NCBI GenBank assembly: GCA_018992685.1
Contig: JACVGT010000011.1
Location: 1-64,000, forward strand
Direction: 5' to 3'
Length of the DNA: 64,000 bases
Source: Theionarchaea archaeon
GTDB lineage: Archaea > Methanobacteriota_B > Thermococci > Methanofastidiosales > SZ-28-30
The position numbers and the translations under genes were made by a program. A model generated the notes under the pieces. That model did no database searches, was not told the DNA's origin, and saw only the letters and a program-made list of their open reading frames with translations. Positions 1 to 64,000 of the stretch are shown here, in pieces; within the stretch, counting starts at the first letter, position 1, and each line of letters starts with the position of its first letter.

Positions 1-6
1 ATTCTC

Positions 7-708
7 ATGAGAAAAGGACTCTCACCAATCATTGCTACCATGCTTCTCATAGCAATAGCTGTTGCTGTGGGCTCGGTTGTTTCTATATATGTAACGGGTC
101 ATGCATCAGATTATATGAACAAAGAAGGGCAGCGGAGAGAACGGATCTTGGATAAGGAGGGAGAATCACTGGAGCTGGTCCATGTGGAATCGGCAGGCGG
201 AAACGTTACTGTCACTGTTCAAAATAATGGAACAACGGACGTGGAAGTCACGTATATCACCCTGAATGAGACAGAATACAGTCAACTTTCTCCTTCCACC
301 ATGATCGATTATGGTGAATCTCAGGATATCACAGTTGCCTTTGCTGGTTCTGTTGTTTCAGTGGAACTTGGCAGCAGGCTGGGAAATGTTTTTGTCTTCA
401 ATGCACCCTCTCCACGAATCGAGATTATTAATTCCTTTTTCAATGCAGATAATAAATTGGTTACCTTCTCCGGCGAAGGATCAACAGACGACGGTAGGAT
501 TGTCCAGTGGACCTGGTGTTTCAGGTGGGATGAATCATCAGGGACATGTCTGGGTGGTTGTGACGGATCTGCATTCGCATCAGGATATGGAGAAGTGACC
601 AGTTATTCATATATCGGGTGTAGTGCAGGAACCTATGCTGTGAAGTTGACGGTGACAGATGACACAGGAATGACAGGTGAGGTCCTTGTTTATGTCAATA
701 TCCCATGA
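7..708 (+). CDS. Archaeal type IV pilin-like protein with C-terminal PKD-like domain
   Basis: Class III signal peptide MRKG|LSPIIATMLLIAIAV. The C-terminus has the PKD-like pattern FSGEGSTDDGRIVQWTW...GTYAVKLTVTDD. Confidence 0.8.
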   Translation: MRKGLSPIIATMLLIAIAVAVGSVVSIYVTGHASDYMNKEGQRRERILDKEGESLELVHVESAGGNVTVTVQNNGTTDVEVTYITLNETEYSQLSPSTMIDYGESQDITVAFAGSVVSVELGSRLGNVFVFNAPSPRIEIINSFFNADNKLVTFSGEGSTDDGRIVQWTWCFRWDESSGTCLGGCDGSAFASGYGEVTSYSYIGCSAGTYAVKLTVTDDTGMTGEVLVYVNIP

Positions 709-720
709 GGTGAAGAAAGT

Positions 721-2610
721 ATGACCATGTCGTGGAAAAAACTGGTTAACAGAAAGGGAGTTTCTCCGGTGATCAGTTTTGTACTTATCATTGCAATATT
801 GTTATCAGTGTTCTCTCTGCTTTTCATGTGGAACCTCAGCCAGGAAGAGCTGAAGACACAAAGAGAGAGGGAAAGGATTCAACAGTTGAAACTGGTGGAG
901 GGTGAATCACTGGCTTTTCTGACTATTCCGTCGGGTTCTGATCCTTTTACCGTCTACAATAATGGAACGGTGGCCCCCGATATCCGGCATGTGTATGTGG
1001 ATGGCAGTGAGATAACAGGGTTTACAGTGGCTCAGGATACAGACAATCCAAGGAAATGGTTGATTTCTACCGGCAGCACCGTGACGACGTCAGCAAAGAT
1101 CGAGACGAGTTTGGGAAACATCTATTCGTACGCTGGACCCACTGCGGTGATTGATCTGCTGTCCTGGAGTGACCTCGATACCAAGGTCATTCTTGTTCTT
1201 GACGGGTCAAAGTCCAATGCTGTGGGAGCATCGATTTCCAGGTGGAACTGGACGTATTCGGAGGGTGGAACAGCCAGTGGGGCTCGAGTCCAGATAGAGG
1301 TCGACAAGCCTCCAGAAGGGAGCAGTGCCTCCCAGGTAATCATCACACTCACTGTTACTGACAGCACCGATATTTCGAATTCGCCCGCTGCCCGCACAGC
1401 AAGTACCTCAATTACCTTGAGCATTCCTCCTGAAGGAGAGACGAGTGGTGAAGGGGAAACTGGGTTTGGAGGAGAAGGTGCTCCCGGTGGCATTTTCATA
1501 TCACTGGGAGGGACTGGTGGAGGTACATCGGTCGCAGAAGGCCGTGTGATTGCTTTTAATATCAAGAATTTTTCAGGAAGAATGATTCCTTTGACTTCAT
1601 TAAGATTCTATGGCGTCAAGAATCCCTCGAATTATACAGTAGACCAGGTTTTCATTGCACCCCCTGGGGTGGAAATGACTGCAGACGATATGTACTACTT
1701 CGGGGTGACAATTGGAGATGGCGGAATCGCACAGTTCTCAAAGCCGTATTATATCGGAGACAGGGATGAAGCGCATATTGAGCTAAGAGCGAGCAGCGGT
1801 GCCAGACCCCAGGAAGGTCACATTTTCATGATCATTATGTATGATGCTTCTACTCCACAGAGCTACTATGTGGTGACGGTTCCCATCAGAACGGCAGATT
1901 ACACAGATGATGTTGAATTCGTGGTGACCGATACGTTTCATGTGACTGGTGATGGATTCATTCTGCAGGGAAAGTCACTTGATCTCAATAACAGACTGCT
2001 GATGTCAGTTGGAGTGGCCTTTTCCACACCGGCAAATTCAGGTGATCCCTGTGAAGACAGAATGCTTGAATTCAATGTGGCCGGGATTGCGTACTGGAAT
2101 GGCTCAATAGCTTCTGGGTCCACCATTTACCTGGGAACGGATACTGATGGGGACGGACAGGCTGACACAGGTGTAACATGGGATAATTCGCGTACGGTGC
2201 AGTTCGAATTCAACTTCAATGATGTTGCTCAGCGATTCTTCTATTTTGTCTATCGATTCGAAGATGGTACTTCAATCGCTCACAAAGTGCCGCGATTCAC
2301 TACTTCCCTGGCCGTAGGAGAAACAGAACGCAAAGAAATCAGCTCATCGACAGGTGGATCTGCCAGCTGGCTCATCGACATTGTTCAAATCGATGCACTG
2401 AACACACCATTGAACCTGAATGTGACCGGACTACCCTGTTTCTGTACTGCAACGTTCGTTCCGGGATCTCCTGTCAGCATGCCCAACACGGTGACCATGA
2501 CCATAGAAGTGTTGCCTGGTGCCCCCACGGGGTTGTACCCCCTCGTGATAACAGGAAACAACAATAACTGGGCAGACTCGTGCGTGGCGTTCTTGTACAT
2601 AGGAGCATGA
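721..2610 (+). CDS. Large pilin-like adhesin (class III signal peptide, PKD/Ig-like domains)
   Basis: NRKG|VSPVISFVLIIAILL, PKD-like LDGSKS...WNW...LTVTD, a Gly-rich linker, and RBS gaggtga upstream. Confidence 0.75.
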   Translation: MTMSWKKLVNRKGVSPVISFVLIIAILLSVFSLLFMWNLSQEELKTQRERERIQQLKLVEGESLAFLTIPSGSDPFTVYNNGTVAPDIRHVYVDGSEITGFTVAQDTDNPRKWLISTGSTVTTSAKIETSLGNIYSYAGPTAVIDLLSWSDLDTKVILVLDGSKSNAVGASISRWNWTYSEGGTASGARVQIEVDKPPEGSSASQVIITLTVTDSTDISNSPAARTASTSITLSIPPEGETSGEGETGFGGEGAPGGIFISLGGTGGGTSVAEGRVIAFNIKNFSGRMIPLTSLRFYGVKNPSNYTVDQVFIAPPGVEMTADDMYYFGVTIGDGGIAQFSKPYYIGDRDEAHIELRASSGARPQEGHIFMIIMYDASTPQSYYVVTVPIRTADYTDDVEFVVTDTFHVTGDGFILQGKSLDLNNRLLMSVGVAFSTPANSGDPCEDRMLEFNVAGIAYWNGSIASGSTIYLGTDTDGDGQADTGVTWDNSRTVQFEFNFNDVAQRFFYFVYRFEDGTSIAHKVPRFTTSLAVGETERKEISSSTGGSASWLIDIVQIDALNTPLNLNVTGLPCFCTATFVPGSPVSMPNTVTMTIEVLPGAPTGLYPLVITGNNNNWADSCVAFLYIGA

Positions 2611-2621
2611 GGAGAGTGACC

Positions 2622-4298
2622 ATGAGAAGAGCTGTGGCACTTGCAATGATTGGGTTCTTTCTTTTTTTTTCTTATCCAATCCTTAGCTGGTACGGACCTT
2701 ACATCGGGTTCGGGTCTGGCAGCGATGCTACTCATTGTCTGGTGCTGGGAGATGTAGACAAGGATGGTCTCGTGGACATTGTGGCAGGAAACTACGGAAC
2801 GCAGAATTTTGTGTACTACGGAAATGGCGACGGCACCTTTACGAGTAGTCACGCTTTTGGAACAGGGACTGACCTAACTCAAGAGGTTATCCTGTGTGAT
2901 GTAAATGGTGACAGCTGGCTGGACATTGTGGTGGGAAACAATCAGCAGCAAAACTACATATACCTTAATGATTTGGATGGGACTTTTGATACCACAGCAT
3001 ACCCATTCGGGACAGGATCAGACAACACCTATGCCATTGCATGCGGACTCGTCAACGGCGATGGATGGGTAGACCTTGTGTTGGGGAACCTTGGCCAGCA
3101 GAACTACGTCTACCTCAGTGACGGAACAGGCAATCCTTTTGATACCATTGTTCCCATTGCTTTTGGTCAGGGAGAGCCATTTTACAGCAGGACATGGGAC
3201 GTGGTGCTTGGAGACATGAACAACGATGGTGATCTGGATGTGGTGGTTGCCAATCACCAGCAATACAACTTTATATATTTGGGAGACGGAACAGGCAGCT
3301 TTGCCACGGGATATGGATTTGGAAGTCAGGAGGAGTTTACTCATTCTCTGGCTGTTGAGTTTATCAACAGCGATTCCTTTCTGGACGTAGTGGAAGGAAA
3401 CTATGATGGACAGAACAGGGTGTATTTGGGAGACGGAACAGGCAACGTAGGGACATCGTTCAATTTTGGTCCCGTGGATGACAGGACTCAAATAGTAACT
3501 CTGACAGATATTGATGGGGATACACACCTTGATGTACTGGTGGGAAATGGAGGAGATACACCTTTCCAGAACAGGGTCTATATAGGAGTGGGGGATGGTA
3601 CGTTCAGTGCCTCATACAATGTGGGCAGTCCTGATACGACGTGGGATGCGGCTTTTGGAGAGTTCAATGGTGATGGGCTTATTGACATCGCGGTGGCAAA
3701 TGAAGGACAGAACAAGATTTTCCTTAATTCCGAAACTACGATGGATAATCTAGCCAGTCTTTTTGACATTAATACATTCTTTGTAGCAGGAGATGCCGCT
3801 TACTGTACAGATGTTTTGGGTTCCTCAAAGATTGCCTTTGGATTGGGAAGAGGTGGTGCATCTCAGAATCCAGAGGGGAGAACAGATCTCATTCTGACTC
3901 AGACGGAACATGACGCCGGGAACCTGATCATTGTGGGAGGCCCAGCAGTCAATCCTCTGGCTACCGAATTTGATAGCATTTTTGGGATTACGTACACCTT
4001 TGTGGAAAATGTGAGTTTTGAGATTCAGTGCGAAGGATACACCATATTCCTGGATATCGCCAATGACTATCCTCAGGAAGACATTTGCATTGTGTACATA
4101 GGAGAGCACAACGGAAGGAACATCATGCTGGTATGGGGATACGGGTGGTTTGGCACGTACGCAGGATCAGCTTATATTGGTGAAATCAGTAACTGGGCTG
4201 TGGAGCAGGGGTTTCACATGCTCATGATCAGGTGGAATGATCTTAATATGGATGGACTCATTCAATCTGGCGAAATAACAGTGCAGGACCGGAATTGA
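2622..4298 (+). CDS. Secreted FG-GAP/VCBS-repeat beta-propeller protein with S-layer-like C-terminal domain
   Basis: About 7 repeats of GD(V/M)NxDGxxD(I/L)VxGN. Signal peptide MRRAVALAMIG. C-terminal IIVGGPAVNPL. Start moved to ATG 2622, after ggagag. Confidence 0.8.
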   Translation: MRRAVALAMIGFFLFFSYPILSWYGPYIGFGSGSDATHCLVLGDVDKDGLVDIVAGNYGTQNFVYYGNGDGTFTSSHAFGTGTDLTQEVILCDVNGDSWLDIVVGNNQQQNYIYLNDLDGTFDTTAYPFGTGSDNTYAIACGLVNGDGWVDLVLGNLGQQNYVYLSDGTGNPFDTIVPIAFGQGEPFYSRTWDVVLGDMNNDGDLDVVVANHQQYNFIYLGDGTGSFATGYGFGSQEEFTHSLAVEFINSDSFLDVVEGNYDGQNRVYLGDGTGNVGTSFNFGPVDDRTQIVTLTDIDGDTHLDVLVGNGGDTPFQNRVYIGVGDGTFSASYNVGSPDTTWDAAFGEFNGDGLIDIAVANEGQNKIFLNSETTMDNLASLFDINTFFVAGDAAYCTDVLGSSKIAFGLGRGGASQNPEGRTDLILTQTEHDAGNLIIVGGPAVNPLATEFDSIFGITYTFVENVSFEIQCEGYTIFLDIANDYPQEDICIVYIGEHNGRNIMLVWGYGWFGTYAGSAYIGEISNWAVEQGFHMLMIRWNDLNMDGLIQSGEITVQDRN

Positions 4299-4385
4299 TC
4301 GTTGTCCCTGCGTCGTGTGAGACGGCCTGTGCAGGACTCACTTGGTAGGCTCATACCTTCGTGTCGTTGCTTCACTTCGAGAGAA

Positions 4386-5006
4386 TCAAAGGAGATTCAG
4401 GATATCTTTCAGGCTGTTCAAGACGAAATCAGACGTTTTCATGATAGTCTCATCCCTCGGGTTGTAGGCCAGTCTAAGACCCACTAGTTTAAACAATGAC
4501 ACATCTGGAGCTGCATCTCCCACTGCTGCAAACTCACGAGGAGGAATGGACAGTCTTTGTGACAACCTGCTGATCACCACGTCTTTTTTGTGCGGTTCTA
4601 CATGCATGACTCCCTTCAGCTGTCCGTTCACACAAATCAGATCATTCGCGTGCACCAGTGATGGGTCGATTCCCAGTTGTTGGCCTATCATGTGGGCCAG
4701 AATACTGACTCCCGAGGAAATGATGCAGGGGATTATGTTTCTATCTTTCAGAGCAGCAACAACCATCCCTGCGTGTGGTTCCAAGGTGAAGGCAGAAAGC
4801 CCCCGGTAAACATCTGCAAGAGTCGGAGAATTCCACAGTGAAATATCACGTTCCATCCAGGTTTCGTAGTTGATGTAATTGCTGAAATAGGCATTCCTAT
4901 GGTCCATGATCTTCTCTCTATCTGCCTGGAAATATGTATGAAGCAGTTCCCAGGAGGATTCCGAGATGAGCGTGCCGTCCATGTCAAATGCTACTACACG
5001 TATCAC
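4386..5006 (-). CDS. HAD-superfamily phosphatase (phosphoserine phosphatase-like)
   Basis: Motifs FDMDGTL, ISSG, K and GDAAPD. Start moved to GTG 5006, just after the upstream gene's stop. Confidence 0.8.
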   Translation of the reverse strand: MIRVVAFDMDGTLISESSWELLHTYFQADREKIMDHRNAYFSNYINYETWMERDISLWNSPTLADVYRGLSAFTLEPHAGMVVAALKDRNIIPCIISSGVSILAHMIGQQLGIDPSLVHANDLICVNGQLKGVMHVEPHKKDVVISRLSQRLSIPPREFAAVGDAAPDVSLFKLVGLRLAYNPRDETIMKTSDFVLNSLKDILNLL

Positions 5007-5010
5007 GACG

Positions 5011-5901
5011 TCAACCCCTTCCAGTATCAGTGCTTTGACCAACCTCCACGTCCATGAGTGATAGTTTTCCATCCCCTGATAGATAGGCAATCTTTGCCCT
5101 GTTACCCATTTCATAGTCAGGGCTTGAGAAAATGCTCAGCAGTCTGTCATCGAAAAAGTATTTGTACCCCTCACTGAAGACTTCGTGTCCTCTCACTACT
5201 CCATCAACATGGTGGGTTTCCAGGAAGTCAGTGAACACTTTTTCTCCGTATGTGTAGTGAATTCCCCTCGCCCAGTTAAATTCAAACCCGGGATGACGTT
5301 CAGAAGGATCATTCCACAATATCTGTCCCAAGATCATGGTGTCTACGTTCAAATCCCCTTTTTTGAGGTCAGCAATCTCCTGTAGCCTGGATATTCCTTT
5401 CGGTATCCCCCCATGGAGCAGGAGAATTCGCTTAAACAGGAGGGCAGGTGAAAAGTACGAGAAGAGAACATTATACTCGTTGTACATCTTTTTGGCCTGC
5501 AGTTGGAATCGTTCCCTACATGCCGAAGAAAATCCATAATATGAATTGACAGAGGGCGTTTCATGGTTTCCTCTCAGCAAAAACACTCTATCCGGAAACA
5601 ACACTTTCATTGCCAAGACGAAATTGATGGTTTCAAGTTGCTGCGATCCCCTGTCCACATAATCACCGAGAAATATGATGTTTGCAGCCTTTTTCTTTTT
5701 CCATACGCGATATATGTATTTTAATGCCTCGAAATCCCCGTGAAGATCTCCTACGACATACGAAGGCCCTGCTTCCACCTTAATGAGGGAAGGCTCATTT
5801 TCTACCAGAGGTCTCACCTTCTGAATGAGTTCTCTCATCTGAGGCACAGTGGTAGTCATGAAACTATCTGGCTCTGCCACAGTGTGCGCTGCAACACTCA
5901 T
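5011..5901 (-). CDS. PPP-family serine/threonine protein phosphatase
   Basis: GDLHG, GDYVDRG, LRGNHE, HGG, LWNDP, RGHE and SIFSSPDY. Confidence 0.92.
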   Translation of the reverse strand: MSVAAHTVAEPDSFMTTTVPQMRELIQKVRPLVENEPSLIKVEAGPSYVVGDLHGDFEALKYIYRVWKKKKAANIIFLGDYVDRGSQQLETINFVLAMKVLFPDRVFLLRGNHETPSVNSYYGFSSACRERFQLQAKKMYNEYNVLFSYFSPALLFKRILLLHGGIPKGISRLQEIADLKKGDLNVDTMILGQILWNDPSERHPGFEFNWARGIHYTYGEKVFTDFLETHHVDGVVRGHEVFSEGYKYFFDDRLLSIFSSPDYEMGNRAKIAYLSGDGKLSLMDVEVGQSTDTGRG

Positions 5902-5959
5902 TGTTTGACGGACTCATCAGGACTTAAACGTCTTTCTGCTGTCCTCTGCCTGGGCTGCA

Positions 5960-6784
5960 TCAATCGACAATTGATTCCCTGACAGCCATGGCCGCACCGA
6001 TGGCTGTAGCATACTCGCCGTACTTCGGGACAAAGAACTTCATTTCAAACATCTTGCCCCTGTCTTTCATGATGTCCACCAGTTTTTTTACTCGTATGAG
6101 CTTCCCTGTGAGTACAATGTTCCTCTGGTCACAGGAGCGAGCGGCAAACACACTCAACACAAGCAGGGTTTCTGCAATCAAATTGATTATGGCCAGCGCT
6201 CTATCTGAATCGGAAGAGTCTTCACTGAACTTACCAAAATTGGAGGCAGTAGCGTCTGTGGGGAGCGCACCCACTGGGCCTCCTGCTATGTCTCCCACCG
6301 TCAAGTCCACATTCCTCAGATTCCCTTTGTCGGCCAAAGTTTCCAGAGTTCTGAGCGTGTTGATGTTCAGCATGTGTTTGGCAAGTCCCATGAGGCATCC
6401 TCCTCCCACTCCAGTTCCCCCCACGTGGGTGATCTTCGTGTCCTTCACTGATACAAAAGGCGTTCCTGTCCCCATGGAAACCACCAGTGCCTCGTCCAGA
6501 CCAGCCAGAGTTCTTCCACCAATGCCAATTGCTGAAATCTCATCAATCTTCTTGAGGGGAATGCCCAGGATTGCATTGTCAAGAGAAGCGGCGCCTCCTC
6601 CAGTAGCCACAATCGTCTCAATGTCTGAGAGCGTGGAGCCCAGTGTGGTAATCAGTTTACCCAGTGCACCCGATGCGGCCGCCACTGGATCTGATGCTGT
6701 GATGCTGATCACACGTATCACGTTCTTCCCCTTGATAGCGACTGCATCTGTGGTGGTTCCTCCGATATCGATTCCTACGATCAT
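5960..6784 (-). CDS. Type II (Fumble/ASKHA-fold) pantothenate kinase-like protein
   Basis: IGIDIGGTTT, SMGTGT, GGTGVGGG, VDLTVGDI, ASNFGK and YATAIGA. Confidence 0.8.
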   Translation of the reverse strand: MIVGIDIGGTTTDAVAIKGKNVIRVISITASDPVAAASGALGKLITTLGSTLSDIETIVATGGGAASLDNAILGIPLKKIDEISAIGIGGRTLAGLDEALVVSMGTGTPFVSVKDTKITHVGGTGVGGGCLMGLAKHMLNINTLRTLETLADKGNLRNVDLTVGDIAGGPVGALPTDATASNFGKFSEDSSDSDRALAIINLIAETLLVLSVFAARSCDQRNIVLTGKLIRVKKLVDIMKDRGKMFEMKFFVPKYGEYATAIGAAMAVRESIVD

Positions 6785-6983
6785 TGTGCTTTTCTCTTCA
6801 GTTCCCTATATAAAGGTAACCATACTACTTCTTGAGCAACACCATGGACTGATTCTGTTCGAGAGAAAAGAGTCTCGTCTGATTTTTGTGATTTTTTTTA
6901 GTTATGAGGACATGTTGTACAAATCCTGTACCCTGTAGAGAGCTCACAGATTGCTGAACATATCCACCTGGACAAAGATCATA

Positions 6984-7424
6984 TCAGCTGCTTTTCAGTG
7001 ATTTTCGTATTCTCGTGGAAGATATTATGCCTTCCTCATCTCTCAGTAGAGGAATTTCAATAATCTGCAGTTCTCTCCATCCTTTTTCTCTTCTTATTCT
7101 GTTGATCTCTTCTGCGTTCTTTCGTACTTCTGGTGTAACTATGATAGCATCAATGTCTTCAATATCATCTGCAAATCCAATCTTCTCCCTGATTTTCTTT
7201 ATAATGTAATCTGTCCCATAGGAATACCCAAGGCTGGCGAGATATTCTTTCAGGTCTTTCTTTCGTTTTTCATACCTGTAAATTTTCTCAGCATGGGGTT
7301 TGTGAATGATCATGTCATCTGAGCATAACCCGATGAATACATATCCTCTCTCGAAGGCTTCCTTCAGAAAGTAGTGATGGCCCTGGTGAAGATGATCAAA
7401 AGTACCAGATGCAATGATTTTCAT
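6984..7424 (-). CDS. coaD: Phosphopantetheine adenylyltransferase (archaeal/eukaryotic type)
   Basis: GTFDHLHQGH (HxGH), IIVTPE, INRIR and ISSTRIR. Confidence 0.8.
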   Translation of the reverse strand: MKIIASGTFDHLHQGHHYFLKEAFERGYVFIGLCSDDMIIHKPHAEKIYRYEKRKKDLKEYLASLGYSYGTDYIIKKIREKIGFADDIEDIDAIIVTPEVRKNAEEINRIRREKGWRELQIIEIPLLRDEEGIISSTRIRKSLKSS

Positions 7425-7490
7425 GTAACAGCCAACTCATACGCATACTTAAGCATTTTTGTGCTCCTTCAGTCTGAAAAAGCTTATGCG

Positions 7491-8210
7491 CTACTTGGCC
7501 ACATACAGGACAATTCCCTTCTCTTTCACGATTTCAAAAGGAATATTCTTTAGGGAGTGTGAGGTTCCTCTCATCTTTCTGACACGTAAGAATCGCTTCA
7601 AGTCTGAAACCTCTTCTTCCAGGGACAGTACAACGATGCCCCGGGCCAGGAACTCTTCAATACCATATCTCGACACCAAGAAGGGTTCTAGGCTTTCTGT
7701 GATCATGAGTGATGTCAATCCAATCTCGAGAAGCAGTGCACTGAGTCTGAATAACGCCCCACGGAACTCATTACTTTCTCCAACCCTCAACATGAGAGAA
7801 GGGATAGAGTCAAGGACAAGCCTTCTTGCCCCAATTCTGGTAGCGGCACGATGGATGTCCAGAACCAATGCATCGATTTCGAAATTGCTTCCAATGCGAA
7901 GCTCACTGCCCTCAGGGGCCCCCATCCGTAGAGAAGCTGCATCGATAATCATGAGTTTTCCATTTCGCTGGTGTTCTGAAAGATCCCATCCTAGTCCAAG
8001 CATTTCATCCTGAAGATCACATGTCCGTTCCTCTAACGTGATGAGGATACCGGGTTCATTTTTCTCCACAATCCCCGACTGAAGGAACTGGGTACAGAAG
8101 ATAGTCTTTCCTGTGCCTGAACTGCCGCACACGAGGACAGTGGTTCCCCTTGGGTAACCGCCTCCGATGATGGTATCCAGGCCTGGAATGCCAGTTGTTA
8201 CTCTCTCCAC
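7491..8210 (-). CDS. Single-domain KaiC-like (RAD55/GvpD family) ATPase
   Basis: TGIPGLD, Walker A GSSGTGKT, TLEE, LVLDS and VRKMRGTSH. Confidence 0.9.
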   Translation of the reverse strand: MERVTTGIPGLDTIIGGGYPRGTTVLVCGSSGTGKTIFCTQFLQSGIVEKNEPGILITLEERTCDLQDEMLGLGWDLSEHQRNGKLMIIDAASLRMGAPEGSELRIGSNFEIDALVLDIHRAATRIGARRLVLDSIPSLMLRVGESNEFRGALFRLSALLLEIGLTSLMITESLEPFLVSRYGIEEFLARGIVVLSLEEEVSDLKRFLRVRKMRGTSHSLKNIPFEIVKEKGIVLYVAK

Positions 8211-8491
8211 GGCTCCTGTTGTTTCTTATCCTTTATAAGGTTTGACATCGGACAACTCTCTCTTTGCTTAGTTTTTCAAAACAAAAGTGAGGCCTTATCG
8301 AGAAATAGAGACAATTCATAGAATTTCAGACCACGGCCTGTGTCTCAGACTACGCAGTGGATGTAAATCCCCGGGGCAAGATACTGGAAAACACTCTCTG
8401 TCCCTCTTTCATGTACCTCCATTTTGCAGTGGATCTCTGATCCAGTGTATGCGGGGAAAGCTATATATAACCTACTCGGAAAAAGAAGAGC

Positions 8492-10906
8492 ATGCCTGAG
8501 CAATCATCGAGGAACTCTGTCCTGTTTCAGAATGTGGAGCAGGTCTTGGGAAGAAGAGAGCAGTTGAGTACAAAACTGGAAACCCTCTCACACGTCCTGG
8601 GTAAGCTCGTTGATCACGATTATTATGGTATCGTTTTTAATGCGTCCTACACTCATGAAATGTCAGAGATCTCAACAGCGCTTTCCTCGAGAATTAGAGA
8701 CACAGATGCCACCTTCTGTACTGTGTCGCTCCAGGAGATGGGCTCTGAGCCCAAGGTGCTTTCATGTAAAGATATCTCATCCTTTTTTTCTGGAATTGGT
8801 GCTTCTTTTCCTCTGAGAGAATCCTTGGCCCACTGCGCTGTCGTACCGCTTTCTGTGGATGGATTGCTTGGCCTCTTCTGTGTATTCAGAAGATCCTTAT
8901 TCTCAGACATAGAACTGGAACAGATATCCCTGTTTTCGGCCCAATTAGCGAATGCGATAGTCTTCCATCTTTATTCTTTACAGGAAGGCAGAATCAAATC
9001 TCTTCCCTTTGAGGAATCTAAAGATTACTATGAGAGCATGATTCATACTACAGAAGACATGATATTCACCGTCAGTTTGGAAGGACGATTTGTTTTTGCT
9101 AACAGGAAGGTCACAGAGATTATGGGTAGCGATCTTGTGGGAAAGCATTTCGAAGAAGTTGTTGTTCCTGGATACCGTGAGAAAGTGAAAGAGGAGTTTG
9201 AGAAACGCAAAAAAGGTAAGACATCTTCCGGGTACAGGATCCAGGCTTTCGACAAATCAAGTGAAAGAGTATGGCTTGAAATCAATTCGAATCCTCTATT
9301 CAAGAACGGGCAGATCGTGGGAGTATGTGGAAGTGCAAGGGACATAACTCATCAGATGCAGATTGAGCAGCAGAGGACTCATCTCACCATGATTGCCAAT
9401 GATATCCTTCAGCGAAAGAATCTGACAGAAATCATGGAAACGGTTGCCATCGCCATTCGTGAGCATTGTGGGTTTCAGAGGGTCCTCATTTCTCTGCTGG
9501 ATGACAATTTCGAGGCTGTTCATCTGGCTTTCGCCGGACTCACTGAAGAAGAGAAAGCTCAGGCATACCAGCGTCATCTTTCTCCGGAGCAGAGGAGAAG
9601 CATCTTTCAAGGTAAGTTCAAAGTTGGTCACTCCTATTACATCCCGCATGACCAGACTCCGTGGAGGGAACTGGGTGTTCAGAGCAGAATGAGCCCGGAA
9701 CAGATGAAAGACTGGCATCCCGATGATTTTCTGTTTATTCCCTTTTACGGAGAAGAGAAGAAGGCAATTGGACTGATTTCCGTAGATGACCCGATTGATG
9801 GGAGAGCACCCACTGCTGAGGCCCTGGCCCCGGTGGAACTGTTTGCCACCCAGGCCGCCATAGCCATTGAGAATGCTCGACTGTATGAACAGATCAGCCA
9901 CCATGCGGAAGATCTGGAATCCAAAGTAGTACAGAGAACTCGTGCCCGGGAAGCGCTGCTGGAGACCAACTATCTGCTGCGGGGGACCACCAGCTGGGAC
10001 AAAGGGATGAAGATTATCCTGGAAGGCATTACAAAAGGACTTGGATTTGAGAATGCTGAGTTGTTTCTAATCAATGAAAGCAAGAAGATTCTGGAAAACA
10101 TCGCTGTCGTCGGTACAGAGAAGAAACAAGATATTTCCTTGAATGACATGGGATATGTGGCTGCACAGTGTGTAGCTCAAAAGAAGCCAATCAATGTTAA
10201 GGATGCATCAGAACATGTTTCGAAACAGATAGATCCTGTCCTGGAATCTTTTGCATGGGTTCCCATCATGACCCAGGACGAGGTGCTGGGAGTAATTTCA
10301 GTGTATAATCAGATTTCCGGACGCCCCATTTCAGATGAACAGCTGGATGATCTGCTACTGTTCGCCAACCAGGCAGCTCATTTTGTGGAAAGTACACGGT
10401 TCCTGTTCAGTCCAGTTGTGGAGAATACACTCCCCACTGAAATGAAGTACAGGCTGGAATCGGGAGAGAGCTATCTGGTGGAGAGTGCCCAGCCTGCAGA
10501 AGCATTTGATATCTTTCGTGATGCGGTGACGCATGGGATACAGGGATTCTCTATCTGCAGAATGCATCCAAAGAAGGTCAGACACAAGTTTGATCTTAAG
10601 AGAACTCCCATTTTGTGGCTTTCTACCATCGAGGCAGAAGACACGGTAGATCCCAAAGATCTGGCAAAGATCAACCATATGCTCAACGAATTTTTGAAGC
10701 GGGCTTCTGAGTCTATTCTTCTGGTGGAAGGGTTGGAATATTTGATCATTCAGAACAATTTTGAGAAGGTAGTCAAGGCGCTGCATTCACTGAATGACTA
10801 TGTCACTATGTCCAATTCTCGGCTGCTCGTGCCAATCAATCCCAAGACCCTCTCAGAAAAAGAGCTCAGCATTTTGGAAAAGGAATTCATGGTATTCAAG
10901 AAGTGA
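8492..10906 (+). CDS. GAF-PAS-GAF-GAF sensor with C-terminal DUF835 (inactivated KaiC-like) domain
   Basis: PAS (FANRK...GSARDIT) and GAF ends (QAAIAIENARLY). The C-terminus ILWLS...LLVEGLEYLIIQNNF...LNDY is typical of DUF835. Confidence 0.85.
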   Translation: MPEQSSRNSVLFQNVEQVLGRREQLSTKLETLSHVLGKLVDHDYYGIVFNASYTHEMSEISTALSSRIRDTDATFCTVSLQEMGSEPKVLSCKDISSFFSGIGASFPLRESLAHCAVVPLSVDGLLGLFCVFRRSLFSDIELEQISLFSAQLANAIVFHLYSLQEGRIKSLPFEESKDYYESMIHTTEDMIFTVSLEGRFVFANRKVTEIMGSDLVGKHFEEVVVPGYREKVKEEFEKRKKGKTSSGYRIQAFDKSSERVWLEINSNPLFKNGQIVGVCGSARDITHQMQIEQQRTHLTMIANDILQRKNLTEIMETVAIAIREHCGFQRVLISLLDDNFEAVHLAFAGLTEEEKAQAYQRHLSPEQRRSIFQGKFKVGHSYYIPHDQTPWRELGVQSRMSPEQMKDWHPDDFLFIPFYGEEKKAIGLISVDDPIDGRAPTAEALAPVELFATQAAIAIENARLYEQISHHAEDLESKVVQRTRAREALLETNYLLRGTTSWDKGMKIILEGITKGLGFENAELFLINESKKILENIAVVGTEKKQDISLNDMGYVAAQCVAQKKPINVKDASEHVSKQIDPVLESFAWVPIMTQDEVLGVISVYNQISGRPISDEQLDDLLLFANQAAHFVESTRFLFSPVVENTLPTEMKYRLESGESYLVESAQPAEAFDIFRDAVTHGIQGFSICRMHPKKVRHKFDLKRTPILWLSTIEAEDTVDPKDLAKINHMLNEFLKRASESILLVEGLEYLIIQNNFEKVVKALHSLNDYVTMSNSRLLVPINPKTLSEKELSILEKEFMVFKK

Positions 10907-11024
10907 ACATTTCTTCTAAAGGACAAAAGGATGAAGTCACGACACTGACACTGGTGGAGTGTTGTGCCTGTCCGAATCTGTTCTTTCTTGAGAGTGCTGT
11001 TCATTTCAGAGGATCAATCAATGC

Positions 11025-12542
11025 TTAGCCCACGAACTGCAGAAGCATGTGGTTTTCCCACCTGTCAATGACTCCCATCATAGCACTCTCACGGGCAATT
11101 CTTTCCGCTTGCTGGAGCTTGTGGGATTTTTCAGCAAAAATCTCCATTAGGACGTCGCCCTCCTGAACCATGGTTCCCATCTTTTTGTACAATCTGACTC
11201 CTGCTCCTGTGTCTCTTGGACATCCCGCGGCTGTGGCTATCCTGACCAGTGAGGGGTTGTCGATCCATCTTACAATTCCAGGACTTTCAGCATAGATTCT
11301 TGTCACGTGGCTCCCTACTGCTATGTCATCAGGGTCGACATCCGGATCACCACCTTGGGCAGCAATAATTTCCCTGAGTTTTGCATCAGCTTTCTTTTGT
11401 TCCAGTGCTTTTTGGGCCATGAGCCTTCCCTCTTCTCTTGAGTGAGCTTTTCCAACCAGTGATAGCAAGATTCCACACAAAGAGGTTACCTTTTCCTTCA
11501 AGTCCGAACTTTCACTGGAGGAAATCGCTTTCAGAGCTTCCCGTGCTTCCAATGCGGGGCCGATGCAGTGTCCAATGGGCTGTTCCCCCAGGGTAATTCC
11601 GCACTGTATGTTCAGATCAAGTTTTTTCCCGATATTGACAAACTGGTCTGCCAGTCTGTGAGCTTTCTCAGGAGTTTTTATCTTAGCATCAGACCCCGTG
11701 GGAATGTCAATCACCACATGAGTCGCTCCTACACTCTTCTTCTTGCTGAGAATAGAAGCCAGTAACAGAGGGTCAACCCCCAACGGATGCTCAATTTGTA
11801 TCAACAGGTCATCTGCAGGTGCCAGGTCCAGTGCTCCTCCCCATACCAGGCACCCATTCGTTTTTCGTGTTACTTCTTCAATCTCTTCCAGGCCCAGCTC
11901 CACTGGCATGAGCATTTCCGCCCTGTCAGCTGTTCCTGCAGGAGAGGTAATGGCTCGGGATGAGGTTTTCGGAATTAGTAGCCCCAGAGATGCGATGACT
12001 GGTACCACCAGCAGGCTGGTCTTATCCCCCGGGACTCCTCCAACACTGTGCTTGTCACACACCACATCCCCGAAGGTCATGATGTCACCAGTTTCCACCA
12101 TAGCTTCTATCAGTGATGTGGATTCTCCCATGGACAGTCCTTTCAAGTGAAGGGCCATGATGAAAGCCGTCAATTCCAGATCATTCAGGTTTCTTTCTAC
12201 CACATCTCTTATGATTTCTCTGATTTCTTCTCCTGTTAATTCAATTCCTTCAATCTTGCGGCGAATGTATTCCTTTGATTTGAGTGGACGTCGGGCGGAC
12301 ACTTCGACCTGCTGTCCTGTCCTCACACCCAGCTTTTCCTTAATCTCATCGAAAATGCCAATTTCACCAGGGCGGACAAATCGTTCTGATGTGTTGATCA
12401 CAGCGGTGACTGAACCAGATTCGGCTTCAATAACAACGCGGTCCAGAGAATAAACACCTAATTCAAGTGCATCCTGTAAATTAAGGACGGCAACAGTCTT
12501 CCCGCCAGTATCAAGATCGTATGGTTTCACTGTCATTTTCAT
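11025..12542 (-). CDS. deoA: AMP phosphorylase (archaeal thymidine phosphorylase family)
   Basis: DKHSVGGVPGDKT, KTSSRAITSPAGTAD, LAPADD and the N-terminal extension domain. Confidence 0.92.
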   Translation of the reverse strand: MKMTVKPYDLDTGGKTVAVLNLQDALELGVYSLDRVVIEAESGSVTAVINTSERFVRPGEIGIFDEIKEKLGVRTGQQVEVSARRPLKSKEYIRRKIEGIELTGEEIREIIRDVVERNLNDLELTAFIMALHLKGLSMGESTSLIEAMVETGDIMTFGDVVCDKHSVGGVPGDKTSLLVVPVIASLGLLIPKTSSRAITSPAGTADRAEMLMPVELGLEEIEEVTRKTNGCLVWGGALDLAPADDLLIQIEHPLGVDPLLLASILSKKKSVGATHVVIDIPTGSDAKIKTPEKAHRLADQFVNIGKKLDLNIQCGITLGEQPIGHCIGPALEAREALKAISSSESSDLKEKVTSLCGILLSLVGKAHSREEGRLMAQKALEQKKADAKLREIIAAQGGDPDVDPDDIAVGSHVTRIYAESPGIVRWIDNPSLVRIATAAGCPRDTGAGVRLYKKMGTMVQEGDVLMEIFAEKSHKLQQAERIARESAMMGVIDRWENHMLLQFVG

Positions 12543-12699
12543 AGCGTATTTTAGGAGCCATTCTTAATTAACCTTTTCCAGCCACATCTTTCTATACTCG
12601 GTTCATCATTCCTTTTTCCTGAAGCTACTATCGCGACCGAAACTTTTATATACCTCTGCACATAAGAAGTTACGCTTGCAGTAGTAGCTTCAAGCGATC

Positions 12700-14478
12700 A
12701 TGGAAAGGAGGGACACTATGGCTAGCAGCCTTCCAGTAACTGCAGAAAGAAGAGTACGAAGAAGACCCCAAGAAGTAGATGAATCTGAGGAACGGAAATC
12801 AGAGTCAGAGTCTGAACCATGTCCCTACAGAATAACAGGAAAAGCATGGACCAGGTTTGCTCTGTCTTTTGTTGTACTATACGCGGTGCTGGCAGCTTCC
12901 ATATTCAGCGTATTTGCGTTCCAGGATCAGTCACCTGCTCTCATTCAGGGAGTGGGAGAGAGAGAAGTCACGCCAGGCGGTGAAGCAAGTTTTACCATCC
13001 AGGTGAAGAACCCCTCAATCCTGAAGAAGGATATTACCCTAAACCTGGAGAAAGACCTGCCTTCTGGATGGATGGCGAGTTTCTGTGATGAAACCCAATG
13101 CTTCTTTGAAAGCTGTTCTGTAACCCTGGATTCGCTTGGAGAGAAGTCCTATTTTGTTCATGTGATCACTGACGAAACAGGTCAGGCAGGAACTGTATCA
13201 GTTGAAATGGTTCACCAAGGTGAAATTCAGAAAGACATTACTTTCACAGTTACTACTACAAAACAGGCAGATTTCACCTTAGAACTAACCAGCAGCGAAA
13301 GAGAGCTCTCTGAAGTTGCATTTGATGTGCTCATCGTGAATACCGGCAATGTTGAGGACTCATTTACCGTATCCCTGCCTCCTGGTGTTGCAGCTCGCGT
13401 CAGTGAGGATGCAGTCACCCTGAAACCTGGAGAAAAAAAGGAATTGACTGTCTATATTGAGGGCTCCTCGGCTGTCAATACGTCACTCATCGTGACCTCA
13501 CGAGAGGGTGTATCCAGGACGTTGTACTTGATCAATGAACAGGCCCTGACCTATGATTTCGAAATGTATGCTGCCAAGGACTTCTACATCGAGGAAGAGG
13601 AGGCCACCATCAGCTTTGACATCATTAATACAGGAGATGCTCCTGACACCTTTAGTGTCAGTGCTACCTGCCTTGCCCCTGAATGGGAGGTGGCGTGCAC
13701 ACCTCAGGCTCTTGATCTTGAAGCGAAAAAATCAGGACGAATAGTCCTCTCAGTAAAGAGAGGAAAAGGAAAGAGCGCTTCCATCATTGCAACTGCCTCG
13801 TCAACCAGCGGACTGTCAAAGAACATAAAGCTGAATATTTTCTTGCAGGAAACCCAGGGAAAAACTGTTCTGGCGGAGTATTTCACCGGCACCTGGTGCT
13901 ACGTGTGCGGTTACGGGGAAAGGGCGCTGAGGCAGCTGGCAGAAGAAATAGAGAACCTTATTGTCCTGGTCTATCATCTGAAAGACGATATTGAAACCTC
14001 AGGCAGTGCAAAGCGGGCCACAGGACTGTATGGATTCACTGACACCGTGTCTACGCTGGTGGTCAACGGAACAAAGTATGCGTACTACTCTTCAGGTGGG
14101 GAAGGAGCCATCTATTTCAAGTACAAGAAGATTATCGAAGAGATGATGGCAGAGCCTTTGAAGGCCGAAATCTATGTATCTGGACGTACGGTGGAAAGTG
14201 TGGCCTACATTACGGCAGAAATCCACTCCTATACTTCAGGTACCTACGATGTGTATTTTGTCCTGTTCAAGAACAACTTCGAGTACCGTGGTGAAATCAA
14301 GCAGTACATCGTGAGAGATGTCACCGGTCCGCAAAGGGTCACGCTCCTGGGAGAAGTCCTTGTATCCACAGAGTTTATATTACCTGCAGGCGAACCCTAT
14401 GAAGGGTATGGTGTGGTGGTCATCATACAGGACCCCCGGACCCTAGAAGTGCTTCAAGCTACGCAATACATGTTATAG
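12700..14478 (+). CDS. Membrane-anchored Ig-like-domain protein with C-terminal thioredoxin-like (Omp28-like) domain
   Basis: A TM helix at about aa 53-75 and repeated NxGNxxD-type Ig modules. The C-terminal part has AEYFTGTWCYVC and an ending VVVIIQD...VLQA. Confidence 0.65.
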   Translation: MERRDTMASSLPVTAERRVRRRPQEVDESEERKSESESEPCPYRITGKAWTRFALSFVVLYAVLAASIFSVFAFQDQSPALIQGVGEREVTPGGEASFTIQVKNPSILKKDITLNLEKDLPSGWMASFCDETQCFFESCSVTLDSLGEKSYFVHVITDETGQAGTVSVEMVHQGEIQKDITFTVTTTKQADFTLELTSSERELSEVAFDVLIVNTGNVEDSFTVSLPPGVAARVSEDAVTLKPGEKKELTVYIEGSSAVNTSLIVTSREGVSRTLYLINEQALTYDFEMYAAKDFYIEEEEATISFDIINTGDAPDTFSVSATCLAPEWEVACTPQALDLEAKKSGRIVLSVKRGKGKSASIIATASSTSGLSKNIKLNIFLQETQGKTVLAEYFTGTWCYVCGYGERALRQLAEEIENLIVLVYHLKDDIETSGSAKRATGLYGFTDTVSTLVVNGTKYAYYSSGGEGAIYFKYKKIIEEMMAEPLKAEIYVSGRTVESVAYITAEIHSYTSGTYDVYFVLFKNNFEYRGEIKQYIVRDVTGPQRVTLLGEVLVSTEFILPAGEPYEGYGVVVIIQDPRTLEVLQATQYML

Positions 14479-14489
14479 GAGGAAATATC

Positions 14490-14939
14490 ATGAGTCGAAA
14501 GAGAGATATGTTCATTGGAATGACATTCCTCGCAGTGCTGGGAGTATCGTGCTTCTACGTACTGGGAGGGAACGAGAACGGCCCCACGGGTTACCCCTTC
14601 TCATCGAATTGGGTATGGAACGATTATGAAAAGGTGATGCAGCAGGCCCGGGCTGAGAATAAATACGTGGTGATCGATTTCTGGGCTGTGTGGTGCGATG
14701 AGTGTAAGAAAATGGATAGGGTAGCCTTCAGAGATCCTGAGGTATGTCGCTTGCTGGATGAATGTGTCCTGCTGAAAGTGGATGTAGATATCTCGCCTCA
14801 GCTGAAATCCGAATTCCGGGTGATGGGTATGCCCACCGTGGTGATTGTGTCTCCCGAAGGTGATGAAGTCATGAGGGCAGTTGGATATCAGACCACAGAA
14901 CAGATCACGAGACTCTTGACGGAGGTTCTTGGATCATGA
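14490..14939 (+). CDS. Membrane-anchored thioredoxin-family protein
   Basis: N-terminal TM helix, DFWAVWCDEC and the cis-Pro motif GMPT. Confidence 0.88.
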   Translation: MSRKRDMFIGMTFLAVLGVSCFYVLGGNENGPTGYPFSSNWVWNDYEKVMQQARAENKYVVIDFWAVWCDECKKMDRVAFRDPEVCRLLDECVLLKVDVDISPQLKSEFRVMGMPTVVIVSPEGDEVMRAVGYQTTEQITRLLTEVLGS

Positions 14940-14948
14940 GGTGGTACC

Positions 14949-15641
14949 ATGGATGATGTGGGATTAGTCACTGCTTTCTTGTATGGAATGCTCTCCTTTG
15001 TTACTCCCTGCATTCTTCCTCTGGTGCCTGCGTATATCACCTACATAACAGGGGTGGACTTAGAGACGTTGCAGAAAGGTGGGATAGGGAGAAAGGTTAT
15101 TTTCCTGAATTCTTTGCTATTTGTCATGGGATTTTCGATTATTTTCATGCTGTTGGTGATCCCAGCTAATGTAGTGGGGAATCTCCTCTTGCAGTACCAG
15201 GTTTGGATTCAGCGCATTGCAGGGGTTATTATTGTGGTGTTTGGACTGCATATTGCAGGGATTATCAATATTGGAATATTGAATGTGGAGAAAAAGCTGC
15301 ATCTGACTGAAAAACCCCGAGGATATTTCGGTTCCCTGGTTATCGGCATGACCTTCGCTCTGGGCTGGTCCCCGTGTATTGGACCGATTCTGGCTTCAAT
15401 TATTCTAATAGCTTCTACCCAGTCCATGAGTACAGGAGTACTGCTTCTGGGAGTGTATTCTGCTGGACTGGCGATTCCCTTTCTGGTGGTTGGACTCATG
15501 ATTGGTCATTTCCTGGAATACTACCAGGGCATTCTGAAGCACACACGGGAGATCATGCTGGTGTCGGGACTGGCGCTGGTTTTCGTTGGCGGGCTGATGA
15601 TTCTGGGATTGTTTCAGAGGTTCTTTTCTGTGCTTGGTTAA
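14949..15641 (+). CDS. ccdA: CcdA/DsbD-family transmembrane electron transporter
   Basis: SFVTPCILP, WSPCIGP and six TM helices. Confidence 0.92.
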   Translation: MDDVGLVTAFLYGMLSFVTPCILPLVPAYITYITGVDLETLQKGGIGRKVIFLNSLLFVMGFSIIFMLLVIPANVVGNLLLQYQVWIQRIAGVIIVVFGLHIAGIINIGILNVEKKLHLTEKPRGYFGSLVIGMTFALGWSPCIGPILASIILIASTQSMSTGVLLLGVYSAGLAIPFLVVGLMIGHFLEYYQGILKHTREIMLVSGLALVFVGGLMILGLFQRFFSVLG

Positions 15642-15722
15642 GATGACTGATAGCTGCAACGGGCAAGAATCAGCGTACCAGAATGTTTATAATGAACCTC
15701 AGGTATTCCCACACGTGACTCC

Positions 15723-16856
15723 ATGAAGATTGCTCTTATCCAGAATGTTACGCTCAATGATCACCGGTCAGTTCACTCTCATCATGTTGCCTGTGAGTTA
15801 TGCAGGCGGGGTGTGGATGTGGATGTCATCGTGCAGAAGACGGAAGAGGAGCTCCAATATACAGAAAGACCGTATCAGCTGATAGAACTCCCCGGAGAGA
15901 CGTACTCCATCAAAGGACAACTCCAGTTCATTCTGAATTCATATCATCACCTGAAAGGGGCAAGGTACGATGTTATCCATGCGAAAAATCCTTTTTCTTC
16001 TCTTTTCTCTGCAGTACTCTTGAAAGAATTGGGGAAAATTGATTCCCGAATTGTATATGATATGAGGGGGTTGTGGATAGAATTTGGCGCTGACACGGGT
16101 AAGTTCCCTTCTTTCTTGAAGCATGGACTTGAGATGGTGGAAGAGATGCTCATCAAGAAGTGTGATCAGATGGTGGCTATATCATCCTCATTGCAGGAAA
16201 TCCTCTGCAGGAAAGGAGTTCCGAGCAGCAAGGTGACAGTGATTGTGGGAGCGGGAATTGATATTCAGAAGATACAGTCGCTGGAACCCGTGCTTTTTTC
16301 TGAGGGTCTGGCCAATTTAAAGCGTGTTGGCTATGTGGGCACCATTAGTGTCGCCAGAGAGTCTCATAAGATCATAGAGGCATTTGAGACAATTAATCGC
16401 GATGATTGTGCCCTGCTGATGATTGGCCCCGTTATAGAGCCTGAGATTTTTGACGATTTGACCAGATACAGAGAGAGAATCGTGCTACCAGGGTTTGTCC
16501 CCCAGTATGCGGCACTTGAATATCTGAAATCCTGCCAGGTGGCTATTTCCTATCACGACATTGAGAGTCCCGCCTATACGGTGGCTGTTCCATCCAAGAT
16601 TCTGGAATACATGGCTGCAGGGATTCCCATCGTGGCCACCGACCACCAAATGTACAGGAATATACTGGAAGATGGGAGGACTGCAGTTCTGACAAGTCAG
16701 AATCCTCATGATTTTGCTCGTGGCATTGAATATGTGCTGGAAAACCCGGAGGTTGGCGAGAAAATGGCAGAGAATGCCAAAAGAGAAGCAGAGAAGTTTT
16801 CTATACAGAAGGTTGTGGATCAGTTGATGGCAGTATACGAGAGCGTTCTGAAATAG
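15723..16856 (+). CDS. GT4 family glycosyltransferase
   Basis: PSKILEYMAAGIPIV, YVGTI and a GT-B layout. Confidence 0.9.
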   Translation: MKIALIQNVTLNDHRSVHSHHVACELCRRGVDVDVIVQKTEEELQYTERPYQLIELPGETYSIKGQLQFILNSYHHLKGARYDVIHAKNPFSSLFSAVLLKELGKIDSRIVYDMRGLWIEFGADTGKFPSFLKHGLEMVEEMLIKKCDQMVAISSSLQEILCRKGVPSSKVTVIVGAGIDIQKIQSLEPVLFSEGLANLKRVGYVGTISVARESHKIIEAFETINRDDCALLMIGPVIEPEIFDDLTRYRERIVLPGFVPQYAALEYLKSCQVAISYHDIESPAYTVAVPSKILEYMAAGIPIVATDHQMYRNILEDGRTAVLTSQNPHDFARGIEYVLENPEVGEKMAENAKREAEKFSIQKVVDQLMAVYESVLK

Positions 16857-16961
16857 CCGTGCATCACTCGCGAGGATATTCGATTTACGGTGGATAAAAT
16901 TTGTTGTGGACATTGAAGACAATCAGTTTCTCATGGGTTGATTGTGAAAAGGAACCCAGAG

Positions 16962-16983
16962 GAAACAAAAAAAGAAAAAAGAG
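16962..16983 (-). terminator. Oligo-T terminator downstream of the S8 gene
   Basis: A-tract aaacaaaaaaagaaaaaagag on + strand, which is a T-tract on the - strand just after the stop. Confidence 0.55.
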
Positions 16984-16995
16984 AATCTGCGTTGT

Positions 16996-18546
16996 TTATT
17001 TTCGTAATGCTGTTCCCAGACCAAGGAGCATCAGGAGCAGAACTGTCCCTAGACAGCTTCCACCACATGAGCATCCACAGTCACCATTTGCTGGCGGCGA
17101 TACATTGGGGTTGCTGATAACCTGGGCCACTGCTGCATACGCATCCACGCGGCCCCAGCCCCACAAACAGTCTTTGTTGACATTGCCCTTATCAATAGCT
17201 GTGGCACCCAGACAATTCTTGATTTGTAGGGGGGTTGCCGTTCCTCTTGCATCAAGCATCAGAGCAGCCACTCCTGCGATATGGGGCGCTGCCATTGAAG
17301 AACCAGACATGGCCACATCATTACACGCTGTTCCTGCATCAGCAGCATAGATGGATACACCAGGTGCTGCAATGTCAGGCTTGAATCTCCCGTCAGTGGT
17401 GGGGCCTCTGGAGTTGAAACTGGCCAGTGCGTCCGATTTGTCTGATGCTGTAACAGTAATCACTTTTTCAGCATCGCCAGGTGTGCCAACTGTACAGCAT
17501 GCTCCATCGCCACCAACTACCGCAATCACCACGACACCCTGGTCGACAGCCCAGTTCGACTCCTGCGCTAGAGCAGACGTGCCATCGCCACCTGCGCCTC
17601 CCAGTGACAGATTGATGATGTCAGCTCCATTGTTCACTGCCCAGTCAATCCCTGAGATGATGGTGCTTTCTGAACCACTTCCTGCGCTGGTTAAGACCTT
17701 GCAGCCCATGAGAGAAGCACCAGGGGCTACACCTTTGGCAGTGTACTCACCTGCAGCAATGGATGCACAGTGCGTTCCGTGTCCATTGTCATCGTAGGGT
17801 GTGGTCTGACTGTTGATATAGTCAATCCACGCCACAATCTTCCCCGAGGGGAAGTCACAGTGGTTGGGGTCAATGCCAGTGTCAATGATGCAGATCTTAA
17901 TGCCAGCTCCATTGTACCCCACAGACCAACAATCATCTGCATTGATCAAGGGGACACTCTGGGCCAGGCAGGCATGGACTTCAAGATCATCTTCCAGGAA
18001 CAGGACTCCCGGATCTTCAGCGAGAGGTCCGATATTAGCGACAGGAACTTGCATGGAAGCACCTCTTCCACTCATGAACTGGTGGGTGACTGTCCCATAC
18101 TTTTCCAGGCCGACTGGTGTACCTTCCCTGCACAGAACCAGGATAGTGACCTCTCTTCCGGGGGGCAGCCCCTTGATCTTGTCTTTGAGGTTCCACTTAA
18201 TTCTGGCCACATCATTGGGGACCACAGCCACGTACTCTGTAGGCCCAATTTCGGTGAGATGCTCTTTGGGGACTTTGTAAATTGTGTCAGTAACCTGTAC
18301 TAGAGGAAGCTTTTCAATGTTAATCTCTTTTGAGATTCTGGTCAGAACTCCAGGATTGTAGGCAATCTCAAAGTAATGAGAGTCTTCGTTAACGATTTCA
18401 CCCTTCACTTCCACCAGATCCCGGCCCTCGTACCCAAAAGTCTGTACATGGATAGTGACTGTATGAGACTGTGCGTTCGCAGAAAGTGCTGAAAAAAGAA
18501 GAATACCAATGACAACGCATACTACTACCTTCCGGTTTCTTACCAT
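16996..18546 (-). CDS. Secreted S8 subtilisin-like protease with C-terminal membrane anchor
   Basis: IDTGID, HGTHCAS and SGSSMAAPH. Signal peptide from ATG 18546, after ggaggtga. C-terminal TM helix plus RK. Confidence 0.88.
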   Translation of the reverse strand: MVRNRKVVVCVVIGILLFSALSANAQSHTVTIHVQTFGYEGRDLVEVKGEIVNEDSHYFEIAYNPGVLTRISKEINIEKLPLVQVTDTIYKVPKEHLTEIGPTEYVAVVPNDVARIKWNLKDKIKGLPPGREVTILVLCREGTPVGLEKYGTVTHQFMSGRGASMQVPVANIGPLAEDPGVLFLEDDLEVHACLAQSVPLINADDCWSVGYNGAGIKICIIDTGIDPNHCDFPSGKIVAWIDYINSQTTPYDDNGHGTHCASIAAGEYTAKGVAPGASLMGCKVLTSAGSGSESTIISGIDWAVNNGADIINLSLGGAGGDGTSALAQESNWAVDQGVVVIAVVGGDGACCTVGTPGDAEKVITVTASDKSDALASFNSRGPTTDGRFKPDIAAPGVSIYAADAGTACNDVAMSGSSMAAPHIAGVAALMLDARGTATPLQIKNCLGATAIDKGNVNKDCLWGWGRVDAYAAVAQVISNPNVSPPANGDCGCSCGGSCLGTVLLLMLLGLGTALRK

Positions 18547-18726
18547 GGATTCACCTCCTTTCCGTTTAGTATGGCACCCGGGACAATTGGGGTGCTCAAT
18601 CGCTTTCCCTTCTCTATTCTTTCCACCTATATAAATCCTCTCATGATGTGTAGTATTACAAGTTCTTTCATGAAGTGAGCAGGCTCTAGTGATAAAGGCT
18701 TTATACAGAACCTCACAGGGGTCACC

Positions 18727-20355
18727 ATGCATGAGGTTGCTATCACCAATGGGCGCATCGTTGATGGAACGGGAAATCTGTGGTATAAGAGTGATATTGG
18801 CATTGATAATGGAATGATAGCTGAAATTGGATCGAATTTGAGGGGTGAAACAGAGATTGATGCATCGGGTAAAGTGGTATGTCCTGGGTTTGTTGATATC
18901 CACTCTCATACTGATTTTATCCTCCCTTTTTACTGCAGTATGGACTCATTTGTTCATCAGGGTATCACTACCTGTGTGGTAGGAATGTGTGGGTCAAGTC
19001 TGGCACCGGTGCATCCGGGAAAAGAGGAGGAATTCAGGAAGCAGGCAAGTGCGTTCATTCCTTTTTTTAGGGATCTGGACATTAGCTGGCATACATTTTC
19101 TGAGTATCTTTCAGAACTGGAGAAGAGTTCAATTCCCTGTAATGTTGTCCCAGTTGTGGGGTATGAGAGTGTCCGAATGGCGGGCGGCCCCGGATTTGAG
19201 GATCGGCCCCCTACTCCCGAAGAACTGGTTACCATGGAGGGCCATGTTAGAGAAGCCATGGAGGCGGGAGCCTTTGGTATGAGTACAGGGCTTATCTATG
19301 CTCCACAAACGTATGCAACAACTGAGGAGCTCATCGAACTGGCAAGAGTGGTGGGTCAGTACGGCGGGCTGTATTTTTCGCATATCCGCGGCGAGGGAAG
19401 GACGCTCATGGAGGCGGTGCGGGAGTTTATCAGGATAGTGGAGAAGTCTGGGTGCAGAGGAGGACAGATAGCGCATTTCAAGGTTTCAGGAAAGAAATAC
19501 TGGGGAACGAGTGTTGAGGCTTTGAAACTGGTAGAAGAGGCCAACGAGAGAGGGATCAATGTAACATATGATTCGTATCCCTATGACAGGGGATTTTCTT
19601 CATTAGTGACCGCATTGCCGCCCTGGGCCAGAGAGGGTGGTCTTGAAATAACGTTGCAGCGACTAAGAAACCCTGATGTTCGAGAGCGCATCAAGGAAGA
19701 AACTGTGAAAGATGTACCCTATGTGAGTTGGGAGAACTGGATCAAGACCAATGGGTTTGAAAAGTTGTATGTCTCTCGAGTGAATCGAGAGAAATGGAAG
19801 GACATTGAAGGCAAGAGTCTTTCCGAGATTACTGTCATGAAAGGGTTTTCTGATGAATGGGAGACTCTTTTCACACTGCTGCTGGAAGAGGAGCTTGGAG
19901 TCCAGATTACCTTGGAATCCATGTGTGATGAAGATATCCGCTGTATTATGACCAGCAGGTATCACATGGTGGGAACAGATGGGCTGGGAATACCTCAGAA
20001 TCCTATGCTGGGAACATTTCATCCCCGGTTTTTTGGCACATATCCTCGGATTCTGGGGAAATATGTGCGGGAGGAGAGAGTTCTTACACTAGAAGATGCT
20101 GTCCGCAGGATGACCTCTTTTCCGGCCCAGAGGTTGGGATTACACGACAGAGGGGTTCTGAAGAAACATATGTGGGCAGACATAGTGATATTTGACCCAG
20201 ATGCTATTATTGACACGGCTACGTACCAGGATCCTCACCAGTTTCCGGAGGGCATATGCTACGTCATTGTGAATGGTTATACAGTCCTCAAGAATGGTGA
20301 GCAGGTGAAAGCCATCCCGGGCAGAGTCTTGCGAAAGCGTTTCAGAAACCCATAG
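18727..20355 (+). CDS. N-acyl-D-amino-acid deacylase (amidohydrolase)
   Basis: PGFVDIHSHTD, GMSTGLIY, SHIRGE, HPRFFGTYPR and ADIVIFD. Confidence 0.92.
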   Translation: MHEVAITNGRIVDGTGNLWYKSDIGIDNGMIAEIGSNLRGETEIDASGKVVCPGFVDIHSHTDFILPFYCSMDSFVHQGITTCVVGMCGSSLAPVHPGKEEEFRKQASAFIPFFRDLDISWHTFSEYLSELEKSSIPCNVVPVVGYESVRMAGGPGFEDRPPTPEELVTMEGHVREAMEAGAFGMSTGLIYAPQTYATTEELIELARVVGQYGGLYFSHIRGEGRTLMEAVREFIRIVEKSGCRGGQIAHFKVSGKKYWGTSVEALKLVEEANERGINVTYDSYPYDRGFSSLVTALPPWAREGGLEITLQRLRNPDVRERIKEETVKDVPYVSWENWIKTNGFEKLYVSRVNREKWKDIEGKSLSEITVMKGFSDEWETLFTLLLEEELGVQITLESMCDEDIRCIMTSRYHMVGTDGLGIPQNPMLGTFHPRFFGTYPRILGKYVREERVLTLEDAVRRMTSFPAQRLGLHDRGVLKKHMWADIVIFDPDAIIDTATYQDPHQFPEGICYVIVNGYTVLKNGEQVKAIPGRVLRKRFRNP

Positions 20356-20523
20356 GAATAGCTGTCAATGATTTTGAGAAAAGTGGGGGATTTCTGACTT
20401 TCTACAGAACCGGAATAGCTGTACGGGCTAGTACTCTCCTTTCCCCGGTCTTGGAGTGGATTCAGGGCTCAATCCCAGAGCCAGAAGTGTAACCTTTAAA
20501 AGTGAGTATTCAACACAACGTTC

Positions 20524-21864
20524 ATGAATCGTAAAACTGGGTTCCTGTTGATTATTGTTGCAATACTGGCAGTATCTACACTGGCATATTTATTCCCTTC
20601 TCGAAAACCTGAGGAGGGTACCCCCCCGGAGTCACAGCAGCCTGAAAAGGAAGCCCCGTTGTTGTGGACAGTGCCTCTGCAAAATTTCACATCCCAGTAT
20701 TTTGAGGGGAACCTTTTCTGTGTTGCAGACAATGAGGTTAAGGTGTTTGATGGTGGGACGGGAGCCCTGAAGTGGAGTGCCAGAACAGAATCGTTGATTG
20801 TGTCCTTTGATTACACTGAAAATACATTCTTGATAGCTGAGCAGGGACTAGTCGTGGCATTTGATGCTCGAACTGGAGAAGAGAAATGGGAGCATTCCCT
20901 GGGAGAGGGGGAATACTGCTCAAAGACTGGGAAGTACCTGGAGGCAGAAAATGGAGTTGTATACGTTGGCACTCCCACACCTTCGGTGTACTGTCTCGAG
21001 GCAAAAGATGGAACAGTTGTCTGGGATTACAGTGAAGGATTGGAGATCTGTCCTCAGATCAAGATCATCGGGGACAGACTACTAATACACAGTATGAAGG
21101 TGGTGTGCCTCAAGAAGAAGACGGGTGAGTACGTATGGGAGTTTTCTGATTATGCGCCGGGCGCCCTCTACTATGAGGGTGTCATGCTACTGAATGCAGT
21201 TGACAAGACGGGTCACTTCTATTATGCGTTGGTAGACGAAGAGACAGGAGAAGTTCTGTGGCAGGAAAGCAGTTTCAGCATTCCAGATCTCGGATACAAG
21301 AACGGGCTATTGTACTTGAACAAGGCAAGGAGGTTACAGCGGTTTGATATCCATGACGTGAAATCGGGTTATACGTGGCAGTATGGGCATGGAAAAGAGA
21401 TTGCTACGTGGACTGAGGCAGATAAAGGTGCAGTCATACTGCTATACAGCCAAGAGGGCACGAATTATCTATTAGATTCTCTTGTCCTCGTAGATAACGA
21501 AGGGTCAGTGGTCTGGGAACACCAGTATGGAGGCATAGAGTGGAACCCTGCGTATAAAGTCCACCTGGAGGTTCTCAAAGAAGAGATTCTCGTGCTGAGA
21601 GAAGGAGGGTACATTGAAGCGTTCAGTAAGGATGGGGTAAAAACGTGGGAAACGAAAATACAGGAAGCCAGTGACAGTGTCATGGTACAGGGGGACACGG
21701 TCTTCATAACTGCACAGGACGGGATATACTGCCTGAATACCAGGGGGTTCTTATTGTGGGAGTACCACACTGGCGTCGAGAAAGATTCATTGGATATTTT
21801 CGAGATCAATGATGGGAAAATCTTTGTAGCAGGAACGCAGGGGATATATGTGTTTTCTCTGTGA
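20524..21864 (+). CDS. Membrane-anchored PQQ-like beta-propeller repeat protein
   Basis: N-terminal TM helix and repeated (A/C)(F/L)DAxTGxxxW units. Confidence 0.8.
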   Translation: MNRKTGFLLIIVAILAVSTLAYLFPSRKPEEGTPPESQQPEKEAPLLWTVPLQNFTSQYFEGNLFCVADNEVKVFDGGTGALKWSARTESLIVSFDYTENTFLIAEQGLVVAFDARTGEEKWEHSLGEGEYCSKTGKYLEAENGVVYVGTPTPSVYCLEAKDGTVVWDYSEGLEICPQIKIIGDRLLIHSMKVVCLKKKTGEYVWEFSDYAPGALYYEGVMLLNAVDKTGHFYYALVDEETGEVLWQESSFSIPDLGYKNGLLYLNKARRLQRFDIHDVKSGYTWQYGHGKEIATWTEADKGAVILLYSQEGTNYLLDSLVLVDNEGSVVWEHQYGGIEWNPAYKVHLEVLKEEILVLREGGYIEAFSKDGVKTWETKIQEASDSVMVQGDTVFITAQDGIYCLNTRGFLLWEYHTGVEKDSLDIFEINDGKIFVAGTQGIYVFSL

Positions 21865-21918
21865 AGAGGAGTATTGTATTCGTATCCAGAGGGGTTAATT
21901 GACCATGGAGGAGTGGAA

Positions 21919-23838
21919 ATGCCTGACAAGAAAATTGCACCGTACGGGTCATGGAAGTCACCCATCACTTCGGATCTGATAGGGTCTGAGACGATTGCTC
22001 TGGGGCAAATTGCTCTGGAGGGTGATGATACGTACTGGATGGAGGTTCGACCTTCAGAAGGCGGTCGGTACGTAATTGTCAGACTATCTCATGATGAAAC
22101 AAGTGATGTAACACCTTTGCCGTACAGTGCCAGAACCCGAGTGCACGAGTATGGTGGTGGAGCTTTTGCGGTTGAAGATGGGATTGTGTACTTTACAAAT
22201 TTTGATGATCAAAGGCTGTATAGCCAGAAGATTGGAGAGGACCCAATCCCTATTACATCAGAAAAAGCCCTTCGGTATGCTGATATCGTCGTAGACAAAC
22301 GAGGAGACCTCATCTGTGTACAGGAGGATCATACTCACTCGGATCGTGAAGCAGTGAATACTTTAGTTAGAATAACTCCTGAATCAGGGAGTTCTCAAGA
22401 TCTGGTGTCAGGAAATGATTTTTATTCTACACCTCGGTTCAACCCTGATCAGACTATGCTGGCCTGGCTCACCTGGAACCATCCTTGTATGCCCTGGGAT
22501 GGCACTGAATTATGGGTTGCAGAATATTCGCCTGAAGGATTGATGAACCCTCAAAAAGTGGCAGGAGGCACTGAAGAATCTGTTTTCCAGCCTGAGTGGT
22601 CTCCTGATGGTAGGTTACACTTTGTGTCTGATAGGTCAGGCTGGTGGAACCTGTATTGCTGGGATTTCGATGAGATAACTCCTGTTTTGTTGATGGAGGC
22701 TGAATTTGGAGTCCCCCAGTGGCGATTTGGCCAATGTACATATGGGTTCTTATCTGGAGGGGACATTGTGTGCACGTTCTCTCAGAAAGGGGAATGGCAT
22801 ATGGGCATCATAGACAGTGAAACGGGTTCTTTGGATGTGTTGGAGACACTATACACGCTCATGGAGTATGTGAAGGTTACAGACGAGAGAGTGGTGTTTC
22901 GTGGAGGGTCTCCAGATGAATGTAATTGTATTGTTGAATTGGATGTGAAGAAAGGGGAGTTCAGGGTACTACGCAGGGAGAACCCTTCCAGTGTTGAAGA
23001 GGAGTACCTTTCTAAACCGGGGGTTATTGAGTTTCCTACAGATAATGGATTAACGAGCTATGCAATTTATTATCCTCCCAGAAACAAAGAATACATGGGT
23101 CCTGAGGATGAAGCCCCTCCCCTGATAGTGAGAAGCCATGGTGGACCTACAGATGCTGCTGATACTGCTCTGGATCTCAGGATACAATACTGGACCAGCA
23201 GGGGATTTGCCGTGGTGGATGTGAATTACGGGGGGAGCACAGGATATGGCAGGGAATATCGGAATCGACTTCAGGGGACCTGGGGGATCACGGATGTTTC
23301 CGAATGTGTGAATGCTGCATTATATCTGGTGGAAAAGGGAAGAGTGGATGCGAACAGGGTGGCTATTAGAGGGGGGAGTGCTGGAGGATATACGACATTG
23401 TGCGCACTCACGTTTCATGATCAGTTTAGAGCGGGAGCAAGTTATTACGGTGTCAGTGATCTGGAAGCACTGGCCAGGGAAACTCATAAGTTTGAGTCTC
23501 ACTATCTGGATAACCTGGTGGGGCCTTATCCTGAAGCTCGTAAAGTGTACGTAGAACGTTCTCCCATCTATTATGTGGATCAGTTATCGTGTCCCGTGAT
23601 TTTCTTCCAGGGATTGGACGACAAAGTGGTGCCTCCGAATCAGGCTGAGATGATGGTGGAAGCACTGCGTGAGAAAGGGATACCGGTGGCTTACCTTGCG
23701 TTTGAGGGAGAACAGCATGGATTCCGCAGTGCAAAGAATATAAAACGCGCCTTGGATAGCGAACTATATTTTTACAGTAAGATATTTGGGTTTTTAGTGG
23801 CTGATCCAGTAGAACCTATTGTTATTGAGAATTTGTAG
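21919..23838 (+). CDS. S9 family (prolyl oligopeptidase / acylaminoacyl) peptidase
   Basis: APYGSWKSP, HGGP, GGSAGG, D in QGLDD and H in EQHGF. ATG 21919 follows ggagg. Confidence 0.93.
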   Translation: MPDKKIAPYGSWKSPITSDLIGSETIALGQIALEGDDTYWMEVRPSEGGRYVIVRLSHDETSDVTPLPYSARTRVHEYGGGAFAVEDGIVYFTNFDDQRLYSQKIGEDPIPITSEKALRYADIVVDKRGDLICVQEDHTHSDREAVNTLVRITPESGSSQDLVSGNDFYSTPRFNPDQTMLAWLTWNHPCMPWDGTELWVAEYSPEGLMNPQKVAGGTEESVFQPEWSPDGRLHFVSDRSGWWNLYCWDFDEITPVLLMEAEFGVPQWRFGQCTYGFLSGGDIVCTFSQKGEWHMGIIDSETGSLDVLETLYTLMEYVKVTDERVVFRGGSPDECNCIVELDVKKGEFRVLRRENPSSVEEEYLSKPGVIEFPTDNGLTSYAIYYPPRNKEYMGPEDEAPPLIVRSHGGPTDAADTALDLRIQYWTSRGFAVVDVNYGGSTGYGREYRNRLQGTWGITDVSECVNAALYLVEKGRVDANRVAIRGGSAGGYTTLCALTFHDQFRAGASYYGVSDLEALARETHKFESHYLDNLVGPYPEARKVYVERSPIYYVDQLSCPVIFFQGLDDKVVPPNQAEMMVEALREKGIPVAYLAFEGEQHGFRSAKNIKRALDSELYFYSKIFGFLVADPVEPIVIENL

Positions 23839-23946
23839 GTAGTGAATTTGGATTTTGGCTGACCAGCATTTTCTTGAACTCAAGTGGGCAAACGGGTGTC
23901 CCTTTGATTGCTCTTCCTCATGAAGTTACAATGAGAGAAACCTTAT

Positions 23947-23968
23947 TAGGATATCCTTGGATATCCTA
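23947..23968. promoter_or_regulatory. Perfect inverted repeat (candidate operator) between TATA box and small ORF
   Basis: taggatatcc-tt-ggatatccta, directly after aaaccttatt and 3 nt before ATG 23972. Confidence 0.65.
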
Positions 23969-23971
23969 TAT

Positions 23972-24133
23972 ATGAGGAAAATTGAGATCATTGACAATGA
24001 GAAGATCGTGCTCACCGATGAAGTAGAAATGGTATATGAGAAAGAAATAACTCCGTTTGGAAACAGCGCAAAGATTGGTGCTCCAAGAGAATATATCGCC
24101 AGGAGGGCTTATGTCATAATCCTAAAGAAGTGA
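23972..24133 (+). CDS. Small DUF2080-like (AbrB-type) DNA-binding protein, 53 aa; absent from the ORF track
   Basis: Manual translation MRKIEIIDNEKIVLTDEVEMVYEKEITPFGNSAKIGAPREYIARRAYVIILKK. The EKxxTPFGNSAK...P..YI...AYVII pattern matches DUF2080. Confidence 0.8.
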   Translation: MRKIEIIDNEKIVLTDEVEMVYEKEITPFGNSAKIGAPREYIARRAYVIILKK

Positions 24134-24291
24134 AAATGAATTCTGTCCCAAAGCCGTAGAAACCGAAATCTTTATATACAAATGAGTTCAGCCAGTTTCA
24201 TGAAATTGACAAGAAGGGATTTATTTCCAGGCTGCTCGTTTTAGAATCCACCTAGGGGAAACCTTCTTGCTGCATTTTAGGAGGAATTTCT

Positions 24292-25722
24292 ATGAGTGAA
24301 GACTTAGGCATAACCATAAAGAAAGAAGAGAATTTCTCAGAGTGGTATAACCAGGTAGTCTTAAAGGCTGAACTGGCAGACTATTCACCGGTGAAAGGGT
24401 GCATGGTAATCCGCCCTCACGGATACAGAATCTGGGAACTCATCCAATCCTTCCTGGATACCAGAATCAAGGAAACAGGCCATCAGAATGTGTACTTCCC
24501 GCTGTTCATACCGGAGCACTTCTTTGAGAGAGAAGCTGAGCACGTGAAGGGATTTTCCCCCGAAGTAGCATGGGTTACCCATGGTGGAGATACACCTTTA
24601 GAAGAGAAGCTGGCTGTGAGGCCCACCAGTGAGACTATCATGTATGACATGTATTCCAAGTGGATCAGGAGCTGGAGAGATCTTCCACTTCTTCTGAACC
24701 AGTGGTGCAACATCGTGAGATGGGAAACCAAGATGACCAAGTTGTTCATGCGCACCAGGGAATTTCTGTGGCAGGAAGGCCATACAGCTCATGCCACCAA
24801 AGAGGAAGCCGACGAGGAAGCCCTGAAAATGTTGGATGTCTACAGGGAAGTGTATGAGGATTTGCTGGCCATCCCCGTGATACCGGGAACGAAGACAGAG
24901 AGTGAAAAGTTCCCGGGAGCCTTGTACACTTTGACACTGGAGTCTTTAATGCCTGATAAGCGGGCTACCCAATCTGCCACCACCCATAATCTGGGACAGC
25001 GCTTCTCAGAAGCGTTTAATATCACCTTCATCGACAAGGATGAACAGAAGAAATCTGTGTGGCAAACCTCCTGGGGATTGTCCACCCGATCCGTGGCAGT
25101 AGCTGTCATGGTGCATTCAGACGATAAAGGGTTGGTCTTACCTCCCAGGGTAGCTCCCATTCATGTGGTGATCATTCCTATCATCTTCCAGGAGAGTAGA
25201 GGAGCTATCCAGGAGATGGCCTTGAAAGTCAAAGAGATGCTTGGGACGGTTGCTGTTGTCCTGGATGATAGGGAAGAATATACAGCAGGGTGGAAATTCA
25301 ACCACTGGGAAGTCAAGGGAGTCCCTGTGAGGATAGAGATAGGTCCTAGAGATGTGAAAAAGGACCAGGTAGTCCTGGTGAGACGGGATACGGGTGAGAA
25401 GCGGGCAATCCCTACGAACACCGTTGAAGAAGAGGTCCAAAAGACACTGACCAGTATCCAGGAAGATCTATTCAGAAAAGCCAAGAAATTCCTTGAGGAG
25501 AATACTGTCACAACAGATAATTATGAGGATCTCAAAGCCTACATCGAAGACAAGAAACTGGTGAGAACCAACTGGTGTGGTTCTGATGAGTGTGAAGCCA
25601 TCATCAAAGACGAAACAGGAGCATCCTCATGCTGTATTCCCTTCAACGAAGAGACCACAGGTACCTGCGTCTACTGTGGAGAAGATGCCAAATATCCGAT
25701 TTATTTCGCCAGACACTACTAA
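24292..25722 (+). CDS. proS: Prolyl-tRNA synthetase (archaeal/eukaryotic type)
   Basis: FSEWY, RPTSET, RTREFLWQEGHT, QTSWGLSTR and a C-terminal Zn domain. Confidence 0.97.
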   Translation: MSEDLGITIKKEENFSEWYNQVVLKAELADYSPVKGCMVIRPHGYRIWELIQSFLDTRIKETGHQNVYFPLFIPEHFFEREAEHVKGFSPEVAWVTHGGDTPLEEKLAVRPTSETIMYDMYSKWIRSWRDLPLLLNQWCNIVRWETKMTKLFMRTREFLWQEGHTAHATKEEADEEALKMLDVYREVYEDLLAIPVIPGTKTESEKFPGALYTLTLESLMPDKRATQSATTHNLGQRFSEAFNITFIDKDEQKKSVWQTSWGLSTRSVAVAVMVHSDDKGLVLPPRVAPIHVVIIPIIFQESRGAIQEMALKVKEMLGTVAVVLDDREEYTAGWKFNHWEVKGVPVRIEIGPRDVKKDQVVLVRRDTGEKRAIPTNTVEEEVQKTLTSIQEDLFRKAKKFLEENTVTTDNYEDLKAYIEDKKLVRTNWCGSDECEAIIKDETGASSCCIPFNEETTGTCVYCGEDAKYPIYFARHY

Positions 25723-25766
25723 TTTTTTCTTTTTCTTTATCCACAAAACCAGAAAAAGGAAAGGTA

Positions 25767-26669
25767 TTACATTATCTTGTCTCCCTTCTCGTACCGCTCC
25801 TTTTTCACTTCCAGTGATTCCCAGGTAAGGTCATAGATTCTCTCCAGATCCATGTACTGTCCCTTCTCTTCGTACATCTTTCGAATGACGTCGCGCATTC
25901 CCTTGGTCTTCAAATCACCAATAGCAACAGCACCAAACAGGAATTTTCCATCCACTTCTTTCGCATCGTCTACCACTTCTATTCCCTCGATTCCGGCTGG
26001 AGGATACGCATTTACATCTGCCAGGACCCTAATAGAGGGTGTTTTCATCCAGATATCCTTCTTCATCAACTGGATACCCGCTTTCCCCGTACCAATAATA
26101 ATCTGACCGTCCTCCACAGCTTTCATGCATTCTTCATCATTGGAAACCTGCAATGGTGTAATATCTCTGTTGTACTTCTCCTTTATCTTTTTGCACACAG
26201 CCTCGGCCTTCTCCTGCTTTCTCGACGTCAATACCACTGAAGCTCCCTCTCTGTGGAGCAGCACTGATACCCGTTCCCCTACAGCGCCCGTCCCTGCCAG
26301 GACCACAGCCTTCATTCCTTTCATATCACCCAGTACGTCCTTTATCTTGGCCACGGTAGCAGCAGAGGTCGTCGTGTTCCCGTCAGGATCTGCCATGACA
26401 GATACTTTGAAATCACCAAAAAACGTCTTTTTTGCCTTCTTCATCATCTCATCTGCCAGATCGGAATCATTGCCGCCAAACAAAATCGCCGTGTTCACCA
26501 GTTTCTTGGGTCTTCTGGTGAATATACACCCGTGGACCATGCTGGTGATATCGTCCGGGGAAACATTCCCGAAGGGTAGAACTATATCTACGTCGGAATC
26601 GTAGGCTACAATTAGATCAAAGAGGCTGGGCTGTTTCTCATTGCTTACATAGACTAGGATTTTCTTCAT
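25767..26669 (-). CDS. NAD(P)-dependent methylene-H4MPT/H4F dehydrogenase (MtdA/MtdB-like)
   Basis: FDLIVAYD, IFTR, TAILFGG, SVMADPDGNTTTSAA, GTGAVG, DVNAYPPAGIEG and GAVAIGDLK. Confidence 0.82.
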   Translation of the reverse strand: MKKILVYVSNEKQPSLFDLIVAYDSDVDIVLPFGNVSPDDITSMVHGCIFTRRPKKLVNTAILFGGNDSDLADEMMKKAKKTFFGDFKVSVMADPDGNTTTSAATVAKIKDVLGDMKGMKAVVLAGTGAVGERVSVLLHREGASVVLTSRKQEKAEAVCKKIKEKYNRDITPLQVSNDEECMKAVEDGQIIIGTGKAGIQLMKKDIWMKTPSIRVLADVNAYPPAGIEGIEVVDDAKEVDGKFLFGAVAIGDLKTKGMRDVIRKMYEEKGQYMDLERIYDLTWESLEVKKERYEKGDKIM

Positions 26670-26906
26670 GAATTCACCTGCATTTACTTGCAAATCCTGT
26701 TTAAACGTTTTTCCGTTGGCATACGTAAAGATTGATCCAATGCAGACCTTTTAGTCCCAGCAGTGTACGTAGTAGCTGAAATGGATCCAGATATGAGGTA
26801 CAGGAGTTACAGCATAAAGGATTGACCTCCACGGAAGAGGAGAAGAAAAAAGAAGGAAATCAGAAACTACGTATGGACTCCAGGGACAGGAAACGAAAAA
26901 GGGAAC

Positions 26907-27326
26907 TTATCTCTCACGTCTCTGGAAGACCGAACACCGGAATCCAAACTTCTCATTGTACAACGAACAGGCTTCCTCCCTGAACTGCTGTGTCCCTTTG
27001 AGTAATATCGTCACCTTACCGGAGCGGATCATCTGATCCGGATCGCCTTTGATGGTGTAGGGCGTATAGGGTTCAATGCCACTGGGGTAGTAGTAGATCC
27101 AGATTTCACCAATAGTCCTGTTGTCTTCCCTGTAAATGAGGTGACAGAAATGGGCTTCTTCATTAATAGAGCACTCGATGACCTCGCCATCAAGCTCGTC
27201 TAAAACGTAGTCCTTGGCACCGTTTTTCTCACCAATACCATCACTGTAGAAGACAATCACCAGAACGACAACAGCTACAATAACCAACAGAATAACCAAG
27301 AGGGCGAATTTCGTTTTTCTTTCCAT
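26907..27326 (-). CDS. Membrane-anchored hypothetical protein
   Basis: Long N-terminal hydrophobic helix, four Cys, and a TATA box upstream. Confidence 0.65.
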   Translation of the reverse strand: MERKTKFALLVILLVIVAVVVLVIVFYSDGIGEKNGAKDYVLDELDGEVIECSINEEAHFCHLIYREDNRTIGEIWIYYYPSGIEPYTPYTIKGDPDQMIRSGKVTILLKGTQQFREEACSLYNEKFGFRCSVFQRRER

Positions 27327-27430
27327 GAACCAGAAAAGGAACTGAACTTAATAAACCTTTCCCACTCGGTGACGCATTCAGAGATCACGAAAAAGACAAC
27401 CCTTATGAAGACCCCCTTCTTTACCAGAGC

Positions 27431-27937
27431 ATGGAAGAGAAATCACTGGAAGCCAGGATATCAAAACTGGAACAGGGATTTGACAGACACTCCCAGCGGT
27501 TTCAGGCATTGAAATCGCGCATCAAGACGGAGCCCGAAATCTTTGGGTTTGATGATATGGCACAGCAGATTATTGGGGCAGCTCTTCTTTCCAGCCCCTT
27601 CTGTGCAACAGAAGAGATCTGGCGCCTTGCCAATTCCATCAGCCTTTACAGGGCTGTTGGCATTCTTGGACTGTCTGTCGTTCTGGGAGTGATCCTCATT
27701 TATTTTACTGATTACCAGAAAGTGGCTGACCACGAACGATTTGGCCAGTACGCCCCCATCAGGATTGTCTCTCTGGTGTGCGTGTCCTATGGAATAGTAA
27801 CCATTATCTTGTTTGTTCTTGGAGTGTTCAACTATCAGGTGGTGGCAGAATTCGGGCATCTGTGGAGGGTGAAAGTTGTGGTCCTGGTGGGATTCTTTGC
27901 AACGTTGGGTGGAGCGATAGCCGATGTCATCAGGTAG
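27431..27937 (+). CDS. DUF2391-like membrane protein
   Basis: DMAQQIIGA..LSSPFCATEEIW and an ending GGAIAD. Confidence 0.7.
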   Translation: MEEKSLEARISKLEQGFDRHSQRFQALKSRIKTEPEIFGFDDMAQQIIGAALLSSPFCATEEIWRLANSISLYRAVGILGLSVVLGVILIYFTDYQKVADHERFGQYAPIRIVSLVCVSYGIVTIILFVLGVFNYQVVAEFGHLWRVKVVVLVGFFATLGGAIADVIR

Positions 27938-27985
27938 TAACCCCGGTTGTGCAAACCCTTTTAAGACATACAGTGAGTGAGACCC

Positions 27986-29296
27986 ATGAGAAAAGGGTAC
28001 CTGCTGGCGGCACTGCTCTTGATGACAGTGTTCTCCCCGATACAGGCAGTAGATTGGCAGGAATACGAGTCTGATCATTTCATCTTTTTCTACAGTCCTG
28101 ATCATCTGACAGATGATGAGATTATGGCTGTGGCTGAGACGCAGGAAGCCCTTTTTGCACAATTAAGTGGAATACTAGGGACAGATTGCCAGGAAAAGAT
28201 CGTATATTACTTGTATGGGAATAGGGAGGACTTTCAAGGGATTCCGGGGGCCTATTGCACGGGATCAACTGTCGTATATTTGTGCATTTTCTGTGTGGAC
28301 ATCTGTAAGAACGGGTTGAATGATTCACATGAACTGACTCATTCACTGGCCAATACCATTGGGTTCCAGCACGGACTGCTTGCCGAAGGGCTTGCCATCT
28401 ACATAGAGGAATACGTCATTGCGCATCAGAATCCCCATGCTATTGCACAGATTCTCTATACTGAGAATCGGCTGACTCCTCTGGAGGACATTATGAAGGA
28501 CTATTGGTGTGATATTCTCTATAATTATGATATCTCAGGTTCTTTCACGATTTTCCTAATCGAAGAGTACGGAATGGATACGTATAAGGCGCTGTACAGC
28601 ATGCCTCTGGGGTATGCTACCATTGAAGAAGTGTATGGGAAGTCTCTTGATGAACTGGAGCAGGAATGGATACAAACAATTCAGAAAGCTGACGTAACCC
28701 AGAAGGAGAGGGATATTGTACGATACAGGGATTCCATAAAAGAGGGGTTGGCTATTTATCTTGATTTGGGATTCCTGCCCCCTGATTATGCTACCTATCC
28801 CGCACGGGCAGAAGAGGGTATCTGTTTATTCAGGGAGAAGTATAAGGAAAATCCAGAGGAAGCTTTCGGGTACTTGCCCCAGTTCAACGAGGGTATGGTA
28901 GCATGGAAAGAAGCTATTGAGACATTCGAGAAAGGTCTTGAGGCTACTGATCTTGAGGAGAAGGCGGAGCTGTTTGGAAGGGCGCAGGAGCTGTACAGGG
29001 TGGCAGGAGATGCACGAATGGTTGAGCGATCTGGGAATTTTAGAGAAGCGTATGAGGCGCTGGTGATCACAGAAAAGTATGTGCAGGAAAACAAGATGGT
29101 TCAGGCAGAAGAGGAATTGGAAAAGGCAAAGGAATTGCTGCTGACCCTGAGGGAGCCAGAGGAGCAGGTGGATTTACTGGATCAGCATATTCGAGCATGG
29201 AAAGACCGGTGTGTTCCTGGATGGGGGGCAGGGTTCATTATTGTTCTGTTATGTGTTCTGCTGATGAAAGGATTCGTGAAGCTCAAGAAAGGATAG
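27986..29296 (+). CDS. Secreted gluzincin-like (MA clan) metallopeptidase with C-terminal TM anchor
   Basis: Signal peptide, HELTH...EGLA, and a C-terminal hydrophobic helix with a basic tail. Confidence 0.7.
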   Translation: MRKGYLLAALLLMTVFSPIQAVDWQEYESDHFIFFYSPDHLTDDEIMAVAETQEALFAQLSGILGTDCQEKIVYYLYGNREDFQGIPGAYCTGSTVVYLCIFCVDICKNGLNDSHELTHSLANTIGFQHGLLAEGLAIYIEEYVIAHQNPHAIAQILYTENRLTPLEDIMKDYWCDILYNYDISGSFTIFLIEEYGMDTYKALYSMPLGYATIEEVYGKSLDELEQEWIQTIQKADVTQKERDIVRYRDSIKEGLAIYLDLGFLPPDYATYPARAEEGICLFREKYKENPEEAFGYLPQFNEGMVAWKEAIETFEKGLEATDLEEKAELFGRAQELYRVAGDARMVERSGNFREAYEALVITEKYVQENKMVQAEEELEKAKELLLTLREPEEQVDLLDQHIRAWKDRCVPGWGAGFIIVLLCVLLMKGFVKLKKG

Positions 29297-29465
29297 ATGT
29301 CCAGATAGTTGAGGCTATAACATGTTCTGGCTTGTTCGAGGTATGCATTTATAAAAGACAATGGTTTCTAAGTAAATCCTATTCTTAATCGACCTTCTAG
29401 CAGTTGAAACCTCCTTCACTCAGTCAAATAACAAACCTTATAACCACCTTTTCCTTGGTGATATC

Positions 29466-31172
29466 ATGAAGGACCTTGTGGAAAAAGAGATCAGACAGAA
29501 GGCCCAGACTCTCTACAATTACATGGACGACGTCGAAGCAAAACCCATCCCTTTCAAAGGAGACTGGGGATTCTCAACTACAATAGCGTTTAAGATAGCA
29601 GGAACCCAGAAGGGAAACTTTCACAATGCTCTCAAGGAAATCTCAGAAACCTTGGCCTCTAATTTAGAATTCGGAAAAGAAGTCTCTCGAGTAGAAACAG
29701 TCAATGGCTATATAAATATTTACCTCAATGCCAATACATATGCTCAAAACGTCATAAAAACCATTTTGAATACTCAGTATGGAAAAGGAGTCACCAAGAA
29801 AGACAAAATCATGGTGGAATATTCTCAGCCCAACACTCACAAGGCCTTTCACATAGGTCATCTCAGAAACACCTGCCTTGGAGCATCCCTGGTCGATGTC
29901 CTCCGTTACGCAGGCTATTCGGTGGTGGCTGCCAACCTCATCAACGATACCGGAGCCCACGTGGCGAAGTGGCTATGGTGCTATTCAACCTATCACAAGG
30001 CAGAGGCACCACCTGAAAAAAAGAGTGAATGGCTGGAACATATCTACGTGGAAGCAACTCAGAAACTCGCCAAGAATCCAGAATACGAGCTTCAAGTCAA
30101 AAAAATGCTCCAGCGACTCGAGCAGAAAGACCCCGAGGTCACCAAGATCTGGGAACAGACCAAGCAATGGTCCATGGATGAATTTCACCGCATCTACAGT
30201 GAATTGGGCGTACAATTTGATGTCTATTTCTACGACTCCACCCTCTACGAAGAAGGAAAAGAGATTGTCCAGGAACTCGTGGAAAAGGAAATTGCTGAAG
30301 AAAGTGAGGGTGCTCTCATCATAGATTTGGATCACCTTCTGGGAACAGATGACGTGTACAAAACCTTTGTCGTTCTTCGCTCAGATGGGACAGCCCTCTA
30401 CCAGACCAAGGATCTCGCTCTGGCAAAGCGAAAATTTGAGGGCTACGGCATTGATCGTTCCATTTACGTGGTAGGCTCAGAACAAAAACTGCATTTTCAG
30501 CAAGTGTTCAAGACTCTTGAGCTAGCGGGCTTCAAGCAGGCCAAAAAATGCTATCACCTTTCCTATGAACTTGTCATGCTCAAAGGAGGAAAAATGTCGT
30601 CCCGTTTGGGAAATATCGTCTTTTATGATGACCTCTATTCGGAAGTCTATGAAGAGGCATTAAGAGAAGTAGAAAAACGTGATATTGTGCAGGAGAACAA
30701 AGAAGAAACAGCCAGGATGGTGTCCATGGGCGCTATCAAGTTTTCCATGCTGCGAAAGGACAACAACAAGGTCATTGTCTTTGATCCCAAGGAAGCAGTC
30801 AACTTCGAAGGTCAAACCGGTGCGTATGTGCAGTATGCCCATGCCAGGGCTTCCCGTATCTTGGAGAAAGACGCGTACGATCTGAATGCTATGGAATTCG
30901 AAGAGCTGACAGTGCAGGAGAGAAACCTTCTGGAAGTCCTGACAAAGTTCCCCGATTCTGTTGAGCAGTCAGCAGAACGCTACAAACCCAGTATCATGGC
31001 AACGTATGTCTTTGACGTGGCCAAGGCCTTCAATGAGTTCTACCATGCCTGTCCAGTGCTGCAAGCAGAGCCGGCAACGAAGAATGCGAGACTGGCTCTG
31101 GTCTCGGCAACAACTCGCATATTGAAGAGCGGATTGCAGCTCCTGGGAATCGAGGCCCCCGAAAGGATGTAG
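29466..31172 (+). CDS. argS: Arginyl-tRNA synthetase
   Basis: EYSQPNTHKAFHIGHLRN, KMSSR, YVQYAHAR and a C-terminal ERM. Confidence 0.97.
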   Translation: MKDLVEKEIRQKAQTLYNYMDDVEAKPIPFKGDWGFSTTIAFKIAGTQKGNFHNALKEISETLASNLEFGKEVSRVETVNGYINIYLNANTYAQNVIKTILNTQYGKGVTKKDKIMVEYSQPNTHKAFHIGHLRNTCLGASLVDVLRYAGYSVVAANLINDTGAHVAKWLWCYSTYHKAEAPPEKKSEWLEHIYVEATQKLAKNPEYELQVKKMLQRLEQKDPEVTKIWEQTKQWSMDEFHRIYSELGVQFDVYFYDSTLYEEGKEIVQELVEKEIAEESEGALIIDLDHLLGTDDVYKTFVVLRSDGTALYQTKDLALAKRKFEGYGIDRSIYVVGSEQKLHFQQVFKTLELAGFKQAKKCYHLSYELVMLKGGKMSSRLGNIVFYDDLYSEVYEEALREVEKRDIVQENKEETARMVSMGAIKFSMLRKDNNKVIVFDPKEAVNFEGQTGAYVQYAHARASRILEKDAYDLNAMEFEELTVQERNLLEVLTKFPDSVEQSAERYKPSIMATYVFDVAKAFNEFYHACPVLQAEPATKNARLALVSATTRILKSGLQLLGIEAPERM

Positions 31173-31223
31173 GTCGGACCGGAAGGATTTTTAAGGCAGC
31201 TTCTCCAGTGGGCGTGTGATTTC

Positions 31224-31742
31224 ATGATTGACTATAAGAATATGTCCAGAGATGAAGTGCTCCAGAAAGCGTACGAGATTGCTTTTGCATATGAAAGAGA
31301 TTATGGTAATTGTCCTCAGTCCTTGCTGGCCACCATGCATGACATGTTCAGCATTGGAGATGAAGAGGTCTTCAAGAGTGGGACAGGAATGGCAGGGGGA
31401 GGAGCCCTTGCGGGGCAGGGTACCTGTGGTGCTTTGATAGGGGGATTCATGGCGATCGGCCTGGTATTTGGCAGAACTCCTGAAGACTACAGGTCAAAAA
31501 AAGGAGCAGGAAGAGCATATAGAGCGGCAAAGGAGCTGCATGACCGGTTTGTCAAGGAATTTGGCGGGGTGGTGTGCAAGGACGTTCAGAAGAGCATTTT
31601 TGGAAGAGGGTTCAACTTACTGGACAAAGAGGAGTATCAACTTTTCGAGAAGATGGGGGGTCACAGAGACAAGTGTACTCATGTGGTGGGAAAGGTAGCT
31701 ATGTGGACAGCAGATATTATTCTGGATGAACTCACGAAATAA
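31224..31742 (+). CDS. C_GCAxxG_C_C family putative redox protein
   Basis: NCPQS, GTCGALIGG, VVC and DKC. Confidence 0.85.
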   Translation: MIDYKNMSRDEVLQKAYEIAFAYERDYGNCPQSLLATMHDMFSIGDEEVFKSGTGMAGGGALAGQGTCGALIGGFMAIGLVFGRTPEDYRSKKGAGRAYRAAKELHDRFVKEFGGVVCKDVQKSIFGRGFNLLDKEEYQLFEKMGGHRDKCTHVVGKVAMWTADIILDELTK

Positions 31743-31822
31743 ACTGTCAGGCCCATTTCATTCTTCTTTCTTTCTGTTGTATTTCCTGCTGTACTTCCTT
31801 CTCGCTGCCAGGAGGTTCCCGT

Positions 31823-32779
31823 TCACCTCAAGTGACAGGCAACAAAATGGTCTCCACCCTTGTTCTCCAGCGCAGGTTCTTGCTGGGAACAGATCTCCTT
31901 TGCATACATGCATCTGGTGTGGAACCGGCATCCTGGAGGAAGATGCGTGGTACTAGGAACGTCTCCCTTCAATACGATTTCCTTCCTCTTGAATGAGGGG
32001 TTTGGCACAGGCACTGCAGACATCAAAGCCTCTGTATAGGGGTGCAGGGAATTGTCAAATAGCTCTTTCTTTGGCGCCATTTCCACAATCTTTCCTACAT
32101 ACATGACTGCCACCCTGTCACAAATATGACGTATGACACTGAGATCATGAGTTACAAATAAATACGTGAATCCGAATTCCTCCTGGAGATCCTGCATCAG
32201 ATTCAGGATCTGGGCCTGTATGGACACGTCCAGGGCTGAAACTGGTTCATCTGCCACAATGAAATCAGGATCAACAGCCAGAGCACGGGCAATGCCAATT
32301 CGCTGCCTTTGCCCTCCTGAGAACTCGTGGGGGTATCTGTTCATCTGTTCCTGAGTGAGCCCCACCTTGTCCATAATCTCCAGCACTTTCTCTTCTTTTT
32401 CTTTTCCTGAAAACAGGCCATGGACTTCCATGGGTTCAGCAATGATTGCTCCCACTGTCATTCTGGGGTCAAGGGACCCAAAGGGATCCTGATAGATGAT
32501 ACTCATATCTCTCCTGTATTTTCTCATTTCCTGCCTTTTGAGGGAGGTAATGTCCTCTCCTTTGAACATGATACTGCCGGAATCAGGTTCATATAGCTTG
32601 AGTATTGTCTTTCCACAGGTCGTCTTGCCGCACCCGGATTCTCCCACCAACCCTAGTGTTTCTCCTTCTTTTATGGCAAATGACACATCGTCTACAGCCC
32701 TGTTGATTAAGGGCTTTTTCAGGAGTCCTCCCCCTACATTGAAGTATTTTGCCAGGTTCTTGACCTCCAGCAGTGTCAT
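31823..32779 (-). CDS. dppF: Peptide ABC transporter ATPase
   Basis: [16 protein letters not shown] and a C-terminal GCRFHTRC. Confidence 0.92.
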
Positions 32780-33744
32780 GGTATCTCCTCCAGAAAACAG
32801 CGGGTAAAATGGCTATTTTCTCGTTCTACCAGCTGGGGTTGCTCCCGTGCACACATCTCTGATGCGTGACTGCACCGGGGGTGGAACCTACATCCCGGGG
32901 GTATCTGAATCAAGTTGGGAACATTCCCCTCAATAATCCTCAGCCGGTTCCTGTCCACATCCAGCCGTGGTATGGCCTGGTATAGTCCCACCGTGTACGG
33001 GTGCAGTGGATTATTGAAGATGGCTTCAACACTTCCGTATTCCACGATTTCCCCTGCATACATCACAGCTACAGTGTTGCACTGCTGAGCTATTACTCCC
33101 AGATCATGAGTAATCAGAAGAACAGAGGCCGAGAAGTCCTGCTTCAGCTTTTCCATCAGCCGGAGAATTTGAGCCTGTATAGTGACATCCAACGCTGTGG
33201 TGGGTTCATCCGCTATCAAGAGCTTCGGATTGCAGGAAAGGGCCATAGCAATCATGACTCTCTGGCGCATTCCTCCCGATAACTGGTGAGGATACTCTTT
33301 CATTCTCCGTTCTGGATCGGGGATGCCCACGACGTGCAGCATATCAGTGGCCTTCTTGCGGGCTTCCTCCTTATCCAATCCCTGGTGCAGCTGGATAGCT
33401 TCCATGATCTCATTGCCCACCGTGAAAACAGGGTCTAACGAGGTCATGGGTTCTTGGAAGATCATGGATATCTTGCATCCTCTTATCTTCTGCATTTGTT
33501 CTTCTGTCTTCTTCAGCAGGTCTTCGTTTTCAAGTAATACCTGACCTCCGACGATCTTCCCTGGAGGCCAGCTGATGAGCCGGATGATGGATAGAGCAGT
33601 CACGGATTTCCCGCATCCTGATTCTCCCACCAGTCCAAAGGTTTCTTCCTTCTCTATGGTGAGACTTACATCATCCACAGCCTTGACGATGCCATCATCA
33701 GTGAAAAACTGAGTCTTCAGGTTGTTGACTTCTAGGAGGCTCAT
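32776..33744 (-). CDS. dppD: Peptide ABC transporter ATPase
   Basis: [16 protein letters not shown] and DEPTTALD. Confidence 0.92.
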
Positions 33745-34637
33745 AGCTTGGCACCTCCCTTCAGTCGTGGATCCAATGCATCTCGCAATCCATCACCCAA
33801 TAGATTCAGCGATATTACTGAAAGGAGTATAGCTATCCCGGGAAAAGTAGCAGCCCACCATGCCCCTGTTACCAGGTACTTCCGTGACAGTGACAGAGCG
33901 AGACCCCACTCGGGTGAGGGCGCCTGCGCTCCCACTCCCAGAAATCCCAGAGCTGCAGCATCCAGAATGGCAGTGGCCAGCATCAAAGTAGAATACACAA
34001 TGATGGGGGCAAGTGAGTTGGGCAAGACGTGTTTGAAAATGATCCGCCAGGTAGATGACCCGATGGCATGCTCCGCCTCGATATATTCTGTCTCTTTTAT
34101 TGATAGCACAGCTCCTCTTACCACCCTGGCCATCTGAGGGGTATACACGATACCAATGGCCAGCATGGCCTTGTCAATTCCCCTCCCAAGCGTACCTGCC
34201 ACCACCAGAGCCAGCAGTAGTGCAGGATAGGCAAATAGAATATCTACAATACGCATGACAACATTATCTACAGCTCCTCCAAAGTATCCTGCTGAGATAC
34301 CCATGAGAATACCCATGCCCACAGCGAATCCTAGGGCAACAAACCCCACACTGAGGGTGACTCTCCCTCCATAAAACAAGCGCGAAAGCAGGTCCCGTCC
34401 CAAGGCATCTGTACCGAGGTAAAACCCTGGTAACCCGTCATCGGACCAGAACCCTGGTTTCAGCTGACGATCAAGATCTACATCATGAGGGTCATGAGGG
34501 GCAAACAGAGGAGCACCCACACTCAGAGTGACTATGATAAACAGCAGTCCCAGCCCAAACATGGCTGACTTATTCTTCCGCATCTGGCGCGTGACATCTT
34601 GAATCCGTGTTCGTCTCTTGATTTCTTCTTCTGCCAT
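33741..34637 (-). CDS. dppC: Peptide ABC transporter permease
   Basis: [12 protein letters not shown] loop and [12 protein letters not shown]. Confidence 0.92.
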
Positions 34638-34648
34638 AGTATCACCTA

Positions 34649-35653
34649 TTATTTGTACTTGATACGCGGATCGATGTAGACGTAAATGATATCAGTAGCC
34701 AAGTTAATGATCACGAACGCAGTGGCAAAGAACAGCGTAAATCCTTGAATCACAGGATAGTCATAGGCCAGTATAGCGTCTGCAATGTACTTGCCCAGTC
34801 CTGGCAAGGTAAATATCGTTTCTGTCAGTACTGCCCCCCCCATGAGCAATCCAACATTCATACCGATAACAGTGACGATGGGGATCAATGCATTACGAAT
34901 AGCATGTTTGTAGACAACCACTCGTTCTGAGAGGCCTTTTGCTCTCTCCGTTCTGATGTAATCCTGCCGCAGGACTTCCAGCATGGAAGACCTGGTCATT
35001 CTGGCGATTGTGGCCATGGGAATGGTGGCCAAAGCCACGGAAGGCAATATCAGGTGCTTGATACTGTCTAGAAATGCTTCCCCATTAAATGTCAGGATGC
35101 TGTCCAGGATGTTGAGTCCGGTAATCCGTTCCAGGTAGATACCTGTGGTCAGCCTCCCCCCTATGGGAAGTACTCCAAGTTTGACTCCAAAAATGAACAG
35201 CATCATCAGTCCAAGCCAGAACACAGGCATGGACACACCAAACAGGGCTCCAAACATGACCCCATAATCAACTGGTGAATACTGACGGACAGCGGAAACA
35301 ATTCCAGCAAGAATACCAAAAAATGATGCGATAATCATGGCAAATATCGATAGCTCCAAGGTGGTGGGTAGTCGTTCCACAATTTCAACCGTAACCAATT
35401 CACGGGATTTGATTGATCTTCCCAAGTCACCTTTCAGAGCCATTTCAATCCAGATAAGGTACTGTTCATAAATAGGTTTGTCCAGGTGGTATTTTTCCCG
35501 TATCTGTTCTAGTACCTGGGCAGTGGCGTGTTCACCTGCCAGATTGACGGCAGGATCTCCTGGTGCTGCTCGTACCAGCACGAAGGTGATAATAGAAACA
35601 CCAAAAAGCACCACTACGAGCATTGCCAATCGTTTCAGGACATATTCTTTCAT
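34649..35653 (-). CDS. dppB: Peptide ABC transporter permease
   Basis: PGDP, GDLGRS, RAKGL and DPRI. Confidence 0.92.
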   Translation of the reverse strand: MKEYVLKRLAMLVVVLFGVSIITFVLVRAAPGDPAVNLAGEHATAQVLEQIREKYHLDKPIYEQYLIWIEMALKGDLGRSIKSRELVTVEIVERLPTTLELSIFAMIIASFFGILAGIVSAVRQYSPVDYGVMFGALFGVSMPVFWLGLMMLFIFGVKLGVLPIGGRLTTGIYLERITGLNILDSILTFNGEAFLDSIKHLILPSVALATIPMATIARMTRSSMLEVLRQDYIRTERAKGLSERVVVYKHAIRNALIPIVTVIGMNVGLLMGGAVLTETIFTLPGLGKYIADAILAYDYPVIQGFTLFFATAFVIINLATDIIYVYIDPRIKYK

Positions 35654-35686
35654 CTTTTCACCTCAAAAAAGAAAAAAGGGAAAGAT

Positions 35687-37414
35687 TTATTTTCTTTTGA
35701 TTCGCAGGACAATTCCTCCCACCAAGAGAAGAGCGACGAAGAGTGTTCCCAGTCCAGCTCCTCCTTCTTCTTCTACCCATACAGGATAGAAGAACTTTCT
35801 GCTTGTGGGGTGAATGACGTAACCATGCACCGTGGACAGGAAGGCAAGGTTCTGGTCGGCATGTGCAATGAAGACATGGGAGCACTGGTCTACCAGAAGT
35901 TTGTTTGCCTGTTCATACAGAGCACCTCTCTCATCCTGGTCATACGTCAACAGCGCCCTGTTGAGAAGATCCTGGAATTCAGGGTTCTTCTTGAATCCGA
36001 TGTTACCTGCACTGCCTACTGTTGCCTTGTCCTGGGAGTACAGCACATTGAGGAAGTTGTCAGGGTCACCGTTGTCCCCTGTCCATCCCAGCATAGCCAT
36101 GGCGTGCTTGCCGGCCTCAGTGTCCTGCAGATAGGTACCCCAGTCTTCAGTGAACAGCTCCACCGTGATACCTACTTCTGCCAGATCTGCCTGGATTGCC
36201 TCTGCAATCTCGGTGGGTACAGGGAAGTACGGTCGTGAAACAGGCATGTGCCACAAGACTACTTCAAACCCGTCAGGGTATCCTGCTGCTGTCAGGAGGT
36301 CCCGTGCTTTCTGTGGATTGTACTCATATCCTGTGATGGCATTGTTGTATCCAAACAGGACAGGGGGCATCCCCTGGTTGGCCGCAGTAGCTGCTCCCTG
36401 GTACAGGTTCCTGACTATTGCATCTTTGTCAATAGCATGAGCAATGGCCTGCCTTACACGGACATCATTGAATGGCTCAAAGGCTCCAGTCACGTCCACT
36501 TCTTCACCTGAATCCCACTTACCATTCTCGTTTGCGTCAACGTATCCTTCGCCGCAGTTCAATGCAATGTATCCCACGTTCATTCCTGCCTGTGAGATCA
36601 GCTGCAGTTTTGGATCATTCTTGATAATGTCCAGCTGCTTGGGGTCAACGTGCTCAATTCCGTGGACTTCTCCTGCCTGCAATGCCATTAACCGGGCCGA
36701 TGGATCTGGAATAACTTTGAAGACCAATTCATCAATTTGGGGCGGGTCTCGCCAGTAGTCCTCGAAAGCCCTCAGAGTAATGTGGTCGTCCTTAACCCAT
36801 TCCACAAACTCAAAGGGTCCAGTTCCTACAGGGTTCTTAAAGTAATCCTCCCCGTATTGTTGTGCAGCCTTTTCACTAACAATACACACAGTAAACATAG
36901 CCAGACTTGTCATGATCGAAGCATTGGGCTGCCTCATGTGGATAGCGACCTTGTACGTATCCAGCTTCTCCACACTCTCAATATCAGTGTACATGTAGCC
37001 CCAGTAGGCCCATTCACCTTTGTCGTAGTACCAGTTGCTTGAATCGTACTGTCTTGCGAAGGAGAAAACCACGTCATCAGCAGTCACTTCACCAAACCCG
37101 TGATGGAACTGCACACCTTTTCTCAGGTTGAACGTGATAGTTTTCTTGTCATCTGAGACATTCCAGTCTGTTGCAAGGCATGCCCTGATGTTGGTGGTTC
37201 CACCATCATATTCTACAAGACCTTCGTGTATGTTGTCCATCCTCTGGATGGATTCACCGTCTGTAACATCTGCAGGATCAAGTCGTACTGCATCACCGGA
37301 TGAACCGAAGATAAAGATTGTTTTCGTCTCTGGTGCCTTTTCTTGGCCCACACATCCGGCCAATAAGGTTACCAAAACCAGCACAGCTGCGATCGCTTTA
37401 AGTTTTGTTTTCAT
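35687..37414 (-). CDS. dppA: Peptide ABC substrate-binding lipoprotein (family 5) with C-terminal TM anchor
   Basis: Lipobox LLAGC, PVGTGPF, GWTGDNGDPDNF and a C-terminal GLGT + TM + RIKRK. Confidence 0.92.
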   Translation of the reverse strand: MKTKLKAIAAVLVLVTLLAGCVGQEKAPETKTIFIFGSSGDAVRLDPADVTDGESIQRMDNIHEGLVEYDGGTTNIRACLATDWNVSDDKKTITFNLRKGVQFHHGFGEVTADDVVFSFARQYDSSNWYYDKGEWAYWGYMYTDIESVEKLDTYKVAIHMRQPNASIMTSLAMFTVCIVSEKAAQQYGEDYFKNPVGTGPFEFVEWVKDDHITLRAFEDYWRDPPQIDELVFKVIPDPSARLMALQAGEVHGIEHVDPKQLDIIKNDPKLQLISQAGMNVGYIALNCGEGYVDANENGKWDSGEEVDVTGAFEPFNDVRVRQAIAHAIDKDAIVRNLYQGAATAANQGMPPVLFGYNNAITGYEYNPQKARDLLTAAGYPDGFEVVLWHMPVSRPYFPVPTEIAEAIQADLAEVGITVELFTEDWGTYLQDTEAGKHAMAMLGWTGDNGDPDNFLNVLYSQDKATVGSAGNIGFKKNPEFQDLLNRALLTYDQDERGALYEQANKLLVDQCSHVFIAHADQNLAFLSTVHGYVIHPTSRKFFYPVWVEEEGGAGLGTLFVALLLVGGIVLRIKRK

Positions 37415-37766
37415 GTTTTCCCTCCTATTGTGAGAACTAGAGTTCTCCTTAGTTCAAAGACAGCTTTTTCAATATATAAAGCTTTCGATGTTCATAGTTT
37501 GAAGAGTTCTTCGTCAGTCTTCTGCTCTATAGGCTAGAAAACACATTCTGATCAACGAGGTGGCAAAATTTCTCGACTATCTGAGATGTTCCTCAGGTAT
37601 TTCCACCACAGAATGAGAAGGGACCCTTACCCTCAGTTATTGATTTCTCGGATGGGGTTCATGCAGCTCCTCCTGTTCTAGCTTGATCTCATGAATTGCA
37701 GGGGATTTTCGATTACACGGTCTGGAGCCCCCGAACTCTTTTAAGTGCTCATTCCCCAGGTGGTCT

Positions 37767-38183
37767 GTGAACTATACCATGGTGGAAACGGATTCAGGCT
37801 ACAGGGTATTCCAAGACCGAATTGCCCTCCTGGATGGAATGCAGCTCAGGTTCCTCTATGATGTAGGACGTTGTCAAATTGCCGATACAAATTCGCTCTT
37901 TGCCTATTTTGAATCCATTGAAGCCTTTGAGCAACTGATTGCCCTTGACCTTGTCACCCTGCGGCCTCATCGAGTGCCCGGACCCGGGGAGAAAAAGGTG
38001 ATCCAGTGGAAAGGGATCCTGTTCTATGCAATTCAGGCTTCCGTATTTAGACCAGAGGTAACAGAGAAGGGCATCCACCTCCTTCAGGAAGTGAAGAAAA
38101 GTGATTCCTTCTCAGCATGCATGGAAGATATGGACCAGAAAATCGCAGAGAAACTCGTGTACCTGAGGATTGAGCATGACTAG
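37767..38183 (+). CDS. Hypothetical protein
   Basis: 138-aa ORF downstream of a TATA-like ctttttaag. Overlaps the next ORF in an operon-like way. Confidence 0.55.
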   Translation: MNYTMVETDSGYRVFQDRIALLDGMQLRFLYDVGRCQIADTNSLFAYFESIEAFEQLIALDLVTLRPHRVPGPGEKKVIQWKGILFYAIQASVFRPEVTEKGIHLLQEVKKSDSFSACMEDMDQKIAEKLVYLRIEHD

Positions 38184-38814
38184 AAAGCCCTTGTACTATG
38201 TTTCCAGAGAAAAGAAGACCTACCACATTGGGTTCCGGAGCTCGGGGAGAAATGAACTGCTGAAATCACGGCTTTCGCGTTTTATGGAAGGGTTTACAGC
38301 GGATTCATGGCTCAGAGAGACTGATTCTGCAGTGTACGCCTTTTGCCGTTCTCTTCCCGAGAGTGTGGTGAATCTCTGGTTCTCGCAGATTTCACGAGAA
38401 CGTTCTGCCATCAAGGAATCAAGAAATGCAGTAAAAGTGGGAAAAGACGGAAGAGCTTCAAAAGCTGTAAAGGTAAGGAAAACAGGAAAGTACAATAATC
38501 TGGTCTCCTCTGTGATTCGTCAGCTTCCACGAAAGAGAATTCGCAGCATAGGGGAGCTCTACTACAGGATTCCTCCCTCTGTTCCTCCCGACATTTCCAG
38601 GACTGGTAGGAGGAAAAGGAAAAAGGATCTTGCAACACTCAAAGAAGAGGTCATGGCTCAACGATTGTGGGAACCATTTGTCCCCACATGCAGTGAATGT
38701 GCTTTCTGGGAAAAACACATCCTCCCCTACAGCCAGGTGAATACAGGCCAGTGCAAGGCTACGAGAAATCTGGTAGAGGGAGAGAACAAGGCCTGCTCTG
38801 AATTTCAAAAGTAG
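38170..38814 (+). CDS. Basic hypothetical protein with C-terminal 4-Cys metal-binding motif
   Basis: Arg/Lys-rich, with CSECAFW...GQC...AC. Confidence 0.55.
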   Translation: MSMTRKPLYYVSREKKTYHIGFRSSGRNELLKSRLSRFMEGFTADSWLRETDSAVYAFCRSLPESVVNLWFSQISRERSAIKESRNAVKVGKDGRASKAVKVRKTGKYNNLVSSVIRQLPRKRIRSIGELYYRIPPSVPPDISRTGRRKRKKDLATLKEEVMAQRLWEPFVPTCSECAFWEKHILPYSQVNTGQCKATRNLVEGENKACSEFQK

Positions 38815-38896
38815 GATGAGGGTATCATCTTATAAATTCTGGGTTACAAGCGCGTTCATTGGTAACCTTTAAAAATTCCAAATTCACGAACAGGAT

Positions 38897-40075
38897 ATGG
38901 ACTCACGACTCTGGAATGCAATCAGCATCATTGCGTTTTCTATCCTTCTGCTGCTGGGGTTTTATGTTACGCACTTCCTTCTAGATGTCCTCCTGATTGC
39001 AGTCATCATATCCTACATGGTCAGGCCTGCAAAAGAGAAGTTGCCCTTCAAGAATGAGACACTTTCAACTCTTCTGGCTGAGATTATCGTCCTAGTACCA
39101 CTTTTCCTCTTCTTGGTCTTTACCTTTCTTTCCCTTGCGAATGCGCTTGTGGCGCAGCACGCATTGAAATCCGTGCTTCAGGACATCGGAGCAATAGGGG
39201 AAACTGTCAACAGAATTGTGGGAGATTTTCTGCAGTTTCTAGGAATCAGCGAAACTCAAATTGCCGAGGCCTCTCTGGAGACGCTGACCTCACGAATTGA
39301 GGTTCTCACTCAGGACATAACAGAGACTGTTGTAACCTGGGCATTCAAACTTCCCAGCGTTATAATTCGACTGTTTCTGGCGACTTTTCTCTCTTTCTAT
39401 TTCGTGCGTGATGGGAAAAGTCTGAGAGATGCTTTGATTAAAATAACTCCAGACAACAAGAAGGAGAAAATTGCCAGAATGGTGACAGCCTGCGATGCAG
39501 TAATATATGGCATTGTGGTGGGGTATCTTTTCAAGGCTATCATCACAGCATTTCTCTCCATTATTGTATTCTACTTCCTTGGGATTGGTAACCCTTTTGT
39601 CATGGGAGTCGTGCTTGCGGTTTTTGATTTCATCCCTTTGATCGGACCCTGGACTGTCTTCCTCGGCTTGTTTCTATGGTATGCACTCCAGGGACAGGTA
39701 GCCTATGCCATCGAGGTGGCAGGAATCTGTTACTTCACCATCTCTCTGGTGCCGGAACTGTACATTCGTCCCAAGGTATCAGGGACGATTTCTCAGGTTC
39801 ATCCCATGGTGATGCTGGTAGGGATTCTGGGCGGTATCTTGTCTATGGGTCCTATCGGAGTTATTGCAGGTCCCCTCATTCTTGGAATGATTGTGGTGAT
39901 CGTCAAGAGCTACTTTCTGGACATGCGTATTGAGAAGGAAGACATTATTGGCAGGCTCCTGATAAATGCTGGGGCCCGGCTGAAGAAGCTGAACCCCAGA
40001 CAGGGCAGAGAGGCTCCTGAAGACAAAGATGAGAATGGTGAGGATGGAAGATCCGCCGGGGTGGAACAGTCATGA
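38897..40075 (+). CDS. AI-2E (PerM/UPF0118) family transporter
   Basis: FYFVRDG, FIPLIGP, IRPK and HP...G..GG...G..G.I.GP. Confidence 0.88.
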   Translation: MDSRLWNAISIIAFSILLLLGFYVTHFLLDVLLIAVIISYMVRPAKEKLPFKNETLSTLLAEIIVLVPLFLFLVFTFLSLANALVAQHALKSVLQDIGAIGETVNRIVGDFLQFLGISETQIAEASLETLTSRIEVLTQDITETVVTWAFKLPSVIIRLFLATFLSFYFVRDGKSLRDALIKITPDNKKEKIARMVTACDAVIYGIVVGYLFKAIITAFLSIIVFYFLGIGNPFVMGVVLAVFDFIPLIGPWTVFLGLFLWYALQGQVAYAIEVAGICYFTISLVPELYIRPKVSGTISQVHPMVMLVGILGGILSMGPIGVIAGPLILGMIVVIVKSYFLDMRIEKEDIIGRLLINAGARLKKLNPRQGREAPEDKDENGEDGRSAGVEQS

Positions 40076-41085
40076 CCAACTGGAAATCACTCATCCTGCT
40101 TCTTGCTGGAATAGGTATCATTGCTCTTCTTATTCACCTGGCAGGAATGGAAAGAGTTTTCGATCTGCTCTCGGAGGCTGATTTCAAGTTCGTTGCGGCA
40201 GCAGTAGGCTGCCAGGTCATGGCATTGCTCCTATGGTCGTGGCGGTGGAAGATCCTGCTGCATCCGTTTCATGTAGCTCCATTGAGGAGATGCCTTTCAG
40301 GAATTCTCATTGGGACATTCTTCAACAATATCACTCCGATTGCCAAGGCAGGAGGTGAACCCTTCAGAGCCTACTACTTGGGGGAAAAAGAAGAGGTACG
40401 GTTTGAAGACACTTTTGCCACGGTGGCTATGGACAGGATCATGGAGAGTCTCCCGTTTCTGATTGTTTTCGTTGGCTCTGTGGTGTATGTCACGTTCCAT
40501 CACGGGACCAGTGGTGAAATGATCATTGTTGTGGGGTTTGCCCTTTTTCTTAATATTCTCCTGCTGGCGGGAGTATTGTATCTTTCGTACAATCTGGGAG
40601 CTGCCAAGAGATTGATATTCATGTTTTTTGGGTTGGTGGGCCGCTTTTCCAACAGATTGGAAAAGTATGAGAGTGCAGTGGAAGAAGCTGTAGAACGATA
40701 TCATGGTGCCATAAAGATGTTATTTTCCCATCAGACGAGACTCTTCGCTTCTTTCTGTATTTCATCAGTATTCTGGCTTCTTTTAATTCTCAGGAACTAC
40801 TTAGTAGTTCTTGCCCTCGGATATGAAGTCGAATTCTCGGTTATTGTGGTGATCCAGACCGTAAGCACCCTTGTTGGAATCATTCCCATATTGCCAGGAG
40901 GTCTGGGTTCGACTGATGGGATCATGATATTCCTGTATCTTTCTTTCGGATTTCCGGCTGCAGCAGCAGTGAGTGCCTCTCTCCTGGACCGATTCATAAG
41001 TTACTGGATGGTGACCACACTCGGTGCTGTTGTCGTAATTGCTGAGCGGAATCTGCTGAGAGGACAGGATTCCTCGTCTGGGTGA
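40072..41085 (+). CDS. UPF0104 / lysylphosphatidylglycerol-synthase-TM family flippase-like protein
   Basis: RW, NNITP.AKAGGE, PGGLG and LLDRFISYW. Confidence 0.88.
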   Translation: MTNWKSLILLLAGIGIIALLIHLAGMERVFDLLSEADFKFVAAAVGCQVMALLLWSWRWKILLHPFHVAPLRRCLSGILIGTFFNNITPIAKAGGEPFRAYYLGEKEEVRFEDTFATVAMDRIMESLPFLIVFVGSVVYVTFHHGTSGEMIIVVGFALFLNILLLAGVLYLSYNLGAAKRLIFMFFGLVGRFSNRLEKYESAVEEAVERYHGAIKMLFSHQTRLFASFCISSVFWLLLILRNYLVVLALGYEVEFSVIVVIQTVSTLVGIIPILPGGLGSTDGIMIFLYLSFGFPAAAAVSASLLDRFISYWMVTTLGAVVVIAERNLLRGQDSSSG

Positions 41086-41500
41086 TGATGATCACTCCTC
41101 CTGAGATGTAGGTGCCACACGATATTTTTCGCTAGTGTATGCACCAAAGCTGCAGGCAGGCCACAGGGATTTCTGAATTTGGGGCTTCTGTCGGTTCCTG
41201 AAGTATCTCCTCCTGATACTTTTTTTGCCAGAAGACTGGATGAACTCTCTGCTGGGGATCATAGAATCCCGTTCCGGGAGCCGGAGTATTCCACTCGCAA
41301 AAATATGGCGACGTTCTCACTGTGCTCTTCTTGATGCGAGAGTGAAGTACCTCCAATGTCTTCAATAGAGGGAGAATGGAGGTATTCGTGCCTTTCATTT
41401 CTGTGTAACCCTGAAAAACACTGAACAATCAAAGTCCAGAAAGATTTATAAGTGATGAGATGAAAGCGATACACATCTCAGTCTAACGTTTGGTGATTAT

Positions 41501-41794
41501 ATGGAACGGTCAAAAGGCATCAGAAGCAGGACCAGATACAAGATGAAGAAGAAGCCCAGAGAGCGAGGGCTACCTTCTCTGTCCCGCATTCTCCAGGAAT
41601 TTGAATGCGGGCAGTATGTGCACATAGATATTGAGCCCTCTATTCACAAAGGGATGCCTCACCCTCGATTCCAGGGGAGGACTGCTGTGGTTAGAGAGAA
41701 ACGGGGCAGTTCCTATGTTCTGGAAATTCGAGAAGGATCAAAGCACAAAACCATAATTGCGCGACCTGAACATCTTCGGCCTCAGGAGGGATAG
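41501..41794 (+). CDS. rpl21e: 50S ribosomal protein L21e
   Basis: SKGIRSRTR, GMPHPRFQGRT and RPEHL. Confidence 0.96.
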   Translation: MERSKGIRSRTRYKMKKKPRERGLPSLSRILQEFECGQYVHIDIEPSIHKGMPHPRFQGRTAVVREKRGSSYVLEIREGSKHKTIIARPEHLRPQEG

Positions 41795-41796
41795 GA

Positions 41797-42135
41797 TTGG
41801 ATGGGAAGCAAATTGAAAAGTCTGAACCAGTTACCCTAGCTGAGGTTAGAGCTATTCTTTCCTCTCGCAGAGAGGCTGGGGATCTTCTGTATGAGCAGAG
41901 CATTGCTCTGGATCATGCCAACAAGTTTGCCCGCCTGGACATTGAAAAGGCTCACAAACTCGTTGAAGAGCTGGTGGAATCAGGAGTCCGGAAGGATATG
42001 GCCTGTAAACTTGCTGATCTTCTTCCCCAGAGCAAAGAAGAGCTCCAGATGCTCTTTCCAAAAGAACGGTTCATTTCAGATGAACCCCTGATAGAAAAAA
42101 TCATTTCGACTATTCAGAAATATGGGGAGAGCTAG
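41797..42135 (+). CDS. rpoF: RNA polymerase subunit F (Rpo4)
   Basis: LLYEQ..ALDHA.KF and KLADLLP. Conserved position after rpl21e. Confidence 0.9.
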   Translation: MDGKQIEKSEPVTLAEVRAILSSRREAGDLLYEQSIALDHANKFARLDIEKAHKLVEELVESGVRKDMACKLADLLPQSKEELQMLFPKERFISDEPLIEKIISTIQKYGES

Positions 42136-42678
42136 ATGCAAAAAACGTATGAAGACTATGGTGTTGTCCTTGACTTTCTGCCCCAGGGCTATCCAACAGA
42201 GAAAGGGTTCAAGAGAACCCCCATCGTGCAGCTCCTGGGGGAAGCCCACTTCTCTCTATTGGAGGCAATCCCGCGAGGTCATCTGACATCCCACGAACGG
42301 GTCTTCATAGGAAAGGGAAATCGTAAGAGAATTAACCACATAAAACGACGGTTGAGTCATGATGATCTTACCAGCTCTGCAAAGGCAGAGTTGCCCTATG
42401 TTGTTGAAGAAGTGGTGGAACGGTGCGAACAGCAATTTGTAGAGTTTTTCAATACTTCCCGTGCCATCACCATACGGTATCACCAGCTGGAGCTCTTGAG
42501 TGGAGTAGGGAAGAAGCTCATGAATGAGCTTTTGACCCAACGCAGGAAAGAAGAATTCAAGAGTTTTGAAGACATCAAGCAGAGAATTCCCTCTGTCCCC
42601 GATCCCAAAAGGATGATTGCCAAGAGAATCGTCACTGAAATAAAAGGGGAAGACAAATATCACATTTTTGTATTCTGA
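42136..42678 (+). CDS. DUF655 family putative RNA-binding protein
   Basis: VLDFLPQG, FFN, HQLELL.GVGKK and FKSFED. Part of the conserved archaeal rpl21e-rpoF-DUF655 operon. Confidence 0.9.
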   Translation: MQKTYEDYGVVLDFLPQGYPTEKGFKRTPIVQLLGEAHFSLLEAIPRGHLTSHERVFIGKGNRKRINHIKRRLSHDDLTSSAKAELPYVVEEVVERCEQQFVEFFNTSRAITIRYHQLELLSGVGKKLMNELLTQRRKEEFKSFEDIKQRIPSVPDPKRMIAKRIVTEIKGEDKYHIFVF

Positions 42679-42812
42679 TGTAGCGACCTTTTCTTCCAGA
42701 AAGTACAAGCGAAAGTCCAGCATGCTCCTGGTCTGACTCCCCACCAGAGGATTCACCATAAAGGGTTCAAGAATGTCGATACCCAGATGAAAGAACGACG
42801 GCTTTCTCATGG

Positions 42813-43484
42813 TTGCGTGATGAGCTGCTCATCCCTCTCAGGGTTGAACAACAAAGAGTTTTTATGCTCTTCTCCCATGTGACAGCAATGAGTGCAAGCA
42901 TCTATCCCATGGGGTCGATTTTCTTCTTCTATATCTTCTTCATAGTGTTGGTCATAGTCATGGTGTACGGCTTGTGGGAGCTCCAGCAGGCGCACCTTGA
43001 GCAGATGCCGAACCCACTTTCCGCAGCCTTCTTGGGAATTCCTGACACTATCAACCTTTTTGACGAGGTGCAGGCCATGCTCAGAATACAGAACGTGGGA
43101 AAGACCCGGCTGAAAAATGTCCGGGTGATGTGGGGTTCAGTATGGACTCTTTCTCTGGAGCCTGAAGCGCACGTGGATATTCCCTTTAAACTGGACACCC
43201 TAACTGCAGGAAATCACTCCATGAATGCCCGCGTGTGCTACAAGCAATGGGACGTAACCATTCTATGTTTTTACCACGTCTTTCTCAGAAGACTTACTCA
43301 GAAAGAGAAATATTTAAGAATTCTAGGATTGAAAGCAGGTGCATCCCGGAGAGACATAAAAAGGGCAAGGAACAGGCTGGCTAAGAAATATCATCCAGAC
43401 AAGGAAATGGGGAATGAGGAGAAAATGAAGGAAGTTAATGAAGCCTATCGGCGGCTCATGCAGGACTTAGATCCCCATACATAA
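42813..43484 (+). CDS. Membrane protein with Ig-like region and C-terminal DnaJ domain
   Basis: TM helix and ILGL...KYHPDK...VNEAY. The true start may be further downstream. Confidence 0.75.
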
Positions 43485-43541
43485 TTTCTCTTGACCAGCC
43501 AATAATCAGCTCGAAAACACATTCATCTATCATGACGGCAA

Positions 43542-44273
43542 TCAATACTGTTCTCCGTGATAATAAATGACAATACCGTCCTGTTGGATTTCAAACGGCA
43601 GCTTCCTCATGGTGTGCTTTGTTCCTCGCATCTTCCGTACCCGTAGTGTGCGTTTCAGATCGTGACCTTTTTCCTCGAGATCCATGATTATGACACCCCG
43701 GCAGACGAATTCCTCCACACCATACCGGGAAATCATGTTGGGGCGCACACTCTCTGTGGTCAGCAGAGACGTCACACCAATCTCCAGGAGCAGAGAGCTC
43801 AGGCGGTAGATAATGCCTCTGATCTGGCCCGTGTCAGTTACCCGCAGCTCCAGAGAAGGGAGAGAATCAATGACCAGCCGTGTTGCCTGAATTTTCTTGG
43901 TTGCCCGGTAGATTTCAGTTACCAGTGAATCTATGTCGAACCCCTTGGGCATGGTGTACTTCTCTCTGGTATGTAAACCAGAGCGGGTTGAAGCGGCATC
44001 AATGATGACCAGTCTCTCTTCGTCTTCGAACTTCTTGAAATCCCAGCCCAATGAAAGCATTTCGTTTCTCAGGTCTTCGGGTCGCTCTTCCAACGTCACG
44101 TAGATGCCTTTCTCGTTGTAGTCTCGTAGACCGCGATACAGGAATTGGGCGCAGAATACGGTCTTTCCAGTACCAGACGCACCAGTAACGAGTATGTTCG
44201 TTCCGGCGGGATACCCTCCGCCCATGACTTCGTCCAATCCCTCAATACCTGTCTTCACCCGTTTCATTGACAT
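43542..44273 (-). CDS. Single-domain KaiC-like ATPase
   Basis: TGIEGLD, GASGTGKT, TLEE, LVIDS and RKMRGTKH. Confidence 0.9.
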   Translation of the reverse strand: MSMKRVKTGIEGLDEVMGGGYPAGTNILVTGASGTGKTVFCAQFLYRGLRDYNEKGIYVTLEERPEDLRNEMLSLGWDFKKFEDEERLVIIDAASTRSGLHTREKYTMPKGFDIDSLVTEIYRATKKIQATRLVIDSLPSLELRVTDTGQIRGIIYRLSSLLLEIGVTSLLTTESVRPNMISRYGVEEFVCRGVIIMDLEEKGHDLKRTLRVRKMRGTKHTMRKLPFEIQQDGIVIYYHGEQY

Positions 44274-44285
44274 GATTTTTCTTCT

Positions 44286-44350
44286 TACTTATATATACTT
44301 TTCGCTTTTTTCCCAAATCTCTTTGGAAATCTTCCAAACATTTATATATA
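44286..44350. promoter_or_regulatory. Divergent promoter pair with central inverted repeat
   Basis: TATA on - (ttatatatac, about 44289-44298) and on + (tttatata, 44341-44348), with tttggaa-atc-ttccaaa at 44322-44338. Confidence 0.6.
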
Positions 44351-44369
44351 AGGGCATCTATGTACATAT

Positions 44370-44834
44370 ATGGACCAGCTTGATCGAGAGATCTTAAGGG
44401 AACTGTTGCAAGATTCGCGAAAGCCCACCTCAGAGATTTCGAGAGAACTGAATAAGCCAAATTCCACCATAGATTTCAGAATCAAGAAGATGATGGAAAA
44501 GAACATTATAAAAGGATTCACCGTCATAACTGATCAGTCTGCCCTTTCCAAAACCTTTGCACAGGTAATTGTGGACGTTGAAAAACCCTTCTTCAAGGAC
44601 AGGTACCGGGAAGTTATAGAAGATGTGGCTCATCGATTGGCTGAACACACTGAAATATGTGTGATTGCTGCCATACGGGAGGGGAAGCTGTTCTGCATTG
44701 TCGCCTGTGCGGATGCTCTGGAGCTCAATGAATTCATTAACGAGAAAATCAAGATGACTCCATTCGTGCGCTCCTGCGAAACAGAGGTTTTTCTTGACGT
44801 TTATAAGAACAATGTGTGGGTGGAGGACTTATAG
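44370..44834 (+). CDS. Lrp/AsnC family transcriptional regulator
   Basis: MDQLDREIL..L..DSR, HTH, and RIKKM...IIKGF. Confidence 0.9.
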   Translation: MDQLDREILRELLQDSRKPTSEISRELNKPNSTIDFRIKKMMEKNIIKGFTVITDQSALSKTFAQVIVDVEKPFFKDRYREVIEDVAHRLAEHTEICVIAAIREGKLFCIVACADALELNEFINEKIKMTPFVRSCETEVFLDVYKNNVWVEDL

Positions 44835-46593
44835 TAGTGGCTCGATACCGGATTCCAACCCAGTATTCACCTATGGCGAAATATGTGTCTACTGGTGGCA
44901 GGGTTTCTTTGTTGCGGTAAACGAAGACTGCAGGTCTCTCTTCTTGTCTGGCCAATTCAATAGTCTTTTGCGCTTCTGCACTTCCCACTTCAAACCACAT
45001 GCCATTGTCCACAGGACGTCCGGTGAGGACGACAATACGGTCAGCGAGAGAGGGTTCATCGACATGAATGATCTGATTCGGATCAGTATTCTGTTCTATG
45101 AATGCTTTCAGGGCAATGTCAGCTTCACGTAGTCCAGGTTGTAGGAAATGGAGTCCTACTGCCCCATCAAGTGCAGTAATGCTGGGGAGGATAGGTGACC
45201 CACTTCCTGGCACACCAATGGCAATCAGAGGCATGGGGATCAGTCCTATCAGGAGGAGGAGAGCTACCCTCTTCCGGGAGGTGATCCACTTCTGCAGGTA
45301 CAATGCAATGAAGATGGCCCAGAAAGGTGCCGTGTGGAACCAGTACCGTCCACCGTAGAAGACGAGGGCAGGAAGAAACCCGATCAGGATGTACTTTACG
45401 AGGTCTCGGTTAATCCCCGAAGACTGTCTCAGCCCTTTGATCCCAAAACCCAGAAAGATGGGGTTGAAGATCTGCAGCGACAGCATGCCGATAATCAATC
45501 CCAGAACAGGGTTTCCCACTATTGTGCCAAAACTCCTCAGGAAATCCCGGAACAGAAAAACCCTCAGAGCCCACGGAAGGTAAAAAATCAAAGAGAGTAC
45601 AACAAACTTCCGGTAAAAGGAAAAATACGTCCTGAACTTATAGGAGAGAACCAGTAAACACACCAATACCAGAAAAGGGAAGGAGAGATGGGAATACAGG
45701 CATAAGACCATGAAGAAGACTGACCAGCCCAGCCGCTTGGAGAGAAAAGCCAGCAGCAATAAGGGAAAGAAGAGGTTAACCAGAGAGCTGGGCATAACTC
45801 CAATGAATATCAGCAGGAACGTGGCATCCATAGACAAAATGATCAGAGCGATAAAGGCGATTTTGGATGAGAATAAGAGGCGGGCGAAGTACCAGGAGGT
45901 GAGCAATGCTACAGGATACAAGACGATCTGCAGCACTTTGGCCCCCTCAATAACGTGGTCAGCATCCTCACTGAAGAAGGTAATCAGGATGTGAAGCAAA
46001 GGAGGATATAGGTGAGGTCTGCCCACAGGCTGGTACTCCCAGGTGTCCCACAGGGGAATCTCCTTCAGCTCAATGATCTTTCTGGCTACTGCCATGTGAT
46101 ACCAGCCATCATCTCCAAAAGGCTGAAATTTATCAGCATTAACCAGAAAACTCAAGAAAATGAAGAGGATAATGAGGAGAGCCAGTAAATCAAGTTTCTC
46201 CGTGGCGAAACGCAGTCGAGGCCGGGAGAATACCTCGCCGTCTTTTGAAATAACAATGGCTTCCTTCCACGCAATTGGACTTTCTTCTTTCTCACCAATT
46301 CGGAATCGAGCATAAATCACCTTGACCACACGGGCTACAGGAAGGAGGAGGAGAAAGATCCATAATCTGGTCAGAAGCACTATGGAGAAGATGAGGAGTA
46401 CATTTGCTACAATCAGCAGGATGACTCTGAGAAGTGAAGAACGCACCTCCCGTCTGTACAGGTATAGAGCCAGGGGGGCTGTGAATATCGTGGACAGGTA
46501 GAACCCAGGCCTGTGCCATCCTCTGGTGGCGATTTTGAGACACGCCTGCTCGAAATAGTCAAACCCCTTGGGAAGCCAGGTTAAAGGGTTCAT
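44749..46593 (-). CDS. Polytopic membrane protein, GT-C-type (PMT/ArnT/STT3-like) glycosyltransferase
   Basis: GDDGWYH, GRPHLYPPLLH and more than 10 TM helices. Its 3' end overlaps the Lrp gene convergently. Confidence 0.65.
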   Translation of the reverse strand: MNPLTWLPKGFDYFEQACLKIATRGWHRPGFYLSTIFTAPLALYLYRREVRSSLLRVILLIVANVLLIFSIVLLTRLWIFLLLLPVARVVKVIYARFRIGEKEESPIAWKEAIVISKDGEVFSRPRLRFATEKLDLLALLIILFIFLSFLVNADKFQPFGDDGWYHMAVARKIIELKEIPLWDTWEYQPVGRPHLYPPLLHILITFFSEDADHVIEGAKVLQIVLYPVALLTSWYFARLLFSSKIAFIALIILSMDATFLLIFIGVMPSSLVNLFFPLLLLAFLSKRLGWSVFFMVLCLYSHLSFPFLVLVCLLVLSYKFRTYFSFYRKFVVLSLIFYLPWALRVFLFRDFLRSFGTIVGNPVLGLIIGMLSLQIFNPIFLGFGIKGLRQSSGINRDLVKYILIGFLPALVFYGGRYWFHTAPFWAIFIALYLQKWITSRKRVALLLLIGLIPMPLIAIGVPGSGSPILPSITALDGAVGLHFLQPGLREADIALKAFIEQNTDPNQIIHVDEPSLADRIVVLTGRPVDNGMWFEVGSAEAQKTIELARQEERPAVFVYRNKETLPPVDTYFAIGEYWVGIRYRATTISPPPTHCSYKRQEKPLFRRSARMESS

Positions 46594-46725
46594 CTCCCCA
46601 CCTCCCCATTAAAGCATAAAAGGTTACTGGTGCCAGTCCAGTGATTCCGCCTGTAATCCTGATGACAATACTTATATGGTTCCTTCCCCAACCACCACAA
46701 TAACCACACAAAAGGTGTAGAATAC

Positions 46726-48615
46726 ATGAATAACGGGAAGGTAACCCTCGATAGAATGAGAGAACAGTACCCAGAGAAGTTTAAAACAGAACCCGGGATA
46801 TTTGAGAATATCCATCGGGGAGACTACATATTCATCGGTACAGCCTGTGCTGAGCCACAGTACCTTGTAGAAGCCTTAATAAACTATGTAGAATCATATC
46901 CCAAAGCCTTTTTTGATGCTGAGATCATTCATGTGTGGACACTGGGTGTCGCTCCCTATACTGATGAGAAATTCAGATCAAACTTCAGGCATGATTCTTT
47001 TTTTGTTGGAGAGAATACCAGGTCAGCAGTAAATAAAGGGTGTGCTGATTATACCCCTATCTTTCTGTCAGAAGTACCACACTTATTCTATGATGGTATC
47101 GTCCCCGTGGATGTTGCTCTGATACAGACATCACTTCCAGACAGCCATGGGTACATGAGTCTGGGTGTCAGTGTTGATATCACAAAGGCTGCAACTGAAG
47201 AGGCGTCTCTTGTAATTGCGCAGGTCAATTCCAATATGCCACGGGTACATGGAGATGGGTTCATCCACATAGATGATGTGGATTTTGTAGTTCCTCATGA
47301 TGAGCCAGTCCTCGAGTATGAACCACAGGTATCTGATGAGATTGCCCAGCAGATAGGCACCTACGTGGCACCACTGGTGGAAGATGGTGACACCATTCAG
47401 GTAGGATATGGAAGCATACCAAATGCTATCCTGTCCAACCTCGGTCAGAAAAAGCACCTGGGAGTCCACACTGAACTCCTGGGAGACGGCATTGTGGATC
47501 TCATGAAAGCAGGTGTTATTGACAACAGCAGAAAGGCGATAGACAGGGGGAAAACCACAGCCACCTTCTGCATGGGTACAAAAGAAACCTATTCATATAT
47601 CCATGATAACCCTTCCATCGAATTCAAGATCGTGGACTATACGAATAATCCGTTGATTATTGCCCGGCACGACCACATGACAGCCATCAACAGTGCTCTG
47701 GAAATCGACCTCACCGGGCAGGCCACGGCAGAGTCCATTGGAAAAACCTTCTACAGTGGTATTGGAGGACAGGCAGACTTCATGCGAGGGGCTGCTCTTG
47801 CCCGAAATGGGAGGACAATCCTCACCTTGCAGTCAACAGCAGAAAATGGTGAGGTGTCGCGGATTGTCCCCTTCCTGAAAGAGGGTGCGGGTGTAACCCT
47901 GAACAGAGGAGACATTCACTATGTAGTCACAGAATGGGGAATTGCGTACCTGCATGGCAAGAATATCAGGGAACGGGCCATGGAGCTGATTGCTATTGCT
48001 CACCCGAAGTTCAGGCCCTGGCTGATCAAGGAAGCAAAGAACCTCAATCTCATCTACAAGGACCAGGCCTTCATCCCCGGGAAGAGAGGAGAGTACCCTG
48101 GAGAGCTGGAGATGTACAGAACCACAAGAGAAGGGCTGGAAATCTTGTTGAGACCTGTCAAGATCAGCGATGAGCCCTTGCTCAAGGATTTCTTTTACTC
48201 TCTGTCAGATCAGAGCATGTACAGGCGATTCATCTCCCAGCGTAAAGACATGCCCCATGAAAGGCTGCAGGACTTCGTGGTCATTGACTACACCAAGGAG
48301 ATGGTGATCCTGGCTGTGATCCAGGAAGAAGAACGGGAAGAAGTGGTGGGGGTGGGTCAGTATGGTATCGATGATATCACTCACACTGCAGAAGTTGCCT
48401 TCGTAGTCCGTGATGACTATCAGAACAAAGGAGTGGGAACTGAATTACTAACGTATCTGACATACCTTGCAAAACGACGTGGGTTACTGGGCTTTACGGC
48501 AGAAGTCCTCCTGGAAAATAAGCCCATGCTCCATCTATTTGAAAAAATGGGATTTGATATACAGAAGAGAACAGATGGAGGAGTATACGAACTGAGAATG
48601 GCTTTCAGAGGTTAA
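46726..48615 (+). CDS. Acetyl-CoA hydrolase/CoA-transferase fused to C-terminal GNAT domain
   Basis: QVGYGSIP, LGVHTE, SGIGGQADF and VVTEWG. GNAT motif EVAFVVRDDYQNKGVG. Confidence 0.9.
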   Translation: MNNGKVTLDRMREQYPEKFKTEPGIFENIHRGDYIFIGTACAEPQYLVEALINYVESYPKAFFDAEIIHVWTLGVAPYTDEKFRSNFRHDSFFVGENTRSAVNKGCADYTPIFLSEVPHLFYDGIVPVDVALIQTSLPDSHGYMSLGVSVDITKAATEEASLVIAQVNSNMPRVHGDGFIHIDDVDFVVPHDEPVLEYEPQVSDEIAQQIGTYVAPLVEDGDTIQVGYGSIPNAILSNLGQKKHLGVHTELLGDGIVDLMKAGVIDNSRKAIDRGKTTATFCMGTKETYSYIHDNPSIEFKIVDYTNNPLIIARHDHMTAINSALEIDLTGQATAESIGKTFYSGIGGQADFMRGAALARNGRTILTLQSTAENGEVSRIVPFLKEGAGVTLNRGDIHYVVTEWGIAYLHGKNIRERAMELIAIAHPKFRPWLIKEAKNLNLIYKDQAFIPGKRGEYPGELEMYRTTREGLEILLRPVKISDEPLLKDFFYSLSDQSMYRRFISQRKDMPHERLQDFVVIDYTKEMVILAVIQEEEREEVVGVGQYGIDDITHTAEVAFVVRDDYQNKGVGTELLTYLTYLAKRRGLLGFTAEVLLENKPMLHLFEKMGFDIQKRTDGGVYELRMAFRG

Positions 48616-48618
48616 AAT

Positions 48619-50748
48619 ATGACGGATCCACCAGATATTACATACCTGTTCGAGCCCCGCTCTGTGGCGGTAGTTGGTGCCTCTCACGATGAGTCCAAGG
48701 TGGGGTACAAGGTGCTGGAGAACATCGTCAAGGGAGGATTCACAGGGGATGTCTATCCTGTGAACCCGAAGGGAGGGGAGATTCTGGGACTCCCTGTCTT
48801 TGAGCGCGTTGAGGATTTGCCTGAAGGTGTGGATATTGCATTTATCATCATCCCTGGGAAGTATGTGTTTGAGGCTGTGAAAAGCTGTGCAGAAAGGAAG
48901 GCGAAATTCCTCCCGATTATCTCTTCCGGATTTTCTGAAGTGGGGAACATTGAAGAGGAGCACAAGATGGTAGAGTATGCCAGAGAGCACGGCATGCGGA
49001 TTTTGGGCCCCAACATTTTTGGCATCTATTCGGCTGGAGTCTCCTTAAATGGCACCTTCGGTCCCCCCCATATTCTCAAAGGAAATGTAGCCATCGTCAC
49101 CCAGAGCGGGGCTTTAGGCGGTTCAATGATAGGAAAGACGGCTGTGGAGAATATCGGGCTATCCACCATGGTCTCAGTGGGGAATAAGGCAGATATTGGG
49201 GAACCTGACCTTCTGCGATATTTGATGAAGTCTGATACCGCCAGAGTCATCTTCATGTATATTGAAGGAGTGAAAGAAGGGGAGGAATTGATCACAGTAT
49301 TGAGTGAGGCCACACGGGTAAAACCTGTCATTGTCATCAAATCAGGCCGATCGAAAAGAGGTGCTATGGCGGCAGCCTCTCACACAGGGTCTCTGGCAGG
49401 CCAGGACGAGGTTTTTGATGCTATTATGAAACAGTGTGGTGTCTTGCGGGCAGAGAGCCTGCAGGAAGCCTTCAACTGGTGCAAGTTTCTGGCCAGTGCC
49501 CCTTTACCGAAAGGGAATGCCACCGTAATCGTCACCAACGGCGGAGGTCTTGGGGTCATGGCTACCGATGCCTGTGAGAAGTACGATGTCAGTCTGTATG
49601 ATGATACTGAAATCCTGAGGGAAGCCTTTTCAGATGCGACGCCTGACTTCGGGTCTACAAAGAACCCTGTGGACATAACCGGGCAGGCCACTCCCCAGCA
49701 CTATGAATCTGCATTGAGAGCTGCTCTCGATCATGAAAGTATTGACAGTATCATTGCTCTGTACTGTGAGACTGCAGTTTTTGACCTCGAGGCATTTGTA
49801 GAACTCATGAGGCAGTACCATCAGAAAGCACTCCAGGTGGGAAAACCGCTCCTCTTTTCACTCCTGGGTGGTGGAAGGATTGAAGAGTGTATCCGTTCTC
49901 TCAAGAATGAAGGAGTCCCTGTATATGCAGATGTGTATGAGTGTGTCAGCTGTCTGGGAGCACTCTACCAGTATTACCATCACTCTTTAGCTGAGGAAGA
50001 GCTCCCTGAAGAGTATGATATTGATTACAGTACCATCAATACTGTGGTAGAGAAGGCTACTGCAGAAAATCGGTATTTCCTCCTCTCTCATGAGGCTCAA
50101 GCCATCATGGAAGCTGCACGAATTCCCACTCCTCAGAGTTATATTGCCAGGACCCTGGATCAGGCCGTTGCTTTTGCAGAGAAGGTGGGGTATCCTGTGG
50201 TCATGAAGGTGGTCTCCAGGGATATCATACACAAGAGTGATGCAGGTGGAGTTGCCCTTGACCTGGAGAATAAGGAAGAGCTCATGGATGCATACCAGGC
50301 CATCCTGTATAACTCGAGACAGTATAACCCTCATGCCAGAATTGATGGCATCGAGGTCGCTGAAATGGTGGAGAAAGGAACAGAGACTATTGTGGGAGCC
50401 CGCATAGATCAGGCCTTTGGTCCTGTGGTCATGTTTGGTCTCGGTGGGATCTATGTTGAGGTCATGAAGGATGTTTCCTTCAGGGCTTTTCCCCTGAACC
50501 GTGAGGAAGTACTGACCATGATGAAGGAGACCCGATCGTACCCCCTTCTGCTGGGAGTTCGGGGGGAAGAGAAAAAAGACATCGAGAGTGTCCAAGATGC
50601 TATCATGAAAGTGGGTGCAGTGATTCACAACTGTGCTCTCATTACTGATATTGAGGTTAACCCCCTGGTTGTGTACGAACGGGGGGTCAAAGCAGTAGAT
50701 GTGAGGATTCTCCTGAAGAGAGAGAAAGGTGGTGATATTAATGAATAA
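48619..50748 (+). CDS. ADP-forming acetate/acyl-CoA ligase, fused alpha-beta (AcdAB)
   Basis: VAVVGAS, GPN, QSG, phospho-His motif AAASHTGSL, and ATP-grasp HKSDAGGV / FGLGG / EVNP. Confidence 0.92.
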   Translation: MTDPPDITYLFEPRSVAVVGASHDESKVGYKVLENIVKGGFTGDVYPVNPKGGEILGLPVFERVEDLPEGVDIAFIIIPGKYVFEAVKSCAERKAKFLPIISSGFSEVGNIEEEHKMVEYAREHGMRILGPNIFGIYSAGVSLNGTFGPPHILKGNVAIVTQSGALGGSMIGKTAVENIGLSTMVSVGNKADIGEPDLLRYLMKSDTARVIFMYIEGVKEGEELITVLSEATRVKPVIVIKSGRSKRGAMAAASHTGSLAGQDEVFDAIMKQCGVLRAESLQEAFNWCKFLASAPLPKGNATVIVTNGGGLGVMATDACEKYDVSLYDDTEILREAFSDATPDFGSTKNPVDITGQATPQHYESALRAALDHESIDSIIALYCETAVFDLEAFVELMRQYHQKALQVGKPLLFSLLGGGRIEECIRSLKNEGVPVYADVYECVSCLGALYQYYHHSLAEEELPEEYDIDYSTINTVVEKATAENRYFLLSHEAQAIMEAARIPTPQSYIARTLDQAVAFAEKVGYPVVMKVVSRDIIHKSDAGGVALDLENKEELMDAYQAILYNSRQYNPHARIDGIEVAEMVEKGTETIVGARIDQAFGPVVMFGLGGIYVEVMKDVSFRAFPLNREEVLTMMKETRSYPLLLGVRGEEKKDIESVQDAIMKVGAVIHNCALITDIEVNPLVVYERGVKAVDVRILLKREKGGDINE

Positions 50749-51775
50749 GATAGTAGTGGCATCAACACGAGAGAATGCTGGAAAGACCAGTTTCATTGTA
50801 GGGTTAACCAGGGCGTTACAGTGTGAGGTTGGATACATGAAGCCTTTCGGAGACAGGCTCTTGTACAGAAAAAAACGGTTATGGGATTATGATTCTGCAG
50901 TGATGGCCAATATCTTTGGGCTACGAGAAGACCCAGAGAATATTACCATTGCGTTCGAGCACTCCAAGATCAGGTATATGTATGATGAAGAAGGTACAAA
51001 GGAGAAACTTCTGGAAATGGCGGCCAATACGGGGGAAGGTAAAGATCTGCTCATTGTGGAAGGCGGAAAGGACCTGACTTACGGGATATCTGTGTTTCTG
51101 GATGCTGTCTCTGTGGCGCGGCATCTGGAGGGAGAATTACTCTTGGTCCTGGGTGGCGGTGACGAGACAATTGTGGACGACATTACATTTGTCAGGAAAT
51201 GTGTGGACATGAAAGGAGTTGACCTGAAAGGAGTGGTCATCACCAAAGTTCGAGACCCCAGAGAGTTCACTGATCTTTACATGGATAGTATTGCAGAACT
51301 GGATGTGCCAGTGCTGGGGATTATTCCCTACGAAAAGGAGCTGACGTATTTGTCTGTAGGATATCTGGCCGAATTCCTGTTTGCCAAGGTTCTGGCAGGT
51401 GAGAATGGATTAAACAATGTTGCAAGGCACATTTTTGTAGGTGCTCTGTCTGCTCATGCAGCCATGAGAAATCCTCTCTGGAAGGAGGAAGACAAGCTGA
51501 TTATCACCGGTGGAGACCGGACAGACATGATCCTGGCTGCTCTGGAGAGTGACACAGCGGGAATTGTCCTGACCAACAATGTCCTACCACCTTCAGCAAC
51601 AATTTCAAAGGCTGCTACCCGGAATATACCGCTGCTTCTGGTGTCTTCTGATACATATCAGACAGCAAAACAGGTTGATGATCTGGAACCTCTGCTGACC
51701 AGAGAGGACGTAGGGAAGATTGACCTGCTGGAGAAACTGGTACGAGAGCATGTGAAGCTTGAAGAAATCTGCTAG
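50741..51775 (+). CDS. AAA_26 + DRTGG domain protein (phosphotransacetylase N-terminal-like)
   Basis: AGKT, YMKP, IVEG and ITGGDRTD. No Pta catalytic domain. Confidence 0.85.
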   Translation: MNKIVVASTRENAGKTSFIVGLTRALQCEVGYMKPFGDRLLYRKKRLWDYDSAVMANIFGLREDPENITIAFEHSKIRYMYDEEGTKEKLLEMAANTGEGKDLLIVEGGKDLTYGISVFLDAVSVARHLEGELLLVLGGGDETIVDDITFVRKCVDMKGVDLKGVVITKVRDPREFTDLYMDSIAELDVPVLGIIPYEKELTYLSVGYLAEFLFAKVLAGENGLNNVARHIFVGALSAHAAMRNPLWKEEDKLIITGGDRTDMILAALESDTAGIVLTNNVLPPSATISKAATRNIPLLLVSSDTYQTAKQVDDLEPLLTREDVGKIDLLEKLVREHVKLEEIC

Positions 51776-52063
51776 CATCAAAGGAGAAAACGTGGCGTCA
51801 TGAAAGGCAGTGAATCGACAGCGTAGACTGGAGTCTTGATGCGAGAAAATGAACTCTTTTTTCTAATGAAAGAAAGTACATAACCTGCACTTCAGAAAGA
51901 GTCCACAGACTGAATCATATAGTTGCTTTGGATGTTGCACTCTGTGACATGGGGAGTGGGGGGATTGATTGGGCACGTGACCGTCCTCTGCTGAACAATG
52001 AGGATCTCGCGGTATTCATCGAATAGCAGAAGAATTCTTATAGTCGTACCCGGTATGTACGTC

Positions 52064-54112
52064 ATGAGATCATTAGTCGCGTTTGCCATGATCCTCCTAA
52101 TTTTCTGCGGTTGTGCTGAGCAATCACGTGACGAAGAACCAGTATCCTCAGCCACCCTTCCTGACCGGACATCGGCTGGACCTGTGATTGAAGCACCTTC
52201 TGAAGAACCCGAAGAATTTCTCTTTCCCCTCTCTCCAGAAGACGAAGAAGCCTATTCAAAGGCGCTCCACGATATCGAACAGTACAGAAAAGGAGATGTC
52301 ACCGTAACTGTTGTCAGCAAAGAAGGAACCTCTCTTCCCAATGTGACCGTGGAATACCATCAGGTCAAGCACAGCTTCTTGTTCGGCATCTTCACCCCGT
52401 ACAACCCTGACATATTCCAGTTGATGAAAGAAGCGGGGATCAATTATGTTACCTTCCACTTTAACTGGCAGGCTACAGAACCTCAGGAGAACACATTTGA
52501 CTTTCTTGGATTGGAATATGCTTGGGGTGTGAACCCTCTGTATGATCAGGGATTCACATTGAAGGCTCACGCTCTAACCTGGATGTCAGATGAGGTGACT
52601 CCAGACTACATGAGGAACGTCTCTTTCCAATCATATAAGGAAAAATCCTGCCAGCACATTCATGACATTGTTTCTCATTTTAAAGAACAAATACACATCT
52701 GGAACGTCATCAATGAACCCATGGCAGAGTGGGCAAACATCTACAACCTCTCTGAAGAACAGGTAGAAGAGGCCATTACAACAGGGGTAGAAGCAGTGAG
52801 AAAGGCCGATCCTCAAGGGAGAATCATCATTAACAATGCATCACCTGCAGGTGAAAACCACATTATACCGCCATATGATTTTCTCAGAGATTTAAAAGCA
52901 GATTATGATATTGTTGGTCTTCAGATGTACTATAATGGGTATACCCAGGAATATGAGGCGCCTCGTAGATCTCTTGCATATCTGGCTTCTCTGGTAGATC
53001 AGTTTTCAACACTAGAGAAGGAAATTCACATTACGGAGTTATCTGTTCCGTCTGAACCGGAAAAGGGGAGGAAGGGATACTGGGGATATCCGTGGAGTGA
53101 AGAACTGCAGGCCCAGTATGCACAGGTGGCCTACACATTATTCTTTTCGAAGAAGGAAGTGAAGGCTGTGACCTGGTGGGACGCATCTGATGCTGCATGT
53201 TTCATGTACCATGGGGGGTTGCTGGATGAGAATAACAATCCGAAAAGAATCTACTACGCGGTAAAAACCTTGATTCAATCGTGGACAACCCGTGGAACGC
53301 AGGTGACAGATGTCAATGGGAATATTGCATTCAGAGGGTTTGGCGGCCTCTATGAAGTGAAAATCAATGATGATGAGACAGGGCTGGTGTATGAGGGGAT
53401 GTTTGAGGTGAACGAACAGAACGTGAATGATATTTTGATCGTGATTGATCCTGAAACACTACAGAAAGAACAAGATCTGAAAAGACAGCAGACAATCGAG
53501 GAATTGAACAGGGTGGTCACAGACATCAAATGGCTCTTGGACTACTGGAAGAATCAAGGAAAAGACGTGACGACTCAGGAGAGGGAATTAGAAGATGTTC
53601 TGATCCTGGAACCAGAGGAAGCTCTTGAAGAGGCAGTAGCTCTCCGACTACAGGTTGCGATTGAAAGGGAATCAGTACACAGCTGGGAGACGTTCGAAAA
53701 CACGAATAAATCTCTTTTTGATCTTTCATGGGCTGATTCTGGAGTCTTACTGACAAGTGGGGCTCTATACAAACCAATATCATTAAAGAAAGGGAGGATT
53801 GCAGTGAGAATCTTGGCCAAAGGTGATGAAGGTGGAGGTGCCTTCCCATTCTTTTTTGTTATGGCAGGAAGTTCTGTGTCGGATGTTATCCGCATTACCA
53901 GTTCTCAATGGCAGTGGTATGAAATCGTACTGGACACAAATGGAGCAGAGGACATTGCACTCATCTTCACCAATGACTATTACGACCCAAGAACAGGAGA
54001 AGATCGGAACCTGTATATTCAGGAGGTAATCATCACTGAATATCTCTATTCTGATTGGTCATCCTTATCATACTTGAAAGGAGGCCCCAGTCTCTATCAC
54101 TTTGCTCATTAG
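52064..54112 (+). CDS. GH10 (endo-xylanase-like) glycoside hydrolase lipoprotein with C-terminal beta-sandwich domain
   Basis: Lipobox-like IFCGC, KAHALTW, WNVINEP and HITEL catalytic motifs, FRGFGG.Y, and a C-terminal FTND...DRNL. Confidence 0.8.
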   Translation: MRSLVAFAMILLIFCGCAEQSRDEEPVSSATLPDRTSAGPVIEAPSEEPEEFLFPLSPEDEEAYSKALHDIEQYRKGDVTVTVVSKEGTSLPNVTVEYHQVKHSFLFGIFTPYNPDIFQLMKEAGINYVTFHFNWQATEPQENTFDFLGLEYAWGVNPLYDQGFTLKAHALTWMSDEVTPDYMRNVSFQSYKEKSCQHIHDIVSHFKEQIHIWNVINEPMAEWANIYNLSEEQVEEAITTGVEAVRKADPQGRIIINNASPAGENHIIPPYDFLRDLKADYDIVGLQMYYNGYTQEYEAPRRSLAYLASLVDQFSTLEKEIHITELSVPSEPEKGRKGYWGYPWSEELQAQYAQVAYTLFFSKKEVKAVTWWDASDAACFMYHGGLLDENNNPKRIYYAVKTLIQSWTTRGTQVTDVNGNIAFRGFGGLYEVKINDDETGLVYEGMFEVNEQNVNDILIVIDPETLQKEQDLKRQQTIEELNRVVTDIKWLLDYWKNQGKDVTTQERELEDVLILEPEEALEEAVALRLQVAIERESVHSWETFENTNKSLFDLSWADSGVLLTSGALYKPISLKKGRIAVRILAKGDEGGGAFPFFFVMAGSSVSDVIRITSSQWQWYEIVLDTNGAEDIALIFTNDYYDPRTGEDRNLYIQEVIITEYLYSDWSSLSYLKGGPSLYHFAH

Positions 54113-54364
54113 GGTGGTCCCTACTGAATAGTTCAAGAAGAGAAGTGACTCACACTGAGATCATGATCATGATCATGAGATTGTTCCTCCTTTGATTTAG
54201 ATGATTTCCCAGAGTCTATTCCAACTGGTAGATTCCACATATGTATATACAGTGATCAGAAAAAGACAGTTTTCCCTCATTCTTTGTGGAAAACTTTGTC
54301 CAGCCGGTTCATCTCCACGCAAGATTTATAAAGCTCTCTTCATCTCTAGGCACAGGTGATTCTT

Positions 54365-54871
54365 ATGGCACATTTACGACCTGGAAAAATCGACCGGAAT
54401 GTGGACAAACCCTCATACACACGGAGGAAGTACATACGCGGGGTTCCCGGTATCAAGATCGTGCACTTTGATATGGGAAATACCAGGCGGATCTTCCCCT
54501 TTGAGGTTTCGCTTGTGGTCAAAGAACCGATTCAGATACGGCACAATGCCCTTGAAGCTGCGCGTGTTATCTCTCACCGGTATCTGGAAAAACGAGTCGG
54601 TCCTACCAACTATCACATGAAGATCAGGACTTTCCCTCACGAGATTCTGAGGGAAAACCGCATGGCATCGGGGAAGAAGGCGGACCGGTATGGAGACGGC
54701 ATGAGGCGTTCCTTTGGCAAGCCAATGGGAACCGCAGCTCGGCTGGAAGAAAATCAGAAAGTGATTTCCATCTGGGTGGATGAAAACAGGATTTCTCACG
54801 CTAAGGAAGCTTTGAGAAAAGCAGGACATAAGTTCCCAGTTCGAGTGTCTATCTGCGTGGAAAACGCCTGA
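54365..54871 (+). CDS. rpl10e: 50S ribosomal protein L10e (uL16)
   Basis: YTRRKYI.G.P, QIRHNALEAAR and ADRYGDGMRRSFGKP. Confidence 0.96.
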   Translation: MAHLRPGKIDRNVDKPSYTRRKYIRGVPGIKIVHFDMGNTRRIFPFEVSLVVKEPIQIRHNALEAARVISHRYLEKRVGPTNYHMKIRTFPHEILRENRMASGKKADRYGDGMRRSFGKPMGTAARLEENQKVISIWVDENRISHAKEALRKAGHKFPVRVSICVENA

Positions 54872-54882
54872 TATTCCTCCAA

Positions 54883-55317
54883 CTAGTACCTTTTTCTTCC
54901 ATAACTTCTGTCCCGGCTTCCATATCTCCTGTCCTGACCTCCAAATCGGGGTCGGGGCTGGCGTTCTACTTTCTTATCGGATACGTTGCTTTCCATGTTG
55001 GGCTCTATTTCCTCAGAACTCACCTCCATGTGCCCAAGCCTCCCTAGACTGAGCCGCATGGAATCTTTAAATACCGTAATGTAGCCGTTCGTAATGGAAT
55101 AGCTCGTTCCTTCGTGGACAGTTTCGATGTTCTCATTCCAGACACTGAGAATGATGCAGCCAGTAGAGTCGCCCACCAGAACATCAGAGACACGGTGTGC
55201 AGAACCATCCTTTCTGGACACTACATCACGAGGTTCGCCCTTATTGATGACCTGCACCTTGAGATTCACATTCCGGGACCCCGGATTAAGATCTGCAATT
55301 TTCATGATCGGTTCCAA
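54883..55317 (-). CDS. ssb: Single OB-fold ssDNA-binding protein (SSB/RPA)
   Basis: KIADL, VGDSTG.I.LSVW and NGY, with an Arg/Gly-rich tail. Confidence 0.85.
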   Translation of the reverse strand: MEPIMKIADLNPGSRNVNLKVQVINKGEPRDVVSRKDGSAHRVSDVLVGDSTGCIILSVWNENIETVHEGTSYSITNGYITVFKDSMRLSLGRLGHMEVSSEEIEPNMESNVSDKKVERQPRPRFGGQDRRYGSRDRSYGRKRY

Positions 55318-55469
55318 ATAGATACCTCCTCTTCTTGGTTACATGTTGTCCTTTAAATGGTTTCGGGTAAACGCGATCTGTCCCTTCGTTCGTGGTGGGT
55401 CCACAGGCACGTGACATGAGCCACTCACAAGAACGAGACAGGTGAATCTGATCTCCTTTCCCACTCTGT

Positions 55470-55796
55470 CTATTTGTCGCCCGTCAAATTCAGGATTGCT
55501 GCAGCAATGTCACCGTTGGACTCCTTGAGTGCGTTCTCGGCCTCATCTCGTGTGCACGCTGTCTGTTCCATCACCATCTTGATGTCTCCCTCTGGAATCT
55601 CCTTATGTCTTCTTCTGGTTGTGTAGTTGCCTGACACTTGAAAGGTCTTCTGACCGGCAGCACTAATGGATGCCACATCAGGGTTCTTGAATACGTATTC
55701 TTCATCGGGAGTTCTAATAATGACTTCCTCTGCTTCGATTTCACTCATCTTGACGCCAGCTTGCTTCATCAACCTGCGCATCCTTGTATCGAACAT
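55470..55796 (-). CDS. nac: Nascent polypeptide-associated complex protein
   Basis: MRRLMKQAG, EEVII and UBA-like DI..VMEQ...GDIAAAI. Confidence 0.92.
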   Translation of the reverse strand: MFDTRMRRLMKQAGVKMSEIEAEEVIIRTPDEEYVFKNPDVASISAAGQKTFQVSGNYTTRRRHKEIPEGDIKMVMEQTACTRDEAENALKESNGDIAAAILNLTGDK

Positions 55797-55806
55797 TACA
55801 TCCCTC

Positions 55807-56544
55807 CTACATGATACGCTCTTTCATGTCGAAAAGCAGTCCTTCCTTACCAATGCGGTAACCCACATTCTTTGTGTTATAAACCATTTTCTTGAACTTG
55901 TAAATATTCATGAACAGCTCTGTAAAGTGATGGCCTACCACCTTCCGTGAGAAATGGACCACATTGTCTGCCAGGTAGAGCAGTGCAGTCTCCACTTTGG
56001 GATCGTGCATTCCGTCCACCAGGATGAATACGTAGGAACCTCCATATCGCTTGGCCATCATGCGCATACGATCAAAGAATTCACACACCATGTCGGGGCT
56101 GTTGTTCTGCAGGATGAAAGACAAAGAATCCACCACACACCTGCATTCTCCACGGGTCTTCTTGATCTGATCAAATAAGGCATGTTCTATCTGGTCCATG
56201 GCTGTGAGATCGTGCGCAAAGATCTTGAAAGGTGCGATTTTCTCGTCCGTATACTCCCTGTAGCGGGGGGTGAATGCATCAATGAAATGCAGTGTCCTGT
56301 TGTAGTACATGTTGACATCCCATCCAAAGAAGGTGATGTCCTCCAGAATGTCCTCTGGAGCTTGGTTACTGGTAAAGTAGACTCCTTCACCCCCATCTTT
56401 TAATCCACGGTACAGTATGCTCCAGGCTACCACTTCAGCTCCGCTTCCTGGATGGGAGTGCAGTATCGTTGTAGTTCTGTCGGGAATGCCGCCACCAACC
56501 AAAATGTCTAGGTCCTGACTACCCGTGCTGTAGACCTTCACCAT
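55807..56544 (-). CDS. KaiC/RAD55-like protein with degenerate Walker A
   Basis: STGSQDLD and VVDSLS. Walker A reads HPGSGAE, so the catalytic Lys is lost. Confidence 0.8.
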   Translation of the reverse strand: MVKVYSTGSQDLDILVGGGIPDRTTTILHSHPGSGAEVVAWSILYRGLKDGGEGVYFTSNQAPEDILEDITFFGWDVNMYYNRTLHFIDAFTPRYREYTDEKIAPFKIFAHDLTAMDQIEHALFDQIKKTRGECRCVVDSLSFILQNNSPDMVCEFFDRMRMMAKRYGGSYVFILVDGMHDPKVETALLYLADNVVHFSRKVVGHHFTELFMNIYKFKKMVYNTKNVGYRIGKEGLLFDMKERIM

Positions 56545-56972
56545 GGGTAGTACTATAGCGCGTCGCTCTTAAAAGGTTTGCTTTACAATCGATTTCAGAA
56601 TGCACAGGATGAGCGCTATTCCGCAGGTATGAGGTGGGCTGCCATGGTCTCGTCTGAAAGACTTTCTGCCCCTTTTACGGATTCACAGAGGTTCGTGTGC
56701 ATATTTTTACGGTTCTCTCGTTGCCTCTCTTTTCCTGAATCCGCACCTGGGACAGCAGAAGCTTTCATTTGCCAGAAAGATCAGATATCCCACCACAATG
56801 TTCAAAACCAACAATGAAAGCCAGGAGAGTATGCCTTTAATCTACCGTGAGAATTTGTATGTTCTTATGGCTATTGCATCATGTTATTCTCTGTTTTTTT
56901 CACCTCTGGCAAGGTGGTTAGGTTAATGACCTAAATGTAAGCTCAAGAAAGACTCTGGTATAACGATACTAT

Positions 56973-56988
56973 CGAAACATTTATAAAT
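56973..56988 (+). promoter_or_regulatory. BRE/TATA promoter of the putative RiPP precursor
   Basis: cgaaaca-tttataaat about 45 nt upstream of ATG 57029. RBS caggaggtg at 57014-57022. Confidence 0.7.
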
Positions 56989-57028
56989 AAGAAAGAGAAT
57001 AATAGCAAAACTACAGGAGGTGCGAACC

Positions 57029-57127
57029 ATGAAGTTTAACGTAAGGAAGTTGGAGACCGTCTCAACTACTGTTGCTGCAGCAGATGACGTGGTCCCTTGG
57101 AAAGAAGCCAAGCTGCAGTGCCTGTAA
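57029..57127 (+). CDS. Putative RiPP precursor peptide, 32 aa (MKFNVRKLETVSTTVAAADDVVPWKEAKLQCL); absent from the ORF track
   Basis: Strong RBS ggaggtg, its own TATA box and a downstream T-tract. It lies directly upstream of three RRE-rSAM/SPASM genes. Confidence 0.85.
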   Translation: MKFNVRKLETVSTTVAAADDVVPWKEAKLQCL

Positions 57128-57151
57128 TCTTTCCAAAAGGGATCTAGAAAG

Positions 57152-57181
57152 TTTTCTTTGACTTTTTTGTTTTTTTTCTTT
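57152..57181 (+). terminator. Oligo-T terminator/attenuator after the precursor
   Basis: ttttctttgacttttttgttttttttcttt between the precursor stop and the rSAM1 start. Confidence 0.65.
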
Positions 57182-57210
57182 GCCACATTGATGGTTATCC
57201 GGTGTGAAAA

Positions 57211-58551
57211 ATGCCTTACCTGCGAATAATCAAGACCTCAGTGATCAGAACGATTCCTCTGGGAGTGTACCTATGTGTCCCTCACGGGTTTGCGTCTGAA
57301 GCATACTATCCTGTGATGGAAGTTGACGAATCCATAAAAGAGGTTCTCACCCTCTGTGACGGGACACGAACTCGAGAGGATATCCTCAGTCACCTTGCTG
57401 CAGAAACTGGAGAATCTGTGGAGGAGGTGGCGGAAGGATTTGACCAGTTTGTGGAATACATGGTACAGGAGGGTGTACTGGAATGGAGAGAAGAACCGTC
57501 TCCTCTTGAGCCTCTTTACTTGAAGAATAGACCACTGGGGATTATCATGGAGATAACGTCCGACTGCAACCTGCAGTGCCCAATGTGTTATGCTGATTCA
57601 GGAACTGGGCACTCGTGCGATCTAGCGCTGGATGATGTGACCGCCATTGTTGAGGCATCTAAGAAAATGAGGTCAACGTCTCTCGTTATCACTGGAGGCG
57701 AGCCCCTCCTCCGGAAAGACCTGGTGATCTACATGCTGAAAGAGCTCTCCCCCGTAGAGACAGTGGACGTGGCTCTCTTTACAAATGGTACGCTCGTTAC
57801 CAGTGAATATGCACGAGACCTGTATGATGCAGGGCTAAGGCACGCTATTGTCAGTGTGGACGGACACACAGCAGAACTGAACGACAAAATACGAGGTCAT
57901 GGGGCTTTTGAGAAGACAATTCAAGGTATTCATTATCTCAGAGAACGTGGTATTCAAGTCAATGTTGTAACTACGATTTCTCAGACCAATTATCCATATA
58001 TGAAAGAGATCAGAGAGTTTACCTCCCAAATCGGAGACGGCAGCGGCTTGATCCCTGTTTCTCCTTTTGGAAGAGCTGCCCCGGAAATTCTCTTGACTCC
58101 AGAAGGAGTGTTCAGTGTCATGATGGCAAATCTTCCTCCTGGAGAACTTGAAATCAGTATCCCCCCTCGTGATAGATGCAATGTGGGACAGAGTGTTTAC
58201 ATTAGAGCTAACGGAGACGTCTTTCCCTGTGTGAATATGCAGATCCCTGAATTCAGGATGGGGAATATTCGAGAGGAAGATTTCTGGGAAATGTATCAAT
58301 CAGATCTGGTACGAAACCTCTTGCAACTGACAGTCAAGGACTTTGAGCAGTGCAGAGACTGTGATATTCGCTATTACTGCGGAGGCTCGTGTAGAGGGTT
58401 TGCTTACAAACTGAATGGCTCGTTGTACCTTCCAGACCCCTGGAATTGCGGGGCAAATAAGAAACTGACTGAAGAGATTTTGAAAAATGGTGGAGAGACT
58501 ACCAAGAAAGGACTCCGAGAGCTGCTAAAATCCACCAAGGAGTTACTATGA
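57211..58551 (+). CDS. Radical SAM/SPASM peptide maturase 1 with N-terminal PqqD-like RRE
   Basis: LCDGTRT..I (PqqD-like), CNLQCPMC and TGGEP. SPASM: C..G...GDVFPC...CRDC...CGGSC...C. Confidence 0.92.
   Translation: MPYLRIIKTSVIRTIPLGVYLCVPHGFASEAYYPVMEVDESIKEVLTLCDGTRTREDILSHLAAETGESVEEVAEGFDQFVEYMVQEGVLEWREEPSPLEPLYLKNRPLGIIMEITSDCNLQCPMCYADSGTGHSCDLALDDVTAIVEASKKMRSTSLVITGGEPLLRKDLVIYMLKELSPVETVDVALFTNGTLVTSEYARDLYDAGLRHAIVSVDGHTAELNDKIRGHGAFEKTIQGIHYLRERGIQVNVVTTISQTNYPYMKEIREFTSQIGDGSGLIPVSPFGRAAPEILLTPEGVFSVMMANLPPGELEISIPPRDRCNVGQSVYIRANGDVFPCVNMQIPEFRMGNIREEDFWEMYQSDLVRNLLQLTVKDFEQCRDCDIRYYCGGSCRGFAYKLNGSLYLPDPWNCGANKKLTEEILKNGGETTKKGLRELLKSTKELL
57331..57519 (+). repeat. Copy 1 of 189-nt near-identical RRE-coding segment
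   Basis: Matches 58837-59025 with about 9 mismatches and no gaps (manual alignment). Confidence 0.9.
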
Positions 58552-58716
58552 GGAAGAGATTTTTCATCATACCAGTCTGGTGAGAGATGAAGCCATCCGA
58601 GAGAAAGAGCCGAAAATAATAGACCTGTCCCGTTTCTTGGGAGTCCATGGAATTCCAGTGTATATTCCTGACTTTCTTCTTGGAATATAGGCTGGAACAT
58701 GTGCGGAGGTGATGAA

Positions 58717-60063
58717 ATGCAATATCTAAGAGTGACAAAGACACCAATCGTCAGAAGAATGCCGCTGGGAACATATGCATGTTTCCCTTCAGGGTTTCAA
58801 CTTGAATCCTTCTATCCAATAATGGAAATCGACGGATCCATAGAAGAGGTTCTCACCCTCTGTGATGGAACACGAACTCGAGAGGATATCCTCAACCACC
58901 TTGCTGCAGAAAGTGGAGAATCTGTGGAGGAGGTGGCGGAAGGATTTGACCAGTTTGTGGAGTACATGGTACAGGAGGGTGTACTGGAATGGAGAGAAGA
59001 ACCGTCTCTTGTTGAGCCTCTTTACAGAGAGAACAGACCCTTCAGTATCACCATAGACATTACATCAGCGTGCAACCTTCAATGTGACTTCTGTTCGGCT
59101 GATTCAGGGGCCCCACGGGGTGATGATCTGACAATGGAACATATCGACCCTCTTCTTGAGCAGGTGAAAAAGTGCAAACCCACGCCTTTTGCCATAAGCG
59201 GCGGAGAGCCCCTTCTCAAGAAGGAAATGGTACTCCACATTTTGGAAGAACTTGCTTCCATTAGAGAAACTGCTGTGACCATTTTTACTAACGCGACCCT
59301 GGTGAATAGAGATTATGCTCAACAGCTTTATGATGCAGGACTGAGATATGCACGAGTCAGTGTGGACGGGCACACAGCACAGGTGCACGATGCAATACGA
59401 GGAAAGGGAACGTTCCAGAAGACGACTCAGGGAATACAGTATCTGAGAGAGCTTGGCATTCACGTCAATACCGTGTCTGTGATTTCCAAGACGAACTATC
59501 AGTATCTGGGTGAGATCAGACACTTTGTTAATCACATTGCAGACAGCTATGGTCTTGCTGTTGTGCAGGAGTATGGAAGGGGTGCAGAGTCTGGGCACCT
59601 GCTTCTCAGTGAAGAAGAACGGTTCAATGTTAATATGTCCAATCTCAGAACAGAAAACATTCAGACGAATGTCAGCCCTCGAGACAGATGCAACGTAGGA
59701 GAGACCATCTACATCAGAGCCAATGGAGATATCTTTCCGTGCTTCTATCTTCAGTTCCCCGAATTCAGAGTGGGTAATATTAAGGAGAACGATCTCTTTG
59801 AAATCTACGAACACAAGATCATGAAGGACCTGTTGAAAATGACTGTTGCAGATATCGAGGAATGCCGGGAGTGCGAGATCCGGTACTACTGTGGAGGCGC
59901 ATGCAGAGGGTTTGCGTATCTGGAGCACAGCTCAGTTCACGTTCCAGATCCTCTGAACTGTGAAAAGAACAAAACGATCGTTCGCATGATTCTGGAAAAG
60001 GGTGAGGAGAATACGAAGCAACTGCTCAGAGAAGTGTTGGATTCAACTTCAGCACTGGGATAG
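58717..60063 (+). CDS. Radical SAM/SPASM peptide maturase 2 with N-terminal RRE
   Basis: CNLQCDFC and SGGEP. SPASM: DRC...GDIFPC...CREC...CGGAC...C. Start moved to ATG 58717, after ggaggtga. Confidence 0.92.
   Translation: MQYLRVTKTPIVRRMPLGTYACFPSGFQLESFYPIMEIDGSIEEVLTLCDGTRTREDILNHLAAESGESVEEVAEGFDQFVEYMVQEGVLEWREEPSLVEPLYRENRPFSITIDITSACNLQCDFCSADSGAPRGDDLTMEHIDPLLEQVKKCKPTPFAISGGEPLLKKEMVLHILEELASIRETAVTIFTNATLVNRDYAQQLYDAGLRYARVSVDGHTAQVHDAIRGKGTFQKTTQGIQYLRELGIHVNTVSVISKTNYQYLGEIRHFVNHIADSYGLAVVQEYGRGAESGHLLLSEEERFNVNMSNLRTENIQTNVSPRDRCNVGETIYIRANGDIFPCFYLQFPEFRVGNIKENDLFEIYEHKIMKDLLKMTVADIEECRECEIRYYCGGACRGFAYLEHSSVHVPDPLNCEKNKTIVRMILEKGEENTKQLLREVLDSTSALG
58837..59025 (+). repeat. 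Copy 2 of 189-nt near-identical RRE-coding segment
   Basis: Matches 57331-57519. Confidence 0.9.
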
Positions 60064-60105
60064 TTCTCTTTATTGCAGCAGTATCCATGGATCGAAGGGA
60101 GGGAC

Positions 60106-61461
60106 ATGAAGATGGATCATGTGAAGAAGCAATATCCTCGGGCTGTCCACCAGGTTGTCATCAGGCATACACGTGTTGGAGACTTCTTGATGTCAGGTGA
60201 CAGCTTGCTTGAAATGGATGGTCCGTCTCTTGAGGTAGTGAACTTGTGTGACGGTTGTCATACTGTCCAGGACATAGCAGAATGGGCAGCCAGAGAAGCA
60301 GACGAGCCTGTGGAAGAGGCGTATGAAGGGCTGATCCAGTTTCTGGACATGCTTTCAGGAGAAGGTGTCATTGTCTATAAGGATTCTCCAGACCCTTTCA
60401 ACCCTGTCTATTGCTATGATAGGCCGCTCTCTGTGATCTGGGAGATTACGTATGCATGCAATCAGCGGTGCAGGTACTGTATTGCTCAGGCTGGTACCCC
60501 TGATCCTGATGAACTCTCCCCACAGGAAATAGACAGAGTGCTGGACGAGCTGGTGGAACTTGGAATTGGGTTGATCAACATAACAGGAGGAGAGCCCCTA
60601 CTGAAAATGGATACTGCCCTTCACATAGCAAGGAGGGCCTCGGAGAATGGCATTGATCTCGAGCTGTTGACCAATGGAATGTTGATAACTTCCGACGTGG
60701 CTCAGAATATCTATGATGCAGGCATCCGGCATGCTCAGGTCAGTCTGGACTGTGTACGGCCAGAGGTTCATGATAACCAGAGGGGGGTGAAAGGTGCCTG
60801 GAAGAAAACTGTGAGTGGTATCCGAAACTTGAGAGATGCAGGAGTCAATGTCATGGCAGCGGCAGTCATGACCAGTGAAAACTTACAGTACTTTGAAGAG
60901 ACAAAGCAGTTTCTCAGGGAGATAGCTAATGTCGTCAAGATGGGTTCTGTTTTGCCAATGGGGCGGGGGGAGAACAGTATTTTTCTGCTCCCTCCTGAGG
61001 ACTATCTCACCTTTCTTAAATTGAGGAATACTGAAGAAGCCACGCTCACAGACTTCATTTTCTGCAGAGAGAAATGTTCTATAGGTACAACGCCTGTGAT
61101 TTCGCCACGGGGAGATGTGTATCCCTGCATGTTGACGAAATACGATGAACTGAAACTGGGAAATGTGAGGGATACGTCCATACACGCTATTTATGAGAAT
61201 TCTGATTTGCTTCAGGAGCTTTTCGACTGGAATGTGGACAAGGTAGATGCCTGCCATTCTTGTTGGAATCGCTACTACTGTGGAGGAGGGTGCAGGGGGT
61301 GCGCATTCGCATACCACGGGACTATTTATGGAAATGATCCATATCAATGTGCTGCCCGGAAGAAATTCGCTCGAGAGCTTCTTGTACGGGGAGATCCAGA
61401 AACTCGAAAAGCACTGAAACATCTAATCTTTTTAGCTAAGCATGACTCTGGTAGAGGATAA
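60106..61461 (+). CDS. Radical SAM/SPASM peptide maturase 3 with N-terminal RRE
   Basis: LCDGCHTV.DI, WEITYACNQRCRYC and TGGEP. SPASM: C..G...GDVYPC...CHSC...CGGGC...C. ATG 60106 follows gggagg. Confidence 0.92.
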   Translation: MKMDHVKKQYPRAVHQVVIRHTRVGDFLMSGDSLLEMDGPSLEVVNLCDGCHTVQDIAEWAAREADEPVEEAYEGLIQFLDMLSGEGVIVYKDSPDPFNPVYCYDRPLSVIWEITYACNQRCRYCIAQAGTPDPDELSPQEIDRVLDELVELGIGLINITGGEPLLKMDTALHIARRASENGIDLELLTNGMLITSDVAQNIYDAGIRHAQVSLDCVRPEVHDNQRGVKGAWKKTVSGIRNLRDAGVNVMAAAVMTSENLQYFEETKQFLREIANVVKMGSVLPMGRGENSIFLLPPEDYLTFLKLRNTEEATLTDFIFCREKCSIGTTPVISPRGDVYPCMLTKYDELKLGNVRDTSIHAIYENSDLLQELFDWNVDKVDACHSCWNRYYCGGGCRGCAFAYHGTIYGNDPYQCAARKKFARELLVRGDPETRKALKHLIFLAKHDSGRG

Positions 61462-61463
61462 CC

Positions 61464-62705
61464 ATGGCTGATTATGATATAACGGATGAGAGTGTAGTCA
61501 AATTCCATGACTTATTCAGAGGTGAAGAGGACGAATCCATCACCGTAGGAAGGCAGGATATCGGGAAGTATGTCAGTCTCCCCAGAGATGCTGTGGAGGT
61601 CATCGATCTCCTGGATTCAGGACAGAAGGTTGGGGAAGTCAAAAGAGTCCTGAAGGACAAATATGGAGAAGACGTGGAAATCGAAGAGTTCATTGAAGAC
61701 ATGATTAAGAACGAAATGGTGAGGTCAATAGATGGATTCGAGATGGTCACGACGTCAAAACTACAAAAAGACCTTTTCAGTAGAGTAACTGCTCGCCATG
61801 TGGGGTGGATGTTCTCGAAGGTAGCATGGGTCATGTATATTGGCATGGCTATCTCATGTCTCATCATTTTTGCCCTTATTCCTGATTATATTCCATCTCC
61901 ACGTGATTATTTCTTCCATCCGTTGTATTCTGTGGCTGTTGGCTTCATGTTTTTCCTTGGATGGATTTTTGTGGCTATTCACGAACTGGCGCATTTGTTT
62001 GCGGCAAAATCTGTGGGAATTGAAGGGAATTTCAGTTTGAGCAATCGGTTGATCTTCATCGTGGCGCAGACAAACCTGGGCAATATCTGGACCATCCCGC
62101 GCAGAAGACGATTTGTCATCTATCTTGCCGGCATGGCGTGGGATTCAACATTGGTATTCATCTGTCTAGTACTGCTCTTCTTGTCTGATCATGGAGTGAT
62201 AACGCTCTCAGTCCTCTTGTACAAGTTCGTGAAAGCAGTGATTTTTGCCAAGGTGTGGACAATAATCTGGCAGTTTAGATTCAACATGCAGACCGATATC
62301 TACTACTCCATTGCCAACTACTTCAGGTGCCGAAATTTATTGGGCGATGCTCAGACCTACATAAAGAATTACAGTTCCAGATTCTATTCCCGAATAAAAG
62401 AGGCCGACATGAGCGGCATACCGGGAGATGAAATGAGAGTAATCAAGTGGTATGCTCTTCTCTACTTCGTTGGCACATCCATAACATTGGCCAGCTACTT
62501 TCTGAGAAATTTGCCCCTTGTCCTGCTCCAGATAATGAAAGCATTTGATGGACTCGTGATAGGCTACTCAGCAAGCCATGCAGATTTCACTGACGCAGTG
62601 GTGCTCATAGTCTTGAATGCCTTCAGATACGGACTCTTAGGATTCGTTATTTTGAGACCAAGATGGAATTGGCTGAAGGAGCGGTTTGCGGGTGCAAGAG
62701 CTTGA
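61464..62705 (+). CDS. RRE/PqqD-like domain fused to M50-type (site-2-protease-like) membrane metallopeptidase
   Basis: Soluble N-terminal domain (IDLLDSG..V.EV...FIEDM..NEMV) followed by TM helices with HELAH, YLAG and FNMQTDIY. Confidence 0.8.
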   Translation: MADYDITDESVVKFHDLFRGEEDESITVGRQDIGKYVSLPRDAVEVIDLLDSGQKVGEVKRVLKDKYGEDVEIEEFIEDMIKNEMVRSIDGFEMVTTSKLQKDLFSRVTARHVGWMFSKVAWVMYIGMAISCLIIFALIPDYIPSPRDYFFHPLYSVAVGFMFFLGWIFVAIHELAHLFAAKSVGIEGNFSLSNRLIFIVAQTNLGNIWTIPRRRRFVIYLAGMAWDSTLVFICLVLLFLSDHGVITLSVLLYKFVKAVIFAKVWTIIWQFRFNMQTDIYYSIANYFRCRNLLGDAQTYIKNYSSRFYSRIKEADMSGIPGDEMRVIKWYALLYFVGTSITLASYFLRNLPLVLLQIMKAFDGLVIGYSASHADFTDAVVLIVLNAFRYGLLGFVILRPRWNWLKERFAGARA

Positions 62706-62980
62706 AAATCTATACTGCTTTGCCAATACCGGCATTTATATCTTCTTTCGGTCACTGGGTGAGCATAGGTTCTTGATGAGCCTGAAAGCTTGACTCTCAT
62801 TCGATGTTAATCTTCGAGAGGTTCCGCACAAGAAGGAGTGGAATCCTGCTGTCTGCGAGGTGACGCTGTGAAATCTCTGGAATATTCAACCTTTTTGCGT
62901 ATTCCTAATCAGGTCAAGTGTCCAGCAATTAAACCCAAATGCTTATAAGTAGATTGTAGTTTCCTAGAACTGAGTAATAG

Positions 62981-63478
62981 GTGACTCCCATGAATAGCAG
63001 GCTATTAACCTACATTGCAGTGTTCGGCGCACTGGGCGCTGCCCTTGGATGGATTTCCATTCCAGTAGGACCAACCAAAGTGTTTCCGCTGCAGCATACC
63101 ATAAACGCTGTATCCGGAATACTGATGGGACCGTGGGCTGTCATATCTTCTCTCATTGCAGCCACTGTCAGATTCTCAACCGGAACAGGGAGTATCTATG
63201 CATTCCCTGGAAGCCCTTTTGGGGCTTTGGTAGTCTCCTTGTTGTACAGACTTACAAAGAAAGATCTAGCAGCTCTGACTGAACCCTTGGGAACTGTGGG
63301 GATTGGTGCAACCCTGAGTGCGTTACTCATCGCTCCTTTCATCACAGAGAGTGCGCCCACTCTTTGGTTCTTTTGGACTGCCTTTGCAGCAAGCTGCATT
63401 CCCGGAGCTGTCCTGGGCTACTTCATCCTGAAAATTCTGAGGAGGTCGAATGTGGAGCTTTACAGACCTGGAGAATAA
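62981..63478 (+). CDS. thiW: ECF transporter S-component, ThiW (thiazole) type
   Basis: KVFPLQHTIN, GTGS.YAFPGS.FGA, EPLGT.GIGA and FAAS..PGA. Confidence 0.88.
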   Translation: MTPMNSRLLTYIAVFGALGAALGWISIPVGPTKVFPLQHTINAVSGILMGPWAVISSLIAATVRFSTGTGSIYAFPGSPFGALVVSLLYRLTKKDLAALTEPLGTVGIGATLSALLIAPFITESAPTLWFFWTAFAASCIPGAVLGYFILKILRRSNVELYRPGE

Positions 63479-63965
63479 GAAGACTCTTATCACTGGTGAG
63501 GTCCATACGGGGAAAACCTACCTAACCCAGACTCTGCTACAGGAAGCTGAATCCCTAACCAGGGATATAGCCGTCATTGATATGGCTCCGGAACCCACCA
63601 AAGGGGTGGGGGGAAAGCTTCATCCAACGTCATCCGAGACAGAATACTACACAACAGAAATACTAACACCCAGACTCTCAGGGAAAACTGCTCAAGAAGT
63701 CATTCAGCTAGCAGAAACTAACAAGGAACGAATAGATGTCCTTTTTCAGAATTACATCCCGCGTGCCATTCTGTTCATCAACGACGTTTCTATCTATCTC
63801 CAGAGAGGAAGTGTCAGAACTGTTCTTCACACTATATCTTCCTCACGAACTGTCATCATGAATGGGTATCTGGGCACAAGCCTGGGAGAAGACCCATTTT
63901 CTCAGAAGGAGAGAGAATCCATGCTCAATTTACAGAAATCTTGTGATATACTAATCAGGAGGTGA
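63450..63965 (+). CDS. Small P-loop NTPase
   Basis: LITGEVHTGKT, VIDMAP and LFINDVS. Confidence 0.7.
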   Translation: MWSFTDLENKKTLITGEVHTGKTYLTQTLLQEAESLTRDIAVIDMAPEPTKGVGGKLHPTSSETEYYTTEILTPRLSGKTAQEVIQLAETNKERIDVLFQNYIPRAILFINDVSIYLQRGSVRTVLHTISSSRTVIMNGYLGTSLGEDPFSQKERESMLNLQKSCDILIRR

Positions 63966-63969
63966 TCTT

Positions 63970-64000
63970 ATGGAAAGAATATCTGCACAGGAGAGAAATT
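63970..64000 (+). CDS. 5' end of a CDS truncated by the window edge (MERISAQERN...)
   Basis: RBS ggaggtga followed by ATG and an open frame to the window end. Confidence 0.55.
   Translation, partial: MERISAQERN

Follow-up and report, generated by a model that had tools for sequence, protein, structure and literature searches.

Two neighbouring genes of a Theionarchaea archaeon raise a simple question: how can a pair of paralogous enzymes be nearly identical over 189 nucleotides and clearly divergent on both sides of them? The genes, r1 and r2, lie in tandem on the + strand of the window, by which we mean the whole stretch of 64,000 nucleotides that was analysed (contig JACVGT010000011.1). 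The original prediction attributed the common segment to a recent gene conversion or domain swap between their RRE-coding parts, and the alignment on which it was founded is exact: positions 57331..57519 (copy A, codons 41-103 of r1) and 58837..59025 (copy B, in r2), some 1.5 kb apart, align over 189 columns without gaps and with 9 mismatches (180/189, or 95.2% identity). A blastn search of the whole 3.03 Mb genome returns the pair at the same 95.2%, embedded in a long alignment at 69.5%, and yields two copies only; no third copy was found in that search, the next best match (G000:C19) having 72.7% identity over 77 nt. Megablast lengthens the pair to 57316-57519 and 58822-59025 (204 nt, 94.1%), the longest exact run common to both copies is 48 nt, and the right edge, at 57519/59025, is sharp. 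In the flanks, nucleotide identity between r1 and r2 drops to 65% in codons 1-40 and to 61% from codon 104 to the end, as had been claimed, and the divergent peptide strings quoted as examples, GIIMEITSDCNLQCPMC and SITIDITSACNLQCDFC, are both present in the translations.

The two copies code for part of one domain. Gene r1 (57211..58551, + strand, 446 aa) is an RRE(PqqD)-radical SAM-SPASM peptide maturase by Pfam, by its AF2 model (pLDDT 86.6) and by Foldseek, whose best matches for the model are CteB, SkfB, SuiB and anSME. Its Pfam scores, all above cut-off, are 29.5 bits for PqqD (residues 36-90), 81.7 for Radical_SAM and 44.5 for SPASM. The paralogous maturase r2, 58% identical to r1 in amino acids, scores 25.9, 84.2 and 38.7 bits for the same domains, again above cut-off; its open reading frame occupies 58699..60063 (+), and the start consistent with the family is the ATG at 58717, which gives 448 aa. 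A third, more distant RRE-radical SAM-SPASM maturase, r3 (60073..61461, +, likely ATG start near 60106), is 37% identical to r1 and scores 30.5, 107.8 and 38.9 bits. All three pass the curated PqqD cut-off (PF05402, 23.4 bits). The RRE fold is a small beta-sheet followed by three helices, winged-helix-like, and the model of r1 has strands at residues 3-6, 11-15, 18-24 and 32-37, helices at 40-48, 55-66 and 70-86, and a strand at 90-93, with pLDDT mostly 77-92 over this region. Copy A codes for the three helices, for the strand at 90-93 and for the linker that leads to the barrel: the homogenised segment is indeed RRE-coding DNA, and it falls within the PqqD domain of both proteins.

Eighteen sequences share without exception the CxxxCxxC cysteines (C119, C123, C126) and seven cysteines farther downstream. 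With this motif, the SPASM cysteines, Radical_SAM and SPASM matches above the Pfam cut-off and an adjoining precursor gene, r1, r2 and r3 all qualify as radical SAM-SPASM RiPP maturases. No NCBIfam model of a named maturase subfamily (StsB, WgkB, mycofactocin MftC, PapB, AlbA and others) reaches its cut-off, the best scores being 137.9 against 625 for r1 (StsB), 136.7 against 650 for r2 (WgkB) and 156.8 against 265 for r3 (MftC-type).

The match includes synonymous sites, as originally predicted: 59 of the 63 third codon positions are identical in the tract, versus 43.6% outside (binomial P 3e-17). Synonymous divergence is far from uniform along the two genes, with an NG86 dS of 0.099 in the tract (4 synonymous differences over 43 sites) versus more than 2 outside, where pS is 0.716 and saturated; the corresponding values of dN are 0.035 and 0.365. 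The maximal-scoring segment of the r1/r2 alignment is 57330-57519, with a score of 60.5 that none of 10,000 codon-column shuffles attains, the best of them reaching 20.6, and maximum chi-square puts the segment at 57325-57519. The 40 upstream codons are intermediate (pS 0.55 versus 0.74) and divergent, and the patch is thus internal, with divergent DNA on both sides. Gene r3 has no sign of conversion, its tract region being 49-50% identical to r1 and r2 in nucleotides and about 45% at the protein level. Among the other radical SAM genes of the genome (26 regions, 80,787 nt), the only matches besides r1/r2 are one of 71 nt at 86% in C10 and one of 41 nt at 95% in C1. There is no indication of GC-biased conversion, the GC and GC3 of the tract having no consistent difference from the rest of the genes.

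Judged on these alignments, gene conversion is by far the best explanation of the homogenised segment. Of the two processes first proposed, conversion is borne out by the internal patch and the contrast in dS, and swapping by fusion fits less well, given the divergent N-terminal 40 codons. There are also hints of a direction: amino acid identity to other family members is 0.58-0.60 in the tract, 0.58-0.62 in the flanks of r2 and 0.49-0.51 in those of r1, which would make r2 the donor, by a difference that is within the spread of other pairs (mean 0.04, sd 0.07).

Identity could also have been kept since the duplication with no recombination, by selection on the nucleotides themselves (an RNA element, an overlapping gene), or r1 could have arisen when a fresh RRE duplicate was joined to a catalytic domain of greater age. 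Both copies are indeed overlapped by alternative-frame ORFs of 49-64 aa, but nothing supports these except that they are open. Nor is the tract an ultraconserved nucleotide element, its nucleotide identity with the corresponding region of G0_C19, G1_a and G2_b being only 58-63%; an Rfam scan of 56400-62900 at E<=1 gives no match to an RNA family. Forty divergent codons upstream would moreover be unexpected after a simple fusion of an N-terminal domain. We consider this explanation very improbable.

Still less probable is an artefact of assembly, that is, a shared segment created by a chimeric or collapsed metagenome contig. The genome is in 45 contigs with 91% completeness, and public k-mer contigs break within the tract, the pieces X1 and X6 ending at 57476-57502 and restarting at 58979; such breaks, however, are expected at a true two-copy repeat. 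The copies differ at 9 sites, so two distinct sequences exist, and the longest exact run in common is the 48 nt given above. The assembly was checked with contigs alone: copy A lies, together with both flanks, in a 1541-nt contig from an independent study (X9, 57060-58599), and contigs of X1 (58979-60200) and X9 (58989-59438) cross the right junction of copy B, the left one falling outside this cover (for example 58758-58988), which is not evidence of absence. Similar codon-aligned tracts, finally, are found in four other independently assembled loci.

These loci bring us to whether the homogenisation recurs. A significant high-identity tract within codons 35-103 is present in all five tandem pairs examined of this enzyme type, a tract being accepted when its score exceeds the best of 100 shuffles for that pair, with a target identity of 95% picked after seeing r1/r2 (pair G0). 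The tract measures 190 nt at 95.3% in G0 and 183 nt at 97.3% in L27; L26 has two, of 599 nt at 93% and 129 nt at 99.2%. Those of G2 (59 nt, 96.6%) and L25 (56 nt, 96.4%) are short and marginal, with scores barely over the shuffle maximum (11.4 vs 9.6 and 14.1 vs 10.8). Conversion in L26 is not strictly confined to the RRE: it covers much of the radical SAM core too, and leaves codons 248-349 and the C-terminus divergent. No tract was found in the control comparisons, namely r1 or r2 with the unlinked paralogue G0_C19, and G2_aC with G2_b in the catalytic part. Between the A and B paralogues of one genome, identity is 0.78-0.94 in the RRE versus 0.63-0.66 in the catalytic part; between orthologues, the ranges are 0.64-0.82 and 0.66-0.86.

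Under concerted evolution, paralogues of one genome resemble each other more closely than orthologues from different genomes do, and synonymous sites are homogenised. The tree of the RRE DNA joins paralogues by genome, with support of 100/97 for G2, 98/95 for L26, 93/97 for L27 and 82/35 for G0. In the catalytic tree, the genes of G2, L25 and L27 sort into two clades, A (100/99) and B (99/100). In AU tests, whose groups were chosen with the trees already in view, sisterhood of A and B is rejected on the catalytic part for L27 (1.8e-6), L25 (2.8e-76) and G2 (1.7e-6), and on the RRE both clades are rejected, A at 8.7e-9 and B at 7.6e-6. The conflict between separate RRE and catalytic trees thus holds for G2, L25 and L27; it is not seen for G0 or L26, whose paralogues are sisters in the catalytic tree, at 100/99 in L26 and weakly (57/83), with a long branch (0.66) for r1, in G0. 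Since r1 and r2 are sisters there, the case for conversion in the window pair rests on the contrast in dS.

Do the two enzymes act on one peptide? The original prediction had taken the tract as support for this, and independent backing comes from a single conserved gene directly upstream of r1. A small ORF 84 nt before it (57029..57127, +; alternative GTG start at 57020) codes for a precursor peptide of 32 aa, MKFNVRKLETVSTTVAAADDVVPWKEAKLQCL. In related loci its homologues immediately precede the first rSAM gene, and among clusters with readable upstream DNA there is one conserved precursor gene per cluster. An alignment of 12 precursor peptides (A3) has invariant M1 K2 F3 K7 E9 T13 T14 P W E K Q C, and the general form is MKFxVKKVExVATT, a variable part, then PWKExKxQCL; the leader is strongly conserved across lineages. 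A profile search finds 31 representative clusters, with precursors of 29-65 aa, and the precursor matches no Pfam or NCBIfam family. The archaeal RiPP family with this precursor form is undescribed. A prediction of the complex between the RRE of r1 (residues 1-108, alignment A4) and the precursor (A3) scores 0.29 against a mark of 0.32, and weighs neither way on binding.

The last gene of the cluster (61464..62705, +) codes for an HExxH membrane protein, weakly M50-peptidase-like by Pfam (Peptidase_M50, E 4e-4, under cut-off), which we regard as a candidate leader peptidase. It is kept at the cluster end in L018, L019, L020, L022, L023, L026, L029 and L030. Its N-terminal 100 aa match PqqD with E 0.0047 and 17.7 bits, under the cut-off of 23.4, and hhalign pairs its N-terminus with the rSAM RRE at E 3.7e-4 and probability 36%; the protein may carry another RRE-like domain there.

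We can now propose a reading of the locus, in which we have good though not complete confidence: the 189-nt match would be a gene-conversion tract, left by a concerted evolution that has long affected the RRE of this archaeal RiPP family and is presumably filtered by selection. The helical part of the RRE (r1 codons ~40-103) would have been copied non-reciprocally between the tandem paralogues by homologous recombination, long after synonymous divergence between r1 and r2 had reached saturation. The event would be one episode of that process: each of the tandem pairs examined has an RRE homogenised within its genome, while the catalytic domains retain distinct orthologous A and B lineages in 3/5 pairs. 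Conversion would survive in the RRE because this part presumably has one task in both enzymes, to dock on the leader of the single upstream precursor; conversions overwriting the specialised catalytic and substrate-positioning regions would be removed by selection.

The tract may also be genuine and its position meaningless. Gene conversion depends on the sequence identity of the two DNAs, and a first event placed by chance could have been followed by self-reinforcing conversion of the same near-identical island, while the rest drifted beyond reach. Nested repeated events of this kind would concentrate mismatches at the edges, and of the 9, the outer 94 nt do hold 8 and the inner 95 nt a single one (Fisher test chosen post hoc, P 0.018); the intermediate pS of the first 40 codons and the fact that r3, only ~50% identical, was never converted agree as well. 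On the other hand, the same domain is homogenised in all five pairs, and, to judge from the RRE tree, the events in G0, G2, L26 and L27 were separate. In L26, conversion entered the radical SAM core and yet spared codons 248-349 and the C-terminus, and amino acid divergence between r1 and r2 peaks in these regions too (pN 0.40-0.50 at codons 261-320), which suggests a selective filter over pure mechanics. We regard the chance island as unlikely, and prefer conversion filtered by selection.

How selection would act admits two versions. In the first, which we infer, the driving force is selection for a shared leader, and conversion would be what "keeps both enzymes docked" on it, in the words of the original prediction. 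Near-identity is unnecessary for the enzymes of one cluster, since divergent RRE-like domains occur in r3 and probably in the peptidase. The second, a filter, fits equally well: conversion would be no more than tolerated in parts whose job is common to the two paralogues, and purged from those in which they have specialised. A broader conjecture makes RRE-restricted concerted evolution a general device, favoured by selection, with which multi-enzyme RiPP clusters synchronise leader docking for diverging catalysts; it seems to us possible but rather doubtful.

Were the pattern general, it would explain how one leader can go on serving several paralogous enzymes whose chemistry diverges, and mapping the specificity segments would be useful for engineering RiPP maturases through RRE swapping. 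If this broader conjecture is true, a conversion island in an RRE is a genomic marker, readable from sequence only, of a substrate shared by two enzymes, and conversion-resistant regions (here codons ~248-349 and the C-terminus) would mark specificity determinants.

A full-text literature search found no description of RRE-restricted gene conversion in RiPP enzymes, and the locus is best placed by comparison with three known systems. With concerted evolution in general it shares the likeness of paralogues within a genome and the homogenised synonymous sites; it differs in that one functional module of ~190 nt is concerned, recurrently across lineages, while the remainder of the gene keeps an orthologue-type phylogeny in 3/5 pairs. 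The maturases CteB (5WHY/5WGG), SuiB (5V1Q/S/T) and SkfB (6EFN) have the same domain order, an N-terminal PqqD-like RRE, a radical SAM barrel and a SPASM domain, and, as here, an adjoining precursor gene. They are the best structural matches (Foldseek E 5e-16 to 6e-14) at a sequence identity of only 16-22%; unlike them, the present enzymes are three paralogues in one archaeal cluster and reach no NCBIfam subfamily model. Gene conversion between homologous domains within a cluster is known from modular PKS/NRPS clusters, for which a review (PMC13500794) refers to Zucko et al. 2012 and to Nivina et al. 2021; in the excerpts of that review considered here, conversion is treated only under PKS/NRPS, and the RiPP passages mention the RRE without conversion. 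As in r1/r2, segments coding for domains are copied non-reciprocally within one cluster, giving domain-sized islands of near-identity in diverged paralogues (PMC13500794, same excerpts). In contrast to PKS/NRPS, what is converted here is the RRE with which stand-alone RiPP maturases dock on the leader, and catalytic identity is preserved.

Radical SAM genes r1 (57211-58551, 446 aa) and r2 (58699/58717-60063) share the nearly identical segment noted in the original prediction: 57331-57519 (copy A, in r1) and 58837-59025 (copy B, in r2) align without gaps and with 9 mismatches in 189 nt. The Megablast match is longer (57316-57519 versus 58822-59025, 204 nt, 94.1%), and the right edge, at 57519/59025, is abrupt. 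This tract covers r1 codons 41-103, that is, three helices, the last strand and a linker. The nucleotide identity of the two genes is 65% in codons 1-40, 95% in the tract and 61% from codon 104 to the end; at third positions, the values are 0.54, 0.94 and 0.42. Nei-Gojobori estimates give dS 0.099 and dN 0.035 inside the tract, with four synonymous and five non-synonymous differences (K43E, S60N, T66S, P98L, L99V), against pS 0.716 (dS >2, saturated) and dN 0.365 outside: dS along the pair is far from uniform, and the predicted homogenisation of synonymous sites between divergent flanks is borne out. Codons 67-97, the third helix and last strand, hold a single synonymous difference. The maximal-segment score, 60.5, was matched in none of 10,000 codon-column shuffles, the best of which reached 20.6; the score on third positions alone was likewise matched in 0/10,000, and 59 of the 63 third positions in the tract are identical (binomial P 3e-17). 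Gene conversion is strongly supported as the origin of this tract.

A nucleotide-level constraint could also preserve a sequence, but the tract is just 58-63% identical to the homologous segment in the C19 paralogue of the same genome and in enzymes G1_a and G2_b of the same-genus genomes G001 and G002, and no Rfam family matched in 56400-62900. Neither did a third copy elsewhere act as visible donor: the 3.03-Mb genome contains these two copies only, the next best match being 72.7% over 77 nt, in the C19 paralogue. Domain fusion would be an explanation for a shared segment, but the tract is an internal patch, preceded by 40 divergent codons (pS 0.55). Misassembly is unlikely. The copies are distinct at 9 sites, with a longest common exact run of 48 nt, and the Logan contigs cover both junctions of copy A and the right junction of copy B: a 1541-nt contig of public run X9, from an independent study, spans 57060-58599, thus copy A and both flanks, and for copy B the right junction alone lies within contigs, from 58979 in run X1, which may be the source sample, and from 58989 in X9. 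Several Logan contigs terminate within the tract, as is expected of k-mer contigs at a true repeat.

A search of 41 genomes, the window's own (G000) and 40 relatives, gave strong matches (E<=1e-60) in G000 and in both other genomes of the genus, and in none of the remaining 38. A metagenome scan yielded 69 loci; close relatives (49-54% identity) are encoded in nine of them, L022-L030, the others being distant or incomplete. The clusters comprise one enzyme and a peptidase (G000:C19, G001:C120), a first enzyme A and r3 (G001:C133, L029/L030), r3, precursors, A and peptidase (L022/L023), or tandem enzymes A and B (the window, L025, L026, L027, and G002, where gene A is split over L094 and L018).

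All tandem pairs were examined with sliding windows and with a maximal-segment scan, in which a tract had to outscore all 100 codon shuffles of its pair. A significant tract was detected within codons 35-103 (r1 numbering) in five of five pairs: codons 40-103 in the window (190 nt, 95.3%), 35-96 in L027 (183 nt, 97.3%), 48-247 in L026 (599 nt, 93%; a second tract spans codons 350-393, 129 nt, 99.2%), 83-102 in G002 (59 nt, 96.6%) and 48-66 in L025 (56 nt, 96.4%). The last two are short and barely exceed the shuffle maximum (11.4 versus 9.6, and 14.1 versus 10.8). The same scan finds no tract between r1 or r2 and the unlinked C19 paralogue, nor in the catalytic part of G002 A versus B. The L026 pair (L026:4404-7140) is a mosaic in which codons 1-47, 248-349 and the C-terminus are divergent; these unconverted blocks may mark specificity regions. 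In G001, contig C120 opens with 36 nt (L020:3-38, codons 81-92) that match the RRE of the C133 enzyme (L017) at every position, after which the two enzymes diverge at once. A repeat would cause a contig end at such a stretch. The sequences suggest a sixth tract, of at least 36 nt, produced by RRE conversion between clusters, with the assembly broken at the repeat. Over all pairs there is support for recurrent concerted evolution of the RRE, with two marginal cases.

Searching the whole of G000 with r1 also returned 44 radical SAM matches, many in tandem sets, which makes its set of putative peptide maturases unusually large. Two further tandem radical SAM genes, which encode 493 and 491 aa and belong to another subfamily, resemble each other at their N-termini: C10:15566-15636 and 16962-17032 are 86% identical over 71 nt. 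A 41-nt direct repeat (C1:310169-310209 and 310574-310614, 95%) adjoins another radical SAM gene and might represent tandem small genes. A radical SAM/SPASM homologue at C17:14841-15569 has one in-frame TAG in the match, which could reflect a disrupted gene, a pair of genes or read-through of the codon.

Two trees were built, one from the DNA of the RRE (codons 38-103, 20 rows) and one from the protein sequence of the catalytic part (residues 110-440, 21 rows). Both omit L022, L024, L028 and L030, apparent duplicates of L023, L025, G2_b and L029, as judged from identical N- and C-terminal strings rather than full-length comparison. In the RRE tree, paralogues pair by genome (G002 100/97, L026 98/95, L027 93/97, the window 82/35), L025 paralogues have no resolved placement, and G1_a groups with G0_C19 (91/94). 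The catalytic tree has an A clade of G002, L025 and L027 (100/99) and a B clade (99/100). AU tests, on groups chosen post hoc with the trees already in view, reject A and B as sisters on the catalytic part in L027 (1.8e-6), L025 (2.8e-76) and G002 (1.7e-6), and a clade of G1_a with the C19-type pair G0_C19 and G1_C120p (6e-5); on the RRE, they reject the A-orthologue (8.7e-9) and B-orthologue (7.6e-6) clades, but not L25_A with L27_A (0.06) or L25_B with L27_B (0.19). Nucleotide identities follow the same pattern: identity between A and B of one genome is 0.78-0.94 for the RRE against 0.63-0.66 for the catalytic part, and between orthologues of different genomes 0.64-0.82 against 0.66-0.86. 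The discordance between trees that conversion predicts is present in G002, L025 and L027. In the catalytic tree, r1 and r2 pair weakly (57/83), r1 being a long branch, and A and B of L026 pair strongly (100/99). In these two pairs the dS contrast alone carries the case.

The five genes of the window's cluster are co-directional on the + strand: a small ORF of 32 aa (57029-57127), r1, r2, r3 (60073-61461) and an HExxH membrane protein, weakly M50-like (61464-62705). A KaiC-like ATPase gene (55807-56544) and a ThiW gene (62981-63478) flank them, and 51998-54112 encodes a protein of 704 aa that combines a glycoside hydrolase family 10 domain with a xylan-binding CBM60 domain. All three maturases have PqqD, Radical_SAM and SPASM domains above Pfam cut-offs, and score far below the cut-offs of all NCBIfam subfamily models (StsB and WgkB, about 137 bits versus 625-650; MftC type, 157 versus 265). 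The PqqD domain, or RRE, spans residues 36-90 of r1. An AlphaFold2 model of r1 (18-sequence alignment, mean pLDDT 86.6) predicts strands at 3-6, 11-15, 18-24, 32-37 and 90-93, helices at 40-48, 55-66 and 70-86, and a barrel from residue 110; its closest solved structures are CteB, SkfB, SuiB and anSME, at 16-22% identity. The first 100 residues of the HExxH protein (61464-61763) give a PqqD signal of 17.7 bits (E 0.0047), under the 23.4 cut-off, and a profile-profile match to the radical SAM RRE with E 3.7e-4 and probability 36%: they may form a fourth RRE-like domain, fused to a candidate leader peptidase.

Every cluster with readable upstream DNA has a conserved small gene directly 5' of the first enzyme gene. 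Members of this peptide family occur in the window and in L017, L019, L023, L025-L027, L029 and L094; L023 has three copies, and G001:C133 a second one downstream of r3. The 12 aligned peptides share invariant M1, K2, F3, K7, E9, T13 and T14, a variable middle and a C-terminal P-W-x-E-x-K-x-Q-C; the family form is MKFxVKKVExVATT, 5-12 variable residues, then PWKExKxQCL. When 1.84 billion representative proteins were searched with a profile, 31 clusters (29-65 aa) showed this layout. The putative leader end is assigned from conservation only. Because one precursor gene adjoins the enzymes in each of the five tandem clusters, the shared substrate proposed for them gains support independent of the tract.

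The r1/r2 patch is recent, internal and nearly identical even at synonymous sites, and such patches recur at the RRE domain in separate lineages. Short stretches would be copied by homologous recombination between the direct repeats, which lie 1.5 kb from each other; the copies would persist where paralogues are functionally interchangeable, as in leader docking, and be purged where they have specialised. Conversion in L026 extends into the radical SAM core and leaves codons 248-349 and the C-terminus divergent; amino-acid divergence of r1/r2 is also highest at codons 261-320 (pN 0.40-0.50). Both observations are consistent with a selective filter. Positive selection for identity is another matter: the r3 PqqD domain is about 50% identical in nucleotides to the tract and the peptidase signal is sub-threshold, so RREs within one cluster need not be identical, which speaks against it. 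A live rival is a purely mechanical, self-reinforcing island of identity, in line with which the tract mismatches are edge-weighted (8 mismatches at the 94 outer positions, 1 at the 95 inner ones; P 0.018, post hoc), as nested, repeated events would leave them. Leader docking is a plausible but hypothetical functional rationale.

A full-text literature search returned no description of RREs undergoing gene conversion or evolving in concert. In the available portions of a 2026 review (PMC13500794), intra-cluster gene conversion is treated under PKS/NRPS, and where RiPPs are discussed the RRE comes up with no reference to conversion. Literature searches on Theionarchaea radical SAM and on archaeal RiPP SPASM proteins showed nothing on this precursor/maturase family; the peptide family, which no Pfam or NCBIfam model matches, is undescribed. 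Gene conversion is a well-known process; what appears to be new is that it is confined to the leader-docking module of RiPP maturases and recurs there.
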